A stretch of 64,000 bases of DNA, from NCBI GenBank assembly GCA_051294375.1, contig CM119267.1, forward strand, positions 9,791,458 to 9,855,457, written 5' to 3'. Shown here piece after piece: positions 1 to 64,000 of the stretch. Below the pieces are notes generated by a model. That model saw only the letters and a program-made list of their open reading frames with translations. It was not told where the DNA came from and did no database searches. The position numbers were made by a program, and so were the translations under genes. This DNA comes from Paraspadella gotoi (Eukaryota; Animalia; Chaetognatha). The stretch's first letter is position 1. Each line of letters begins with the position of its first letter.

Positions 1-839
1 CGAGAAATAGACTAAGTAAACGAAGCAAGCAAAGGCTCCCTGACGAGACGACCGCTGAAAATCTTTGAAAAGAAATGTACAGAAACAGCAAAAGCAAAGA
101 CGAAACTAAACAAACTTTCAAAATCCGTGAGAACGAATACATTAACGAGTAGTCAAAATGCGCGGTTCTGGATTCCGAATTGGGATACAGTTACCGATTC
201 CATTTTCTTTTTCAGTTGAGTCGGATGATGACGAATCAATTCCCGAGTGACGATGAAAATCTCATCCGGAAATCGACAAGTCTCATCTTTAGATATCACG
301 ATATACGATATTCGATAACGTATCGAGACAACGACGCCGACATCAATTAAAGCCTTGAGCGAAAGAAAAAAAATGTCGTCGTGGACAGATTTTGATTCAC
401 TTGGAAAGTGATTTCCTCATCTCGGGATCGACGGCAGACTCACGGTGAGCGATGTGAAAAAAATAAGGCGAGGAGGGGGGGAAGGCTGGGGCGAGAGCCA
501 AGGTGGGTGAATGGACGGCGGACGCGCCCGTCGTCGAACTCATTCTCTCGCTATGCAAATGAGGACCGTAATTGCAGAAAGGAGTCTGCAATCTTCGAAA
601 GTAGGGACAAATGATGGGGAGGAGTCGAGCGAAAAAGATGGACGCGGATGAGAATGAGGGGAGGAAAGAAGAGAGATAGAGAGTGAGAGACGGCTAGAGA
701 AAGAGGAGCAGGGAGAAGTTTCGTTTCGGCTTAAATGTACACGCCATTCTGCTTTTGATGTAGACGTGCACTAGCGTGTCTTGCCGTGCGTACGATGTCA
801 CTGTCTCGATGCTCCTTCTCTTCTCTCTCTGGTCTTGCT

Positions 840-841
840 CG

Positions 842-885
<44 letters not shown>

Positions 886-910
886 CTCTCTCTCTCTCTC
901 TCACACTCAC
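840..910. repeat. (CT)n microsatellite in a GA/CT-rich, CG-rich non-coding region
   Basis: Direct run of ctctct; it explains the SLSLSL ORFs at 776-1038. Confidence 0.9.
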
Positions 911-3572
911 TCAGTCGTCGCTTACAGATTAAGATGCGTCCTGCTTTCGAAGCCCTTGGTCGACCTCGTTCCTCAAGGCTCACTACATTCAATTCCTGCA
1001 TTTTTTTTACATCGGAAGTGATCGCCGAGAACGTCTAGCCGAGCGTGCGTCCCGGCGCCCTCGCCGTCCACGCACGCGCGCGCCTCGGCGTCAAACGTGT
1101 GAGGCGAGAGAAGCCGACGAGCAGAAATAATCGGAGCCTCAAATATGAAAGACGACGATGGAAGAAACAAGGAACTCACTGAACGAGAGAGAGACGGAGA
1201 GACTAAGAGACTGAGAGACAGAGAGAACTCGGATTACGGACGCGCGCCGGTTTTCAAGGGAGAAAATATGAAGAGGGAAGAGCGAAATTACGGAAGAGGA
1301 ACGGAGGAGCGTTGGGCCGGGCGGAGAAGGAAGAGGAGGAGGAATAGGCGTCTCGTTCGGACGGAAAAACCGAGACTGCGGATTCCACAACTTTTCTCAT
1401 CTCGGGCCAAGTTTGATATGGGCTTCCTTTAATTCTTACTTCTCGCCAAAAAAAATTGTTTTATTTTAAGAAAAAAAAAAGAATTTATTAAAATATTAAA
1501 ATATTAAAATTTTCGCTTATTTTTAGTAGTCTAATAATTTATTAATAAAGTTTATTTATTTTAATGTCGAATTAGCTATAGCATTTATATATATATTGGT
1601 TGTACCAATTTCACATAATTCTCGTTGTCGCTCGATTCGACCTTCGTTATGAGCATAATATTCAAGACCTCGTTTCAATTCTCTCCGCGCCCATTTTTTC
1701 GCGGCCGCCCGTTTCGCGGCCGACTCGGCACCCAAGGCTGTCACCGAGGCGTGGCTTTACGCTCGCTTAGTCCCGAGTCGCTGCTCTCGCTCTCTCTCTT
1801 TCTCCCTCCGCGCGCGCTTCCTCCGGTGAAACGACCGGCGCGCCCGAGCATCGGAATCTCCGTAAACCTTTAACTCGACGACCGCGCTGGCAGTTAGAAT
1901 TGCGCGCGCCGGGTTTGTCATGTAACGCTCGCGCGTTATATTTTTTTTTCTTTAATTTTTCGCGCGAAAGAGAGAGACGGAAATATCTGCGAAAACGTTT
2001 TTTCCGCCTCTTCAACGATGAGTTACACGCTTCGGACTTTTACGGGATCGTCCGTTCGCCATTTGGACAACCAAACGACCGACGAATTTTTTTTCCGGGG
2101 ACATTTTTGGCGCCGATCGTATTTTATTTCGATAATCGTTTCGTGCACGCGAGATTCTCGGCGATATTGAGACGTCGCTCGTTGCAAGGACCCTTTGGAA
2201 ACCGTCGCCCGTCCCGTCATCAATCTCCCTTCGCGTGCTGAGAAGAAAAGAGAGGAAAAGAAAGGAGAGGAGGGGAGAGCAGAAGAAAGGAAATGGAGAG
2301 GGAGGGAAAGAGAAGGTGCAATAAGAAAAGGGTAGAAAGGAGAGACGAGCCGAGAGTAGAGTAAGAGAATTCAATCATGAAAAAGACAATTTCGTGGCGC
2401 CATCATGAGGTGCCGCTGTTAATCAACTAGATTTAATCGAATTCCCTCCGCGCGCTTCCCAATCACTGAGAAAAAAAAAGGGCAACAAAGATTAAGAAAA
2501 AAAAATGGAATGTGATTAACGTCGTCGAGAAAAAGTCATTAAAGTTTTAGACGCGCGCCGGAAATACGCGAAGGGCCGGCTGAGTCTACTGCGTCTTTTT
2601 TTTTTCCCTTCACTAATTATTTTTATTATTATTATATTTTTCACTTCACTCGCTATAATCAAATTGCGTTATTGTGACACCACTCGCTGAAAAGTTTCGT
2701 ACAAGAAAATTTTTTTTGAAAGATCTGAAAACCAACAACTTCTCCCTCGAACGCCCGCTGAGAAACCATAAGGAGGATCTACATGACGTGGGTTCTTTCA
2801 ATCTGTCGCCGTCTCATGTTTCTTGTCCCGAAAAAAAAAAAGCAATCGTTGGCTTTTTGACAAATTTGGTTCGGGGAAAATCGGAGCATCTGCGCTCGGC
2901 GCCATTTTGGAGAAATATTGGAAGGAATAGGGAAGAGAGGGATCAAAGGGGCAGGATTTCTTAATCAAATCGGGACGGAGGAAGGAAGGGTGGGGGATTA
3001 AGACTGAGAGTCTGAAAAAAGAAAGATAAAAAAAGAAATCTATGATTATTTGGGGAGGAACGATGGGAGACGAGAAGGGGAAAAACAAAAAAGGATTGGA
3101 GGCAAGACGGAAAAAGCACGTTAATAAAATTATAGAATATTTAAAAAAGTTCCTTTTTCTTGATCTGAGAGAGAAAATATTTCGAATAAAACGAATTGTT
3201 TTTGGAATTCATAAGTTTGTTTTAGTTTACTAAACACTAATATGACTAGTTTTTTTTTATACTGTTTTGGGGGGGAGGCAAGAAAGAAAGTAAACGCAGG
3301 TACAAAATTGGATGAAGAACGAGAACGAATCGACGGCCATAAAGTCAAGACTGATAAAGAAAAGAACCGCGCGAAATAGAAGCGAGAATCTCAAGACGAA
3401 AGTCTGTAATAAAAATGGAGAAGAAATTTTCTCTCTCGTCTTCTCGTCGAGTCAAAAAAGGTCGAGGTCGAAGAAATTTGGGTCTTGATTGACCTGTTCC
3501 ACTTCCCATCCCTCGTTCCCCTTCAACTCTTTCCCACTCCTCACCGACGCCCAACGTTTCGCCATATTTCTC

Positions 3573-3586
3573 GTCGCTATGGCAAC
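3573..3586. promoter_or_regulatory. Candidate RFX X-box
   Basis: GTCGCTATGGCAAC is one mismatch from the X-box-type sequence GTTGCTATGGCAAC and lies ~480 nt upstream of the ATG at 4065. Confidence 0.45.
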
Positions 3587-4064
3587 GTAGAGCCCGGGGA
3601 GGGCCCTGTTTCCCGCCCCCCCTCCTCTCTAAGTCTAAATCCCCGCGCGAACAGGACGATTGGATTTGGCGCGATGGAAAAGCCTGGCGCCGGAAATAAC
3701 CTCGTTAACGCCCCCGTTCAGGGTCGTTCCGCGCTGGCCGGAGGCGACGCCCCGTCGGTCAATAAAAAGTCTGTCTATATTCGATTATACTCGATGAAAT
3801 TAGATGGACTTTTCCTGGCCCTCGGGACCGGCCGAAATTTCCTCGTCACATATAAAATGCATTCCAATGGCGAAGTTATGTTGACGAGCAAATGAAATTT
3901 TCTTTTGTCCTATATCTATCTGTAGGTTTGCCGCCAAGAAAATGCTTCGATCTCTCGCGCGTCGTGGCGCGGCAATGCCTTGCCAACCCGACTGAAAAAA
4001 AAAAAAAACTTTTATACAATAACTTTTATGTATGAAATCAACGAATTTTATGAACTAATCCAAA

Positions 4065-6972
4065 ATGAATCTTTTTAATCTCCACCTGGGGGTCATTCCT
4101 TCGTGGACAGCTTACCTACTGCCATTTTTCCTCACGATCGTACTCAGGGCATCCTCATCGCCTTTGCAGGGTAAAGTTTATTTAATTATTATTTTAATAT
4201 TAGTTTACTTAAACAAGTTTGAGCAAACAATTCCGAATCTAAACTTATTAATTAATAATCATTTAATTATTTGTTTAGTTAACGCAGCTTGAATTTACAA
4301 TTAACAATTAAATGGAAAAAACAAAAAACATTTTATTAATTAATTTTGACCTTTTTTCTTATAACCTCATTTTTACTTAGATATTTCCATCGAAACTTGA
4401 TTTCCAGCTCAATGACACATATTTTTACCCACATACAAAATTTCAAATAGCCCTAACCACTTATGAATAATTAGCATTCAACGCTAAGGAGGGACAGATG
4501 GACAGACAGACAGACAGACGGACATCAATTTGTTTGCATAATTTAATGTTCTGACATGATTTAAGTGACTTACCGATAAAATTGTGGGGGTGGACGGTGG
4601 ACCGACGGACCGACAAAGTAAATTATAGAGCCGGAATCTGCTTTAAGCAGATCTGGCTAAAAATATCAAATTTCTTTTCAGTATTGTTACCAAAGACATA
4701 ATTACGAAATTTCTCTCTTGGTCAGGAGGTTACATGAGCGCGCAGCCAGGACTCACAAACTTTCTTTGTTACGTCGAGGCGCCCGTCTTTATCATTTTCA
4801 AAAAAGAACTGGGCCCGCTGAGTTTCTTCATCCGTCCATCGAAATCCTGCCAAATCGCCAGCACTTACCTTTGGTAAGGCCTGGATGTAATATAGATCTC
4901 TCTCTTTATATATATATCTAATATTTAAGGGAGTGGTCTTTTCATAAAATTGAAACATTCTTTGAAATATTATTCCACTTCTATGGGAGTGAATAAACGA
5001 GACTGAGAGAGTCTTGATTGAAAGCTTGCAGGGACCAGCTATGTCATTATCTTGTAAGAGGCCTTAAACCACCAAAGCCTGTTCAAAGTCAGGGGCAAGA
5101 TAGCTTATTTATTAAATTTATGGATAATTTTTATATTAGTTGTACCAATTTAATAGTAGTATAGAATCGCAGCTTATTTTTTAAAATTTTTATTAAATAG
5201 GTATGACAAGGCGAAACTTGGCCTTAAGGAGAAACTCCTCAACGATTCCTCGGTGCACATCACTCTAGACCTTTCGTGCGAACCAGGTGTCCACATGTTG
5301 ACCTTTTACGGGGACAAGGACTCGGATGAAACAGGTGAGTTCAGATTAAAGAAACGCAATTATTTATTAAATATCAATTAAAAACTTTAAACATTTAAAT
5401 TCTGAGACAATTTTTTTTTATTACTTTAGTTGTCAAGAAGATTCGAATTAAAGTGGTGAACCCGGAGCAAATTCCTGTTTCCTACGTGGTATATCCGCCC
5501 ACCCCGCTGTATTACCTCGACGCGGCCACGTCGCTCTTGAATCCGTCCCTCTGTTTCGCCAAAAATCAAACGGGTCAGTACTCCGTAGAAAGAAAACGAT
5601 CTTAAAAAACAATATTTTTCGCAACTGATGTCGCCAATTTGAAAATCGCAGTGAAGTTCCGCGTGACGGTGAAGAATCCGAACCCATACGTCCACCCGAA
5701 AGCGATCGTCGAACGGGTGGAGACTTTCACGCACCGCAAGCATCACCACCGCCTCCACGCGGACGACGTTCGACCACATCACGCCGCGCGGACCGACGTC
5801 CAAGCCGCCGGTTGGCAGCTGCGAACGGACGAGAGGCCCAAGGGTCTACACGTCAAGGTGAGAACGTGTTTGAAACTAGCAGCGCTGGCGTACAGTTAAC
5901 GCTTTCCGCCTTTCCGATTCCAGGTAGGGCCAAACTTTGTCAATGGGGTGGGTCAGTAGTTTGATATGGGAACCTTCCCAAATGAAACTTCATACATTTT
6001 TGAGAAAGCTTTCAATGGACCAAAATTTTCTAAAATGGCTAGAAGCACTAGCAATTATTTTTTTAATATTTATTTATAAATAGGAAATGTCAAAAATTTT
6101 TTTTTAAATTTTGTATTTTTAAAAGCAGATTCAGATAGCTTATAAAAAGTTGTCTACACAAAGTATAATTCTTTTTTCAATATTTTGATGATAAGTGGGT
6201 CAAAATTGGGAAAAAACTTTAAAAAATCATCTTCATCATTTTATTAGTTTTTGCTAATTTTTAGTAATAAAACATCAAAATCTTAAAAAGTTGTAATTAT
6301 ATTTTTTGTTTAAATTTTTGAGCTCTATCAGAATCAATTAAAAAAACTTAAAATATCTAAAGAAAATTTTTGACATTATATAGCAATATAAATTATAATA
6401 ATTTTAATTAACGAATTACTCATGGTTCGGAACATTTTTTCAAAAAAATATTTTAACACAATAACTAATACTAATAATGGATTTGTTTAATGCCGTTCCC
6501 ATTAAAATTTAAATTTGGTCGGAATCCAGGGATCAGAGACGACGACGTTGGACGTGATTTGGCAAAGAGCCCATCCTTTGTTGCCGTCACGATACCGACT
6601 CGCCTTCAAAATCGTCGACGAGTATAACGTGCATCATCCCAATCACCAGAACCTTCATCATATCACGTTTCGAGTCAAGGTGAGCTTTTCGAGCTCTTTT
6701 TTCAATCCAAGAATTTGAATGAAAAATAGTTTGTTTCCGCAATTTCTCAGAAATCCTGCCACGACCCTCCGACTCCGCCGCCGAAGCCGCTCCACGATGA
6801 ATCATCGAGGGATGTCGTTGAGGACGCGGTGTCGCCCGAGGCCGGAAGTGCCATCGACGGCAACGCCCTCAACAGCAACGCCTCCATTCCGCAGATCGTC
6901 CAGGGGCAGGAACGGTCGCTGTGGGTCAACCTCGTCATTCTCATCTGCCTCATCCAGTTGATTCTTCTTTGA
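4065..6972 (+). CDS. Multi-exon orphan protein with a signal peptide, a His-rich segment and a GPI-signal-like hydrophobic C-terminus
   Basis: Phase-compatible GT-AG exons at about 4065-4170, 4726-4873, 5201-5334, 5431-5573, 5652-5857, 5924-5946, 6530-6678 and 6751-6972. Translation: MNLFNLHLGVIPSWTAYLLPFFLTIVLRASSSPLQGGYMSAQPG...HRKHHHRLHADD...ALNSNASIPQIVQGQERSLWVNLVILICLIQLILL*. No family recognised. Confidence 0.7.
4211..4663 (+). mobile_element. Helentron-associated/DINE-1-like non-autonomous element, short copy in intron 1 of the orphan gene
   Basis: Starts AAACAAGTTTGAGCAAACAAT like the copy at 52458. Contains a (GACA/GACG)n microsatellite and a 3' hairpin GCCGGAATCTGCT-TTA-AGCAGATCTGGC followed by TAAAAA. 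Confidence 0.7.
4925..5150. repeat. Interspersed repeat (family C), inverted copy of 59170-59432
   Basis: AAGGGAGTGGTCTTTTCATA...GGCCTTAAACCACCAAAGCCTG...AAAGTCAGGGGCAAGATAGCTTATTTATTAAA is the reverse complement of sequence at 59170-59432. Confidence 0.85.
6030..6400. repeat. AT-rich interspersed repeat (family B), inverted relative to the copies at ~53060-53470 and ~59960-60410
   Basis: AGCTCTATCAGAATC at 6321 is the reverse complement of GATTCTGATAGAGCT at 53181; the flanking (ATC)n and T-rich blocks are collinear. Confidence 0.65.
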
Positions 6973-8882
6973 CGGATAGTAGAAATAGAATTTAAGAGTC
7001 GCCGAACCGAGGCTTCGTCATCACATCTCGACCAACGTCTTCTCGATAATTGTTTCGCCGGAGAGCAAAAAAAAAAAAAAAAATATTAAAGAAAGTGTGG
7101 AACTATTTATCCTTGTACAATGTACAGATGGTTATTTTTATGTAAATGTATCGAGTCTCGGTTGAAACTAAAAGGAGTTAAACAGCAAAATTAATTTTTA
7201 ACAGAGGGAATTTTGATCTACGGTATACATTCTTCATTTTCATTACTCATCGTGCGATTTAATTTATTACACACCACCCTGATTTATTTTAAATGTATGA
7301 ATCTTCCCAAATGTAACGTGAAATGCATCTCTAGAAGGTTCAAATAAATTTTTTTTCAAAAAACACTTTTTAATTTGGTTTGACATGTAAAAATTAACGA
7401 GGACCAGCAGATGCGGGTCAGGATGCATACCCTAAAGAGTGGAAACAAATCGGACAATAATATCGTTAAAATTGAACGCTAATCGTAGGAGTTTCATCGT
7501 ATGGACCCGTGTAGTGTAGACCTCGTAGACGGGGACGGCAACCCTCTCAGTATCGACATTGTTTAAATCAGCAAATAGACTTGTAAAAATGATTTCGTTG
7601 TAACAATAGAGCCAAAAAACTGAGAACGCTCAAGATTAGCAGTGAAGTTACTAATTCCACAATTCTCCTTTATCTTTCAGGCATATTAGATTGCCTCTTA
7701 ATCAGACCCATTGGCATTGTCCATGTATCACAAATTACGTGAGCTCCAACGCTTGTTCTTTTTCTGAACTAATAACTCGGAATTAAACAATATATCAACA
7801 GCTGCTGCCCTCTGCGATTACATAGTTTTTAAAAATAAACAAAAGCAGAAAAACTCAACCGTCCATCAACGTAGAAATAATATAATATAATATAATATAT
7901 AATATATAATATAGAGATCCGAGAAAAATTAAAAAAAATATGAAATAAAAATTCGAAACGTCATCGACAAGACTAAATATATCTAACTACTTTTGACAAG
8001 AAAAAACTGGCTGCCCTACAAGGTTGAAAATGAAAAAAATTAAAACGCTGGTTAGTTTTTATTATACATTTTTTCACAATATGTACGAAGAACAGATTGA
8101 AGACAACATAAAATGTTTTAGCCAAACAATTTGTAAAATTACCATCAGGTAATTGCATTTTACATAGAGGTTTCGACTATAAAATTAAAGAATCGTAGCT
8201 ATCGGTAAATATTCCTTTTTTTTTCATTTTAGAACTGTGCGTATTTAATTTAAATAAGCGTGCGGGCAAAAGATACAGTATACTATTAATTCCAGACCTT
8301 CCAATTCCATATAAACCGCCTTAAGGCCATAAAATGTTATTTTCGTGCATATTCGCGATAAATGCGCGTAACCCTAACCTTAACTAATGCCCTTAATCTT
8401 TTTTTACAATTTGGCACTATGACAACTGGGCATTGATCAATAGCCCCCAAAAAAGCGATTAATGCAAAACCTATGACTTCTGGTCACATGTCGAAAAAAG
8501 CAGGCGAGAGCTCGCGAAATTCGATCACACATTTGATATTTTTGCTCTCGATATGACATGACCATCGTATTATTACTACAGGATTGACAAAACTATAAAA
8601 CAATATCGCGCTACTGACGTCCGTGCGTGATTCTTATGTCTTCGCAAAGTAGAAAAAAAACGAAAAAAAAAACGAAAAAAAAACAATCGCAATCGCGCAA
8701 CGATCGTTTAAATTAAAGAAATAAATTCAATTCTATCTTCGAAAGATTTCGTAACGAGGCCGCAGCTCAACGGCGTCGTCGCCGCCCAGAGTCTTTTCTC
8801 TCAACCGGCGCCTTCCACGCGCGCCATGCCCTTCAGCTTTCGCTCCCTTCCCGACCCCAAAAACTCGGCGCCGCTTCGAGTA

Positions 8883-9621
8883 TCAGCTCTCGCCCTCCCC
8901 AGTGATCCAGCTCTGCTCGACGATGGCTCTCACGCGCTTCTCGTACTCGCGCTTGTTCTCCTGGTAGAGCTGCGCCGCCTGCGAATTGGCGGGGGAGTTG
9001 GGGTTGGGTTCGTCGAGGAGGGACTGGATCGACGTGAGGATGGCGGAAACATCGTAGGTCGGAGACCAGCGATTCTGGGTTGGGAAGAAAGAGAGAATTA
9101 ATAAAATAAGCCTAATACCCCCACCCCCAAAAAATTAGGGGGGGAATATTGAAATAGATCGCCCAACCTGCAATATATCCAGGCAGATGCTGCCGTCTGC
9201 ATACACATTAGGATGAAACATTTTCGAAACGAAACTGCAGGAAAGAAAAAAAAAACCGATTAGGTTAATATTTTCGAATCAATTATATTTTAAGTTTTAA
9301 TTCGCATCGTCCTTCGGCCCCCCACCCCACCCCCAAACAAAAAAGTTACCGAACGGTCGGGGGCTTGTTGGGATATTCCTCCGTAAATTCAATGGTGAGC
9401 TTGAAAGTCCCGTCCTCAAATGGCGTGTCATGGGGACCAAATATCACAGCATTCCACACCTGTCGGAAGTCATAATTTTATTCACTGTCACTTTCGCCGC
9501 AAACTCCTTTCAATATTACCATAATATTGTTCTCTGTCGGAGCGCCGCTGACGCCCGCTGGAGGGTCCTCCTGGAGCTTTTTAAAGTCTCTCATGAGACG
9601 ACGTCTGGCGGGAGTGGACAT
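8883..9621 (-). CDS. UBE2A: Ubiquitin-conjugating enzyme E2 Rad6/UBE2A (4 exons)
   Basis: Spliced translation [34 protein letters not shown]|[21 protein letters not shown]...|[22 protein letters not shown]|[48 protein letters not shown]...EGES*. Confidence 0.97.
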
Positions 9622-10176
9622 TTTTGTTAGGAGGGGGGAGGGGGAGGAGACGAGAGAATTACGGGGGAGGAGGGAGGTTTAGCCAATAGGGGAAGGTTTA
9701 TCGACGAGAGGCGTTTGACGAGTAGTAGAGTTTCAAGTCAACCAATCTTGAGAAGGTCCACGAATATTTTTTTTTATTTGTTGATCCAAATATATCATAA
9801 ATGACGTCTTAGCTCGAGTAGCGATTTAGTTTTATTGCATTAAACGTTCATTTCCAAATCATTAAGTTTTTTTTTCTCGACTTGACAAAAGATTGAACAC
9901 GTAAAGGGAGGAGTCAAGAAAAACGGATACAAAACGTCAAATCCTGTTAACGTTAAGATGCACGACAAGCAGTTCCACCAAGATGAGGTAACGTCAGATC
10001 AGTGGCTTCGCTACGTACTACTTGTGAAAGGGGGGTGGGGAGGCAATGAATGAAAAAAGATGTCACTCGGAAGTAAACTTCAATAAATAAAGCGTTAGCA
10101 CACAATCGATCAGTTCCGATAGCTTAGAAAAAATTGAGCCCTAAAACGGGTTTTTGGGTGGTGAAAAATCAGCAAG

Positions 10177-11558
10177 TCAAGCGCACTGAATGAATTCCGT
10201 CATGGGTCCATCTTTCTTGTCGAAAGTGGACCAGCCGTGTCCAGCTTCTTGCTTCCGCAACTTTACTTCAGCCTGAAAAAGAACGAAAAACGATCGTCAT
10301 TCGACAATGTTTGGCAAAACAGATGACATAAAAACAAGAAACTTTTCTAACTACCTTGGCGCCGCTCAATGTAACAGAACTCTGGCTTAAATCGACAACC
10401 CCGCTGAGCACGATCGTTTCGTCGAAAATTTTGTCGCCGAAAACCTAAAAGCGAAAGAACGACAATCGAGTTTTTGCGAGGCAGCTTTGCCAAGATTTGG
10501 CATTACCAAATGGAGATGGAGTTTAACTGGTGAGGCCTCCACGTAGCTGAGGTCGGGGTCGCAATTTTTGGCAAAGGCCGTATAGAAGACGTAAGGACCC
10601 GTTTGGTGCCAATCGGTCCGACAGGCCGATTTCACCTTGGTCGGATCCTCCTTTTGACCCCAAACGTGGTCGCCGGTGGCGCAAGGGTTCTGTTTAAAAA
10701 TGAGATTCAAAGGATCAAATCTTCTGAACTCGGCTCTTCACGAAAACGATTCCCGCAACGAACTTGCTCGAGAAAGGCATTAAAGTCGGTGGTCCGCTTT
10801 TCACAACAAGACCAAAATTTAAATCCCTCGTGGAATACAGGGTTGCCGGGATGAAAGGCGCAAGGTTTTGCTTCGCCATCGCCACCAACACGGACCATGC
10901 AACCGTTGTTCTTGCACGGCATCCCCAATGACTTGACATCGCTCTTTTCGTCGTCTTGTTTTTCCTCACCTTGATTCAGAGACAAATGTTTGAACAACGT
11001 CGAAACCAAACCTAAAAACAACTCCAACAACATTCACCTTGTGCTTGTTTTAGTTTAGCCAGAGCGCTTTTAAGACTGGAAGTGACGTTCGCGGAGAGTC
11101 GCACCATGGGCGTGTCTTCCGGAGGACGTTCGGTGATTTTTACTTGTTCCAAACTCAACTAAAAATATCGATCAATGCTAAGTCCGAGTTTGTAGAATGT
11201 AGATTTGAGCTTAAACTCAAAATCTCACCCGATTCGGCGCGTCATTCACTTCTTTCTTCTTGACCGGTTCTTGCGGTTTCGTCTTATTGTGAAAGCCGAT
11301 GGTGCATCCAAGAATTTCCATGAATTCCGTAAAGTCGGATGACTTTTTTTCGCAACATGTCCAGTGCTGGAAATGAAATATTTTTTTTTCAAAATTTATA
11401 ACTATTTTTAGCTCAAGTTCACAAACTGGCCTTACTTTGTACGCATCATGAAAATAGGGTTTCCCTGAGTGAAACGTGCAAGCCTTCGGATGATTAGAAG
11501 ATTCTTTAAATTTTTTCCCGCATCCTAAATTATAACATTGAAACTCCTCGTCGCACAT
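10177..11558 (-). CDS. CHORDC1: CHORD domain-containing protein 1 (Morgana/Chp-1 Hsp90 co-chaperone)
   Basis: Two CHORD zinc domains (CYNLGCG...CTFHSGKPYFHDAYK...WTCC and CKNNGC...CAFHPGNPVFHEGFKFWSCC) followed by a CS domain (CRTDWHQT...AEVKLRKQEAGHGWSTF). Confidence 0.95.
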
Positions 11559-11762
11559 TTTTGATGTAAATTAATTTTTTTTTTACGTTTGTCAAGGATT
11601 ATTTTTAAAAAAAGTGTGGAAGAAAGTTTTTCTCTTCTCAAACCTAAATTTATGATTGGAAAAAAGAGTATTGCCGATTCCATGGGCTAGTAAGAACATG
11701 ATAATAAAAAAAATAACTAAGAAAACAGTACTAGAAATGAAGTAAGGGACAAGGGTCTAACT

Positions 11763-13813
11763 CTAATCTGCCAAGGGAATTTCTCGCTCCTGCACGAAAA
11801 CGGTTTCCTGAGGAAAGAGGCCGGCGATCTTGAGTGTCACGTCGCTGTCCATGTAGGAGAGCTTCTTCCGCGGAAAGTTGGTGAGAAGTTCGAATCGCTC
11901 GGAAGAGAAGCCTTTGCTCTTCACGTAGAGCGTGAGAGCGAGAAGAGAGGAATCGGCGGGAATTTCGAGTTGATCCCGTTGACCGTCGGGAAGTCGAAAT
12001 ATGATTTTCGTTTTGACGTCTTCGTTGGAACCGACGTGACGCTGCCATTCCCGATCGTCGTCGGGAATAGAATCTTCGACAGCGTTCACTTCCGGATTCG
12101 AGGATCCAGCGACGACAGCTTCACCGCAAGGCGGCGAGGCGACGTCCGCCGAGCTCACTCTCGCACTCTCTGTCACGTCGTCCTCATCGTCGGAGCTAGA
12201 AAACGTCTCTAAATCCTCGTCCGTTTCGGCGCCATCGTCACTCTCAGTCGTTTCTGTTTCGCGAGGATGCCGGATTTTCGAGGGGCCGTCAACATCTTGC
12301 AAAGAGGCGCGAATAGCGGCTTGCAGTTGGTCGTCCTCGCTCTCGTCAACTAGACTTGTCAAGAGTCGGGGCTTTTTCGCGTCCGAAGGGTCTTCAGCAA
12401 CGGCCGAACCAATCTTTCGCTTGGAGGAAGACGCCGCGGACGTAGTCGGGTTAGGCTCGACATTGTCGACGTGAGAATGCGCGGATCCGTCGGGTGATGG
12501 GTGCTGGCGAAGAAACTCCGTGAGCGTCTCGCAGAAGGAGAGAGGATCAAACTTGTTAAGAGTCAAAAGGCGTTCCCCCGTCCGTGGATCCAAAATCGCG
12601 ATGTATGGGTATTGGGATATCGGGTAAAATTGCTCGTACTTAACTCCCTCGGAACTATCGTGATAAACCTTAAAGTTGAATAAAAATATGCATTAAGCCT
12701 TAGTGACTAAAAAAATAAGTGGAGAACAATTTTAATCTTGCATTGTTATTGTACCTGCCAGAACACGAAATGCTGCTTGACGAGTTCACGGATGGCGCCA
12801 TGACTCCATATGTCTCGATTAAGACATTGGCAAGAAAATTCCTTATGATTCTGCGAGGATATTTCATAAATAAAATAAATTTTATATCTTATTATAATCC
12901 ACGCAATAAATCCTACCTGAATATTAATCAGCAACCACATGTTGCCCCCCTTTCCTTCTTCCCTAGCGCCGAGGAAAGTTCCCGGATAAAGAAGGTCTAC
13001 AGGGGGACGGAACAGTTCCTCCAAGGTTTTTAGTTTTTTGGAAGGCTTAGCGCCGAATGAGGTGGCCGTGGTTGAGGGCGTCGACTCGGATTCTGACGTC
13101 GAGGTCTCCCCGGCCAACATAGCGCGTTGATGCTCCTCCGCCTCCCGCCGAAAATCGCGAAACCCATCGAAGACGGAGCTGATACGACCAAAGATTTAAC
13201 AAAGGATCAGCCTCAGGCTGCAAGAGTATGGTTGAGATGCTGGAGAAAAGGAGGATATTCGCATTGTCTCACCGGACTTTGGTGCTGGCGATGGACGGGA
13301 TCTTTCTAGAGTTAAGGATGACCGTGTCGTCGATGAGTTGTTCTCGTTTCTGAGGAATAGGCGCTCGGACAAAGTCTTCGTCGTCTTCCGGAGCCGGCGA
13401 TTCTTCAGAATGAACCTGTACAGAAAAGTCGAGGGATCAATAAATATAAGTAATAAAACATATTTGAAAATTTCACCTTAGATTTATTTTTTCGCTTGGA
13501 GTTATTCCTTTTCGGAGAGCAATTCGAGGATCTGGGTCTGCTCGCCTCTCCAACGTCGCTGTCCAGATACATGCCTATCGCTATATCCAGTTCCATGTTA
13601 CAGGCTTCCAACATATTACGGGCGACTTCCTCTGAGGCTCCTGCAAATTAAATTCAATTTAAGTCGGAGCACTTGTTTTTCAATTTAAAACTGCGCCGAA
13701 AAATAAAAAAATGAAGACAAACCCGTGACAGAAATAAATTGTGAGTAAATGTCGTCCTCAGCGCCGCTTGGGCCTTCGCAGTCTGTCTTAGATTTTTTGT
13801 TCTTCGCAGACAT
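11763..13813 (-). CDS. UBXN7: UBX domain protein 7 (UBA-UAS-UIM-UBX p97 adaptor)
   Basis: N-terminal UBA-like FISVTGASEEVARNMLEACNMELDIAI; VRAPIPQ; KTLEELFRPP; FSCQCLNRDIW (UAS); EDDQLQAAIRASL (UIM); FRLPDGQR...ELLTNFPRK...AGLFPQETVFVQER (UBX). Confidence 0.95.
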
Positions 13814-13929
13814 TTTCCTTATTTCTGTATAACCAAAAATAACTTAATCCGAATAACAAATTATCGACTAGTATAATCACGACGAGACCGCGGACGGAAC
13901 AATAAACAAGAATCGTGTAAACTTAAAAA

Positions 13930-16372
13930 TCATAATTTAGCTTTGGGAATGGCGGTGACCGGCTGAGACACGTCCATCGTAAATTCAGGGGGAACCATAG
14001 GGCGCAAAAAGGCGACAAGATCAAAGAGTCCCATCGCGTCCATGATTTCCATACATTGAGGCCGAGAGGGAGACTTTCGCGCTAAACCGGCAAAAATCAA
14101 AGCTTGCGAGGCATTGGCCAAAGTGTCGAGCGATAATACGTCGAACTGGGCCAGGCCGCGATCGAGCATGAATCGAAGGATTCGCGACTGAACGAGTTTG
14201 GCGTTCGACTTGGGATCTTGGAGCGGTTGGCCGTCGATCGTCATGTCGAGGAGAAAAACGGAGGATAAGTAATATGCTTCGAGGAAAGGAAGAAGGAGCC
14301 GATCGAGAAAACCTGTCAGTGGATGTTGTGGTACCATGACGAGGGTCGAAGCTACCTCGTCGAAATTTAACACTCCGTACGATGACAGAGTTCGAGCGGC
14401 CGCGCGGGAAAGAGAATCTAATTCCTCAGGAGGAAAAAGAAACTCTGGTTTCAACAACTGGCGAAGTCGTCGATGGCCGGCGAATACGACCGAGGCCTCG
14501 ACACCGGTATCACCGAACGTAGACAAAATCCTGACCAACAACGCCGAGTCGACCAGAAAATGCAAGGCTTGGTTCCGATAAATGGATAGTTGAACCATCC
14601 TCGACGCTCGCGCCAACAAGGCCGGGTTGAAAAGAGGAGACGGAGAGTCGGCACCAGGTTCCGCTATTCGAAGCACGACTCTCCCCGCGGAATTGAGTTC
14701 GACGGCGTCGGCGTGGAGGCGAAGTTCGCGGTCGACGACCGAATCGAGGGGGGTTGCTTCCACTTCAGCGTCGAAGGCGACCCCGACGCGTCGACAATAT
14801 TCGAGCAGCCTTTTCGTCTCCTCCTTCACGACGCTAAGAGGCACACCTTCGACGGGAGACTGGAGAAGGAGGGCTGCGATAATCGCGAAAGGGGAAGCCA
14901 CGAAGAGTCGCTGTTGGCGAAGCAACACTTCCAATCCTAAGACAATGAAAATATTCGAAAACATCTAAAAAAAAAATTGCCAAACGCTCTTTACTTTAGT
15001 CTTTACCCAATCGTTTCGAAGCCTTTATCTCATCAGGGGTCAAAGCGGAAACAATTCGAGGACGGAGATTGTAGACGGAGCGATCCACTCCGAAGTCGAC
15101 GAGGAGTTCCTTCGAAAACATAGGATCACCGAACATCACGCGAATTGTTCCGTAGTTTTCGGATAAAATTGATCGGGCTAAAAAAATTTTGAGGATTAAA
15201 ACATGAACGGACAAGTGGATCTTTTCCTCGAAGTTTATCTTCACCTTTAAACAGCCCAGAAGTAGACTCCTTCGGCTTGGGAATGCCCAGCAGTTCGTTG
15301 GCGTAGAGCGACTCTTCCAAAACTCGGTCGAAGCTGACGGCGACGGGAACGAGAACGACGTCGGGCACGCGACCTTTGATGACCAACTCCATCGCTGTCG
15401 AAAGCATTCCCAGCTTAGGAAGGAGGGATTTCCCCGTGCGGGACCGCGTTCCCTCGATAAAGAATTCCAACGGAAAATCTCCTGTATTCGAGAGGAAAGA
15501 GGAGTCGTTGAACGAATGGAATTGTAACGATAAAGTAGCCTCGCGTGGATTTACCCACCGTTCATAACGTGGGACTGGACGAATTCGGAAAAGATATTCC
15601 AGTAGAGAAGATCGGAGGCAAAGGAACGGCGAATAAAGAAACCGCCGCAATGACGAATAACGTTGGCAAAGAACTTCATGTTTAAAAAGTCCTGGCGAAA
15701 AAAAAGCGGGGAAATCTTACATCGATTCGGCAGAGGTCAAGTCCGGCCACGCGACGATACCTGAGCCGCGCAAATGACGGGACACGGCAACGAGTAGTGA
15801 AAGAGAACGAAGGAGAGCAGCAAAAAGTCCATGTAACTACGGTGAGATGGTACGAAAACGACGGGGTACTTGGTTACGAGCGCGTGGATTTTCTCCATCT
15901 GATCCGAGTTGACCGATACGCGTTCGTAAAGACACTTGAGCACTTTCGAGAAGAAATATCCGACGGTACGAACCCACTTCATCGATCTGAACAAAAAGGT
16001 CGGAGCGAAGAAATTAGTAGGATCGAGATCACCGTCCAAACGAACTTCCCCTACCTCGCGTGCGCCATTTCTTTGAGGATTTCTCTCGCCTCCTTGTCAA
16101 CTTCCTCAATCGCCCTCCCGCTCCGACGCGCTGCTTCCGCAACGGCCTCGCGGACCCGCGGAGAAGAAAGAACGGCGTCGCTAATTTCTTGAGGCGTTCG
16201 CTCCACGCAAGATTCGTATCGAGGCGGTGTCTGGCACTGATGGGGAACGCTGATTTAGTCGTTTTTGAACTAATTTTGTGTTTAATTTATATATTTTTTA
16301 AAATTTTTTTATAACCTGCATTACAAATCTTAAATCGCTCGCTCGTCGTCTCGGTTCAAGTATGTCGTCCAT
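13930..16372 (-). CDS. GNPAT: Dihydroxyacetone phosphate acyltransferase (peroxisomal, PTS1 -AKL)
   Basis: N-terminus [16 protein letters not shown]; acyltransferase motifs [18 protein letters not shown] and [12 protein letters not shown]; [15 protein letters not shown]; C-terminal AKL*. Confidence 0.95.
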
Positions 16373-16776
16373 GTTTACGTAAAAATTAAACTAGTAATTA
16401 AAAATAAAATCATTAAAAGGGAATCACAGTCGAGTGGTAAGCCAATGATAAATAACATTAAAAAAAATTAGATGACAAAAAATACCAAGAATTAGCATTT
16501 TAAAAGTTTGGCACGAAGCTTGAACATATACCACCAAAGTGTGAATTTATAACCGCGAGCAAAATTGAGGTGGAGTTATAGACCTTATTAACGCCATTGA
16601 ATATTCGATGACGATGACTATCTCAAAGGCATGGTTTTTTTTATTACAATGGCAGAAATGCACCAGGATTGACCAAAATTGAGAAAAATGATTTTAATCA
16701 ATTCTCATTCACCAAAAATAAACCCAAAAACATTTTTTAAATTTTTTTTTCCTGTAATTTCATTTCCTTCCGTAAA

Positions 16777-18320
16777 TCAGTTCTTTTCGCTTCTTCCTTC
16801 GGCCATCAACTTCTCAATTTCCTCCACGGTCCGCGGCACGTCCGTCATCAGTTCCATCCCGTCCTTCGTGATGACGACGTCATCCTCGATCCTCACTCCG
16901 CCGAATCCGCGGAACTCCTCGAGGCGTTCCGCCACAACGAACCGGTGGAGCTCGTTTTCCGGCGAAATGAGACGATCGATGTTGAAGTCGATGAAGTAGA
17001 CACCAGGCTCCACCGTGAGCACCATGCCTGCCTCCAGCACGCGCGCCGTCCGCAGCGAGCTAAGACCCGGTTCGTCGGGGCGGGGGACTCCACCAGAGGG
17101 GTACCCATGCACGTCGTGCACGTCCAACCCCATGAAATGGCCGAGGCCGTGAGGCATGAAGATGGCGCCCAAGCGAGCCGCCATCATTTGGTCGACGTCT
17201 CCACGCAAAATGCCGCCCTTCTTTAGGTCTTCCAAGATGACGCGCTCCGCCAGGAGATGCATATCCTTCCAGGAAACGCTGGGACGGAGTTTGGCCATGA
17301 CAGCGCGAGAGGCTCGAAGGACTGTCTCGTAGATGAATCGCTGGCGATCGGTGAACTTTCCGTTGGCCGGAAAAGAGCAAGTAATGTCGGACGTGTAACA
17401 GCAATACTCTCCTCCCATATCGAAGAGACACATGTCGCCGTCTTCGATGCGCTTGTGGTTGGGCTCTCCGGCGTGGCCGTAGTGAAGAGTGGCGCTGTTG
17501 TTGCCGGTCCCGCAGATACAAGTGTAGGACGTGTGCCGCATTCCCCCGTGGGTGTAACAGTAGTGGCAAAAGAGACTCTCCATTTGATACTCCATCATTC
17601 CCGGGCGTATACGCCTCATGATCTCCTTGTGGGCGTCGGACGAAACGCGATTGGCGAAGCGAAGAACCTCCAACTCCATATCGGTCTTGATTACGCGAAG
17701 TTCCGCGATGTTCGGGTGGAGAATTTCGTTGTTAACTAAGAAAAGTTCATCGTTGTGATAAAGCAAGCACCGTGTTATCACCGCTCCTCTACTTTGGATC
17801 TTAACTAACCTTCGAACGACGAGATGTTGGGAAACTTGGCTTCCATCGTCATTTTCTGGGAGTCAGTGTTCAAACCTCTCAACGTGAGCAGGAGCTTTGC
17901 CCCGGCGCTCTTAAGCCATTCCTCGATTTCATGGACGTACTTGACGTCATCGACGGCGTACTTGGTGCAGAAGTGGGCTGGCGGGTGAACTTTTCCCATC
18001 CACACTCCGTAAGACTCGGGCAGTTGAGGCATGAAAAGGGTGGTTCGACCCGACGCCACATCCACCACGCCGATAAACTCGGGTTCCGTCACTCCAAAGG
18101 TCCAATGGAAGTAAGACTCTTGACGAAAGACCGTCTCTCGGTCCGAGTCGTATACAGTCTGCTGCTCCCCGCCCTGAAGCAGCACGAACACCCCCGGCTC
18201 GGACATCCTTGAATCGGCCTGGCGAAGGCGCCGACAGAGTCGATCCCGATTAAGTTTGAACATCGCCATGGGCACCTTAAGGGTGTCTTTGCCCATGGAA
18301 AAAGAGGCGGCGGAAGCCAT
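16777..18320 (-). CDS. PEPD: Xaa-Pro dipeptidase (prolidase), 2 exons
   Basis: [13 protein letters not shown]; [18 protein letters not shown]; [14 protein letters not shown]; TVEPGVYF; GGVRIEDD. Single intron at about 17737-17808. Confidence 0.97.
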
Positions 18321-18947
18321 GACAATGAAAAGGTCGCAGGATTCTCTGTTTATTTTAAAATGAAGAGATTCGTACGAATAAATCACGACAGTCAGATTTT
18401 ATTCAACGGTTTTCTTACAATAACATGATTAAAAATCGCTTAATATTAAATCAAAAATTAATACATTAATTCCGCTTTATAAAAGCCATATTGTTAACAA
18501 TATAAATTTTTAGTGTAAACTCTAGGAGAGGACTATTCCGTCTACTGACTAGAATTAAAATAATAATAAATAAAAATATGAAATGAAAAGACAATCAATC
18601 ATATAACTAAAAAATACCGATATGAACAAGAAAAAATATATAAAGAAAATAATGGTGGAAAAGAAAAAGATCTAGTGCCACAGCGGAGAAACAAATTAGA
18701 CAATGTATTTAATCTTTCTAGAAAAAATTTTAAAAATATTATTGAAATAAAGTCGGGAGAACTAATTTTAAGAATTTGTAATAAATTTAATTAACAAATG
18801 CAAAACCTTGACAATAATCTAGGATTTAAATGAGAAAATTTAAGCTTTTAACAAGTGTGTTTTATAACATACTGAAAACATACCATTCAAGACGAGTCTA
18901 TCACAGAGATGAAATAATATAAAAAATGGATGCTTGATTCTAAAAAC

Positions 18948-19043
18948 TTTTTACTTAACCGATCTCTACCATTTGAAAAAAAATATTTTGTAATTTATTT
19001 TAATGGTTTGTCAGTTATTTTGTAGAGATCGGTTAAGTAAAAA
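18948..19043. repeat. 22-bp perfect inverted repeat with a ~52-nt loop
   Basis: TTTTTACTTAACCGATCTCTAC (18948-18969) and GTAGAGATCGGTTAAGTAAAAA (19022-19043). Confidence 0.85.
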
Positions 19044-19533
19044 TTTTGGCTGATGTTGGTAAAAACGAGAGCTTTCTTATTAAAAATTTAAAAAATTTAT
19101 AATCTCAATCGTTATGTAACATCGCAATCATGCATAAACCGTTAAACGTATGCACAAAACCTTAATTGTCAGACTTCAATACTTTTCGATATGTAATAAG
19201 ATTAAAGTGTCATTCCTCATCTCGCCAGAAATTGAAAATAAATAGCGATCAATGTTACATCTACAAAACAGATTAATAAAATAAAAGTTTAAAAAGAACG
19301 AAACGACGCTCGGAAGAGCGCCTCCTCATCAGGCTTGGATAACCGCATATTGTAAAAACTAATTTATAAGATCTAATTCCAAAAGTTAATATCTATATCA
19401 ACAATTAAGTTTATTGAGTTGGGACAAACATGACCGTTTGATTCTGGATGCAACAATTTGGCAAATAGTGTTAACATCAATAAACAATTGACAAAAATAA
19501 CTGTAACACTGGGGGGAAAAAAGCAGTAAGATT

Positions 19534-20828
19534 CTAAGCGTCGGTCGTAAACGTCTTTGCGTCCGCGACGACATGAGAAGTGAGAAACTTGGAACTCTTG
19601 GATCGAGCGAAGCCGAACCCTTTTCTCTTTTTGCTGCCATCACCGTGACCGCGTCGATGGCGACTTTTCCGAATCATTCCACAAAGAAGAGAAAACGCCT
19701 GACGCAGTTAAATATCCCGAGTTGCAATCACTTGATATTTTTTTTAATTGGTTTTCGTAAAAAGACTTACTTCAGAAACGTTCATCGGAGGACTCTTCGG
19801 GCAGGCTTCGATATAGTCCATTCCGAGTTGCGCCGCTATCGCTTTACCCTGAGCGGACGTGACTTTCCTGATGAAAATGGGACCGACGTTGTTGGCCACT
19901 GATAAAAGAAACCAGGCGTGGAACCATGATTACTGGGTTAGCTTTTTCACCACTCGACGGTACCCAATTCTGTAAATCAAATATTCACCCAATAACATCG
20001 GCGGCGGATGAAAAACGGAATGCGACTCGTCGTCGGGCACGAGAAGGGAATGTATTTGACGGTGTTTTTGAGCGAGAGACATGATTTGACTGCGAAACAA
20101 AAGGAAGTGACAATCCATTGTCTATAGCCTATACATTCAATCTCTCCTATATATATAGTATAAAGAATATATCAGTATATAATCAAATCTTTATCACGTC
20201 CGGACCTGTGAATCTCCGGAATTCGCTCAAAACTCTTCACGCTGGTCACAGAATAGATGAGTAAAAACCCATCGGGAAATTTTTCCTCCTCGACGTATTT
20301 TTTATTGATGGACTCCCACGTAATCGGTCTCCTGTCGGGATTGGAGGGCGACGAAAGATCCGTCGTCGACGAAGCCGCCGCCGCCAAACCTCGGTCGGTT
20401 ATGGCCTCATCAATCTCCGCCTCCCACGATTCCAGCGTCATCATCACCTGCTCCTTATTGACTTCGCGCTGCAGCGTGTACACGCTCTCAACTTCCGGGT
20501 CAAATTCGTCGCAGTCCTCCGTCAAAGCTAATTGTCCATATACATACTAAAAGTAAGAGGGAAGGAATTATTCCTCAGTTTTACTCAACGGGCGACATTC
20601 CGAAAAAAACCCCATGTATACCTGCAACACGAGTTCATTCTTGCCGAGTAGGTCGGCCTCCTCCACGGCGACAACGTGATAATGAGTCATCTTGCTCTCG
20701 TTGGCGCTTTCTTTCGCCGCGGCGCGACCGCAGGTAAAACCGTCTCCGCCGGGAGCCGCCGAGTCCACGAAAGCTTCATACTTTCGTCCGCGGCGTTTTT
20801 TTGCGCCGGAAAAAAACAGTTTTGACAT
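19534..20828 (-). CDS. Divergent Ras-superfamily protein with degenerate G-boxes (probable pseudoGTPase), 5 exons
   Basis: Ras-like layout HYHVVAVEEADLLGKNELVLQ|YVYGQ...FDPEVESVY...MTLESWEAE...DGFLLIYSVTSVKSFERIPEIH...PMLL|VANNV...RKVTSAQGKAIAAQLGMDYIEACPK...NVSE|AFSLL, then a basic tail with no CAAX motif. Confidence 0.75.
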
Positions 20829-21002
20829 GAGAGGCCACCTCCGTTTTTCGATCTTTGGTTCAGCTACTTTATGAGTAATCTCTTTGATTGACCCTTTTTA
20901 ATCGTATTTTTGTAAATAAAGGCACCGAGGAAAGTGTGCGCTGTCAAATCCTCAAACGGCTGAAAAACATAACGGGGAGAGTGATTTCAAAGGGATCACA
21001 GG

Positions 21003-22136
21003 TTAAAGCAAGTTATCACAGAACTTTACAAGACTCGGAACAACGCTCGATTTTAAGGAGATTTTGTCCAAAGAATCGACTATAAATCTTTCTCGTCTGC
21101 TACAATTAGCAGAATTTTTTTTTTGACTCAAGGCATACGTGGGATCATAGTGATTAATCAGTAAAGACGCCACAAAACCGTTCCAATCCTTCTCGTCGAT
21201 CAGTTCCAACCAATGTTGGAGAAACTCTGGTTTTGCCACTTTAGTCAAACTAAGTAAAGCAGCCTTGAGGGCCTCCGGATCCTGAACGAAGTAATCGTAC
21301 TCCTCCACTGTATGCCTTACCCTCTCTTTGAACGGCACCGAGAGTTCAATCCGAGGTGAGGTTCTCATTCGCTCAAATAAGCAATTGGGCACCAAGACGT
21401 TGCCGATCCTCCTGCTCTCCGACTCGATCCATACGCGGTCCGCCGACCCGAACGTCCTAAGTTGTTCCCAGAGGAGCGACTCGAACCTCTTCTGCGTCGG
21501 TTGAGGCTCGTCTGGGTAGCGTCCGAGAACCGATCCCTTGTGTTTGGCCAGCGCCTCCAAATCCAGCACCTTTTCGCCGCTCCTCCGTAGCTGTCGCAGC
21601 AGCGCAGACTTTCCGCTTCCCGTGGGGCCGGAAATGACTAACAACGACAACGTGGCCGAGAGCGACTCTAGATCCTCCCGCACTTTTTCTCGGAAGGCCT
21701 TGTAACCTCCTTCCATGACGTACACGTCGAATCCGACGTTAGCGAGGACGAGGGCGAGACTATGAGAGCGCATCCCGCCGCGCCAACAGTATATCAAAGG
21801 CCTGTAATCGGCCTTTTTGTCCACGAAGCGTTCATTGAGAAGGCGAGAGATGTTGGCAGAAACGAGAGAGGCGCCAGTCTTGTGGCCCTCGAAAACGTTC
21901 ACGGCGTGTTGTCGACCTACGACGGCACGCTCGAAGGAGTCGAGGACGGGCGCGTTAAGCGACCAAGGAACGCGGTCCTCGCAAAATTCTTCGTGTGTGC
22001 GGACGTCGATTGTTTCGTCGAACGACCGCAACAAACACTCTTCGACTGTGCAGATTTTGGGTATCTTTGGCTTGTCCGAAAATCGGACCACTGTGTTGAC
22101 AAGTCGGTTAAAAGTCAACGAGTGACGATTTAACAT
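21003..22136 (-). CDS. selU: tRNA 2-selenouridine/geranyl-2-thiouridine synthase (SelU/MnmH/YbbB-like), intronless, 377 aa
   Basis: Rhodanese domain IDVRTHEEF...PLIYCWRGGMRSHSL...EGGYKAFR; P-loop GPTGSGKS; LDLEALAKHKGSVLG; QPTQKRFES; WIESESRRIG; LLINHYDPTY. The likely start ATG at 22136 directly follows TTTCAG. Confidence 0.92.
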   Translation of the reverse strand: MLNRHSLTFNRLVNTVVRFSDKPKIPKICTVEECLLRSFDETIDVRTHEEFCEDRVPWSLNAPVLDSFERAVVGRQHAVNVFEGHKTGASLVSANISRLLNERFVDKKADYRPLIYCWRGGMRSHSLALVLANVGFDVYVMEGGYKAFREKVREDLESLSATLSLLVISGPTGSGKSALLRQLRRSGEKVLDLEALAKHKGSVLGRYPDEPQPTQKRFESLLWEQLRTFGSADRVWIESESRRIGNVLVPNCLFERMRTSPRIELSVPFKERVRHTVEEYDYFVQDPEALKAALLSLTKVAKPEFLQHWLELIDEKDWNGFVASLLINHYDPTYALSQKKNSANCSRRERFIVDSLDKISLKSSVVPSLVKFCDNLL

Positions 22137-22355
22137 CTGAAAGTACGACATAAATAATGAATCGTGTACCGATTTGTAGGGAAGGAAAGCTAATTCGATT
22201 ATTATAATTAAAAGACAAACGGTGAACGACAATGGATTACAAAAGGAAAAAGCTGAAAAAGGAAAAGTACTACCTAATCCTCTACTATGTAAAACCGAGC
22301 CGGTGGTTTTCACCGGGGAAAAAATTAAAAAAAAAAATTGTATAATCTTCTTCGT

Positions 22356-25072
22356 TTAAAGATTAATATTTTTCGGGTGCATGCTGTTTGGCGGCTTAGA
22401 AAAAGAAACGCGAATGTGCATTCCACGAATTTCGCGGTTGTGAACGTGCACCAACGCGTGAACAGCCTCGTCGATGGACGCCATGGTGATGTGGGCCATC
22501 CGACGATTCTCGGCAAAGAACTGAAAAGCAATTTCAAAGCATTTTTCGTGACTTACATTTTAGCGGCGAAGAAATGAAAATCGACTTTACCTTAAACATT
22601 ACGATGTTGCCGAATTCTCTAAAAGGAGCTTGCACCTCGGCCTCCGTCGCGCCCTCTCCGACGTTGGAAACATGAAGAGTCGCCGAGGGTTCAAAAATAT
22701 TGGTAGAATTTTTCGATCCAGGTTTTTTGAAGCGATGAAGCGGAGACCCTAGAGGTTTCGGGAAAACGCGACCAGCGTATTAAGAGCCAAGTACTCAAAC
22801 TCGGTTTTGAAATACGTATTGAAGACTTACCCGTGTAATCTTTGGTAAGTTCCGCTCCTTCAGATCTGTCGTCCTTTGTCCTCTGAACGTGATCGTTCTT
22901 CGAAGGGCTCACGCTCATGGGTTTTCCATACAGCGGAATCTTGTCGAGAAACTGACGTGCCAAGTTGGCCATCCAAGGCTCGGTCATCTTAGGAGAAATA
23001 AAATTAAAATTGAAAGTGATGATCAAGAGTCGAGGTGATTCTTGCAGCAGAGTCAAAAAACCTGAATAAGGGCGGTGTCCTTTTTGTTGTACAGAATCTT
23101 GACGCGCAAGACATCCCCGTAGACCCCGAAGAGAGTGAAAAGAACATCGGGAGTGATGCGGGTCTCGTCCAGGTTGGAAACGATCAGAACGCATCCCCCG
23201 CGCAAGGGAACACCGCCCATCAGGCCGCCCACGGAGCTGTTCGAAACGCCGCCCATTATGCCAGTCGCTGAAGACGCTCCTCCGTCTGAATAATTTTTTT
23301 CCCCATAAAATTCTGCGGTCTCTTACATAAATAAAACATGACTACGAATTAAGAAAACGACAAAGTCTTAAGTTTTACCGTAAGCGTAGGCGGCGGGATT
23401 TCCACTGTTGACCGGAGGCTCGCCCAAGATGCTCATTCCCGTTCCATTAGAGGCGCGCGAAGCGATGAGCGCGTTGTTCGGCAGACCTGCTTGGCCCTGG
23501 CCAGGAGGCGTATGGGCCGCCTCCCTGCAACGGCAGGCGAGCGAGGGAGACAAAAGTTGAGAGAGAGAGAGGGAGAGAGAGCGAGAGTTAGAGGAGAGAA
23601 CGGAGATTACGAGCGGAGAACGAGAAATGTTTCAACGCTTTGGCTTTTGGGAAGATGAAGCGGAGCGACGAAGGAGCCGAGAGATGGGAGAGTTTTATAA
23701 AGAACAAAGAAAAATGAAAGACGGGAATAGCCAATGCATTGAAAACCGAGTTTGAGAGCTAAAAAGCGACGAGTTGAGAGAGAAGGAGCGAAAAAGGGAA
23801 TAAAAACAATTAGTCTAAGATCGTCGGGAAACCGCGAACGCGACGCCGGGAGAGAAAGGTAGAGAGAAAAAAAGGATAGAGATAGAAAAGACGAACCGAA
23901 CGACAGAAAGAGACAAAAGATAAGAAGTGCCGTCAATGAATATCGTTGGGTGACAAAAACCACTTACCTTTAAAAAAATATCTGCCACGAGTTAATAAAA
24001 TATTCAAATAGCAAAAACAGCGACAGCATGCGAACTCACATCATTTGATTCGGTCCCGACGGAAGGTTTGGATTGGTAAAATCCCACCCTCGGTCGTTGT
24101 TGTATTTGATGTTGAGGTCAGTGAGCTTCGAGAACTCAATCTGCAGCTGACAGCAGCAGTTGTAGATATTCTTTCCGTGAAGGACTTGTCGCGCGTACTT
24201 CGCAGCGCTGCTTGATCCGTACTCAATCAAGGCCTTAAGAAAGATAAAAGAATAAAAGAATAAAAGAATAAAACAACAAAATCTATAATACAACATACTA
24301 AATACTAAAATACTAATTTTAGAATCGTACTCACCTGGAAAACATTGTTTTTCGTGAAGGTTACGATTTTTTGAATGTTTCCATGCTTCTTGAAAATATT
24401 GGCCAATGTGTCCATGGATACCGGGTATACCATGTTCTCGATGTTAACGTGCAAAATGGAACCAACGGGAATACCTAAAAAAAATGAAACGATGCAAGAC
24501 GGTATCCAACGTAATCAATCCATTAAGCTTACCGTTGTCGACAAACTGGATAAGATGACCAGTTTCGGGTTGAGATTCAGTTTTCAATTGCTGAATGAAT
24601 AAAGTAAAAAATCTTTTCATAAATATAATTATAAAAATATAAGACCGATTATTTTTGGCTTACCTTGTGCTGCGAAAACTGTACGTAGATAGTTCGACCG
24701 TGCAACTGAAATTGCGTCGGGAGATTGTTGTAATAATTGACCATATCAACGGCGCCGTGTTCAGTTTCGAATTCCAGGAAGGCCTGCGTCTTTGTCTTAA
24801 GCATCAAGATGTTAGTGATGAGACCGAAACGGCTTCCCAGTTCAATAATCTGTCGAATTAACCGTAATAAAAGTACATAAAAAATAAAAAAATTACAAAA
24901 TTATAAATATTCTCCTCACCTCTTGTTCGGTGGTAAACTGATGAATGTTACGGATGTGAATGACGCGAGATGGATCGACCTTGGCTCGCTTCGTATCACT
25001 TTCATTCATCATATCGTCGGCGCCTCGCTTACCGCCAACGACGCCGTAGCCGTTTCCGTAAAGATCCATCAT
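22356..25072 (-). CDS. PTBP1: Polypyrimidine tract-binding protein (PTBP/hephaestus-like, 4 RRMs)
   Basis: KRGADD...SRVIHIRN; VYVQFSQHK; [13 protein letters not shown]...[14 protein letters not shown]; [27 protein letters not shown]; [33 protein letters not shown]; HIRVSFSK. Confidence 0.92.
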
Positions 25073-25242
25073 TTTATTTATTTAATTCTTTTTAAAAATG
25101 TATGGCGTTTTCACAAAAGCCTCGAAACAAAAACGATATACCATAAGGTAAACAATATTTTAGAGTAAAACTAAAAAGCCACTTCGAAGAGGGCGGAATG
25201 CATCAATTGGACTAAAAAAAACGACAAGTAAACTATTCGTAT

Positions 25243-26921
25243 TCAATCGAGAAAAAAGATGTTGGTGAAGTGAGTGTTACAGATGTTTTTTAGCTGCTCG
25301 TTAATTTCGATGAGGTTAGCATTCTTTTGTTGAATGACCACATACACTTCACGCTTGTCACTCTTCTTTCCGACGACCCACTGGTCACGAAGTGTCTTGA
25401 CTATGGTCTCCCCGTCATCACCACCAACGCTCAAGTCAGCGTTCATATCGGCGAGAACTCCCAGGATCTCCGCCACTGCTGGCGTCGAAGACGGTGCCTG
25501 CCCGCAGGCGTCCTTGGCCTCGTTGCTCCAGTTCCAACCGCCCCAAGAGCCGGTACCGGCGGGGGCTCCCACGCCGCCGCCACGAACACCGCCGTGCAAC
25601 GAAGTCTTTTGCGCTAGATTCATGTGATTGAAGTAGAGATATTTCCAGTTGTTCGGTTGGCTCCCGTCATTGGCGCCCGAGCTCTGCAATGCCACGCTCT
25701 TGGTGTATTGTTCGCCAACGTCGGAAGCGAGGCGAGCCATGTCTCGACCGAGGTAAGCCTCCAAGTCAGTGTAAAATTGTTTCGACAGAGGATAACCCGC
25801 TTCGGTCAACAAACATAGCGTGGCGCTGAGAGAGCGGTATACGACGAGATGACATTCTTCATTTGGGGTGGACGTGTTGATGAAGACCTTGGGGACCCGA
25901 GAAGGGGCATTACCGGCCGAAGTGGGACCAGTGATGAAACTGCCGTAAGAACGCGTCGTTGTCGAAGAATTCTGAGACGGAGAAACTGGGTAATGAATCG
26001 TCGGCGAAGGCGTGTTGGAAGACAACGTAGGAGACTGCGGATGAGTCAAAGCGGTGCCCAATTCATGTTCCAGGTGAGCCGATGGGAGCAAGCTTTTAAT
26101 CAGGTATGAGTACAAGATTCGGATGTCCACTTGAGCCAAGGAACTCCAAACCAAAAGGTCGTTGTAAAGAAAGGCAGTGTACTTGACGGCAGGAAATCGT
26201 TCTTCCACGGCGTTGACGAAGCACTGGATGCGAAGGAAAGTCGTCTTGTCCAGCGGAAGGAAGTGGATACCGCCGAAGACGTCGAGAAGATCCGCAGACT
26301 GAATGCGGAGGTTTAGCAGATATCTAGAAAAGAAGTGCTCCAGACGATTGGAGAGGGTGGTTACTCCTGACTGAGAAGTGGAAACTATGTGGGCGAACGA
26401 TCCCATGAAAAGCTTAAACATCTTGTAGGAATGATGTAAAACGGCCGAAAGCACTTTGTCGGAAACATCGTCTTCCTACAAAAAAAAAAAAAAAAAACCA
26501 AGTAAATTATGAATCGTAATTCAAGAAAGAAAAGAAAAAGTCTGACTTGGTATTCGATCCCTTGCGCCGCGAGTGCATCAGAGGTTTCTTCGATATTGTT
26601 CGGCGTCGTGGGCCTCTTGCTGCAGGGAACGCCGACGGTTAAAACCATCCAGTATTGCGATTCCGGCTGATGAAGCAGCTGGCGCCGCTTTTGAGTGTGC
26701 AGCGCCTCGACCGGGGTGTCGGGCGCGAAGGTCTCGGTAAATTTGGAGACGGCTTCGCAGAGGCCGACGTCTTTGATCTTCCTATCGATGTCAGTGTCCG
26801 GCGGGTAGTAGTAGAGCACCTTTTTGTGCTCTTCCCCTTCTCGTCGGCACAGGCTAGAATTATAGACGAAGAAGCTGACGAGGGACGCACCCGATTTGTC
26901 GGGCGTAGCGTTCTTAGACAT
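25243..26921 (-). CDS. CCZ1: Vacuolar fusion protein CCZ1 (subunit of the Mon1-Ccz1 Rab7 GEF), 2 exons
   Basis: FFVYNSSLCRREGEEHKKVLYYYP...KDVGLCEAV; YKMFKLFMG; GIHFLPLDK; KYLYFNHMNLA; WVVGKKSDKRE...FTNIFFLD*. Confidence 0.96.
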
Positions 26922-27049
26922 TTCCCTTTCGCTTTGTCAAGGTTTGAAAGCCAAATAATGACTAGCGAGAGATGGCATTCTCGGCTAGAGACAGAAAAAT
27001 AAAGACTACACTGGAAGAATACATCTATAGTACGTCAAAGAGGCGACAT

Positions 27050-27176
<127 letters not shown>

Positions 27177-27233
27177 CTCAAAAAAGTAAGGTGAGAAAAG
27201 TTCAAATTTCAAAAATATGAATTTCGTGGAGCC

Positions 27234-28431
27234 TCAGTAAAGTTTGTTCTTGATGTAGACCTCCGTCGGGGGTTGAGGCAGCCCGATAAGCGCATCCTCG
27301 ATTCCGGTCAAGGCCCAGTTATGGTCGGTGATCTGCAGCTGCTCCCATTCCGCCTTGAAGGCTTTGCTGGCGTCGGGTGGCATCTGCATCGCCGCACCGG
27401 TCATTTGATCGGCCATCATTTTCGTCTGGTCGGCGGCGTTGTCGTGACCTTTAAATCGAAAAGAAAGTCATGAAATTTATCAAAACGGTGTTGACAAATG
27501 ACGGTTCGTTAACAAGCGAACTCACCTAATACGAGACTGTAAAAACTTCTGAGACCGAAAACGTTGAGAAAATACCAAGAGGCGGAACTGACCCAAGAGG
27601 CATCGAGAGACGGGAGTTCGACGCCCCGCTGCAACATTGGCTTGAAACGAATTGTAAGAGGAAACGGCACCTGAAAGAATAAAAAATATTATTTTTTCTT
27701 TATCAATTTTTTTATGGTTTGGCAACTATTAACGTTAATATTTACCTTAGTTGTCAAGAATCCCGAAAAAGCGTAATTAATCCAACCACCAATAATGATC
27801 ATGGGAAGGACGTTGGTCATGTTGCCTTTGACCATGTCGGTCATCATATTGGGATCTGTCATGGGGTTTTTCATCTGCGGTTGTCTCTTTTGAAGTAAGA
27901 AACCTTCTTTTTCGTCGTTGAAGAAATGTTTGCGGCGCAAGAAGGACTAAAGCGAAGACAACAAAAATTTTGAAGGGTTGCCTGTACAATGTACATAGGT
28001 ACATAGGTATCACGATTAAAAATAAAGCGTACTTTCGAATATTTCGAAAACTAAAGCCGGAGACGGAATCAAAATGTTGTTTAAGGTACTTTTAAAACTT
28101 TTTAGATATTCAGTCATATGTACGTAAATATCAGAATTTGATGAAATTAAAATTCGTTCATTTTTACCTGTTTGGGAACGTATTTCCCATTTTCTCTCAA
28201 AAACCTACTCCGAATCAACGCCTGGCTGTCTTGCACCTAAAAAAAAAATTTTTTAACAAAGAGCAAAACGCACAAAGATTAATAAAGTCATACATTCTGA
28301 ATTTCAACGGCTTTGTCGTTAGTCAGTAGAACGGTGATGTGATGACGAACAATTCCCACGAGAAACGTAATGATGACGATGGGTAAGAATACCCAAACCC
28401 GTATATCGGGATCCAGCAAAATCTCGGCCAT
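27234..28431 (-). CDS. EMC3: ER membrane protein complex subunit 3
   Basis: [31 protein letters not shown]; [12 protein letters not shown]; [16 protein letters not shown]; [16 protein letters not shown]; [17 protein letters not shown]; [10 protein letters not shown]. Confidence 0.96.
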
Positions 28432-31411
28432 CAGTCTAGCTTGTCAGCTGATTTCGTTTCTTCGTCTGCAGCATTTTAAAAAAGATCAAACAAAGGGAAA
28501 TTCAAGGCCAGAAAATCGAGAAAAAGGAAACGATCATAAAGGAGTAATAGTAATTGTCATCAAGATTGAAATTATAAAGATAATAATAATATATTTTCAA
28601 CGTTTTCTGGCAGATCAATTAAACAACGTCGCAGAATCCTGTCATTGCTGACCAATGCAATGACTGAATAAATAATGAGTGATTACGCTAGAGTATTACC
28701 TTTTTCGTTTAGAATGAGAGGTAAACTCACGAGAAGTATCACGAATAAAAAATTCACGAACTAACGTTTTCTCTATGATACCATGCAATTTGCAAAACTT
28801 CTGGCATATTATGTTGATGGTATTAGCCATAACTTAGATGTTCACTGTTCGGGCACCAGACAAAAAATCCAGACTAATTTTCATTTCGTAAGCAACTCTT
28901 AATGATCTCTCAGTTATACATTTTATATATTTAGTATTTTGTAGTTTTATAGTCTGGTTTTATGCTCGTTAAATTTTGACAAAAAATAGCGGTCAAAAAG
29001 ATGTATACAAATTTAAATAGCTATAATATCTTTTTTAATTACAAACGTTTACTGAAGCTATACCGCAACACAGAGGGCCTCGTCCTCATTTGTTACTGTT
29101 TGTTGCGAGGCAGATGCTTTCTGTAAAATAGTATCATTTTGATTTTTTTTGAAATTGTAAATTTTCGAAGGATAAACCAAATTTTTTAGATTTCATTATA
29201 CGGAAAAAAAATCGGTATATATGTGTATTTACCAAGTTGATAAGAAAAAAACGAAAAAGTACGTTAAAATCTTCGGAACTAAAATAATTAAAATAAAAAA
29301 TAGTTCTACTTTTAGTCTAGATTTAAGTCCGGAGCCAGCTGGGGAAGACGTTTTGGACTAAGCAGCAATAAAACCAATTTAATTTAACAAGAATCAACCA
29401 AAATAAAATTAACAATAACAATAGCACAGACTTTCTATGTTTAAGATTCATGATCAGAAATACGCGCCACGTAACTTAAGCGAACGAATAAAGAATCTCG
29501 ACAATGATTTACCGTCTTTCGCTGAAAATACCGTAAGGAACGTTTTTAAATGACTAGATGACCGAAAAAAAGGAATATTGAATTTACCCTTAAAAAAAAA
29601 ACGTTCCTTTTTATAGTGCTGAAAATCTATCACGACTAAAAATTGTCAAAATAAAATTAAAAAACAAGCAAAAGACCGGACAGTACAACATTGTCGTTAT
29701 TCAGGATTTTCATAATTTGTGCACAATGAGGCATATTTTAAAAAAGAAAAAAAAAGAACAAAAATTACTGATTAAATTACGCTAAAACCTACAACTGAAT
29801 AAATTTTAATTCATACAAAAATTTTAAACCACTGGAGGAACTACGTTCACTACCTTAACAGCTCAAACCTATAACATAGTCTCAAAGAAATTACTTTGTA
29901 TTTAGTAGTATAAAAAAAGCAGAATAATCCAAAATAATGTATAAAACCTTTTCTCCAGTTAAACTTTCAATTAACTTTTTAATAACCTTTTTCAAAAGAC
30001 TTTTTTCACTAATGAATTTAGATTATCTGATGACCAAGTTCTGAGTAAAAAAATCCACGACCCAAATTGCATAAGGTTTTAGTCTTTGCAACTAAATAAA
30101 AATAAAACTGGAGAAGATTAGTTTTTTACAAGTTGTACACATATATTTAAAGATTTTTGAAATAAATAATACCTGCGATAAGAATATTTTAGAAAAATGT
30201 TTGAATAAAATCTCTAATATATTTTTTTCCAATATCTGTTATTGGGGTTCATGATTTGTCCCATTGAGAAATTGAATAGAAGGTTATGTTGCTTTTATAC
30301 TAAATAATTTTATACCAAGTTTTAAATTAAATATGATACCAATATTTGACGTTTAAACTTTCTATTCACTCCTTTGAACTTTTCTCACTTATGAATTTAG
30401 ATTATTTGATGACCAAGTTTTGAGTAAAAATACACACGACTTAAATTTATTCCGTTTCTACCGGAAGAAAAATTAAGTTCTCTTTTTGTTTGCTATTATA
30501 ACTTTATTTTCATTATTATACGGTAAATACGTATATAATTTTTTTTACATTTTTTAAAAAAATATGTATTTTTAAGTATTTTTTCAAAAGACGCTAAAAC
30601 CCCAGTCGACGAAAGTAAAATTTTGCCTAATTTTAAATATTCCTCTCTCGGTCGTTCAACAATATTTTATTAAAAGAAATTTTGTTCAATTTTATCTAAC
30701 TTAATATTTTGTTCTTACAATATTCAATTATTTTTTGTCAAGCTGTGGCAAATTTCGACTAGTATTTTTTTACTTATATTTATAAACTTTAATCATCAAT
30801 AGTTTTGTCCTTAAGTATATAGGTCTATAAAGGGGTAGAGCGAGTCACTTATTGCGATTTACCGCACGTCACTTTTGAAAAAATCTTCACCACACGAACT
30901 CGCTCAGCCCTTATTATTATAAATTAAATTGAAGGGTTTATGTTGCAGATTAATTACAAACAAGTTTTTAATCTCAGAGTTGAAATCTTAAATGCGGACT
31001 TCAAATTCAATATTAAAAAAAAAAAACTAAAGGAGCTCCAATTGTTACTAAAAAAAATAATGTATAAATATAGCTCGATTTTTTTAGTACGTAACAAAAC
31101 AGCAAATAAGCAAAATGCAGGGCAACACGAATCAGCATACTTCGCATTTTTGCTAATCTTCCCGGGTACATTTAATTAATAATTCATAGTAACAGCGAAT
31201 AAAGATAACAAATAATAATTCTAATATTTAATATACATGATCTGCTTTTTTTCATTGAGACAGGATCACGTAAGTTTCTCGCATGACCAAGATTACTCCA
31301 TAATACATCAAGTGTCGTTGTTCAACATTGCACGGAAAGAACTCACGAAGACTAGGATTGTATGAGAGAGAGCCTGATTTAGCTGGAAGGCTTCGATGAT
31401 CAAGTGAGAGA

Positions 31412-34400
31412 TCAACTGTTAGCAAGATGCTCCTTATGACAGGCGTCTCCATAGGCGCTATTCAGCCTCGTCCGATGTGCGCCCCGCTGCATCTGCGCCA
31501 AACGTAACGCCTCCGTTCTCTGAATGTCGATTTGCGAATACATGTCGGCGCTGGGACGGCTGCCGATGACACCTGAAAAAATAAAAACAATATTAGTAAT
31601 ATTACATTTACCAAGTTATTAAGATGATGGTAACAAACCCGCGTGTCCATTCGGCTGGCCGTGCAGTCGGTGGTGCGGAAAGTGATAAGCGTGAAGTTGA
31701 GACGATGAGGAAATCGAAGAAGGCGTGGAGGAAAGTGGCAGAGGCGTCGACGGCGATTTGGGAAGTATTCTGAAAAAAAAAGAGGGAAAAATAATTAAAT
31801 CAAATTCTGTTCCATAGGGTAGTGCGGTGATATGTGATATGTCCCCGCAACAGGTTTCGTTTTTATCCTGCGGCCCCGTGGGTCCTAATTTAAAAAAAAA
31901 AATAAGTGTTCCGTTTTACCCCATCCTGGGGTAATTCGGAACACTTAATATATAATGTATAATTTTTTCTAATATTATAGAATTATATAACATTAATGTT
32001 TTATGTATAAACAATTTTAAATCTTATATTCTGGTGAGTAAAATAATCTTACTTTTGAAAAATTATTGAATGCCAATATATATAAAATTTGTCAAAAATA
32101 CTGTAAATCAAGAAATATATACAAAGTTTTTTATTTCCTTCCATACCTGAATTTCGTACCCATCTTTCTTTTCAATGAATATTGGTTTTTAATTTTTAAT
32201 TTAATTTAATTTAATTTTTAATCTTATCCCATTTTGTTATTTCCAAAGTTATTTTTTCTTATTGTTTTTATTTATCATTTTTATTTATCTTTTTAAATTT
32301 ATTTTATTTTTCATTTTATTTTCCAAATGTTTATATTTATATTAATTTTATATTTATTTCATCTTAATACTCATTAAATTCCATTCCAAACTTTTTATAT
32401 TTTTCATTGCTAAAATAGTAAGTTTAATGTAATATTAATAATTTTTTCGGCCTAATTATTTAACAATATTGCTAACAGTTATTATTATTATTATTAAATT
32501 ATCACTAATAATAATAATATTTAATAATAACACATTATAAAAAGCATATGAGATAACACAGAATATTTATACTGCGGTGGGAAAAAAGCTTAATTTCGAA
32601 AAAATATATATGAAAAGTATAGCTTTTTTAAAGAGCTATCGATTGGTGCAAGAAACATTTGAATTGGTTCAGCAGTAGAATATAGCAAGACTCAAAATGG
32701 AATTGGGGGAAAAAATTATTTCCAAAAGTTATTATTGATGATACTTTTTTTTTCTGACTGATGTTTACAAAATACAATTAACAAAATCATAATGGAATTA
32801 AACATATAAAAGGGTTGGCAATAAATTTGTATTACTTTTTTATAAAAATATTTTTTTAATTGCTGCCAAATATGGTAATGAAATAATAAATAATAAAAAC
32901 AATTTTTTAAAAATTATTTCAAAATCAAAACAATTTTATGATAAAAATAAACAATTTAATTTTGATATAATTGTAAAAGTTTTTGAAATTAGTACAACCA
33001 ATATATTAGTCTGTTTTAACACAAGATACCATATGGAAAAAACTTTGACTTGAAAAAGCTTTAAAATTAACCTTGGGTAAGTTATTACTCAACTGCTTTT
33101 TCTTTATTTTTAAAAGATTGTTTTTTTTATATAGTTTCCCTACTTATTTTAATTTGATTTAAGTTGAAAATGGTTGCCGAATTTTTTCAACAAATTTTAT
33201 ATTATAAATATATTATAATAAAAAAATTAAAAACTGTTCTTGATTAAAATTAATTTATTCTCGTCAGATGCTTTGTACCAATCAACTTTGACGTCCTATA
33301 ACTTTCTGACGCTTTGATAGATTTTAAAGGGACCTGGACAAATCACTTTATCTTCCAATAAGCTTTGTTTCTATATCTCAGTAAAATTCATCCATCCAAT
33401 ATAGTTTTTTCAGTGTGAAAGAAGTGGCTTCTTTTTTTTGAGCCACAGTGTACTTTATAGGTTTTTACCCCAATTTAATTGTAGGGTTTCGAAATAATCT
33501 AAACAATAACTTAAAATTAGTAGTATCGTCTATAAGATAGTAATATTTAATAGTCAATAGTCAATTAGTCATATTACATCAAATATGACTGTTACAGAGG
33601 CTTGAAAACAACGACTCAAAGACGAAATTTGACTATTAACTTTAATAATTAAAAATCAAGTTGGTGAAATATTTAAATTTTAAATTTTAATGCACCAAAA
33701 AAAAAAATCTGTACTATAGCAACATTCGGGTTGCCTGTGACGCCCATTGGGATGGGGCAGCTCACTGTTGGCTTTGGGAGATTCTGACCCTCAGTGATGC
33801 CTCCTGTCACTGACGCGGTTACCCTAGCACGGTCTCGCTTTGCCAACGCAGATGGAAGTCATTAGAACTGGATGAAACGTAACGCTAAGGATGGTGCTTT
33901 TCCCCTCTGAGCCAATGGGATTGGCTGAACGATGATGGATGTGAGACGGTGTGAATATACCGCCACAGGATCCCTGGGCCAAGACATCACTCAGGTTCCC
34001 TAGGCCTGAGACGTGTGAGAAGACTGTTACCATAGTGGGAGAGAGAAAGAAAGAGAGAGCATGAGTAATGGGGGCATAGGCGTTTGTCATAGCGAACCCC
34101 AGAGGCATGGGCGTTTGTCGGAGCATACCCGAAGTCGATTTGGGAGCTTCCGACCCTCAGTGACGCCTCATGTCAATGGCGGGGTTACCCTAGGACAGTC
34201 TCGCTTTGCTAACGCATGGAACGTGCATGGAACGTAACGCTTGGGATGGAGCGTTCCCCCTCTGAGCCAATGGGATTGGCTGAACGATGATGGATGTGAG
34301 GCGGTGTGAGTATCAGGCCACAGTACACAATTTTTTTATTTCCTTTTATACGTCAGTGTTCCGAATTACCCCTTTTCCGAATTACCCGGCACTACTCTTA

Positions 34401-36696
34401 ATGATTCCTAGTCCGTACTTTACACCTACCCTTGAGAGATCGCGGTCACTGAGGATTGCTCCAGCTCCAGGGTAGCGTATTCGATGGTAGGAGCCGCTGA
34501 AGGCAACTGAAGTAAAAATATGTAGGATCATAATTTATCTGTGGACTATATTTTCAGTCGCATAAGGGTACAATAATTTTAATTTTACCCCAATAAGGTT
34601 CTTTGGTGTGATTGGCGGCCTGGGCGGTGGGACGGCGGAGTTATAGCCCCCGCGGTGAGAATTGTTGGCGGCGGCGACGGGGGTGGCGGCGGGATTGAAT
34701 TTCGACGGCAGCGGCACTTGATCGTAGTTCATTTGCGGAGAAAGCGACTCGGAGTCGTAGCGCCAGTTGGCGGGGGCGCCGTCGTGGTCTACGTTCTCGT
34801 AGACGCAACGCCATTCAGAGTCCAAACCGTCGGACCGGGACGGCGCTTGAGGTCGGAACGGCGACGGGCTCGGATTCGTGGACGATTCTTTAACAAAATA
34901 ACTCAATAAAAGCCAAGATATATATTACAAAGCCAAAACCGCTAATCGCCATACCCGACATCTCTGTGGAGGAAGATCCAGTGACAGAGTCAGGAATGTT
35001 GAGCGGCGCCGGTTTGGGTTTGACTGATGTACTTCTCAGACTGACCCGTCGCTGGGTGGCAACGCGATCCGATGTCCCGCTAAAAGTGTTAAATATAGAC
35101 GGCGGATGAGTATCTGTAGTCTGTAAATATTAGCTTCACTTGAACACAATAGTAAAACACAAAAACCTAGTTTGGGTTGTGTCGGAGTTGGATTCTTGGT
35201 CCGAAAGCTGACTGGCGGACGCGATGTTTGCGTAGCTAGCGGCAACCACGGGCGAAGAAGACGAAGAAAACGCAGCCGCTGTCGTTTCTGAGGGAGACGG
35301 TGTTCCGCGAGCGCGCTGCTGTTGCTGCACAGTCGAATCGACGTTCCGAGAAGATGGAACGGAATAGTCAGCGTCGGCGGCGAGCGCCATTTGAGTTTGA
35401 CACATGGATCTCCGACTTCCGGTTCCGCCGGGGGAGCGATCTCCGACGACAGAAGGATGACGAATGGCGCAGCCGCCATTACCGCCGCCGCGCCCACCTC
35501 CGCCCGGTAAATAACCTAGGGGCGTCAGCATAGGCATCTCGCAGTCATCCAAGTCCTCATTGCTCGGAGCCAAATCTAAAACGGCGTAGTCAATTGGCGG
35601 CGCTTGACCGCTTTCCAAGGGCGTATTCACGTAAGAATGGTGATCCGCGCCTACAATCATAAGGGAACAATCGATTAAGCCTACGCGAATTAAAATTTCG
35701 ATCGTTTCTTCCTTCCTTCCCCGAGCGCACCGTCGAACGCCGAAGGTGAGGCGGGCGTGGACGGCGCCCCTGAGGTGAGTGAATTGAGCGCCCGTTCCGC
35801 CGCGCCCGGCGCCCCGTTGACATACGAGTGCGACACGGGATTCCCCTGCGTCCCATTGGAAGAACTCATGGACAAAGCCATAGGCACCATGTTGCCCGGC
35901 GCGGTCCCGCGATGGCCTTAACAAAACGGAGTAAAAATTGTATGTTCATTCCTCGCCTTAAAAAAATTAATTGTTGACACTTATGTAGCTGGAAGTCCGT
36001 CATTAACCACGACTGGGATTCGTTACCCTAAAAAGTAAAACAAAAAAATATATATATATATCTATAAATTAATTAAGATTTTTCAAAAGAAAAAAGATTC
36101 TTGACAAAAACCCACTTGAGCGTGGTGACCGTAGAGGGTTCCGCCGCGGGAGTGAAAAGAAGGCGAATGAACGACAGAGTTATGGTTAGGGCGAGACTCC
36201 ACCACTGGTGGATTGAGGAAAACCGTTCCCGATGTCCCAACAGGCACGCTGCCTCCATGGCCATCCTCGGCGCCGCATCTCTGGATGCTCTCCTAGAGAG
36301 TAGACGAAAGAGATCGCAAGGATGAGGATTGAGGAAAAGTCAGAAAAAGAGGGTCACCGTAAGATACGAGCGAGATGGATAAATTTTCACCTGAACCAAA
36401 TTGAAGAGCACCTCGGACCGACTGCATTTAAAGGCGAATATGCCGGGTCCGGTGAGGCAGCGCCGACCGCTTTCGAAGGAGAAGATCTCCTGGTCGAAAC
36501 CGTAGCGGCGGAGACAACGCAGCGGCCAGTGAACTACTCGCTTCCCCTTTTGGTAAAGGATGAGGTCCGAGTCTCCAATCTCCAGATTGCCGGGGTTGAG
36601 CACGTGACCGAGATCGTCCACGTTGCGCACGCTAAACATGCGCGGGTTAGTCTCTTCGTCGAGGCTCTCGGCCTCCTTGGCGTAAACGCAACCCAT
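31412..36696 (-). CDS. FRS2: FGF receptor substrate 2/3-like adaptor (myristoylated, IRS-type PTB domain, Tyr docking sites)
   Basis: MGCVYAK (G2 myristoylation site); FSVRNVDD...WPLRCLRRYGFDQEIFSFESGRRCLTGPGIFAFKCSR; YVN/YAN/YEN Grb2-type motifs; YAVLDL and YATLEL; C-terminal MYSQIDIQRTEAL, resembling FRS2 YAVIDIERT. Confidence 0.9.
31815..34400. mobile_element. Non-autonomous TIR element or nested composite filling the large FRS2 intron
   Basis: Left end TA-GGGTAGTGCGG and right end CCGGCACTACTCT-TA. Subterminal GTGTTCCG(T/A)(T/A)TTACCCC and GGGGTAATTCGGAACAC motifs at ~31905-31945 and ~34356-34388. No transposase ORF. Confidence 0.55.
33773..34315. repeat. Tandem partial duplication of a GC-rich hairpin-rich unit (period ~366 nt)
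   Basis: TTTGGGAG..GACCCTCAGTGA..GGTTACCCTAG..TCTCGCTTTGC..CCCCTCTGAGCCAATGGGATTGGCTGAACGATGATGGATGTGAG occurs starting at ~33773 and ~34139. Confidence 0.85.
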
Positions 36697-37128
36697 GAGC
36701 CCGATGTAAGAATCCCCAAGACCCGTGAGAGTCGAGGATACTGAGTGAGATGGAAATGCAGCAAAAGGCACGTTTCAGAACAGCGATTGGAGAACGTCTT
36801 CGTTCATGATGGAAAGTATGTATGGGACTCGGGGAGGAGTATTTTTTTCCCTATTCTTCCTTTATTTCTATTAGGAGGCGTGGTGCGGTTGAGAACAAAA
36901 TTTACATCGCGCAACGGACCGCAATGGATCGACGTGCGGCATGTGACCGAACGGTTTTTTAGGTTCAGAAAAAAACGTTGTCCCTGCGCGAAGTTATCAA
37001 CGTCTTTCCCGTACTATATAATTTCATCTAAAAGTTGATAGTATAATTAAAAAAAAATAAATTAAGCTAGACTAGAAGCAGAAGGGAATGAAAAAAGAAT
37101 AACTACTGGAAATTTTTTCCCGCCCGAT

Positions 37129-40100
37129 TCAATCAGACTTGAGTTTGTCTTTCTCTGTTCCTTCATTTTCATTGCCGTCTTCTTTCTTCTCCTCAAAATA
37201 TTGTCCGTATTCGTTGACCCTAGTCATATCGACGGGATATTTCCAGCGTTGGAAAAGATAAATCAAAAAAATGAAGTCATCTCTGTGGATAAAATAATTA
37301 AAATTAAATTAAAAGAACTACACGCACACAAAAAAAAGCAAACGGTGATACCGATAAATTCGAACAAAAGGAATAAAATTAACCTAAAGCAGGCGAGTCG
37401 ATGTGCGGTCGGCATTGTAATGACAAACGCAAAAAGATCATCGATGAATGTATTGAACGCTTTGTACATAAAAACCCTGAGCGAACGAAGATTAAAATAT
37501 TTAAAATAAACTTAGAAGAAAAAAAAACCACTTACGACACAATGAAAAATAGCGTAACGTTACTGTTCCGAGCATAAAAAAAATTCACTGTTCAATAATA
37601 TTATATTTCTTTTTATTTTTTGAAACGTTATAGTTTCATATGTTGATATCCAAAATATCAATGCAAATTTTTTTTTTGTTTTTTAGATATGACTGATTAT
37701 AGGGTGAAGAATGATAAATTTTGTTAAAAATTTACTTATTCATATTTATTCATAGAACTGTAATAGAAAAAAATAAAAAAAAATAATAGTACTAATAGTT
37801 AGTGTTATGTCTCAAATAGATGGAAAAAAAACCTCATTTAAAAATTCGATCGGGAAGTGGGGTAACTAAGGCTTACCAATGGCATCCTCCACGCCGATTG
37901 TTCTCTCAAATAATTTTTTTTATTTAATACATTTGAAAGGGAAAAAAAGAAAATTTGGAATGCAGGTTGCAGAAAGGGTACAGATAATCTGCACTTATTG
38001 ACATGATAACCATGACCTTTTATATCTTGTGAAATGGGGGCAGTAAAGAAATCTAAAAAATTTCATCATTAAGTCAGTCAATGAACCCTTTCCAATGGGC
38101 TATTACGAAAAATTTTTTCTTAATTAAAATGGATGATAAATAATAGAATTAAATTCCTTGCTATATTTAAAAAAAATATTAAAACAATTTAACACAATGA
38201 TGTTTTGCTTTGTCAAATATGTTACCAGCTATATAATTTTTGACAACTTTATTATGATAAACAAGCAGTGTGTCAAGCTTTTAGTTTGTAGTTAAAGATA
38301 ATGAAAAATGACGATTTTTTTTTCACAGACAAGAAGGTAGATGTCCATACTGTTTATATCAAGCTGAAAACATTTTTGTTTTTATCATTTTTAATATTTA
38401 AAATATATTTTATCAAGCTACAACATAAATTTTTGCTTGTTTTTTACTTTAACTGAAAAATATAAGCAATTTTATGGAATAAAAAAAATTTAATAATAAA
38501 CAAAATGTAATTCAGTCTTTCCTTTTTCAAATTACAAAAGAAAAAGAAACAATTTTATATGTCTTCATTGAAATTTTTAAAGCAAAAACTGTTATAACTT
38601 TTTAAACTGCTATGTTTAATTTAATAAAACTCTTTTAGAAAGGTGTCCCATGATTAGGGCTTTAATTTGATACCACATCCACCTTGCTACCTGTTTTCTT
38701 TCAAAAGTTATTTAAAAAAATATTTTTTTAAAATTACGCAGTACAAATCTTTGTTAAATAAAAATTTCGGCAAAGCGGGAGTATCTCACGTATTTCTATT
38801 GGTACAATACTTATATTTCAAAATAAAACTTGAAGAAAATTTTTTTGTCATTTTGAGACATATCACTTTTAGATGTACCCATCATATAATAATTTATTTA
38901 TTTATTTCCCCAAAAAAGCCTAATTATAAAAGTTGAAATTTTTTCAAATTGTTGGAAAAAAAATTTCGTCCGACCTATGCTCATTGAGAATAATGGTTTT
39001 GCATAGAAAATCAAAATATCAAAAAAATAAAAAAATCAGCCTCTAGAAAAATCGAAAGGCTAGAAGCTGATTTTTTTAGAATTGCAAAATTTTTTTCCTG
39101 ACTCATAATCCATTATTCTCAAGTTTCAAAATATTTTTTTCCAAAATCATTCAATCAATTTTTTTTTATAATTTAAAATGTTTTTATGAGTTGTTTTTGT
39201 TTGAAAGAATTGAAAAAAGTGAAAATATATAGTAATTATATAAGGTTTTTGAAAATACCTTTAAAATATTAAATAATTAGACACAAGGGGAGTAAGCAGA
39301 GAAAACTTCCCATTCATAAAGAAAATTGAAAATGAATTTGTCATATTGTTATTTAGATTAATTGACTAATTACAAACAAATGATTCATATAAATTGAGGA
39401 AATGATGGGTAAAAAATATTCATCTTGGTCTCGGTTAACTATTAGGTTATTGTTAAAGTTTTGTTTTAATAATATTAATATTTTTTTTGCATTTATAAAA
39501 GCAATGGTCTAAAATTTTGTAAGCGTTTCGAGCTATATTGCTTCATCTTTTTTACTATTTTTGATCAAGTTAGCTTTTTTGTTGATGGTCAAGGGTTATG
39601 GTCAGATACAGTAATGTCCAGTAGTGTATATCGCACATATTACCAAAAGTAATGATCAATTAATTTGGCTCAGAAACAATTTTAACGGGACAAAATCAGC
39701 ACGAGACGTTTCGCCACGTTATTTTTCATTGTGTCTTACGTACCTAAACGGAAGATGAGCCACAGACTTGAGGCGGTAGTTAAGAAAAAGCTGAGGCATC
39801 ATGAAGAGAAAGCCAAAACAGTAAACCCCGTTGACAAGAGACTGCAACGCCCAAGAATACCAACCACGATGTGGAGTGTACAAAAGAGAGTAAATGGCTC
39901 CCCCTAAAAGCGCCAGAGATTAAGATTTATGCTAGAATAGATGCAAAAATGAATTATCGTATACCTATAAGGATCGGGATAAGAACGTATCTGAGATACT
40001 TCATGGCTTCAGCATCGAAGGACCTCGACTCTTTTTCAGACTCATCGTCTTCATCAAACTCCAGAGATGGTTTCCACCCGTTCCAACGAACTTTCTTGAA

Positions 40101-41912
40101 CTAAAACGATAATAAAATCAACAATTACCAAATTGTTCACTTTCGTCTTTTTACAAAGTCTAACCTTCATTGCTTTAAGTAACTTCCACTGTTCGATGAC
40201 TATCTCTATTCCGGCTGGAACTAATACCAGTACGCTGGTGTGGTTGTCCAAAAGGTACAAAAAGATAATGAGCGAAGACACGCTTCGATACGCGATGGTG
40301 GATCTTATCAGAAAAAATTAAGACCCTTTTTAGTTGCGACGCGAGTACTCGCGGAACAACTCTATAAGTCATTTTCCGGTCGATCTGTCGGTCCGTCGGT
40401 CGGTATGTCAGTCCGTCGGCCAGTCCCACTTACGTTAAAAATGCATATAATTTGCCTATAGTTGGTGGCTCATTTGTTAAAACAAACAAAATCTCAATTC
40501 TTAGGGACTGCTAGCGGCGCCTTCAGGAATTTCTAAAACGATAAGGAATAAAAGACGATATTTTGATGCAGTGCATATCATAAATAAACGGGCTAAGAAA
40601 GTTTTTTTGTCATGTCATGTCATATCATGTGATCAAAGGGAAATACACGCAAAAATAAAGTCACTGGGGCGTAACACATTGGATTAACCGATCTTGTTTA
40701 TGTGAAAGGAAACCTTATCCAAAAACGCAATGAAAGAATTTCGAAACCGAACCTGGACATTCCGGCCATGCTTTTCTTCCTTCTCCAATGCGAGATGTCA
40801 TTTTTGAACGCTAACACGTCAAAGATAAGGTGAAGGCAAGAAACGGCCACGGTTAGCATGAGCAATTTAAAGTCCGTGTCGGTGACGAGGGACTTCATCT
40901 CGTCGGTGTCCTTTTCGCGGAAACCCAGTGATGACATCTGCCTCAAAGCGTCCATCATGTGCAGGGTAAAGCGGACCTTGCCATACGAGGCAGGGCTGTA
41001 TTCAAGGTTGATCTCCATAGTTTTCGAATCTTTTTTGATTGGCATGAGTGACTTGTAGGTGGCCGTGAGATCGTTTACAAGAAGAATTGGCAGGTACTCG
41101 TTGTCGGGTCCAAGCTGAATGAGATCGGCATTGACGAACTCGCCCGGGATGGCGTAGCGGTCGAGTACCGCGAGATCATTGACGATCTCCAAGGTGAGAC
41201 GCGGCATGAGGTGCGGAACCGGCGGATCGTCACCGGTCTTACGGGACGAGACGTGGTCCGTAGTCGTGGGCATGGTCTGATCATCCGGCGCCTTGGTATC
41301 AGACGGAGTCGAGGACGATCTCAATAAATTCATTGCCTCTGGTTCCGGAGGCCGATGTACAGTTAAGGGAAAGGCTCGATGCACCACCCAAGAATTCGAA
41401 ACCGGGGATTCTTTCCATGGAACGATGAAGACGTGGCAATAGAGCGTTCCATTTTTGGTTCTGGAGCGAAAAAAAAAAAATCGAACAGTAAACAAAAAAA
41501 CGCGACGATACCATTTTTAAAAACTAACCTAACTTTCTGAGGAATGGTGACGTTAATTTTCGCCTGAAAGCCCACATCTACAGAGAAGTTTTCAGTTTTG
41601 TGTAACAATTTGAGATCTCTGAAAAAAGTTATGGAGGTATACCTAATATTACCTATGTTAAATAACCCCAATTAAAATTTGCACGTACCTGAAATAATGA
41701 GGAACTCTGATAGGGTGTGTCGGAGTTCTTGAGGTAGTATACAGATGAAGTTCGAGTTTAGGCTTTCGCCGAAGCCACGGCGGAATGCAAACGCCCGACT
41801 CACATGTGGGCGGGGGGCTACTGAAGAGACGGTAAAATGTCCAAAGGGAGGAGATAAAATATATCCCCACGGCCGTTAAAATTATCGTCGATAATTTCGG
41901 AAAGCCATACAT
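37129..41912 (-). CDS. CLPTM1L: CLPTM1-like lipid scramblase
   Basis: RTKNGTLYCHVF; YLPILLVNDL; FDVLAFKNDISHWRRKKSMAGMS; LFMMPQLFLNYRLKSVAHLP; YKAFNTFIDDLFAFVITMPTAHRLACFR; QRWKYPVDMTRVNEYG. Confidence 0.94.
37536..39735. mobile_element. Non-autonomous DNA transposon (16-bp TIRs, TTAC flanking direct repeat) in a CLPTM1L intron
   Basis: ttac|GACACAATGAAAAATA ... TATTTTTCATTGTGTC|ttac; 2.2 kb AT-rich interior with no transposase ORF. Confidence 0.8.
40326..40480 (-). mobile_element. Short Helentron/DINE-like remnant in a CLPTM1L intron
   Basis: TTTTTAGTTGCGACGCGAGTACTCGCGG (hairpin) followed by CTCTATAAGTCA and a (GTCG/GTCC)n microsatellite; same architecture as the ends of the 4211 and 52458 elements, inverted. 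Confidence 0.5.
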
Positions 41913-42977
41913 TGTGCCGTTAACCTCATAAGGCGACTGAAAATAAAAATGAGAGGAGAGGGACTAGGATAGATATTACACGACGCCAAATTAATTAGTA
42001 ATTCGTTTCAGTCCTGTAATTAAAAATTATAGTTAGCAATATTCTTTGTTTTAAATCGAAATATGTGCACGATTTAAAACCTCTCTTAGATCGAAAGGCC
42101 AAATACATTTTATTTATGATGTTATATAGTCATTAGACAAAGTTGTTTTCTTATTCTCCACCATCATAGAAACAAAAATTCTGAACCTTTCCCGATTTAT
42201 AGTCCTCAAAATAATTCAAAATAATTTTGCGATGCTTGGGTAGAATGTAGATCCAAAATGAGTATGAAAGTATGTAATAGTAAACAAATGTTAACGAGAC
42301 TGAAAGTTCAAATGATAACAAATTAAAAAGATCAGCAGACAAAAAGGGTGCCTCATATCTTATTAGAAAACTATTGTAGAAAGTAACTTTTAACTTTGTG
42401 TTGTATAGATGCTCCCTCTATTTCCAGAAGACAACACTAACATCTCTCTCCCCATCACATTATAAAATAATATACTCAATATAAAGAATATAATTAAATC
42501 TAATATATAGTGAAATTTATTAAATTTTTACATTAATTTTAAAATTTTAATGTAAAATTTAGTAAAACAAGTAATTTTACAATTTCTCATAATTACAATA
42601 CAAATTTAGGACCAAAATTTTGGCCTTTATCTCGGATCCCAAAAATAAAATTATCAATTTCATGCCCCTTTTATGCAAGAGGGCATTAAGTGAAATAAAT
42701 TATCTCCTCATCCGCATTAACTTGTAAAAATATTGAACTTTTAGCTAAACAACATTAGATAAGGCTCGAACATTCAACAAAAACAACGAACAAAAACTAG
42801 AATTTGATTAAAATATTATAGGGATAAAAAGAGCCCAATAAGCAAGTAGAAAAATTACGGGAATAGTTAAAGAGACCCGCCATTCATTCAAGCAAAGAAT
42901 AACATTATGGTAAGCAAAACTAACAGAAAACGGAAACAAAGGATAATGTAACACCCACAGAGTCTATCAAAACATTT

Positions 42978-45900
42978 TCATAGTTCGTCCTTCCTTGCGT
43001 CTTTCATGAAGATCATGATGCCTTCCTTGGTTCTTGGGCCGTCAAAGTCCTTGACTTCGTTCCCCTTCATAAGTTTGATGGTAGGATAACCGCGAACGTC
43101 GAATCTCTCCGAGAGAGCGCGATTCTTAGTGGCGTCGACAGCCGCTAACTTGGCCTGGGTAAATTTCCAAAATAATTAACAATTACAAGAAAAAAAATTG
43201 TATTTCACATTGCTTATTGACGTATTTTTCACCTTCGGTTCCTCCTGTTTCAGCAAGGAAGCTGCGTCAAAAAAATCGGATTTGATTTGCTTGCAATAAC
43301 CGCACCATGGAGCGTAAAACATGACGAGGACGCGGGGATGCTCTTCCACGAAGGCATCGAAGGATTCTTGGTCGAGGAAATGGACGTCGTCGGTGAGAGT
43401 GCTCCAGTCCGGCTCTGGATCCGGCGGCGGGGCTGGTTCTCTCGGGTTGCGCATAAAGTCGACGAGAGACTCTTCGTCACGGCCGAACCCATACTCAAAC
43501 GCCTCTTGAGCGTCCTGTTAGGTTTTATTTTTAAAAATAACAATAATACAAACAACCCACATTAGTACGATTTTTACCTTAAAGTATTTGATAGTTGGGT
43601 ATCCTTTGACGCCGTAAGCCGCTGCTAAGCCGTACGCGGCAGTCGCGTCTACGGCTCCTAATTTCCCCAATCCTTCTCGCTCCACTTGAGCCGCAGCTGA
43701 AGCGAAAGCCGGCTTCATCGCCTGGCAGTGGCCGCACCAGGGAGCGTAAAACATCACCAAAAGGCTCTTGTGTATCGCGGCAACGCCCATCAAAGCCTCC
43801 TTCGAGTCCAAGTGAACGATCGACTGAGCCCCTTTAAATTCCGCCCATTCTTCTTGCGCCGAGGGCCCGTCGGGCTTTGGAGGTTTTGGGTTGGCCGGGT
43901 TTTCCATGAAGGCCAAAAAGTCTCGCTCCTCGCGGCCGCCCTCGTATTTGACTCCCGTCTTTCCGTAGTTGAAATATTTAAAGGTGGGAAATCCCTGAAC
44001 CTCGTGCGTCTCACAGACGGCGTGATGTTTCGTGCAGTCCACCGCCGCGAACGCCACCTTGGGATTGTCGCGAAGTTTGGCTGCCGCTTCGGTAAAGTGG
44101 GGCTGAAATGAGGCGGGAGTAAATAAAAGGAAGATCTTTCTCTAAAGTTAAAAGACAATGGCATGCTAACCTTAGCCATCTTGCAGTGACCGCACCATGG
44201 TGCATAGAAAATCACAAGTACGTGCTTTTTCTTTTTCAAAAAGGAATTGAAATCCTGATCGGTCAGATGTACGACGTCGTTCTCTTCCTCGGACCAATCC
44301 TTAAATACAAAAATCGGAACAACTTGAAATTAAATTAGCAACTAAAATCGACAGAACCACACCTTTTCTGGAGGTGGTGGCGGCGGGGGTTCCGTGGGGT
44401 CTTTCATGAAAGAAAGGATCTTTTCTCCTTCGCGTTCGTTTATGTCAAAGGCGAAGGATCCGTCTCTAAAGTATTTCAGCGTCGGGAAACCCTTGATCTC
44501 GAAACGCTCGCCAAGGGCCTTCTCTTTTGTCACGTCTACCGCCGCCAAGACGCCTAAAAATAGAGAGAGTACGTAGTGATAGACAGGGGATGACATTCCA
44601 TTCTCACAAGATTGTTTCTTTTTCTTACCTTGGATTCCTTCGGCTTTCATTTTTCCGGCCGTCTCCGTGTAGTCGGGCTTCATTTTTTTACAATGGCCAC
44701 ACCTTTTAAAATAATTTCTCGTTAAGTATCGTTTAGTATGTAGGACATAAACTCTCGTAATATAGATTACAGATTTCTGTATATAATAACTACATAATAA
44801 TTACATAATCCTACCATGGAGCGTAAAACATGACTAAAGTGCTATTGTTGGAGTTGACGAAAGGATCAAAGGAAACTTCGGAAAGATGATGAACTTCGCT
44901 CGGCTCGTTCGCCCAAACAACTTCTTGAGAACCTTCCTCCTGATAAAAGCGAATTTTGTACTCGTAAACATTTTCTATAAAAAATCTGTTGATCTTGCAT
45001 CTTACTTTTGGAGGTGAAGGATCTCTCATCCAACTGATGATTCCTTCCTTCGTGTTTTCTCCACCGTATTTATACTTAAGGCTTCCCTTGGCAAAATACA
45101 TGAGTGTGGGAAAACCGGTGATATTGAAGGTTTTACGGACGGCGAGGTTATGAGGTTGGTCAACGTCCATCCCGGCAAGCAAGGACTCGCCTGAACAGAG
45201 AGTCAAATGTTGGTTCGTTTCGTCAAACAAGGAAGTGTATATATAACGAGTATCGTCACCCTTTAAGGCAGCTGCGGCAGCGGCGAAATCTGGTTTGAGC
45301 CTTTTGCAATATCCGCACCACGGAGCGTAGAACATGATGAGAGCCGGAGTTCGAAAAGTTTTTTTCATCAAACGCGTGAGTTCGATGCTATCGTGAATGT
45401 GATATACGTCGGATGCAGTCGCATCCTCGTCCCAAGGGATGTCGCCTGCGCCAAATAAGAATTAAGACATAAGATGGTCGAATGATTGACATTTGAAAAA
45501 TGAACCTGTGGGGTCTTTTAGAAAACTCGTGATGGATTTGGCAGTTTCGGGTCTGTCATAGTCTTTATGAAAATCGCCGTCTTTGAAGTGTTTTAGCTCC
45601 GTGGCCATCGGGTTCGATTTCATTTTTTTGCAGATTTTTTTCGCCTTGCCACAGTTAATGATGACTAAAGTGGCAAAGCCTGTTGAGGTAAATCAAAAAG
45701 TTTTAGTAAACGTTTGACCACTACTACTACTACCGCCGCCTACTACTACAAACACCTTTAGTTGCCAGAGCTACTTCGTTGAGCAGGGACGTCGTCTTTT
45801 TTATTGCGGAATCATCCTTTGCGAACAAAGCGAGAACGTTGGTTTTAGTTCGGAGAAACTTTTTAAACACTTTGAGATCTTCAAAAGTTTCGATTTTCGC

Positions 45901-46075
45901 TTGCGATTTTGCCCCTTAGAGAAATAAAAACGTATTCAGAATGTGTGTACATAAATTATCAATAAAATAAATATGCACACGTACCAGTTAAATTAGGTGA
46001 TGAGGATAGCACCATTAGCAGGCAAAAAAAGAGAAATATTCCATCCCGATAAATCAAAGTAGTTAACTTCATCAT
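42978..46075 (-). CDS. PDIA5: Protein disulfide isomerase A5 (PDIR) with five CxxC thioredoxin domains and KDEL
   Basis: Signal peptide MMKLTTLIYRDGIFLFFCLLMVLSS; KVFKKFLRTKTNVLALF; HFKDGDFHKDYDR; active sites WCGYC, WCGHC, WCGHC, WCGHC and WCGYC; C-terminus RKDEL*. Confidence 0.93.
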
Positions 46076-46304
46076 CACTCCGGGCAAGAGCAGTTTTTTT
46101 TCTTAATTTTCCTCTCATTAACTGGTTTTAAAAGTTTGGAAAGATAAATTTTATTCGACTCAAACGTTTAACAAAATGTGGAAGCAATATTTTAGTCACT
46201 ATTAAATTTCCACCCCCAAAAAGAAAACGGGAATATCCTTCGAACTGAGAAAAGTCCCAAAAAAATCCTAAAACGAAATCTCGCCGTCTGCCTAACGCCA
46301 AATC

Positions 46305-47311
46305 TTAGTGGCGATACCGCGTAAGGGATAGCGTGTTCTTTCGGAGCCAAGCGGCACGACGCGATCCGCCGTTGGTTGCCGAATAGCGATGACCCTTGCC
46401 TAGTCCGCGAGAAGAACGTCCGGCTGAAGTTTTTCCGCGAAGTTCGCGATGTTTTTGCTGCAGAAAAAATAGGAAAAATTCGCCGAAAATCGGTAAAAAA
46501 TTGGAGAGAATCCTTAGCAATACGGACCTTGGCGTTGCAAATCCATTGCATGCGAGGATCACGACGGATGGCGTTGTGAGCGGGATCGACCATGATCACT
46601 TCGTAGTACTTGTAGGTAGAATCTTCGCCGACCCAGTAAGAGTTAAGGACGCGGAGAGAACCGATTTTGCGGCCAACTCGTTCCTCTGAAAAATACATCG
46701 AGGAGATATAAATTTATGAAGGATACAATTAACGTATAAAAAGATAGAGGGAAAGCGAGAGAACATGACGAGGAAAAAAAAGGAAAAAAAAAAGGCAAGT
46801 TAATATTATTATTAATTAGTTAAATAGAGAAACGTTCCACATACCAGCGATGGATTGCAGGGACCGCTGGAATTTCATTTGATTAACTCCGTGGTGGGTT
46901 GGCTTGCCATAAGTGATTCCTTTGGCGACAGGCTTCTTGCGAGATCCACGACGAACTCGGACTCGATACACGACGAAGCCTTGCTTGGCGCGGTATCCCT
47001 ACGAGCGGATTGTTGTGGTCAGCAAATTGTGCATTGGACAAATCCGATTGTGAGGAATAAATAAACTAAAGCCTACCAATCTTCTGGCCTTTTCTATCCT
47101 TGTTGGTTGCGGAGCGCGATGAACCCGTGACAGTTGTCTGTAGAACCCAATAAAAGCATTTTTAACATTAACTAAATCTTGTCAGTAATGTAACTTAATG
47201 AAAATTACTGTTAACTAACCTGTACTGCCAAGTTCTCACTCGAAGAAGAAATCCCATCACATCGCTTTGTTTTTTTCGCCACAGCTCATTAACGTATTTA
47301 TAAGCTCCCAT
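46305..47311 (-). CDS. RPL15: 60S ribosomal protein L15 (eL15)
   Basis: [33 protein letters not shown]...KARRLGYRAKQG...[25 protein letters not shown]...[11 protein letters not shown]...[21 protein letters not shown]. Confidence 0.98.
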
Positions 47312-47561
47312 TTTTTAATTCAAACGTATTTCTTTAAAAACTAAAAAATACGAATAATGTATGATTATGAGAAAAAAAACTAAAAAATGAGCAAATAAAA
47401 AAAGAAAAATTTTTAAAATAAGATGGGCAATTCCTGGCATCGGAGAAAATACTGGAAAAAAATATGTTCGCCCTCGCCATCAGGCCTAAGACTAATAAAC
47501 ATGAGAGCTAAATTACGGTATTACGGGAATAATAAAACTGTCGTTAATTTTCGGTAAATAT

Positions 47562-48377
47562 TCACGTGCTAAGAATTTTACGAATTTCGACACATTCCGC
47601 CAAATCGAGGGGAAGACAGTCGTTCTCATCACGAACGCCGACGTCAGCACCGTGGTCGACAAGCATTTTAACGACCTCCGTGTGGCCGCACGACGCCGCG
47701 TAGTGCAAAGGAACTTGACCGCCAGAATCCAAACAATTGATGAACGAGCCTATTAGGATGTGCAAAAGGGGAAATGAATAGAAAGATAGAAGGAGAAAAA
47801 TGAAGAAAGAGGTGGAGAATAATCCACCTTGTTTGAGCAGAACCTCGGCGATTCCGAGGTATCCCCGATCGCAGCTCCAATGCAGCAAAGTCATTCCGTC
47901 GTCGTCGGTAAGCCGCAAGTGCTCGCCGTCCGCGTCCTCCTGCAGAATGCCTTCTACTCTCTGCAGGTCACCTTCCTTGACCCAATCGAAAATGGTCTTT
48001 TGGTCGTCGTCGAGATCCGGTTCCGTCTTGGCCATTGAAGAGACAGATAACCCACCCATGGGAGATTTTCGACTCGCCGTCTTCTCGTCAAATCGGACGA
48101 GCCAATCGGGGTCCATCTCGTCCACGGCCTGGACGTACTCAGCCATGGCGGCGCGGCGCGACATATCGCCCAAGCTGGACCAGGCCGTCCATTTTTGTTT
48201 GCCCTGAAAATCGAAGAATCCGGGCTTGGGAATATTGCAACGGCCCTCCTTGGCCTGTTTAAAGCGAGCGTAAAAGTAAAGGAGCTGATCGGGACCCAAT
48301 TGGGTGCCGAGCGTCCGAAGGTGTAGGGCGGCGCGCTCGAAGGTGGCTTCAAGATTGTCTCCGTCGGACGAAGCCAT
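47562..48377 (-). CDS. ACBD6: Acyl-CoA-binding domain protein 6 (ACB domain + ankyrin repeats)
   Basis: LLYFYARFKQAKEGRCNIPKPGFFDFQGKQKWTAW (ACB domain); IFDWVKEG; GMTLLHWSCDRG and GQVPLHYAASCGH (ankyrin repeats); one small in-frame intron at ~47751-47826. Confidence 0.93.
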   Translation of the reverse strand: MASSDGDNLEATFERAALHLRTLGTQLGPDQLLYFYARFKQAKEGRCNIPKPGFFDFQGKQKWTAWSSLGDMSRRAAMAEYVQAVDEMDPDWLVRFDEKTASRKSPMGGLSVSSMAKTEPDLDDDQKTIFDWVKEGDLQRVEGILQEDADGEHLRLTDDDGMTLLHWSCDRGYLGIAEVLLKQGGLFSTSFFIFLLLSFYSFPLLHILIGSFINCLDSGGQVPLHYAASCGHTEVVKMLVDHGADVGVRDENDCLPLDLAECVEIRKILST

Positions 48378-48678
48378 GACGAGAGTAGTTAAAACCGCTT
48401 TCGTTCACGTATGTGCGTTCATCGTAAGCGCCGGGACGTCGACGCTATTAAGGCAACAACTGGGCGGGTAGACTCGCCAATTTATTTATCAACGACAAAA
48501 ATAAATTTAATTTGCTTCCCACGGACAATAAAAATGGAAACGCAATATCGACAATGGATTTATTATTCTAGGAAAAACTACTGAGAAATCAAAATCATTC
48601 AGACTTAATTGTTTTCTATGCTAAAAACCCAAACGTACAAAAATAAAATTTGTTAAACGGAGCGGCTGGAGCTCGGAC

Positions 48679-49212
48679 TCAATTTACTAAAGCGCTTGCG
48701 ACGCTATCCGAACGCCGATCGAGAAGAACCTTGAAATCGGCAAAGGTCTGCAGGAGATGCTCGCCGAAAACAGGAGATGACGTTTGCGGCGACGTGAAGT
48801 AGGAAGATATTGCGACGTTGAAGAAGTCGTCGTGCATGTTGTAGCACACACCATATCCATCGGGGACTAAGGGACCGTAACACATCACCGTGTCCGACTG
48901 GGAGGGAACTAAAGGGAAGCAACGACGTCCGTTTGCAAATACTATTCGCGTTTAAACGTTCAATGCTTTTTTGACAGACTCATACCTTGCGAAGTGGAGA
49001 GTTTAAAATGCGAGGAGAGGTGATAAGAGATGTCCATAAAGAGATCAGGAATGTTCTCTCCGTTTTCCAGGGCCTGCATTTTGAGCCCGAGAAGATGTCT
49101 GTCAAAGGCCTTTCCTTCGATCGCTTCGAGAACAGCGTTACGGTGACCATTGATCGCCTCCAAGAAGAGTTTCAGCTTGGCCTCTTCTGAGACCTCCTCG
49201 TCTACCATTGCC

Positions 49213-49264
<52 letters not shown>

Positions 49265-51886
49265 TAAAAACATTAACAAGGCAGATAAGAAATCCTAACT
49301 CATCATACCTTGCACAAATTAACAGACTCAATCGAGCACGAGCGAATCGTGTCCGTTCGACCTTTTGAAAATATGCGCGTCGACGCCGATTCATAAGTAG
49401 GCGCCGGTTCACCATGCATCCGGTAATAAGTCACTTGAAGCGCCATCTAATAAGAAGATTAAATTAGTTAAGGACCGAAAGAAAAAATGTAAAGTCCGTA
49501 CTTGGAACAGACTGTCCGGCGATAACTGATGATCCTTGATAAACTTTTTACCATAGTTACGAAACTTGATAACTTCCAGATCTAATTCCCGAATAGAGAT
49601 ATCCAAATGTTGCTTGGCCTGCGCAATAAAGTGGGAAAATGTAGTGCTCTCGCTGCTCAGTATTTAATAAAACCTCAAAATAATACCTTATGAATCATCT
49701 TTTCGCTCTCGACACCAGGTAAATCAAATTTCATTTTTTCCGGAGGCTTTATCGAAGAAGAAGGCAATCTGGGATAGTGGATCAAAATTAAAATATAATA
49801 AAATAAAATAATAATCGTCAGTTACAGGATTGACAACAAATTCTGCACTCAAACCTGCTCTCTTTGGGATGTTCACAATAGCGTGTTACATAATCCATGA
49901 GCCTCATTATGGGTAGGCCTTCCGCAGGAGTGTGCTCGTAGTTCAAGCCAAATGCGCCGTCTTTGGCAATGATGAGTTGCATAGTCTTATCGAACCACCG
50001 ATTACCGCTGAGGACCCATATTATTTTTGTGGTTACCTTTTAAAATAGATAGCAATAACGAAGGAGACTTCACCTGTTAAAGCTGCTACCACCGCCGTGC
50101 AGCATTTGACCGGCCCACCTACTGAGATTTTGTACAGCATCGTCTGGAGCACCGGGGTCACGAGCGCCAGACGTCCTTTGGTCGAGGCATAATAAAAAGA
50201 TCGATTTGTTCAAGATGTCGAATAGTTTCCGATTTTCCTAAGCGATGGAAATTAAGAAATTAATTAGGAAATAAACTTATAAAGAGTTTCGAGAAAAATA
50301 ACTCAACATTGACTAACTTTGTTCTTCAACATCTTTTCGTACAATTGTCCCCATACGCTGCGGTTTTCCGAAGTCATTGCGCCAAGCGGAGATTGCCATG
50401 GGTAAGACGACCTCTCCACTATCAGCGACAGTTGATCGTAAATCTGCTGACGATTCAAAAGTTTTCCATCGCCGCCTGGAAGTATGCAGGAAACGAAAAT
50501 GATGTTAATGACAGTGACGAGGGGGGAAAATACACGTTTGACAAATACTATACCAATAACGTCAAAGTAAAAGAAATGATTGTTGTGCGCGACGCAGATG
50601 TGCTTGGGACGAGGATCGTCGTAGTTGTAGTTGACGATCTTGTCTCTTCGGCTGCCGGGAACTCTGCATGAGTTTAGGAGCTTTCCGTACTGCATTATAT
50701 AATATATATTATTATATATGGATGGATATCAGTTAAGTGGAAACGAAAGGTAAAAGGCTTCAAGCTCACCTGACTCATGTCCATGTCTCGACCGCCAGAA
50801 CCTTTCTCTACGGGAAGCCGTTTGAAATCTAACTTGGCTTTGAACTCCATCACGCCAGAAACTGCACGCGCCGCGAGCTTCAACTGCTCGTGAAGAGTGT
50901 TACCTATAAATTTAAAAAGTCATTTCGTTGTGTGAAAAAACAGTAGGAGACATACTTTATGATCCGAATTTAAAGCTGGGACAATAAAAATTGCTATCGG
51001 AAAATAAAAAAATATTTCTAAATAGGGGATTTTGTTTACAACGATTTTATTTAAAAACAGAAAAAACGGACACATTTCGACTTTAGATGTAAGTTTTCAT
51101 CAGCGCATAAAAAATAACAAAAGAATTTCGGTAAAATTTTACCTTCGCCGACCTTGGTTTGGCGTCTTTTTAAAAACCACTTAAAAATATTTATTCAAAA
51201 AAATGACAACAAATTATTACTTAATTACTCTAACCCTAAACCCTCCTCACCCTAACTACCCTTAAACCACCCTTAACCCTAAACCACTAAATGTTTTTAC
51301 ATGCATTCATATAAAAACTTCCCAGATATTCTCTCTCACTTAGAGCCACTAATAAGACTTCAATATCTGTGAATTAATCCCATGGTCTCACCCGAAATTA
51401 AATCCTTGTAGAAAATTATTCCAGGATTACTGTATATTGGCAGAGGCATCCTCGAATCAAGATAGCCCACTTTCAGCCACCACTCTTCTAACCAGTTGTC
51501 TTCGCGGACGGATCGTTTTATCAACTGATTCTGCAGCTTCTCGCCATGTCCCCCTTTCCGCGCGAAAACGTTAACCAACTCCTTTGTGTGTTCGTAATCT
51601 TCATCGTCGATGAGCGGACGAACGCTCCTGAAATGAGATAAGGCAATCACTAATCAGGCGACCAAAGATTTGTCGCTCCCGTCTTCGCTCACCTCAAGTA
51701 TTTCTCGAGCGTTTGATCTAACGCCGGAATCGGGAGTTTCGGTAAGATTTGACTCATTCGCCGCTTTTGAGGCGAACTCGACGTTGGATCGACGAAGGCG
51801 GTAAACACGGCTCCGCCCGGCGCTGGATCGAGGGCGCATTTCCGGACGTTGGCCAAAAGACGCACACCGAAATGGTTCCTCAGCAT
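48679..51886 (-). CDS. CRAT: Carnitine O-acetyltransferase (choline/carnitine acyltransferase family)
   Basis: LPKLPIPALDQTLEKYL; NWLEEWWLKVGYLDSRMPLPIYSNP; GNRWFDKTMQ; LNYEHTPAEG (catalytic His); IKDHQLSPDS; FDRHLLGL; LSTSQ; CYGPLVPDGYGVCYN. Arg-rich mitochondrial-type N-terminus and no PTS1. Confidence 0.88.
49213..49260. repeat. (AAT)n microsatellite in a CRAT intron
   Basis: Direct run; it explains the poly-Ile ORFs. Confidence 0.95.
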
Positions 51887-52909
51887 CGTCGTCTTCGCAA
51901 GCGTGGTAGAAAAAGGAGTTGTTAATCGGCGAAACCCTTGGTTCTTGTGATTGTCAATGAACCGACTCGATCGACTGCGTCGTCATCTCACAAAAGAGAG
52001 ACGGAAAACCCGGCATAGATTATTATGACCTTCGAGGAAGATTCGGCTGCCAAGTAATTAGGCCCCAGAATCTTACCATTTCAATTCTGTAAGTAAATTA
52101 AAACAAAACATGAGAAAAGAGACAAAAAAGCGACGAAATTTCGTCGACATGAGTCATTTTATGAAGCATATGATGAAGGTCTCTTGGTCGGTGAGTGGGC
52201 GACGCCATAGTAACTCTAGCGGCGGTTTTGGATGCGAAAGGCACAACCATTATACGAAGCAAAGGAGAGGAAGAGGATCGCCTTTCTTAACCAACTCGGT
52301 CAGTTTATAAAGAAAATGAGAGGGGAGAAAAAAGAGTAAATAAACCTTTAATTAATAAACTAGGTACAAACACGTAATTAATTAATCAAAAGATCAAGTC
52401 GGTGCTTAAACAGTTAATTATTTAGTGAATTGTAAGAATCAAGCCAGTTTTAAAAAAAACAAGTTTGAGCAAACAATGTCGGATCTGCCTACGATAATTA
52501 ATTAATTAATTAATCGATAAATTAATTAATTAATTTTAATATGTAATAATTAATTTTAAATTTATATTCAACTTATCATCATCGATGTCCTTAAAATTGG
52601 GTTAGGACAGTTATTAAATATGTTTTGTTTACATTTTATCAAAACAAACAAATATCCTTTATTTTTATTTTATGTCTCCTTGTCTCTCTCTCTCTCTCTC
52701 TCTCTCTCACTTTTTATGCAATTGCTTTATGCTTTTAAGATTTTTTTAACTTGCATCATTTTTACAATTAATTAATGAATTAATTAACTAATTAATTAAT
52801 TAAAACATTTATTAGTAATCATTAATATTAAAGATTCAAGTAAATGTGACTTATGTTTTTTCCATCTAAACTCATTTCCACTGGCACAATTCCGTCAAAA
52901 CTTTATATA

Positions 52910-53590
52910 ATTATTATATATTAATAAATATTTAAAAGCTTCAGTGCAACAACCCAATGAACTAAATCAAAAAGTTACATTGAAAATCGATTTAGTAGTA
53001 AAAGGAAAAAAAATTTTTAAAGAGAACTAGGAGTTATAAAAAGTGTTCAATTTTGGCTAGATATTAGGCCGGAACAGGTTGAAAACTAAAAGTTCTCTCA
53101 AATGGTTAATGGTTAAGCGACTATTAAATAATATGAAAATGAAAATAATTTTTAAAATTTTGCTTATCAATTTTTTTATAGATTCTGATAGAGCTTTAAA
53201 AGTTAGATAAAGGTTATTATAACAACTTTTTTTTTTTGTTTTATTAATGAAAAATTTAAAAAAATAAATTTCAGCCAATAATGATGATGATGATAATTTT
53301 TTAAGGTTTTTTCTATTTTTAACCAATTTATTGTCAAAATTTGAAAAAATTATAGTACTAACTTTCATTTAACTTTTTAAGCTCTACAAGAACCCGTTCT
53401 TAAAAAACAAATTTTTAAAATTTTTTTTTGTCATTTGTTATATATTAATAAATATTTAAAAGCTTCAGTGCAACAACCCAATGAACTAATTCAAAAAGTT
53501 ACATTGAAAATCGATTTAGTAGTAGAAGGAAAAAAGAAATTTTTTGAGAGAACTAGAAGTTATAAAAAGTGTTCAATTTTTGTCCGCCTT
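52910..53590 (+). repeat. Family B repeat nested in the Helentron-like element, bounded by ~140-bp direct repeats
   Basis: TATATTAATAAATATTTAAAAGCTTCAGTGCAACAACCCAATGAACTAA... occurs at ~52915 and ~53440, and again at ~60330. Confidence 0.8.
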
Positions 53591-53735
53591 ACTAGATATA
53601 TTGCATGTGATTAAACAATGTTATCGGAATAATAATTTTATCAATTGTATGTATTTTGTAAGTATTTTAATTATTTTTATTCAGTGAGTAAAATAACTTT
53701 TATATTCGCTAATTTTTATTTCGGACTCTCTCTCT

Positions 53736-53778
<43 letters not shown>

Positions 53779-54829
53779 AATTGAACGATCCTTATGCTCA
53801 TTTTTCTGCTCTCTCTCTCTCTCTCTTTGCAATTGCGACGATCCTATGCTCATTTTTCTGCTCTCTTTCTCTCTCTTTCACAAGTAAAATGTAACTTATA
53901 TTTTTTCCATTTAAACTCATTTCCACTGGGACAATTTTGTCAAAACTTTATATCTCGCTTCTTCACACACTTTCCTACCCGCTCACAAAATTTCATCTCA
54001 ATCTATTATGGGTTAAAATAAGTAAAAAGATTCAAGTAAACTCATTTCCACTCGTACGTTTCCACCAAAACTTTATGTCTGTAGCATTTATCTCTAGCAC
54101 CAATTAATTATTTATTAATTATTAAGGAAGCAATTATTTAATCATCTTAGTTATTAAGTAATATACTTTACAAAATATCTCAATTTAATATTATAATTAT
54201 AAATAGCATGTCAACATCGGGAATCGAACACCCGACTTAACGAACTACTAGCACCGCCTTAATCGATGTCGCCACTCGGCACTGTTTTCGGAAAACATCC
54301 CAAACTCGGATTAATTGGTGCTAGGGATAAATGCTACATATCAAGCATCGTTACACATTTTTCTACCCACACAAAAAATTTGAACTCAATCTATCCATCC
54401 AATTATGATTAATTAGAGTACTTATTGGTTAAAATAATTAAAAATATTTTAGTAAATGCGACTTATGTTTTTTCTTCTTAAACTCACACGATTCCGTCGA
54501 AACTTTATATCCAGCTTTATCACACACTTTCCTACCCACACACAAAATTTCTTTCCAATCCAACCAGCCAATCACGAGTTATTGGAGCTTTTTGCTGAGG
54601 TGGGACTGATTAATCTTTTGATTTATTAATACATCCTGCATATACATTTAATATACAAGGAAAAAGAATCCATAATCAATTAGTAAAAAGGTTTTTTGTT
54701 TTTTTTTCATTTAAACTCATTTCCACTCAAAAGATTCCATCGAACTTGGTTTCCTGTTCAATCACACACTTTTTCTACTCACATACAAAATTCCAGGTCA
54801 ATCGATAATTAAGTGGTAATAAGCTAACT

Positions 54830-55180
54830 TGTGCAACTTGCATAATTTAATCAACTTGCATAATTTTGTCAACTGACATAATTTGGTTAACTGACATAAT
54901 TTGGTCTACTGACATAATTTGGTCAACTGACATAATTTCATCAATTAAGATAATTTGGTCAACAGGCATAATTTGGTCAACTGGCATAATTTTATCAACT
55001 GGCCTAATTTGGTCAACTAGCATAATTTGGTCAACTGGCATAATTTGGTCAACTGGCATGATTTGGTCAACAGGCATAATTTGGTCAACAGGCATAATTT
55101 GGTCAACTTGCAGAACTTGATCAACTTGCAGAATTTGGTCAACTGGCATATTGTTTGTCAATTGGCATAATTTGGTCAAT
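54830..55180. repeat. 18-bp minisatellite (TTGGTCAACTGGCATAAT)n, ~19 units
   Basis: Head-to-tail units with no spacers; it explains the (MPVDQI)n and (STGIIW)n ORFs. Confidence 0.95.
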
Positions 55181-55749
55181 CAATCAATCAATCAATCAGA
55201 GAGAGATAGAAACTTTTAAAAAATTCAAATAAATGTGTCTTTTGGTTTTCTAATTTGAACTCTTTCCACTCCTACGATTCCATCAAAAAATTTATATCCA
55301 GCTTTATCACATACTTTCCTACCCACACACAAAATTCCATTTCGAATTATCTATCCAATTTTTAATAAACATAATAATTATGAGTAAATTTAAGTAAAAA
55401 TACTTCAAGTAAATATGACTTTTGTTTTTTCCATTTTTACTCATTTCCACTCGCACGATTCCATCGAAACTTTATATCCAGCTCAATCACACACTTCCCT
55501 ACCATCATACAAAAGTCAATTGTCAATTGCCCTATCCACTCATAAGCAATTGGCGTTCAAAATAGTGAAATATATTTTTTTGTTTTTTCCATTTAAACCA
55601 ATTTCAACTCGCACGATTCCCTCGAAACTTCATATCCATCTCAATCACACAGTTTCCTACCCACACACAAAAATTTCATACCAATCCATCCATACAATCA
55701 CGAGTAATTGGAGTTTTTTGCTAAGGTGGGACGGACGGACGGACGGACG

Positions 55750-55812
<63 letters not shown>

Positions 55813-56559
55813 ACGACGGACATCGTTTTTTTTGCATAATTTATCATAATTCGATGTTCTGACATGATATAAGTGTGTGGCCCGACAATATTGAGGGGGG
55901 GACCGAAAAAGTGAGTTATAGAAGTCGGGATCTGCTGATAAGCAGATCCGACTAAAAATATTCATGGCACTTTGGTTGGCGAGCTTGCCCGTTGTCTTTT
56001 TGTTCGAGCGCGAGAAAAGATTCTGACTTAATGAAGGAATTAAAGAGGTCGCGACGACCGTGCTTTCAGTCATTTTCTTCGGGAGGAGGAGAACCTGGCT
56101 TCGCCGCTTCAACCGTGACACTAAGAGACGGCGCCTAATCGGCTTTAAGGTCGGACCCCTCTGGAAACACTCGATTGAAAATGTTCTCGAATTAGAAAGA
56201 AGAGCTCAGTCTCGTCGGGTGGATTTCGTCGAGGGTCCAAATAGTGAGGGAAACTCTTTGCCAGAATAACCGGGATTTTCAATTATGGAACCCTTAGGGT
56301 TTTTCAATTGAGTCAGATGGTTAGCGTCACCAATGTGTGACCTCTTCGATAAATACATTTGCATAGTTAATAAATAGTTACTGAGAAGTAACAAAAGTAC
56401 CCACTACTATCAATCTCGTGACATTGACAAGAAATCAACTAGTCCACCGTTCAAGTAATAATCGACAAAATGTTTAGCAGATTTTTTTTTTTTTCCATTT
56501 CACGAGGCAACAAACAATAGAATCATGGTTAAATAACGAAACGGGCAGGCGAAAGGAGT

Positions 56560-58834
<2,275 letters not shown>

Positions 58835-59169
58835 TTATGTGTATATAATTTTTATAAAATTTATTAGTTAGAAAACTACTTGACGTTTATTTGGACCTAA
58901 AAAAATGTTTACATTTCCTAACAGTATAATCACTAGGCCGGAACAGGTTGAAAACTAGAAGTTCTTTCAAATAGATAATAGGGTGGAGTGATGAAAAGAT
59001 TGAGTGGTTGAACATCATTTTTTTGCTGCCTATGGACATATATCATATAATTAATGAATTTTAAATCTTTTTAAAAATCTTTTTAGCATAACAGTATAAT
59101 ATATTCAATTATTTATGTAGTAATATCCTTATAAAATCGTTAAATTTCAAAATAATTTTCTTTTATTTT

Positions 59170-59432
59170 TATATAAAATTGGTACAACCAATATAAAAAT
59201 TATCCATTCATTTAATAAATAAGCTATCTTGCCCCTGACTTTGGACAGGCTTTGGTGGTTTAAGGCCTCCATCACTCTTACAAAATAATGACATAGCAGG
59301 TCACTGCAAGCTTTCAATCAAGACTCTCTCACAGTCTCGTTTATTCACTCCCAGAGTACCTGGCTTCCCTATCAATGAAGTGGTATAATATTTCAAAGAA
59401 TGTTTCAATTGTATGAAAAGACCACTCCCTTA
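59170..59432. repeat. Interspersed repeat (family C), second copy, in a YME1L1 intron
   Basis: Reverse complement of 4925-5150 with small indels. Confidence 0.85.
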
Positions 59433-59959
59433 TATATAAGTTTAGACTACAGAGAATAAAAAGTTATAAATTTTCACCTTTTTTACCGTTTTAAACGCTA
59501 TAGATGACATAATTTTTGATAACATATTTTATATTTTTGATTTAACTTTTTATGAATTAAAAAAAAATCATTTTTAAAATTTACTATTTTATAAGAATAT
59601 TACAACAAATATATTGTTAACCATAGTATAATCCTTTTTATTTCGTTGCGATTTAGAATTGTAGAGAAAGTTTTATTTTTGTGTGACAAAACAACGATTT
59701 TATTAATTATTAGCAGACATGTTTCGACTCTTATTGCGAGCCATCAGCGCTTTTACAGTTACAGTTGCAAAACTGTAACTGTAAACTTGTCATACAAAAA
59801 TAAAACTTTGTTTTCTCGACAAATATATTATATTTTACTATTCTGTTCCCGAAACAATATGAACACAATATTTTTTGTACTAGTTAATCATTCTATCTCA
59901 CATCTAAATATCCTTGTTCGATCATTCAAATAAATTTTTTGTTCTTGAATGTTCCACTC

Positions 59960-60410
59960 TAATAGATAATGGTTAAGTGATTGTTAGAGAATATGAAAAT
60001 GAAAATAACTTTTAAAATTTGTCTTATTGATAAGTGCACTATATAAAGTTTAAATTTTTTTTTTTTCAAATTCTGATAGAGCTTTAAAAGTTAGATAAAG
60101 TTTAATACAACTTTTAAAATTTTTTGTTTTATTGATAAAAACTTTAAAAAACAATAATATTTAACCAATGATGATAATGATGATGATTTTTTAAGTTTTG
60201 TTCTATTTTGAACCAATTTACTGTCAAAATTTTAAAAAATTTTAGTCTTAACTCTTATTTAACTTTTCAAGCTCTATAAGAATCCATTCTTAAAAAATAA
60301 AATTTAAAAATTTTTTTTTGTCATTTGTTATATATTAATAAATATTTAAAAGCTTCAGTGCAACAACCCAATGAACTAATTCAAAAAGTTGCAATAAAAA
60401 TCGACTATGG
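59960..60410 (+). repeat. Interspersed repeat (family B), third copy
   Basis: AATGGTTAAG...ATTCTGATAGAGCTTTAAAAGTTAGATAAAG...GCTTCAGTGCAACAACCCAATGAACTAATTCAAAAAGTT matches 53100-53500. Confidence 0.85.
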
Positions 60411-60420
60411 TTCCGCGTAC

Positions 60421-60773
60421 NNNNNNNNNNTTTAACTTTTTATGAATTAAAAAAAAATCATTTTTAAAATTTACTATTTTATAAGAATATTACAACAAAT
60501 ATATTGTTAACCATAGTATAATCCTTTTTATTTCGTTGCGATTTAGAATTGTAGAGAAAGTTTTATTTTTGTGTGACAAAACAACGATTTTATTAATTAT
60601 TAGCAGACATGTTTCGACTCTTATTGCGAGCCATCAGCGCTTTTACAGTTACAGTTGCAAAACTGTAACTGTAAACTTGTCATACAAAAATAAAACTTTG
60701 TTTTCTCGACAAATATATTATATTTTACTATTCTGTTCCCGAAACAATNNNNNNNNNNNNNNNNNNNNNNNNN
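60421..60773. other. Two scaffold gaps (N at 60421-60430 and 60749-60773) flanking a duplicate of 59541-59858
   Basis: 60431-60748 reads identical to 59541-59858. Confidence 0.95.
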
Positions 60774-60816
60774 TGCTAAGGTGGGACGGACGGACGGACG
60801 GACGGGACGGACAACC

Positions 60817-60848
<32 letters not shown>

Positions 60849-63800
60849 GACAGACCAACAGACAGACAGAAGACAGACAGACGGACGACGGCCGGACATC
60901 GTTTTTTTTGCATAATTATCCAGAATCCCGATGTTTCTGACATATATAAGTGTGTGCCCGACAATATGAGGGGGGCGGGACCGAAAAAGTGAGTATAGGT
61001 CGGGATCTGCTGATAAGCAGATCCGACTAAAAATATTCATGCACTTTTGGTGGCGAGCTTGCCCGTTGTCTTTTGTTCGAGGGCGAGAAAAGATTCTGAC
61101 TTAATGAAGGAAATAAAGAGGTCGCGACGACCGTGCTTTCAGTCATTTTCTTCGGGAGGAGGAGAACTGGGCTTCGCCGCTTCAACGTGACACTAAGAGA
61201 CGGCCGCCTAATCGGCTTTAAGGTCGGACCCCTCTGGAAACACTCGATGGAAAATGTTCTGAATTAGAAAGAGAGCTCAGTCTCGTCGGGTGGATTTCGT
61301 CGGAGGGTCAAATAGTGAGGGAAACTCTTTGCCAGAATAACCGGATTTTCAATTATGGAACCCTTAGGTTTTCATTGAGTCAGATGGTTAGCGTCACCCA
61401 TGTGTGACCTCTTCGATAAATACATTTGCATAGTTAATAGATAGTTATGAGAAGTAACAAAGTACCCACTACTATCAATCTCTGTGACATTGACAAGAAA
61501 TCAACTAGTCCACGCGTTCAACGTAATAATCGACAAAATGTTTAGCAGATTTTTTTTTTTTCCCTTTCCATTTCACGAGCAACAAACAATAGAATCATGG
61601 TTAAAAACGAAAACGGCAGGCGAAAAGTTCATGTGGCCACTCAGGCGTTCTGGTTTGTCACCGTCGTCGGTGAACGGAAGAGATAACTGTGGTAGGGCGT
61701 TGGAGCGCGCGAAGACCTTGGTGATGATTATCCTTACTATCGCCGGTCAACCTGGGTATATTTTGCAATTTTCAATCGCGGTTGATAAAAAGCAACCCAG
61801 AATCGAAAACGAATCCGCCCACTAACGAGATCGACTTTTCCGCCCCATTTTTTTTCGCCGCAGTCGGTGGCTCCTCGTCCTTCGATGACGCTTTGATATC
61901 GTCTGAGTCCAAGGTTTCGTATCTGTAGCGTTCAGAAAAATTATAAGACCTGTTTATTTAAACACGCGTGTGGTAATTCGCCTTCGTCTTACAGGAGTAA
62001 GGCGTCGACGAGATTGTTGTGCTCGGTTTTTGTGCTGCTCCAAAATCGACTTGGCGCGTTTGTAGCCTTCATCAAGCAGCTTTTTGATCTCTAAGTCAAC
62101 CAGTTCTTTCATGGATTCCGCTGAGAAGACGAGCCTAAAATCGAGTCCAAAATAATACATAGGTTAGAGTTTAACCGCATTCCTCAGTCACGACGTACTT
62201 CATGGTAAGTCCTCGTCCCCGCGGCATCGCTCATTCAAACAGTCTGACGATTTGCGAAGCGATGAGCGTGGCCGTTTCGAAGTCGGAAGTGGCGCCGGTG
62301 CCACGTTTTCCTCTCCCAACGCCATGTCTTCCCCAACCCGACCGGCCCATGCAGACATCGATGCGGGCCAAAAGCCGGCTCTCGTAGTGTCGTACTCTCG
62401 GTCTTGCATCTGATCCAATCGAACCCAGCGTCTGACCACGAGGAACGATGGTCACTTTGTTGATCGGGTCGGACTGTGGGATAAGAAAGACGAGTTGTCT
62501 CGTCGATGTCTCATGACTTACAAAACCATTGCGACTTACGTGTTGCGTAAAGTAATTTACTATTGTGTGGCCTGCCTCGTGCGATGCGGTTCTCTTAACC
62601 GAAAGGTCGTCGTCAATTCGATTCTTCTTTTCGGGCCCCATCCGCTCCTTATCCAAGGCCCATTCCAAGTCTATCATTGAAACAAGTGCTGCAAAAAAGG
62701 GAACGCTATAATTAAATATCATTGGGTTACCACTAAAAACACCATAGTCAGTACCGGGCGTTGTCTCTGGCGGCCTTGATGGCTGCCTGATTAACGACGT
62801 TTGCGATTTGAGCGCCTAAAAATCCGACAGTCTTCTTTGCCAAATTCTCTGCATTGACTTCGACGCTGTCAGCTTTGATCTTGCTCAGGTAATGGTCAAA
62901 CAATTCAGTTCGCCCTATGAACGAGAATAAAGAAGAGAGAAGAGATGGTAGAACAACAAAACTAATCAATTTTAGTACTTGAGCTTCACCTTTGAGATCC
63001 GGTGGCCAAACTTGTACTTCTACGTCAAATCTTCCTGGCCGAAGCAAAGCTGGGTCGAGATTCTCTCTCTTATTGGTGGCGCCTAGAGCGGCGAAAAATT
63101 GAAAGATAACGACAAATGTAAAATTTTAAAATCAACATTTAATATTACCAAAACAACAACTCCTTCCGACTTATTAAAGCCGTCCATCTCCGCCAAAAAG
63201 TTGGTTAATGGTCTGATTGGCGTAGGGATGGAGTTGGGAAGAGGTTCGCTTGGCTCCGCAAGTATCGATCTCGTCGATGAAGAGGACGCAAGGCGCTTTG
63301 GCTTTGGCAGCGGCCAAAGAGCTGTCTCACCCGCTTGGCGCCAGTTCCCACAAATATCTCGTCGAACTCGGAACCGGAGGCGTGAAAAAGGGAACGCCTG
63401 GTAAGGAGGTGATAAATCAAGAACCACAGAATCATAGATGTCGTAGACACTCAGTCAATTCGACTAACCAGCCTCCCCGGCGACTGCACGGGCCAGCAAC
63501 GTTTTCCCGATGCCCGGCTTTCCCACGAGCAAGACCCCTCTCGGCATGCGGCCGCCGAGGGCGGAAATCTTTCGGGATCTTTGAGGAACTCGACTATCTC
63601 GATCAACTCTTCCTTGGCCTCGTCTACGCCCTTAACGTCCTTGAAGGTAACATTGACCTCTTCGGGCTTGACTTCATGCTATTCATGTTCATGGACATGG
63701 TGACGCCACCGGCGACGCCGGATAAACCGTTCCAAAGAAACGAAAGGAGCTGAATTATGATCAACAACGTCACGACGGTCCATAAAATACGGATCACGCG

Positions 63801-64000
63801 TTGAACAGGTTTGACACTGTGGGCAAAAACTAAAGAGTTAGCATCATACAGGGACTCCAATCCTTAGTGATACGAAAAATTTTGATTAAACTCGTAATTC
63901 TTTATGTGTATATAATTTTTATAAAATTTATTAGTTAGAAAACTACTTGACGTTTATTTGGACCTAAAAAATGTTTACATTTCCTAACAGTATAATCACT
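60774..64000 (-). other. Indel-ridden duplicate of 55719-58934 (Helentron-like 3' end plus YME1L1 3' exons); probable assembly artefact
   Basis: Collinear near-identity including introns. The differences are mostly 1-nt indels, often in homopolymers, that break the reading frame. It begins exactly at an N gap. Confidence 0.8.

Follow-up and report, generated by a model that had tools for sequence, protein, structure and literature searches.

Bacterial SelU, also named MnmH or YbbB, geranylates the sulfur of 2-thiouridine and then puts selenium in its place, as set out in a section of a 2020 review that describes the existence of this tRNA selenation route in eukaryotes as unknown (PMC7694415). 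In the Salmonella enzyme, selenation depends on Cys97 and geranylation on Lys155 (PMC4830565). Passages in four papers treat ybbB as a prokaryotic trait (PMC4561486, PMC1273633, PMC9312934, PMC4989117), and mnmH stands in a table of a microalgal review (PMC10215577). A passage of PMC7216251 says that YbbB orthologues have been identified in mammals, citing a paper on bovine liver tRNA, and reports selenium-containing tRNA, its position unknown, from mammalian and plant cells. In the archaeal split SelU (TIGR04568/TIGR04569), the same two domains are encoded by two genes. A precedent for patchy retention in animals, with a reaction different from that of SelU, is TilS, a bacterial-type tRNA-modifying enzyme of non-bilaterian animal mitochondria that was kept in some lineages and lost in others (PMC4558845); SelU is not covered there, the text searched having no 'selen' or 'thio' term.

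How does the arrow-worm gene compare? The window, a stretch of 64,000 nucleotides from Paraspadella gotoi, encodes a SelU with the domains, the insertion and the key residues of the bacterial enzymes (TIGR03167, NF008752, NF008750). It differs from them in being a nuclear animal gene in a one-strand cluster, with an N-terminus that is longer by about 25 presequence-like residues, and it is of the shorter subfamily that lacks the helical insert found in E. coli SelU. NCBI automatically names invertebrate proteins 'tRNA 2-selenouridine synthase-like'; in the literature searched, which comprised titles and abstracts and few subscription journals, we found no paper with the phrase '2-selenouridine synthase-like', no study of an animal SelU gene and no functional study of any bivalve, Styela, Branchiostoma, Macrostomum or Diaphanoeca homolog. 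The window SelU belongs to an unstudied animal branch whose leaders are likely mitochondrial; a recent transfer would have been the greater surprise. In some animals, an unstudied modification of mitochondrial tRNA has likely been retained.

The SelU gene and its catalytic residues

The frame is free of internal stops from the ATG at 22136 to the TAA at 21003, while the plus strand over the same stretch is riddled with them (Table 1). The preliminary description had called this a complete rhodanese and P-loop SelU, and both the YCWRGGMRS and the GPTGSGKS motif are indeed present in the translation. Its assignment to SelU/MnmH holds as well, by profile scores and by alignment to E. coli SelU. 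Three of the five MnmH models among the NCBIfam/TIGRFAM profiles were passed at their curated cut-offs (NF008752, 392.5 against 266; TIGR03167, 319.1 against 219.75; NF008750, 301.7 against 241), with NF008751 (160 against 361) and NF008749 (125 against 548) below theirs. The archaeal half-models scored far below cut-off (48 against 200 and 36 against 180).

Table 1. Features of the SelU locus, in positions of the window
Feature	Position	Strand	Basis
SelU/MnmH ORF, single exon, 377 aa	21003..22136	minus	translation; NCBIfam NF008752; unspliced RNA contig
TTTCAG, putative trans-splice acceptor	22137..22142	minus	sequence; abuts SelU ATG
Predicted mitochondrial presequence, aa 1-19: basic, acid-free, predicted helix	22080..22136	minus	composition; helix 2-19 in model
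Rhodanese domain, aa 42-150, with MnmH-type insertion and Gly88 (= E. coli Gly67)	21687..22013	minus	PF00581; E. coli SelU alignment; 3g5j fold match
Cys117, catalytic cysteine (= E. coli/Salmonella Cys97)	21786..21788	minus	alignment
Walker A GPTGSGKS, aa 170-177, Lys176 (= Lys155)	21606..21629	minus	alignment
Upstream PTBP-like gene	22192..25071	minus	9 RNA joints; weak RRM_5 match; stop 22356-22358; RNA 3' end near 22192
Downstream spliced gene, divergent small GTPase-like	19400..20828	minus	4 RNA joints; translation

Alignment to E. coli SelU (NP_415036; 36% identity over 250 aligned columns) places Cys97, Gly67, Arg129 and Lys155 at Cys117, Gly88, Arg149 and Lys176. Two nearby positions are substituted, Ala63 by Gly84 and Leu66 by Thr87. 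The C-x-x-G motif, as defined in PMC4830565, here reads Cys117-Trp-Arg-Gly, and the MnmH insertion of 33-36 residues within the rhodanese part could be aligned with no large gap. By Pfam and by the predicted model, one chain carries the rhodanese and the P-loop domain; its relatives carry PF00581 and PF26341. The model (mean pLDDT 88.4) comprises an N-terminal helix of low confidence, the rhodanese domain and the P-loop domain. Its best match among the solved structures searched was 3g5j, an isolated N-domain, for the rhodanese part; no full-length SelU structure was matched there.

A cysteine equivalent to Cys117 is present in all 16 aligned relatives of the animal clade and is followed by RGG in 14. 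Two scallop homologs keep the Cys and the P-loop and have lost the RGG after the Cys as well as the Gly67 region; their activity is possibly changed or lost, to judge by these residues.

Assembly and RNA evidence

The SelU stretch was found in 9 of the 11 listed sequencing runs, from three studies, seven of which runs may be the assembly's own source. Four runs were aligned to the window, three of DNA and one of RNA, and two runs of other organisms gave almost no matches to it. The fourth run is identified as RNA because 13 GT-AG introns, those of the two genes flanking SelU (nine in the PTBP-like gene, four in the downstream gene), are skipped there yet kept in the three DNA runs. Contigs cross the junction between PTBP and SelU, whose checking had been proposed, in all three DNA runs: one spans PTBP, SelU and the next gene at 19300-23552 with no difference from the window, another does so unbroken at 19453-24605, and in the third run, which is not marked as an assembly source, a contig at 19385-22337 links SelU on one side with the 3' region of PTBP and on the other with the next gene.

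One RNA contig starts at 22134, two nucleotides into the SelU start codon, crosses SelU unspliced, makes four splices in the next gene and continues over a 1.1-kb intergenic stretch to 17810. The PTBP RNA contig ends at 22192. These data confirm SelU as a real, intact and transcribed member of its family. The RNA cover comes from one run, one study and one sample, and it could be that of a precursor, because the contig crosses the 1.1 kb of intergenic DNA and unspliced material is present in the run; a mature SelU mRNA is thus not proven. The absence of introns from SelU, noted from the start, agrees with RNA that is unspliced from 20622 to 22134 in the same run that skips the introns of the flanking genes. 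The companion claim, that all 16 other genes of the run are spliced, was upheld in part, by RNA joints in six neighbours and by RNA pieces that stop at exon edges (17810, 26465) in two more.

The gaps around SelU were re-measured and agree with those given earlier, at 219 nt behind the stop of PTBP and 174 nt ahead of the following ATG; both are shorter than the same-strand distance of 250 nt used in PMC12460157. Arrow worms have leader-resolved operons (PMC2481426; PMC12460157, from portions of both papers), and the trans-splicing of SelU is suggested by layout alone. Among the loose ends listed for the RNA run, none placed a spliced leader on SelU mRNA, and no leader-like pattern was found within the 64-kb window. 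At 22134 the RNA contig carries a loose end of 42 nt, which contains a T-run and would add an in-frame ATG five codons upstream; it is absent from the window and matches none of the published arrow-worm leaders. We rejected it as a spliced leader, as it is unlike those leaders and does not fit the AG acceptor; it is likely a chimeric end of that one contig.

Single RNA contigs bridge several genes (9350-16300, 6179 nt; 17810-22134, 4466 nt). They are in line with polycistronic precursors, and contigs cannot show single transcripts.

Relatives and origin

Homologs are named from at least 11 animal species: eight bivalves (Mercenaria, Ruditapes, Dreissena, Tegillarca, Mizuhopecten, Mytilus, Saccostrea and Ylistrum), the tunicate Styela clava, amphioxus (Branchiostoma) and the flatworm Macrostomum. 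The choanoflagellate Diaphanoeca has one as well. Identity to the named animal and Diaphanoeca proteins is 35-49%. Each homolog search listed the best 120 of about 8000 candidates scored, most of them unnamed, so that a group missing from these listings need not lack the gene; among the matches listed, the closest relatives are four metagenome proteins at 51-57% identity. A third search, with protist-like queries, returned mostly cyanobacteria and one new animal, and many unnamed cluster representatives have long basic N-termini resembling protist precursors. An Atlas search returned MnmH clusters alone. In a metagenome scan, 38 loci were recovered with identities of 33-52%, none of them from a relative close enough for synteny.

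Trees were built from 171, 97, 46 and 31 rows, hand-picked from about 500 proteins. In the 97-row tree (LG+G4, quick), SelU sits in a branch of 22 rows with support 96, made up of 19 animal or near-animal rows, three unnamed rows and no named bacteria, with Macrostomum outside it. The 46-row tree (mixture model, quick tree only) unites 13 of 14 animal rows with support 80. In the careful 31-row tree (LG+G4), all 11 animal-labelled rows, four of them unnamed and labelled by closeness, form one branch with one further unnamed row (96/93); a long-branch warning was given for Macrostomum. The bivalve, Styela clava, Branchiostoma and Macrostomum homologs share the branch and the leader type of the window SelU, with Macrostomum outside the animal branch in two of the three larger trees. 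The choanoflagellate SelU groups with presequence-bearing protist-like rows (99) and not with the animals themselves; several lineages of SelU may exist among eukaryotes, as these groupings would suggest.

Can the lack of introns be read as a foreign mark? One exon of a CCZ1-like neighbour, with a minimum of 1221 nt, exceeds the entire SelU ORF in length, and three further exons measure 900-1000 nt. A genomic ORF of oyster type, with 75% identity to Saccostrea, shows a 30-residue read-through insertion in Walker A, and in another homolog cluster, on megabase contigs, members are split at or a few bases from the same site. Bivalve-type SelU genes, in contrast to the window SelU, thus appear to have one intron, at Walker A, and the window lineage either lost it or never gained it. 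Given the long neighbour exons and the one bivalve intron, intronlessness is a weak sign of foreign origin.

Two readings would make the gene bacterial in a more immediate sense. That it is a contaminant fused into the contig by misassembly could appeal to the DNA runs that match best, which may themselves be the source of the assembly. The spanning contigs rule this reading out, and we regard its probability as negligible: a DNA run not flagged as a source links both neighbours with SelU, an RNA contig from another study ties it to the spliced exons of the next gene, and the closest named homologs among the matches listed are animal. The view of SelU as a genuine host gene, taken in the preliminary description from its tight placement, is sustained by the DNA and RNA contigs that bind it to spliced neighbours. 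The same description suggested that a prokaryote-derived or retroposed gene could gain expression by inserting behind a trans-splice acceptor. Such a recent transfer into the host lineage can draw on the missing intron, on Betaproteobacteria that reach about 48% identity, level with the bivalves among the matches listed, and on a patchy distribution in which none of the names among those matches belongs to a vertebrate, arthropod, nematode, cnidarian or sponge. It is nonetheless largely refuted by the animal grouping and the AU tests and now seems very improbable. SelU groups with bivalve, tunicate and amphioxus homologs, and the phylogeny that had been called for speaks against recent horizontal transfer, with no named bacteria in the SelU branch. 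Placing the SelU clade with Betaproteobacteria (p 0.013), cyanobacteria (0.031), two gammaproteobacteria (0.013) or three unnamed bacterial-type rows (0.010) was rejected by AU, these p values being uncorrected, the groups picked after the results were seen, and one of the four passing a Bonferroni threshold of 0.0125. One animal clade (p 0.32) and animals with the choanoflagellate pair (p 0.21) were not rejected, and neither trees nor tests nest SelU inside one bacterial group. The GC3 of SelU, 0.605, lies within the neighbours' range of 0.57-0.72, a comparison that does not separate the host from GC-rich bacteria.

SelU has its leader region and C-terminal features in common with the four relatives of 51-57% identity, which argues that the animal clade is old. 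An old bilaterian gene with many losses appears to fit best, the gene deriving ultimately either from the mitochondrial ancestor or from an early transfer. A broad, vertically inherited metazoan clade of known function had been named as what would lessen the novelty of the gene; the clade has proved broad, and the literature searched gave no function for its members.

The N-terminal leader

Import signals typically share composition without much sequence similarity, and an Arg commonly stands two residues before the cleavage site. In the window SelU an Arg stands two residues ahead of a putative cleavage site after Phe19; the model forms a helix over residues 2-19, with pLDDT low at residues 1-20. 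The earlier characterization of the extension as rich in Arg, Ser and Thr is borne out for its lack of acidic residues in the first 20 and is only moderately true otherwise (3 Arg, 2 Ser and 2 Thr in those 20). That the leader resembles a presequence fits its composition and now extends across the animal clade: all 18 Met-starting proteins of the clade have 36-59 residues before the core, no more than one acidic residue among the first 20 and a net charge of +1 to +6. Named bacterial proteins have 14-29 residues ahead of the core, and 3 of 29 are so acid-poor. The comparison is one of composition only, among related and hence not independent sequences. The animal-clade leaders have a common composition and little sequence likeness, and they are likely mitochondrial import leaders on these features. 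The next Met after Met1 is residue 122, within the active-site loop, so no shorter cytosolic SelU would start downstream.

Proposed function

We consider it reasonably probable, from residues, leaders and trees, that this is an intact animal SelU, inherited from early animals with many losses, that would act in mitochondria to convert 2-thiouridine into 2-selenouridine via an S-geranyl intermediate. The gene would be transcribed with its neighbours, trans-splicing at the AG that precedes the ATG would supply its 5' end, and the leader would be cleaved after mitochondrial import. The P-loop domain would bind geranyl diphosphate and the thiolated anticodon, leading to geranylation of the sulfur, and Cys117 would support the swap of S-geranyl for selenium from selenophosphate or selenide. 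The predicted substrates are the wobble 2-thiouridines of tRNA-Lys, -Glu and -Gln. Arrow-worm mitochondria are described, in portions of two papers, as having lost many or nearly all tRNA genes (PMC11886574, PMC5470650); the substrates would therefore be imported nuclear-encoded tRNAs. If so, tRNAs geranylated or selenated in the organelle might be retuned or trapped for mitochondrial decoding.

Would selenium reach the enzyme? Animal selenophosphate synthetase is mainly cytosolic, which makes the matrix selenium donor the weak step of the proposed route. The main rival accordingly keeps the enzyme in mitochondria as a geranyltransferase only, or in sulfur turnover on 2-thiouridine tRNA, with no selenium donor reaching the matrix. 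It gains from the Salmonella enzyme, in which Cys97 is dispensable for geranylation and the Walker motif, intact here, is needed (PMC4830565), and from the scallop homologs, where the P-loop is kept and the rhodanese loop degraded; the conservation of the Cys and of the RGG after it across the animal clade is what selected selenation would lead one to expect, and we hold this rival to be unlikely. Still less likely, and in our judgement improbable, is an enzyme that stays in the cytosol and acts on mcm5s2U tRNAs, its N-extension being no import signal. Selenophosphate and geranyl diphosphate are made mostly in the cytosol, which would suit such an enzyme, as would the finding that bacterial SelU, that of E. 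coli, geranylates a stem-loop of human cytosolic tRNA-Lys3 in vitro (PMC5159532). Against it stand the basic, acid-poor extension in 18 of 18 animal-clade proteins despite their low sequence likeness, and the want of a usable downstream Met.

The selenating mitochondrial enzyme, were it borne out, would add geranylated and selenated uridines to the tRNA chemistry of animal mitochondria, and a non-selenoprotein use of selenium to animals. A bolder and rather doubtful extension would make the selenation of mitochondrial wobble uridines by an endogenous SelU an ancestral trait of animals; this fourth use of selenium would have stayed hidden because model animals lost the gene. Selenation of eukaryotic tRNA is directly testable, since a catalytically intact animal enzyme is present in mussel, oyster, Styela and amphioxus. 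A selenoprotein T EST is listed in a Spadella supplement, which hints that selenophosphate is made in this phylum; the three supplements searched from the arrow-worm genome paper gave no entry for SELU, MNMH or SEPHS.

Neighbouring genes

Pfam matches were obtained in 15 of the 18 same-strand stretches around SelU, with eukaryotic housekeeping domains: Intu/CCZ1 longin, M24 peptidase, GPAT, UBX, CHORD, ACBP-ankyrin, thioredoxin, CLPTM1, IRS-type PTB, carnitine acyltransferase, RPL15 and AAA. Where gene names go further than these domains they are our assumption, as is PTBP for the gene upstream of SelU. The gene after SelU encodes about 315 aa, is small-GTPase-like with a degenerate P-loop, and has four RNA-supported introns; two of its exon stretches gave no Pfam match, and we take its G3 motif to be of the RGK type. 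No tRNA genes were found within the 64-kb window. Part of an AAA-protease (YME1L-like) gene is present in two copies of 3.2 kb, at 55728-58934 and 60804-64000, that are 96.7% identical. An N gap lies near 60750, and the copies appear to differ in frame; the second copy is either a tandem duplicate or an assembly artefact. A short tandem repeat at 54820-55179 encodes DQIMPV-like units repeated in one frame.
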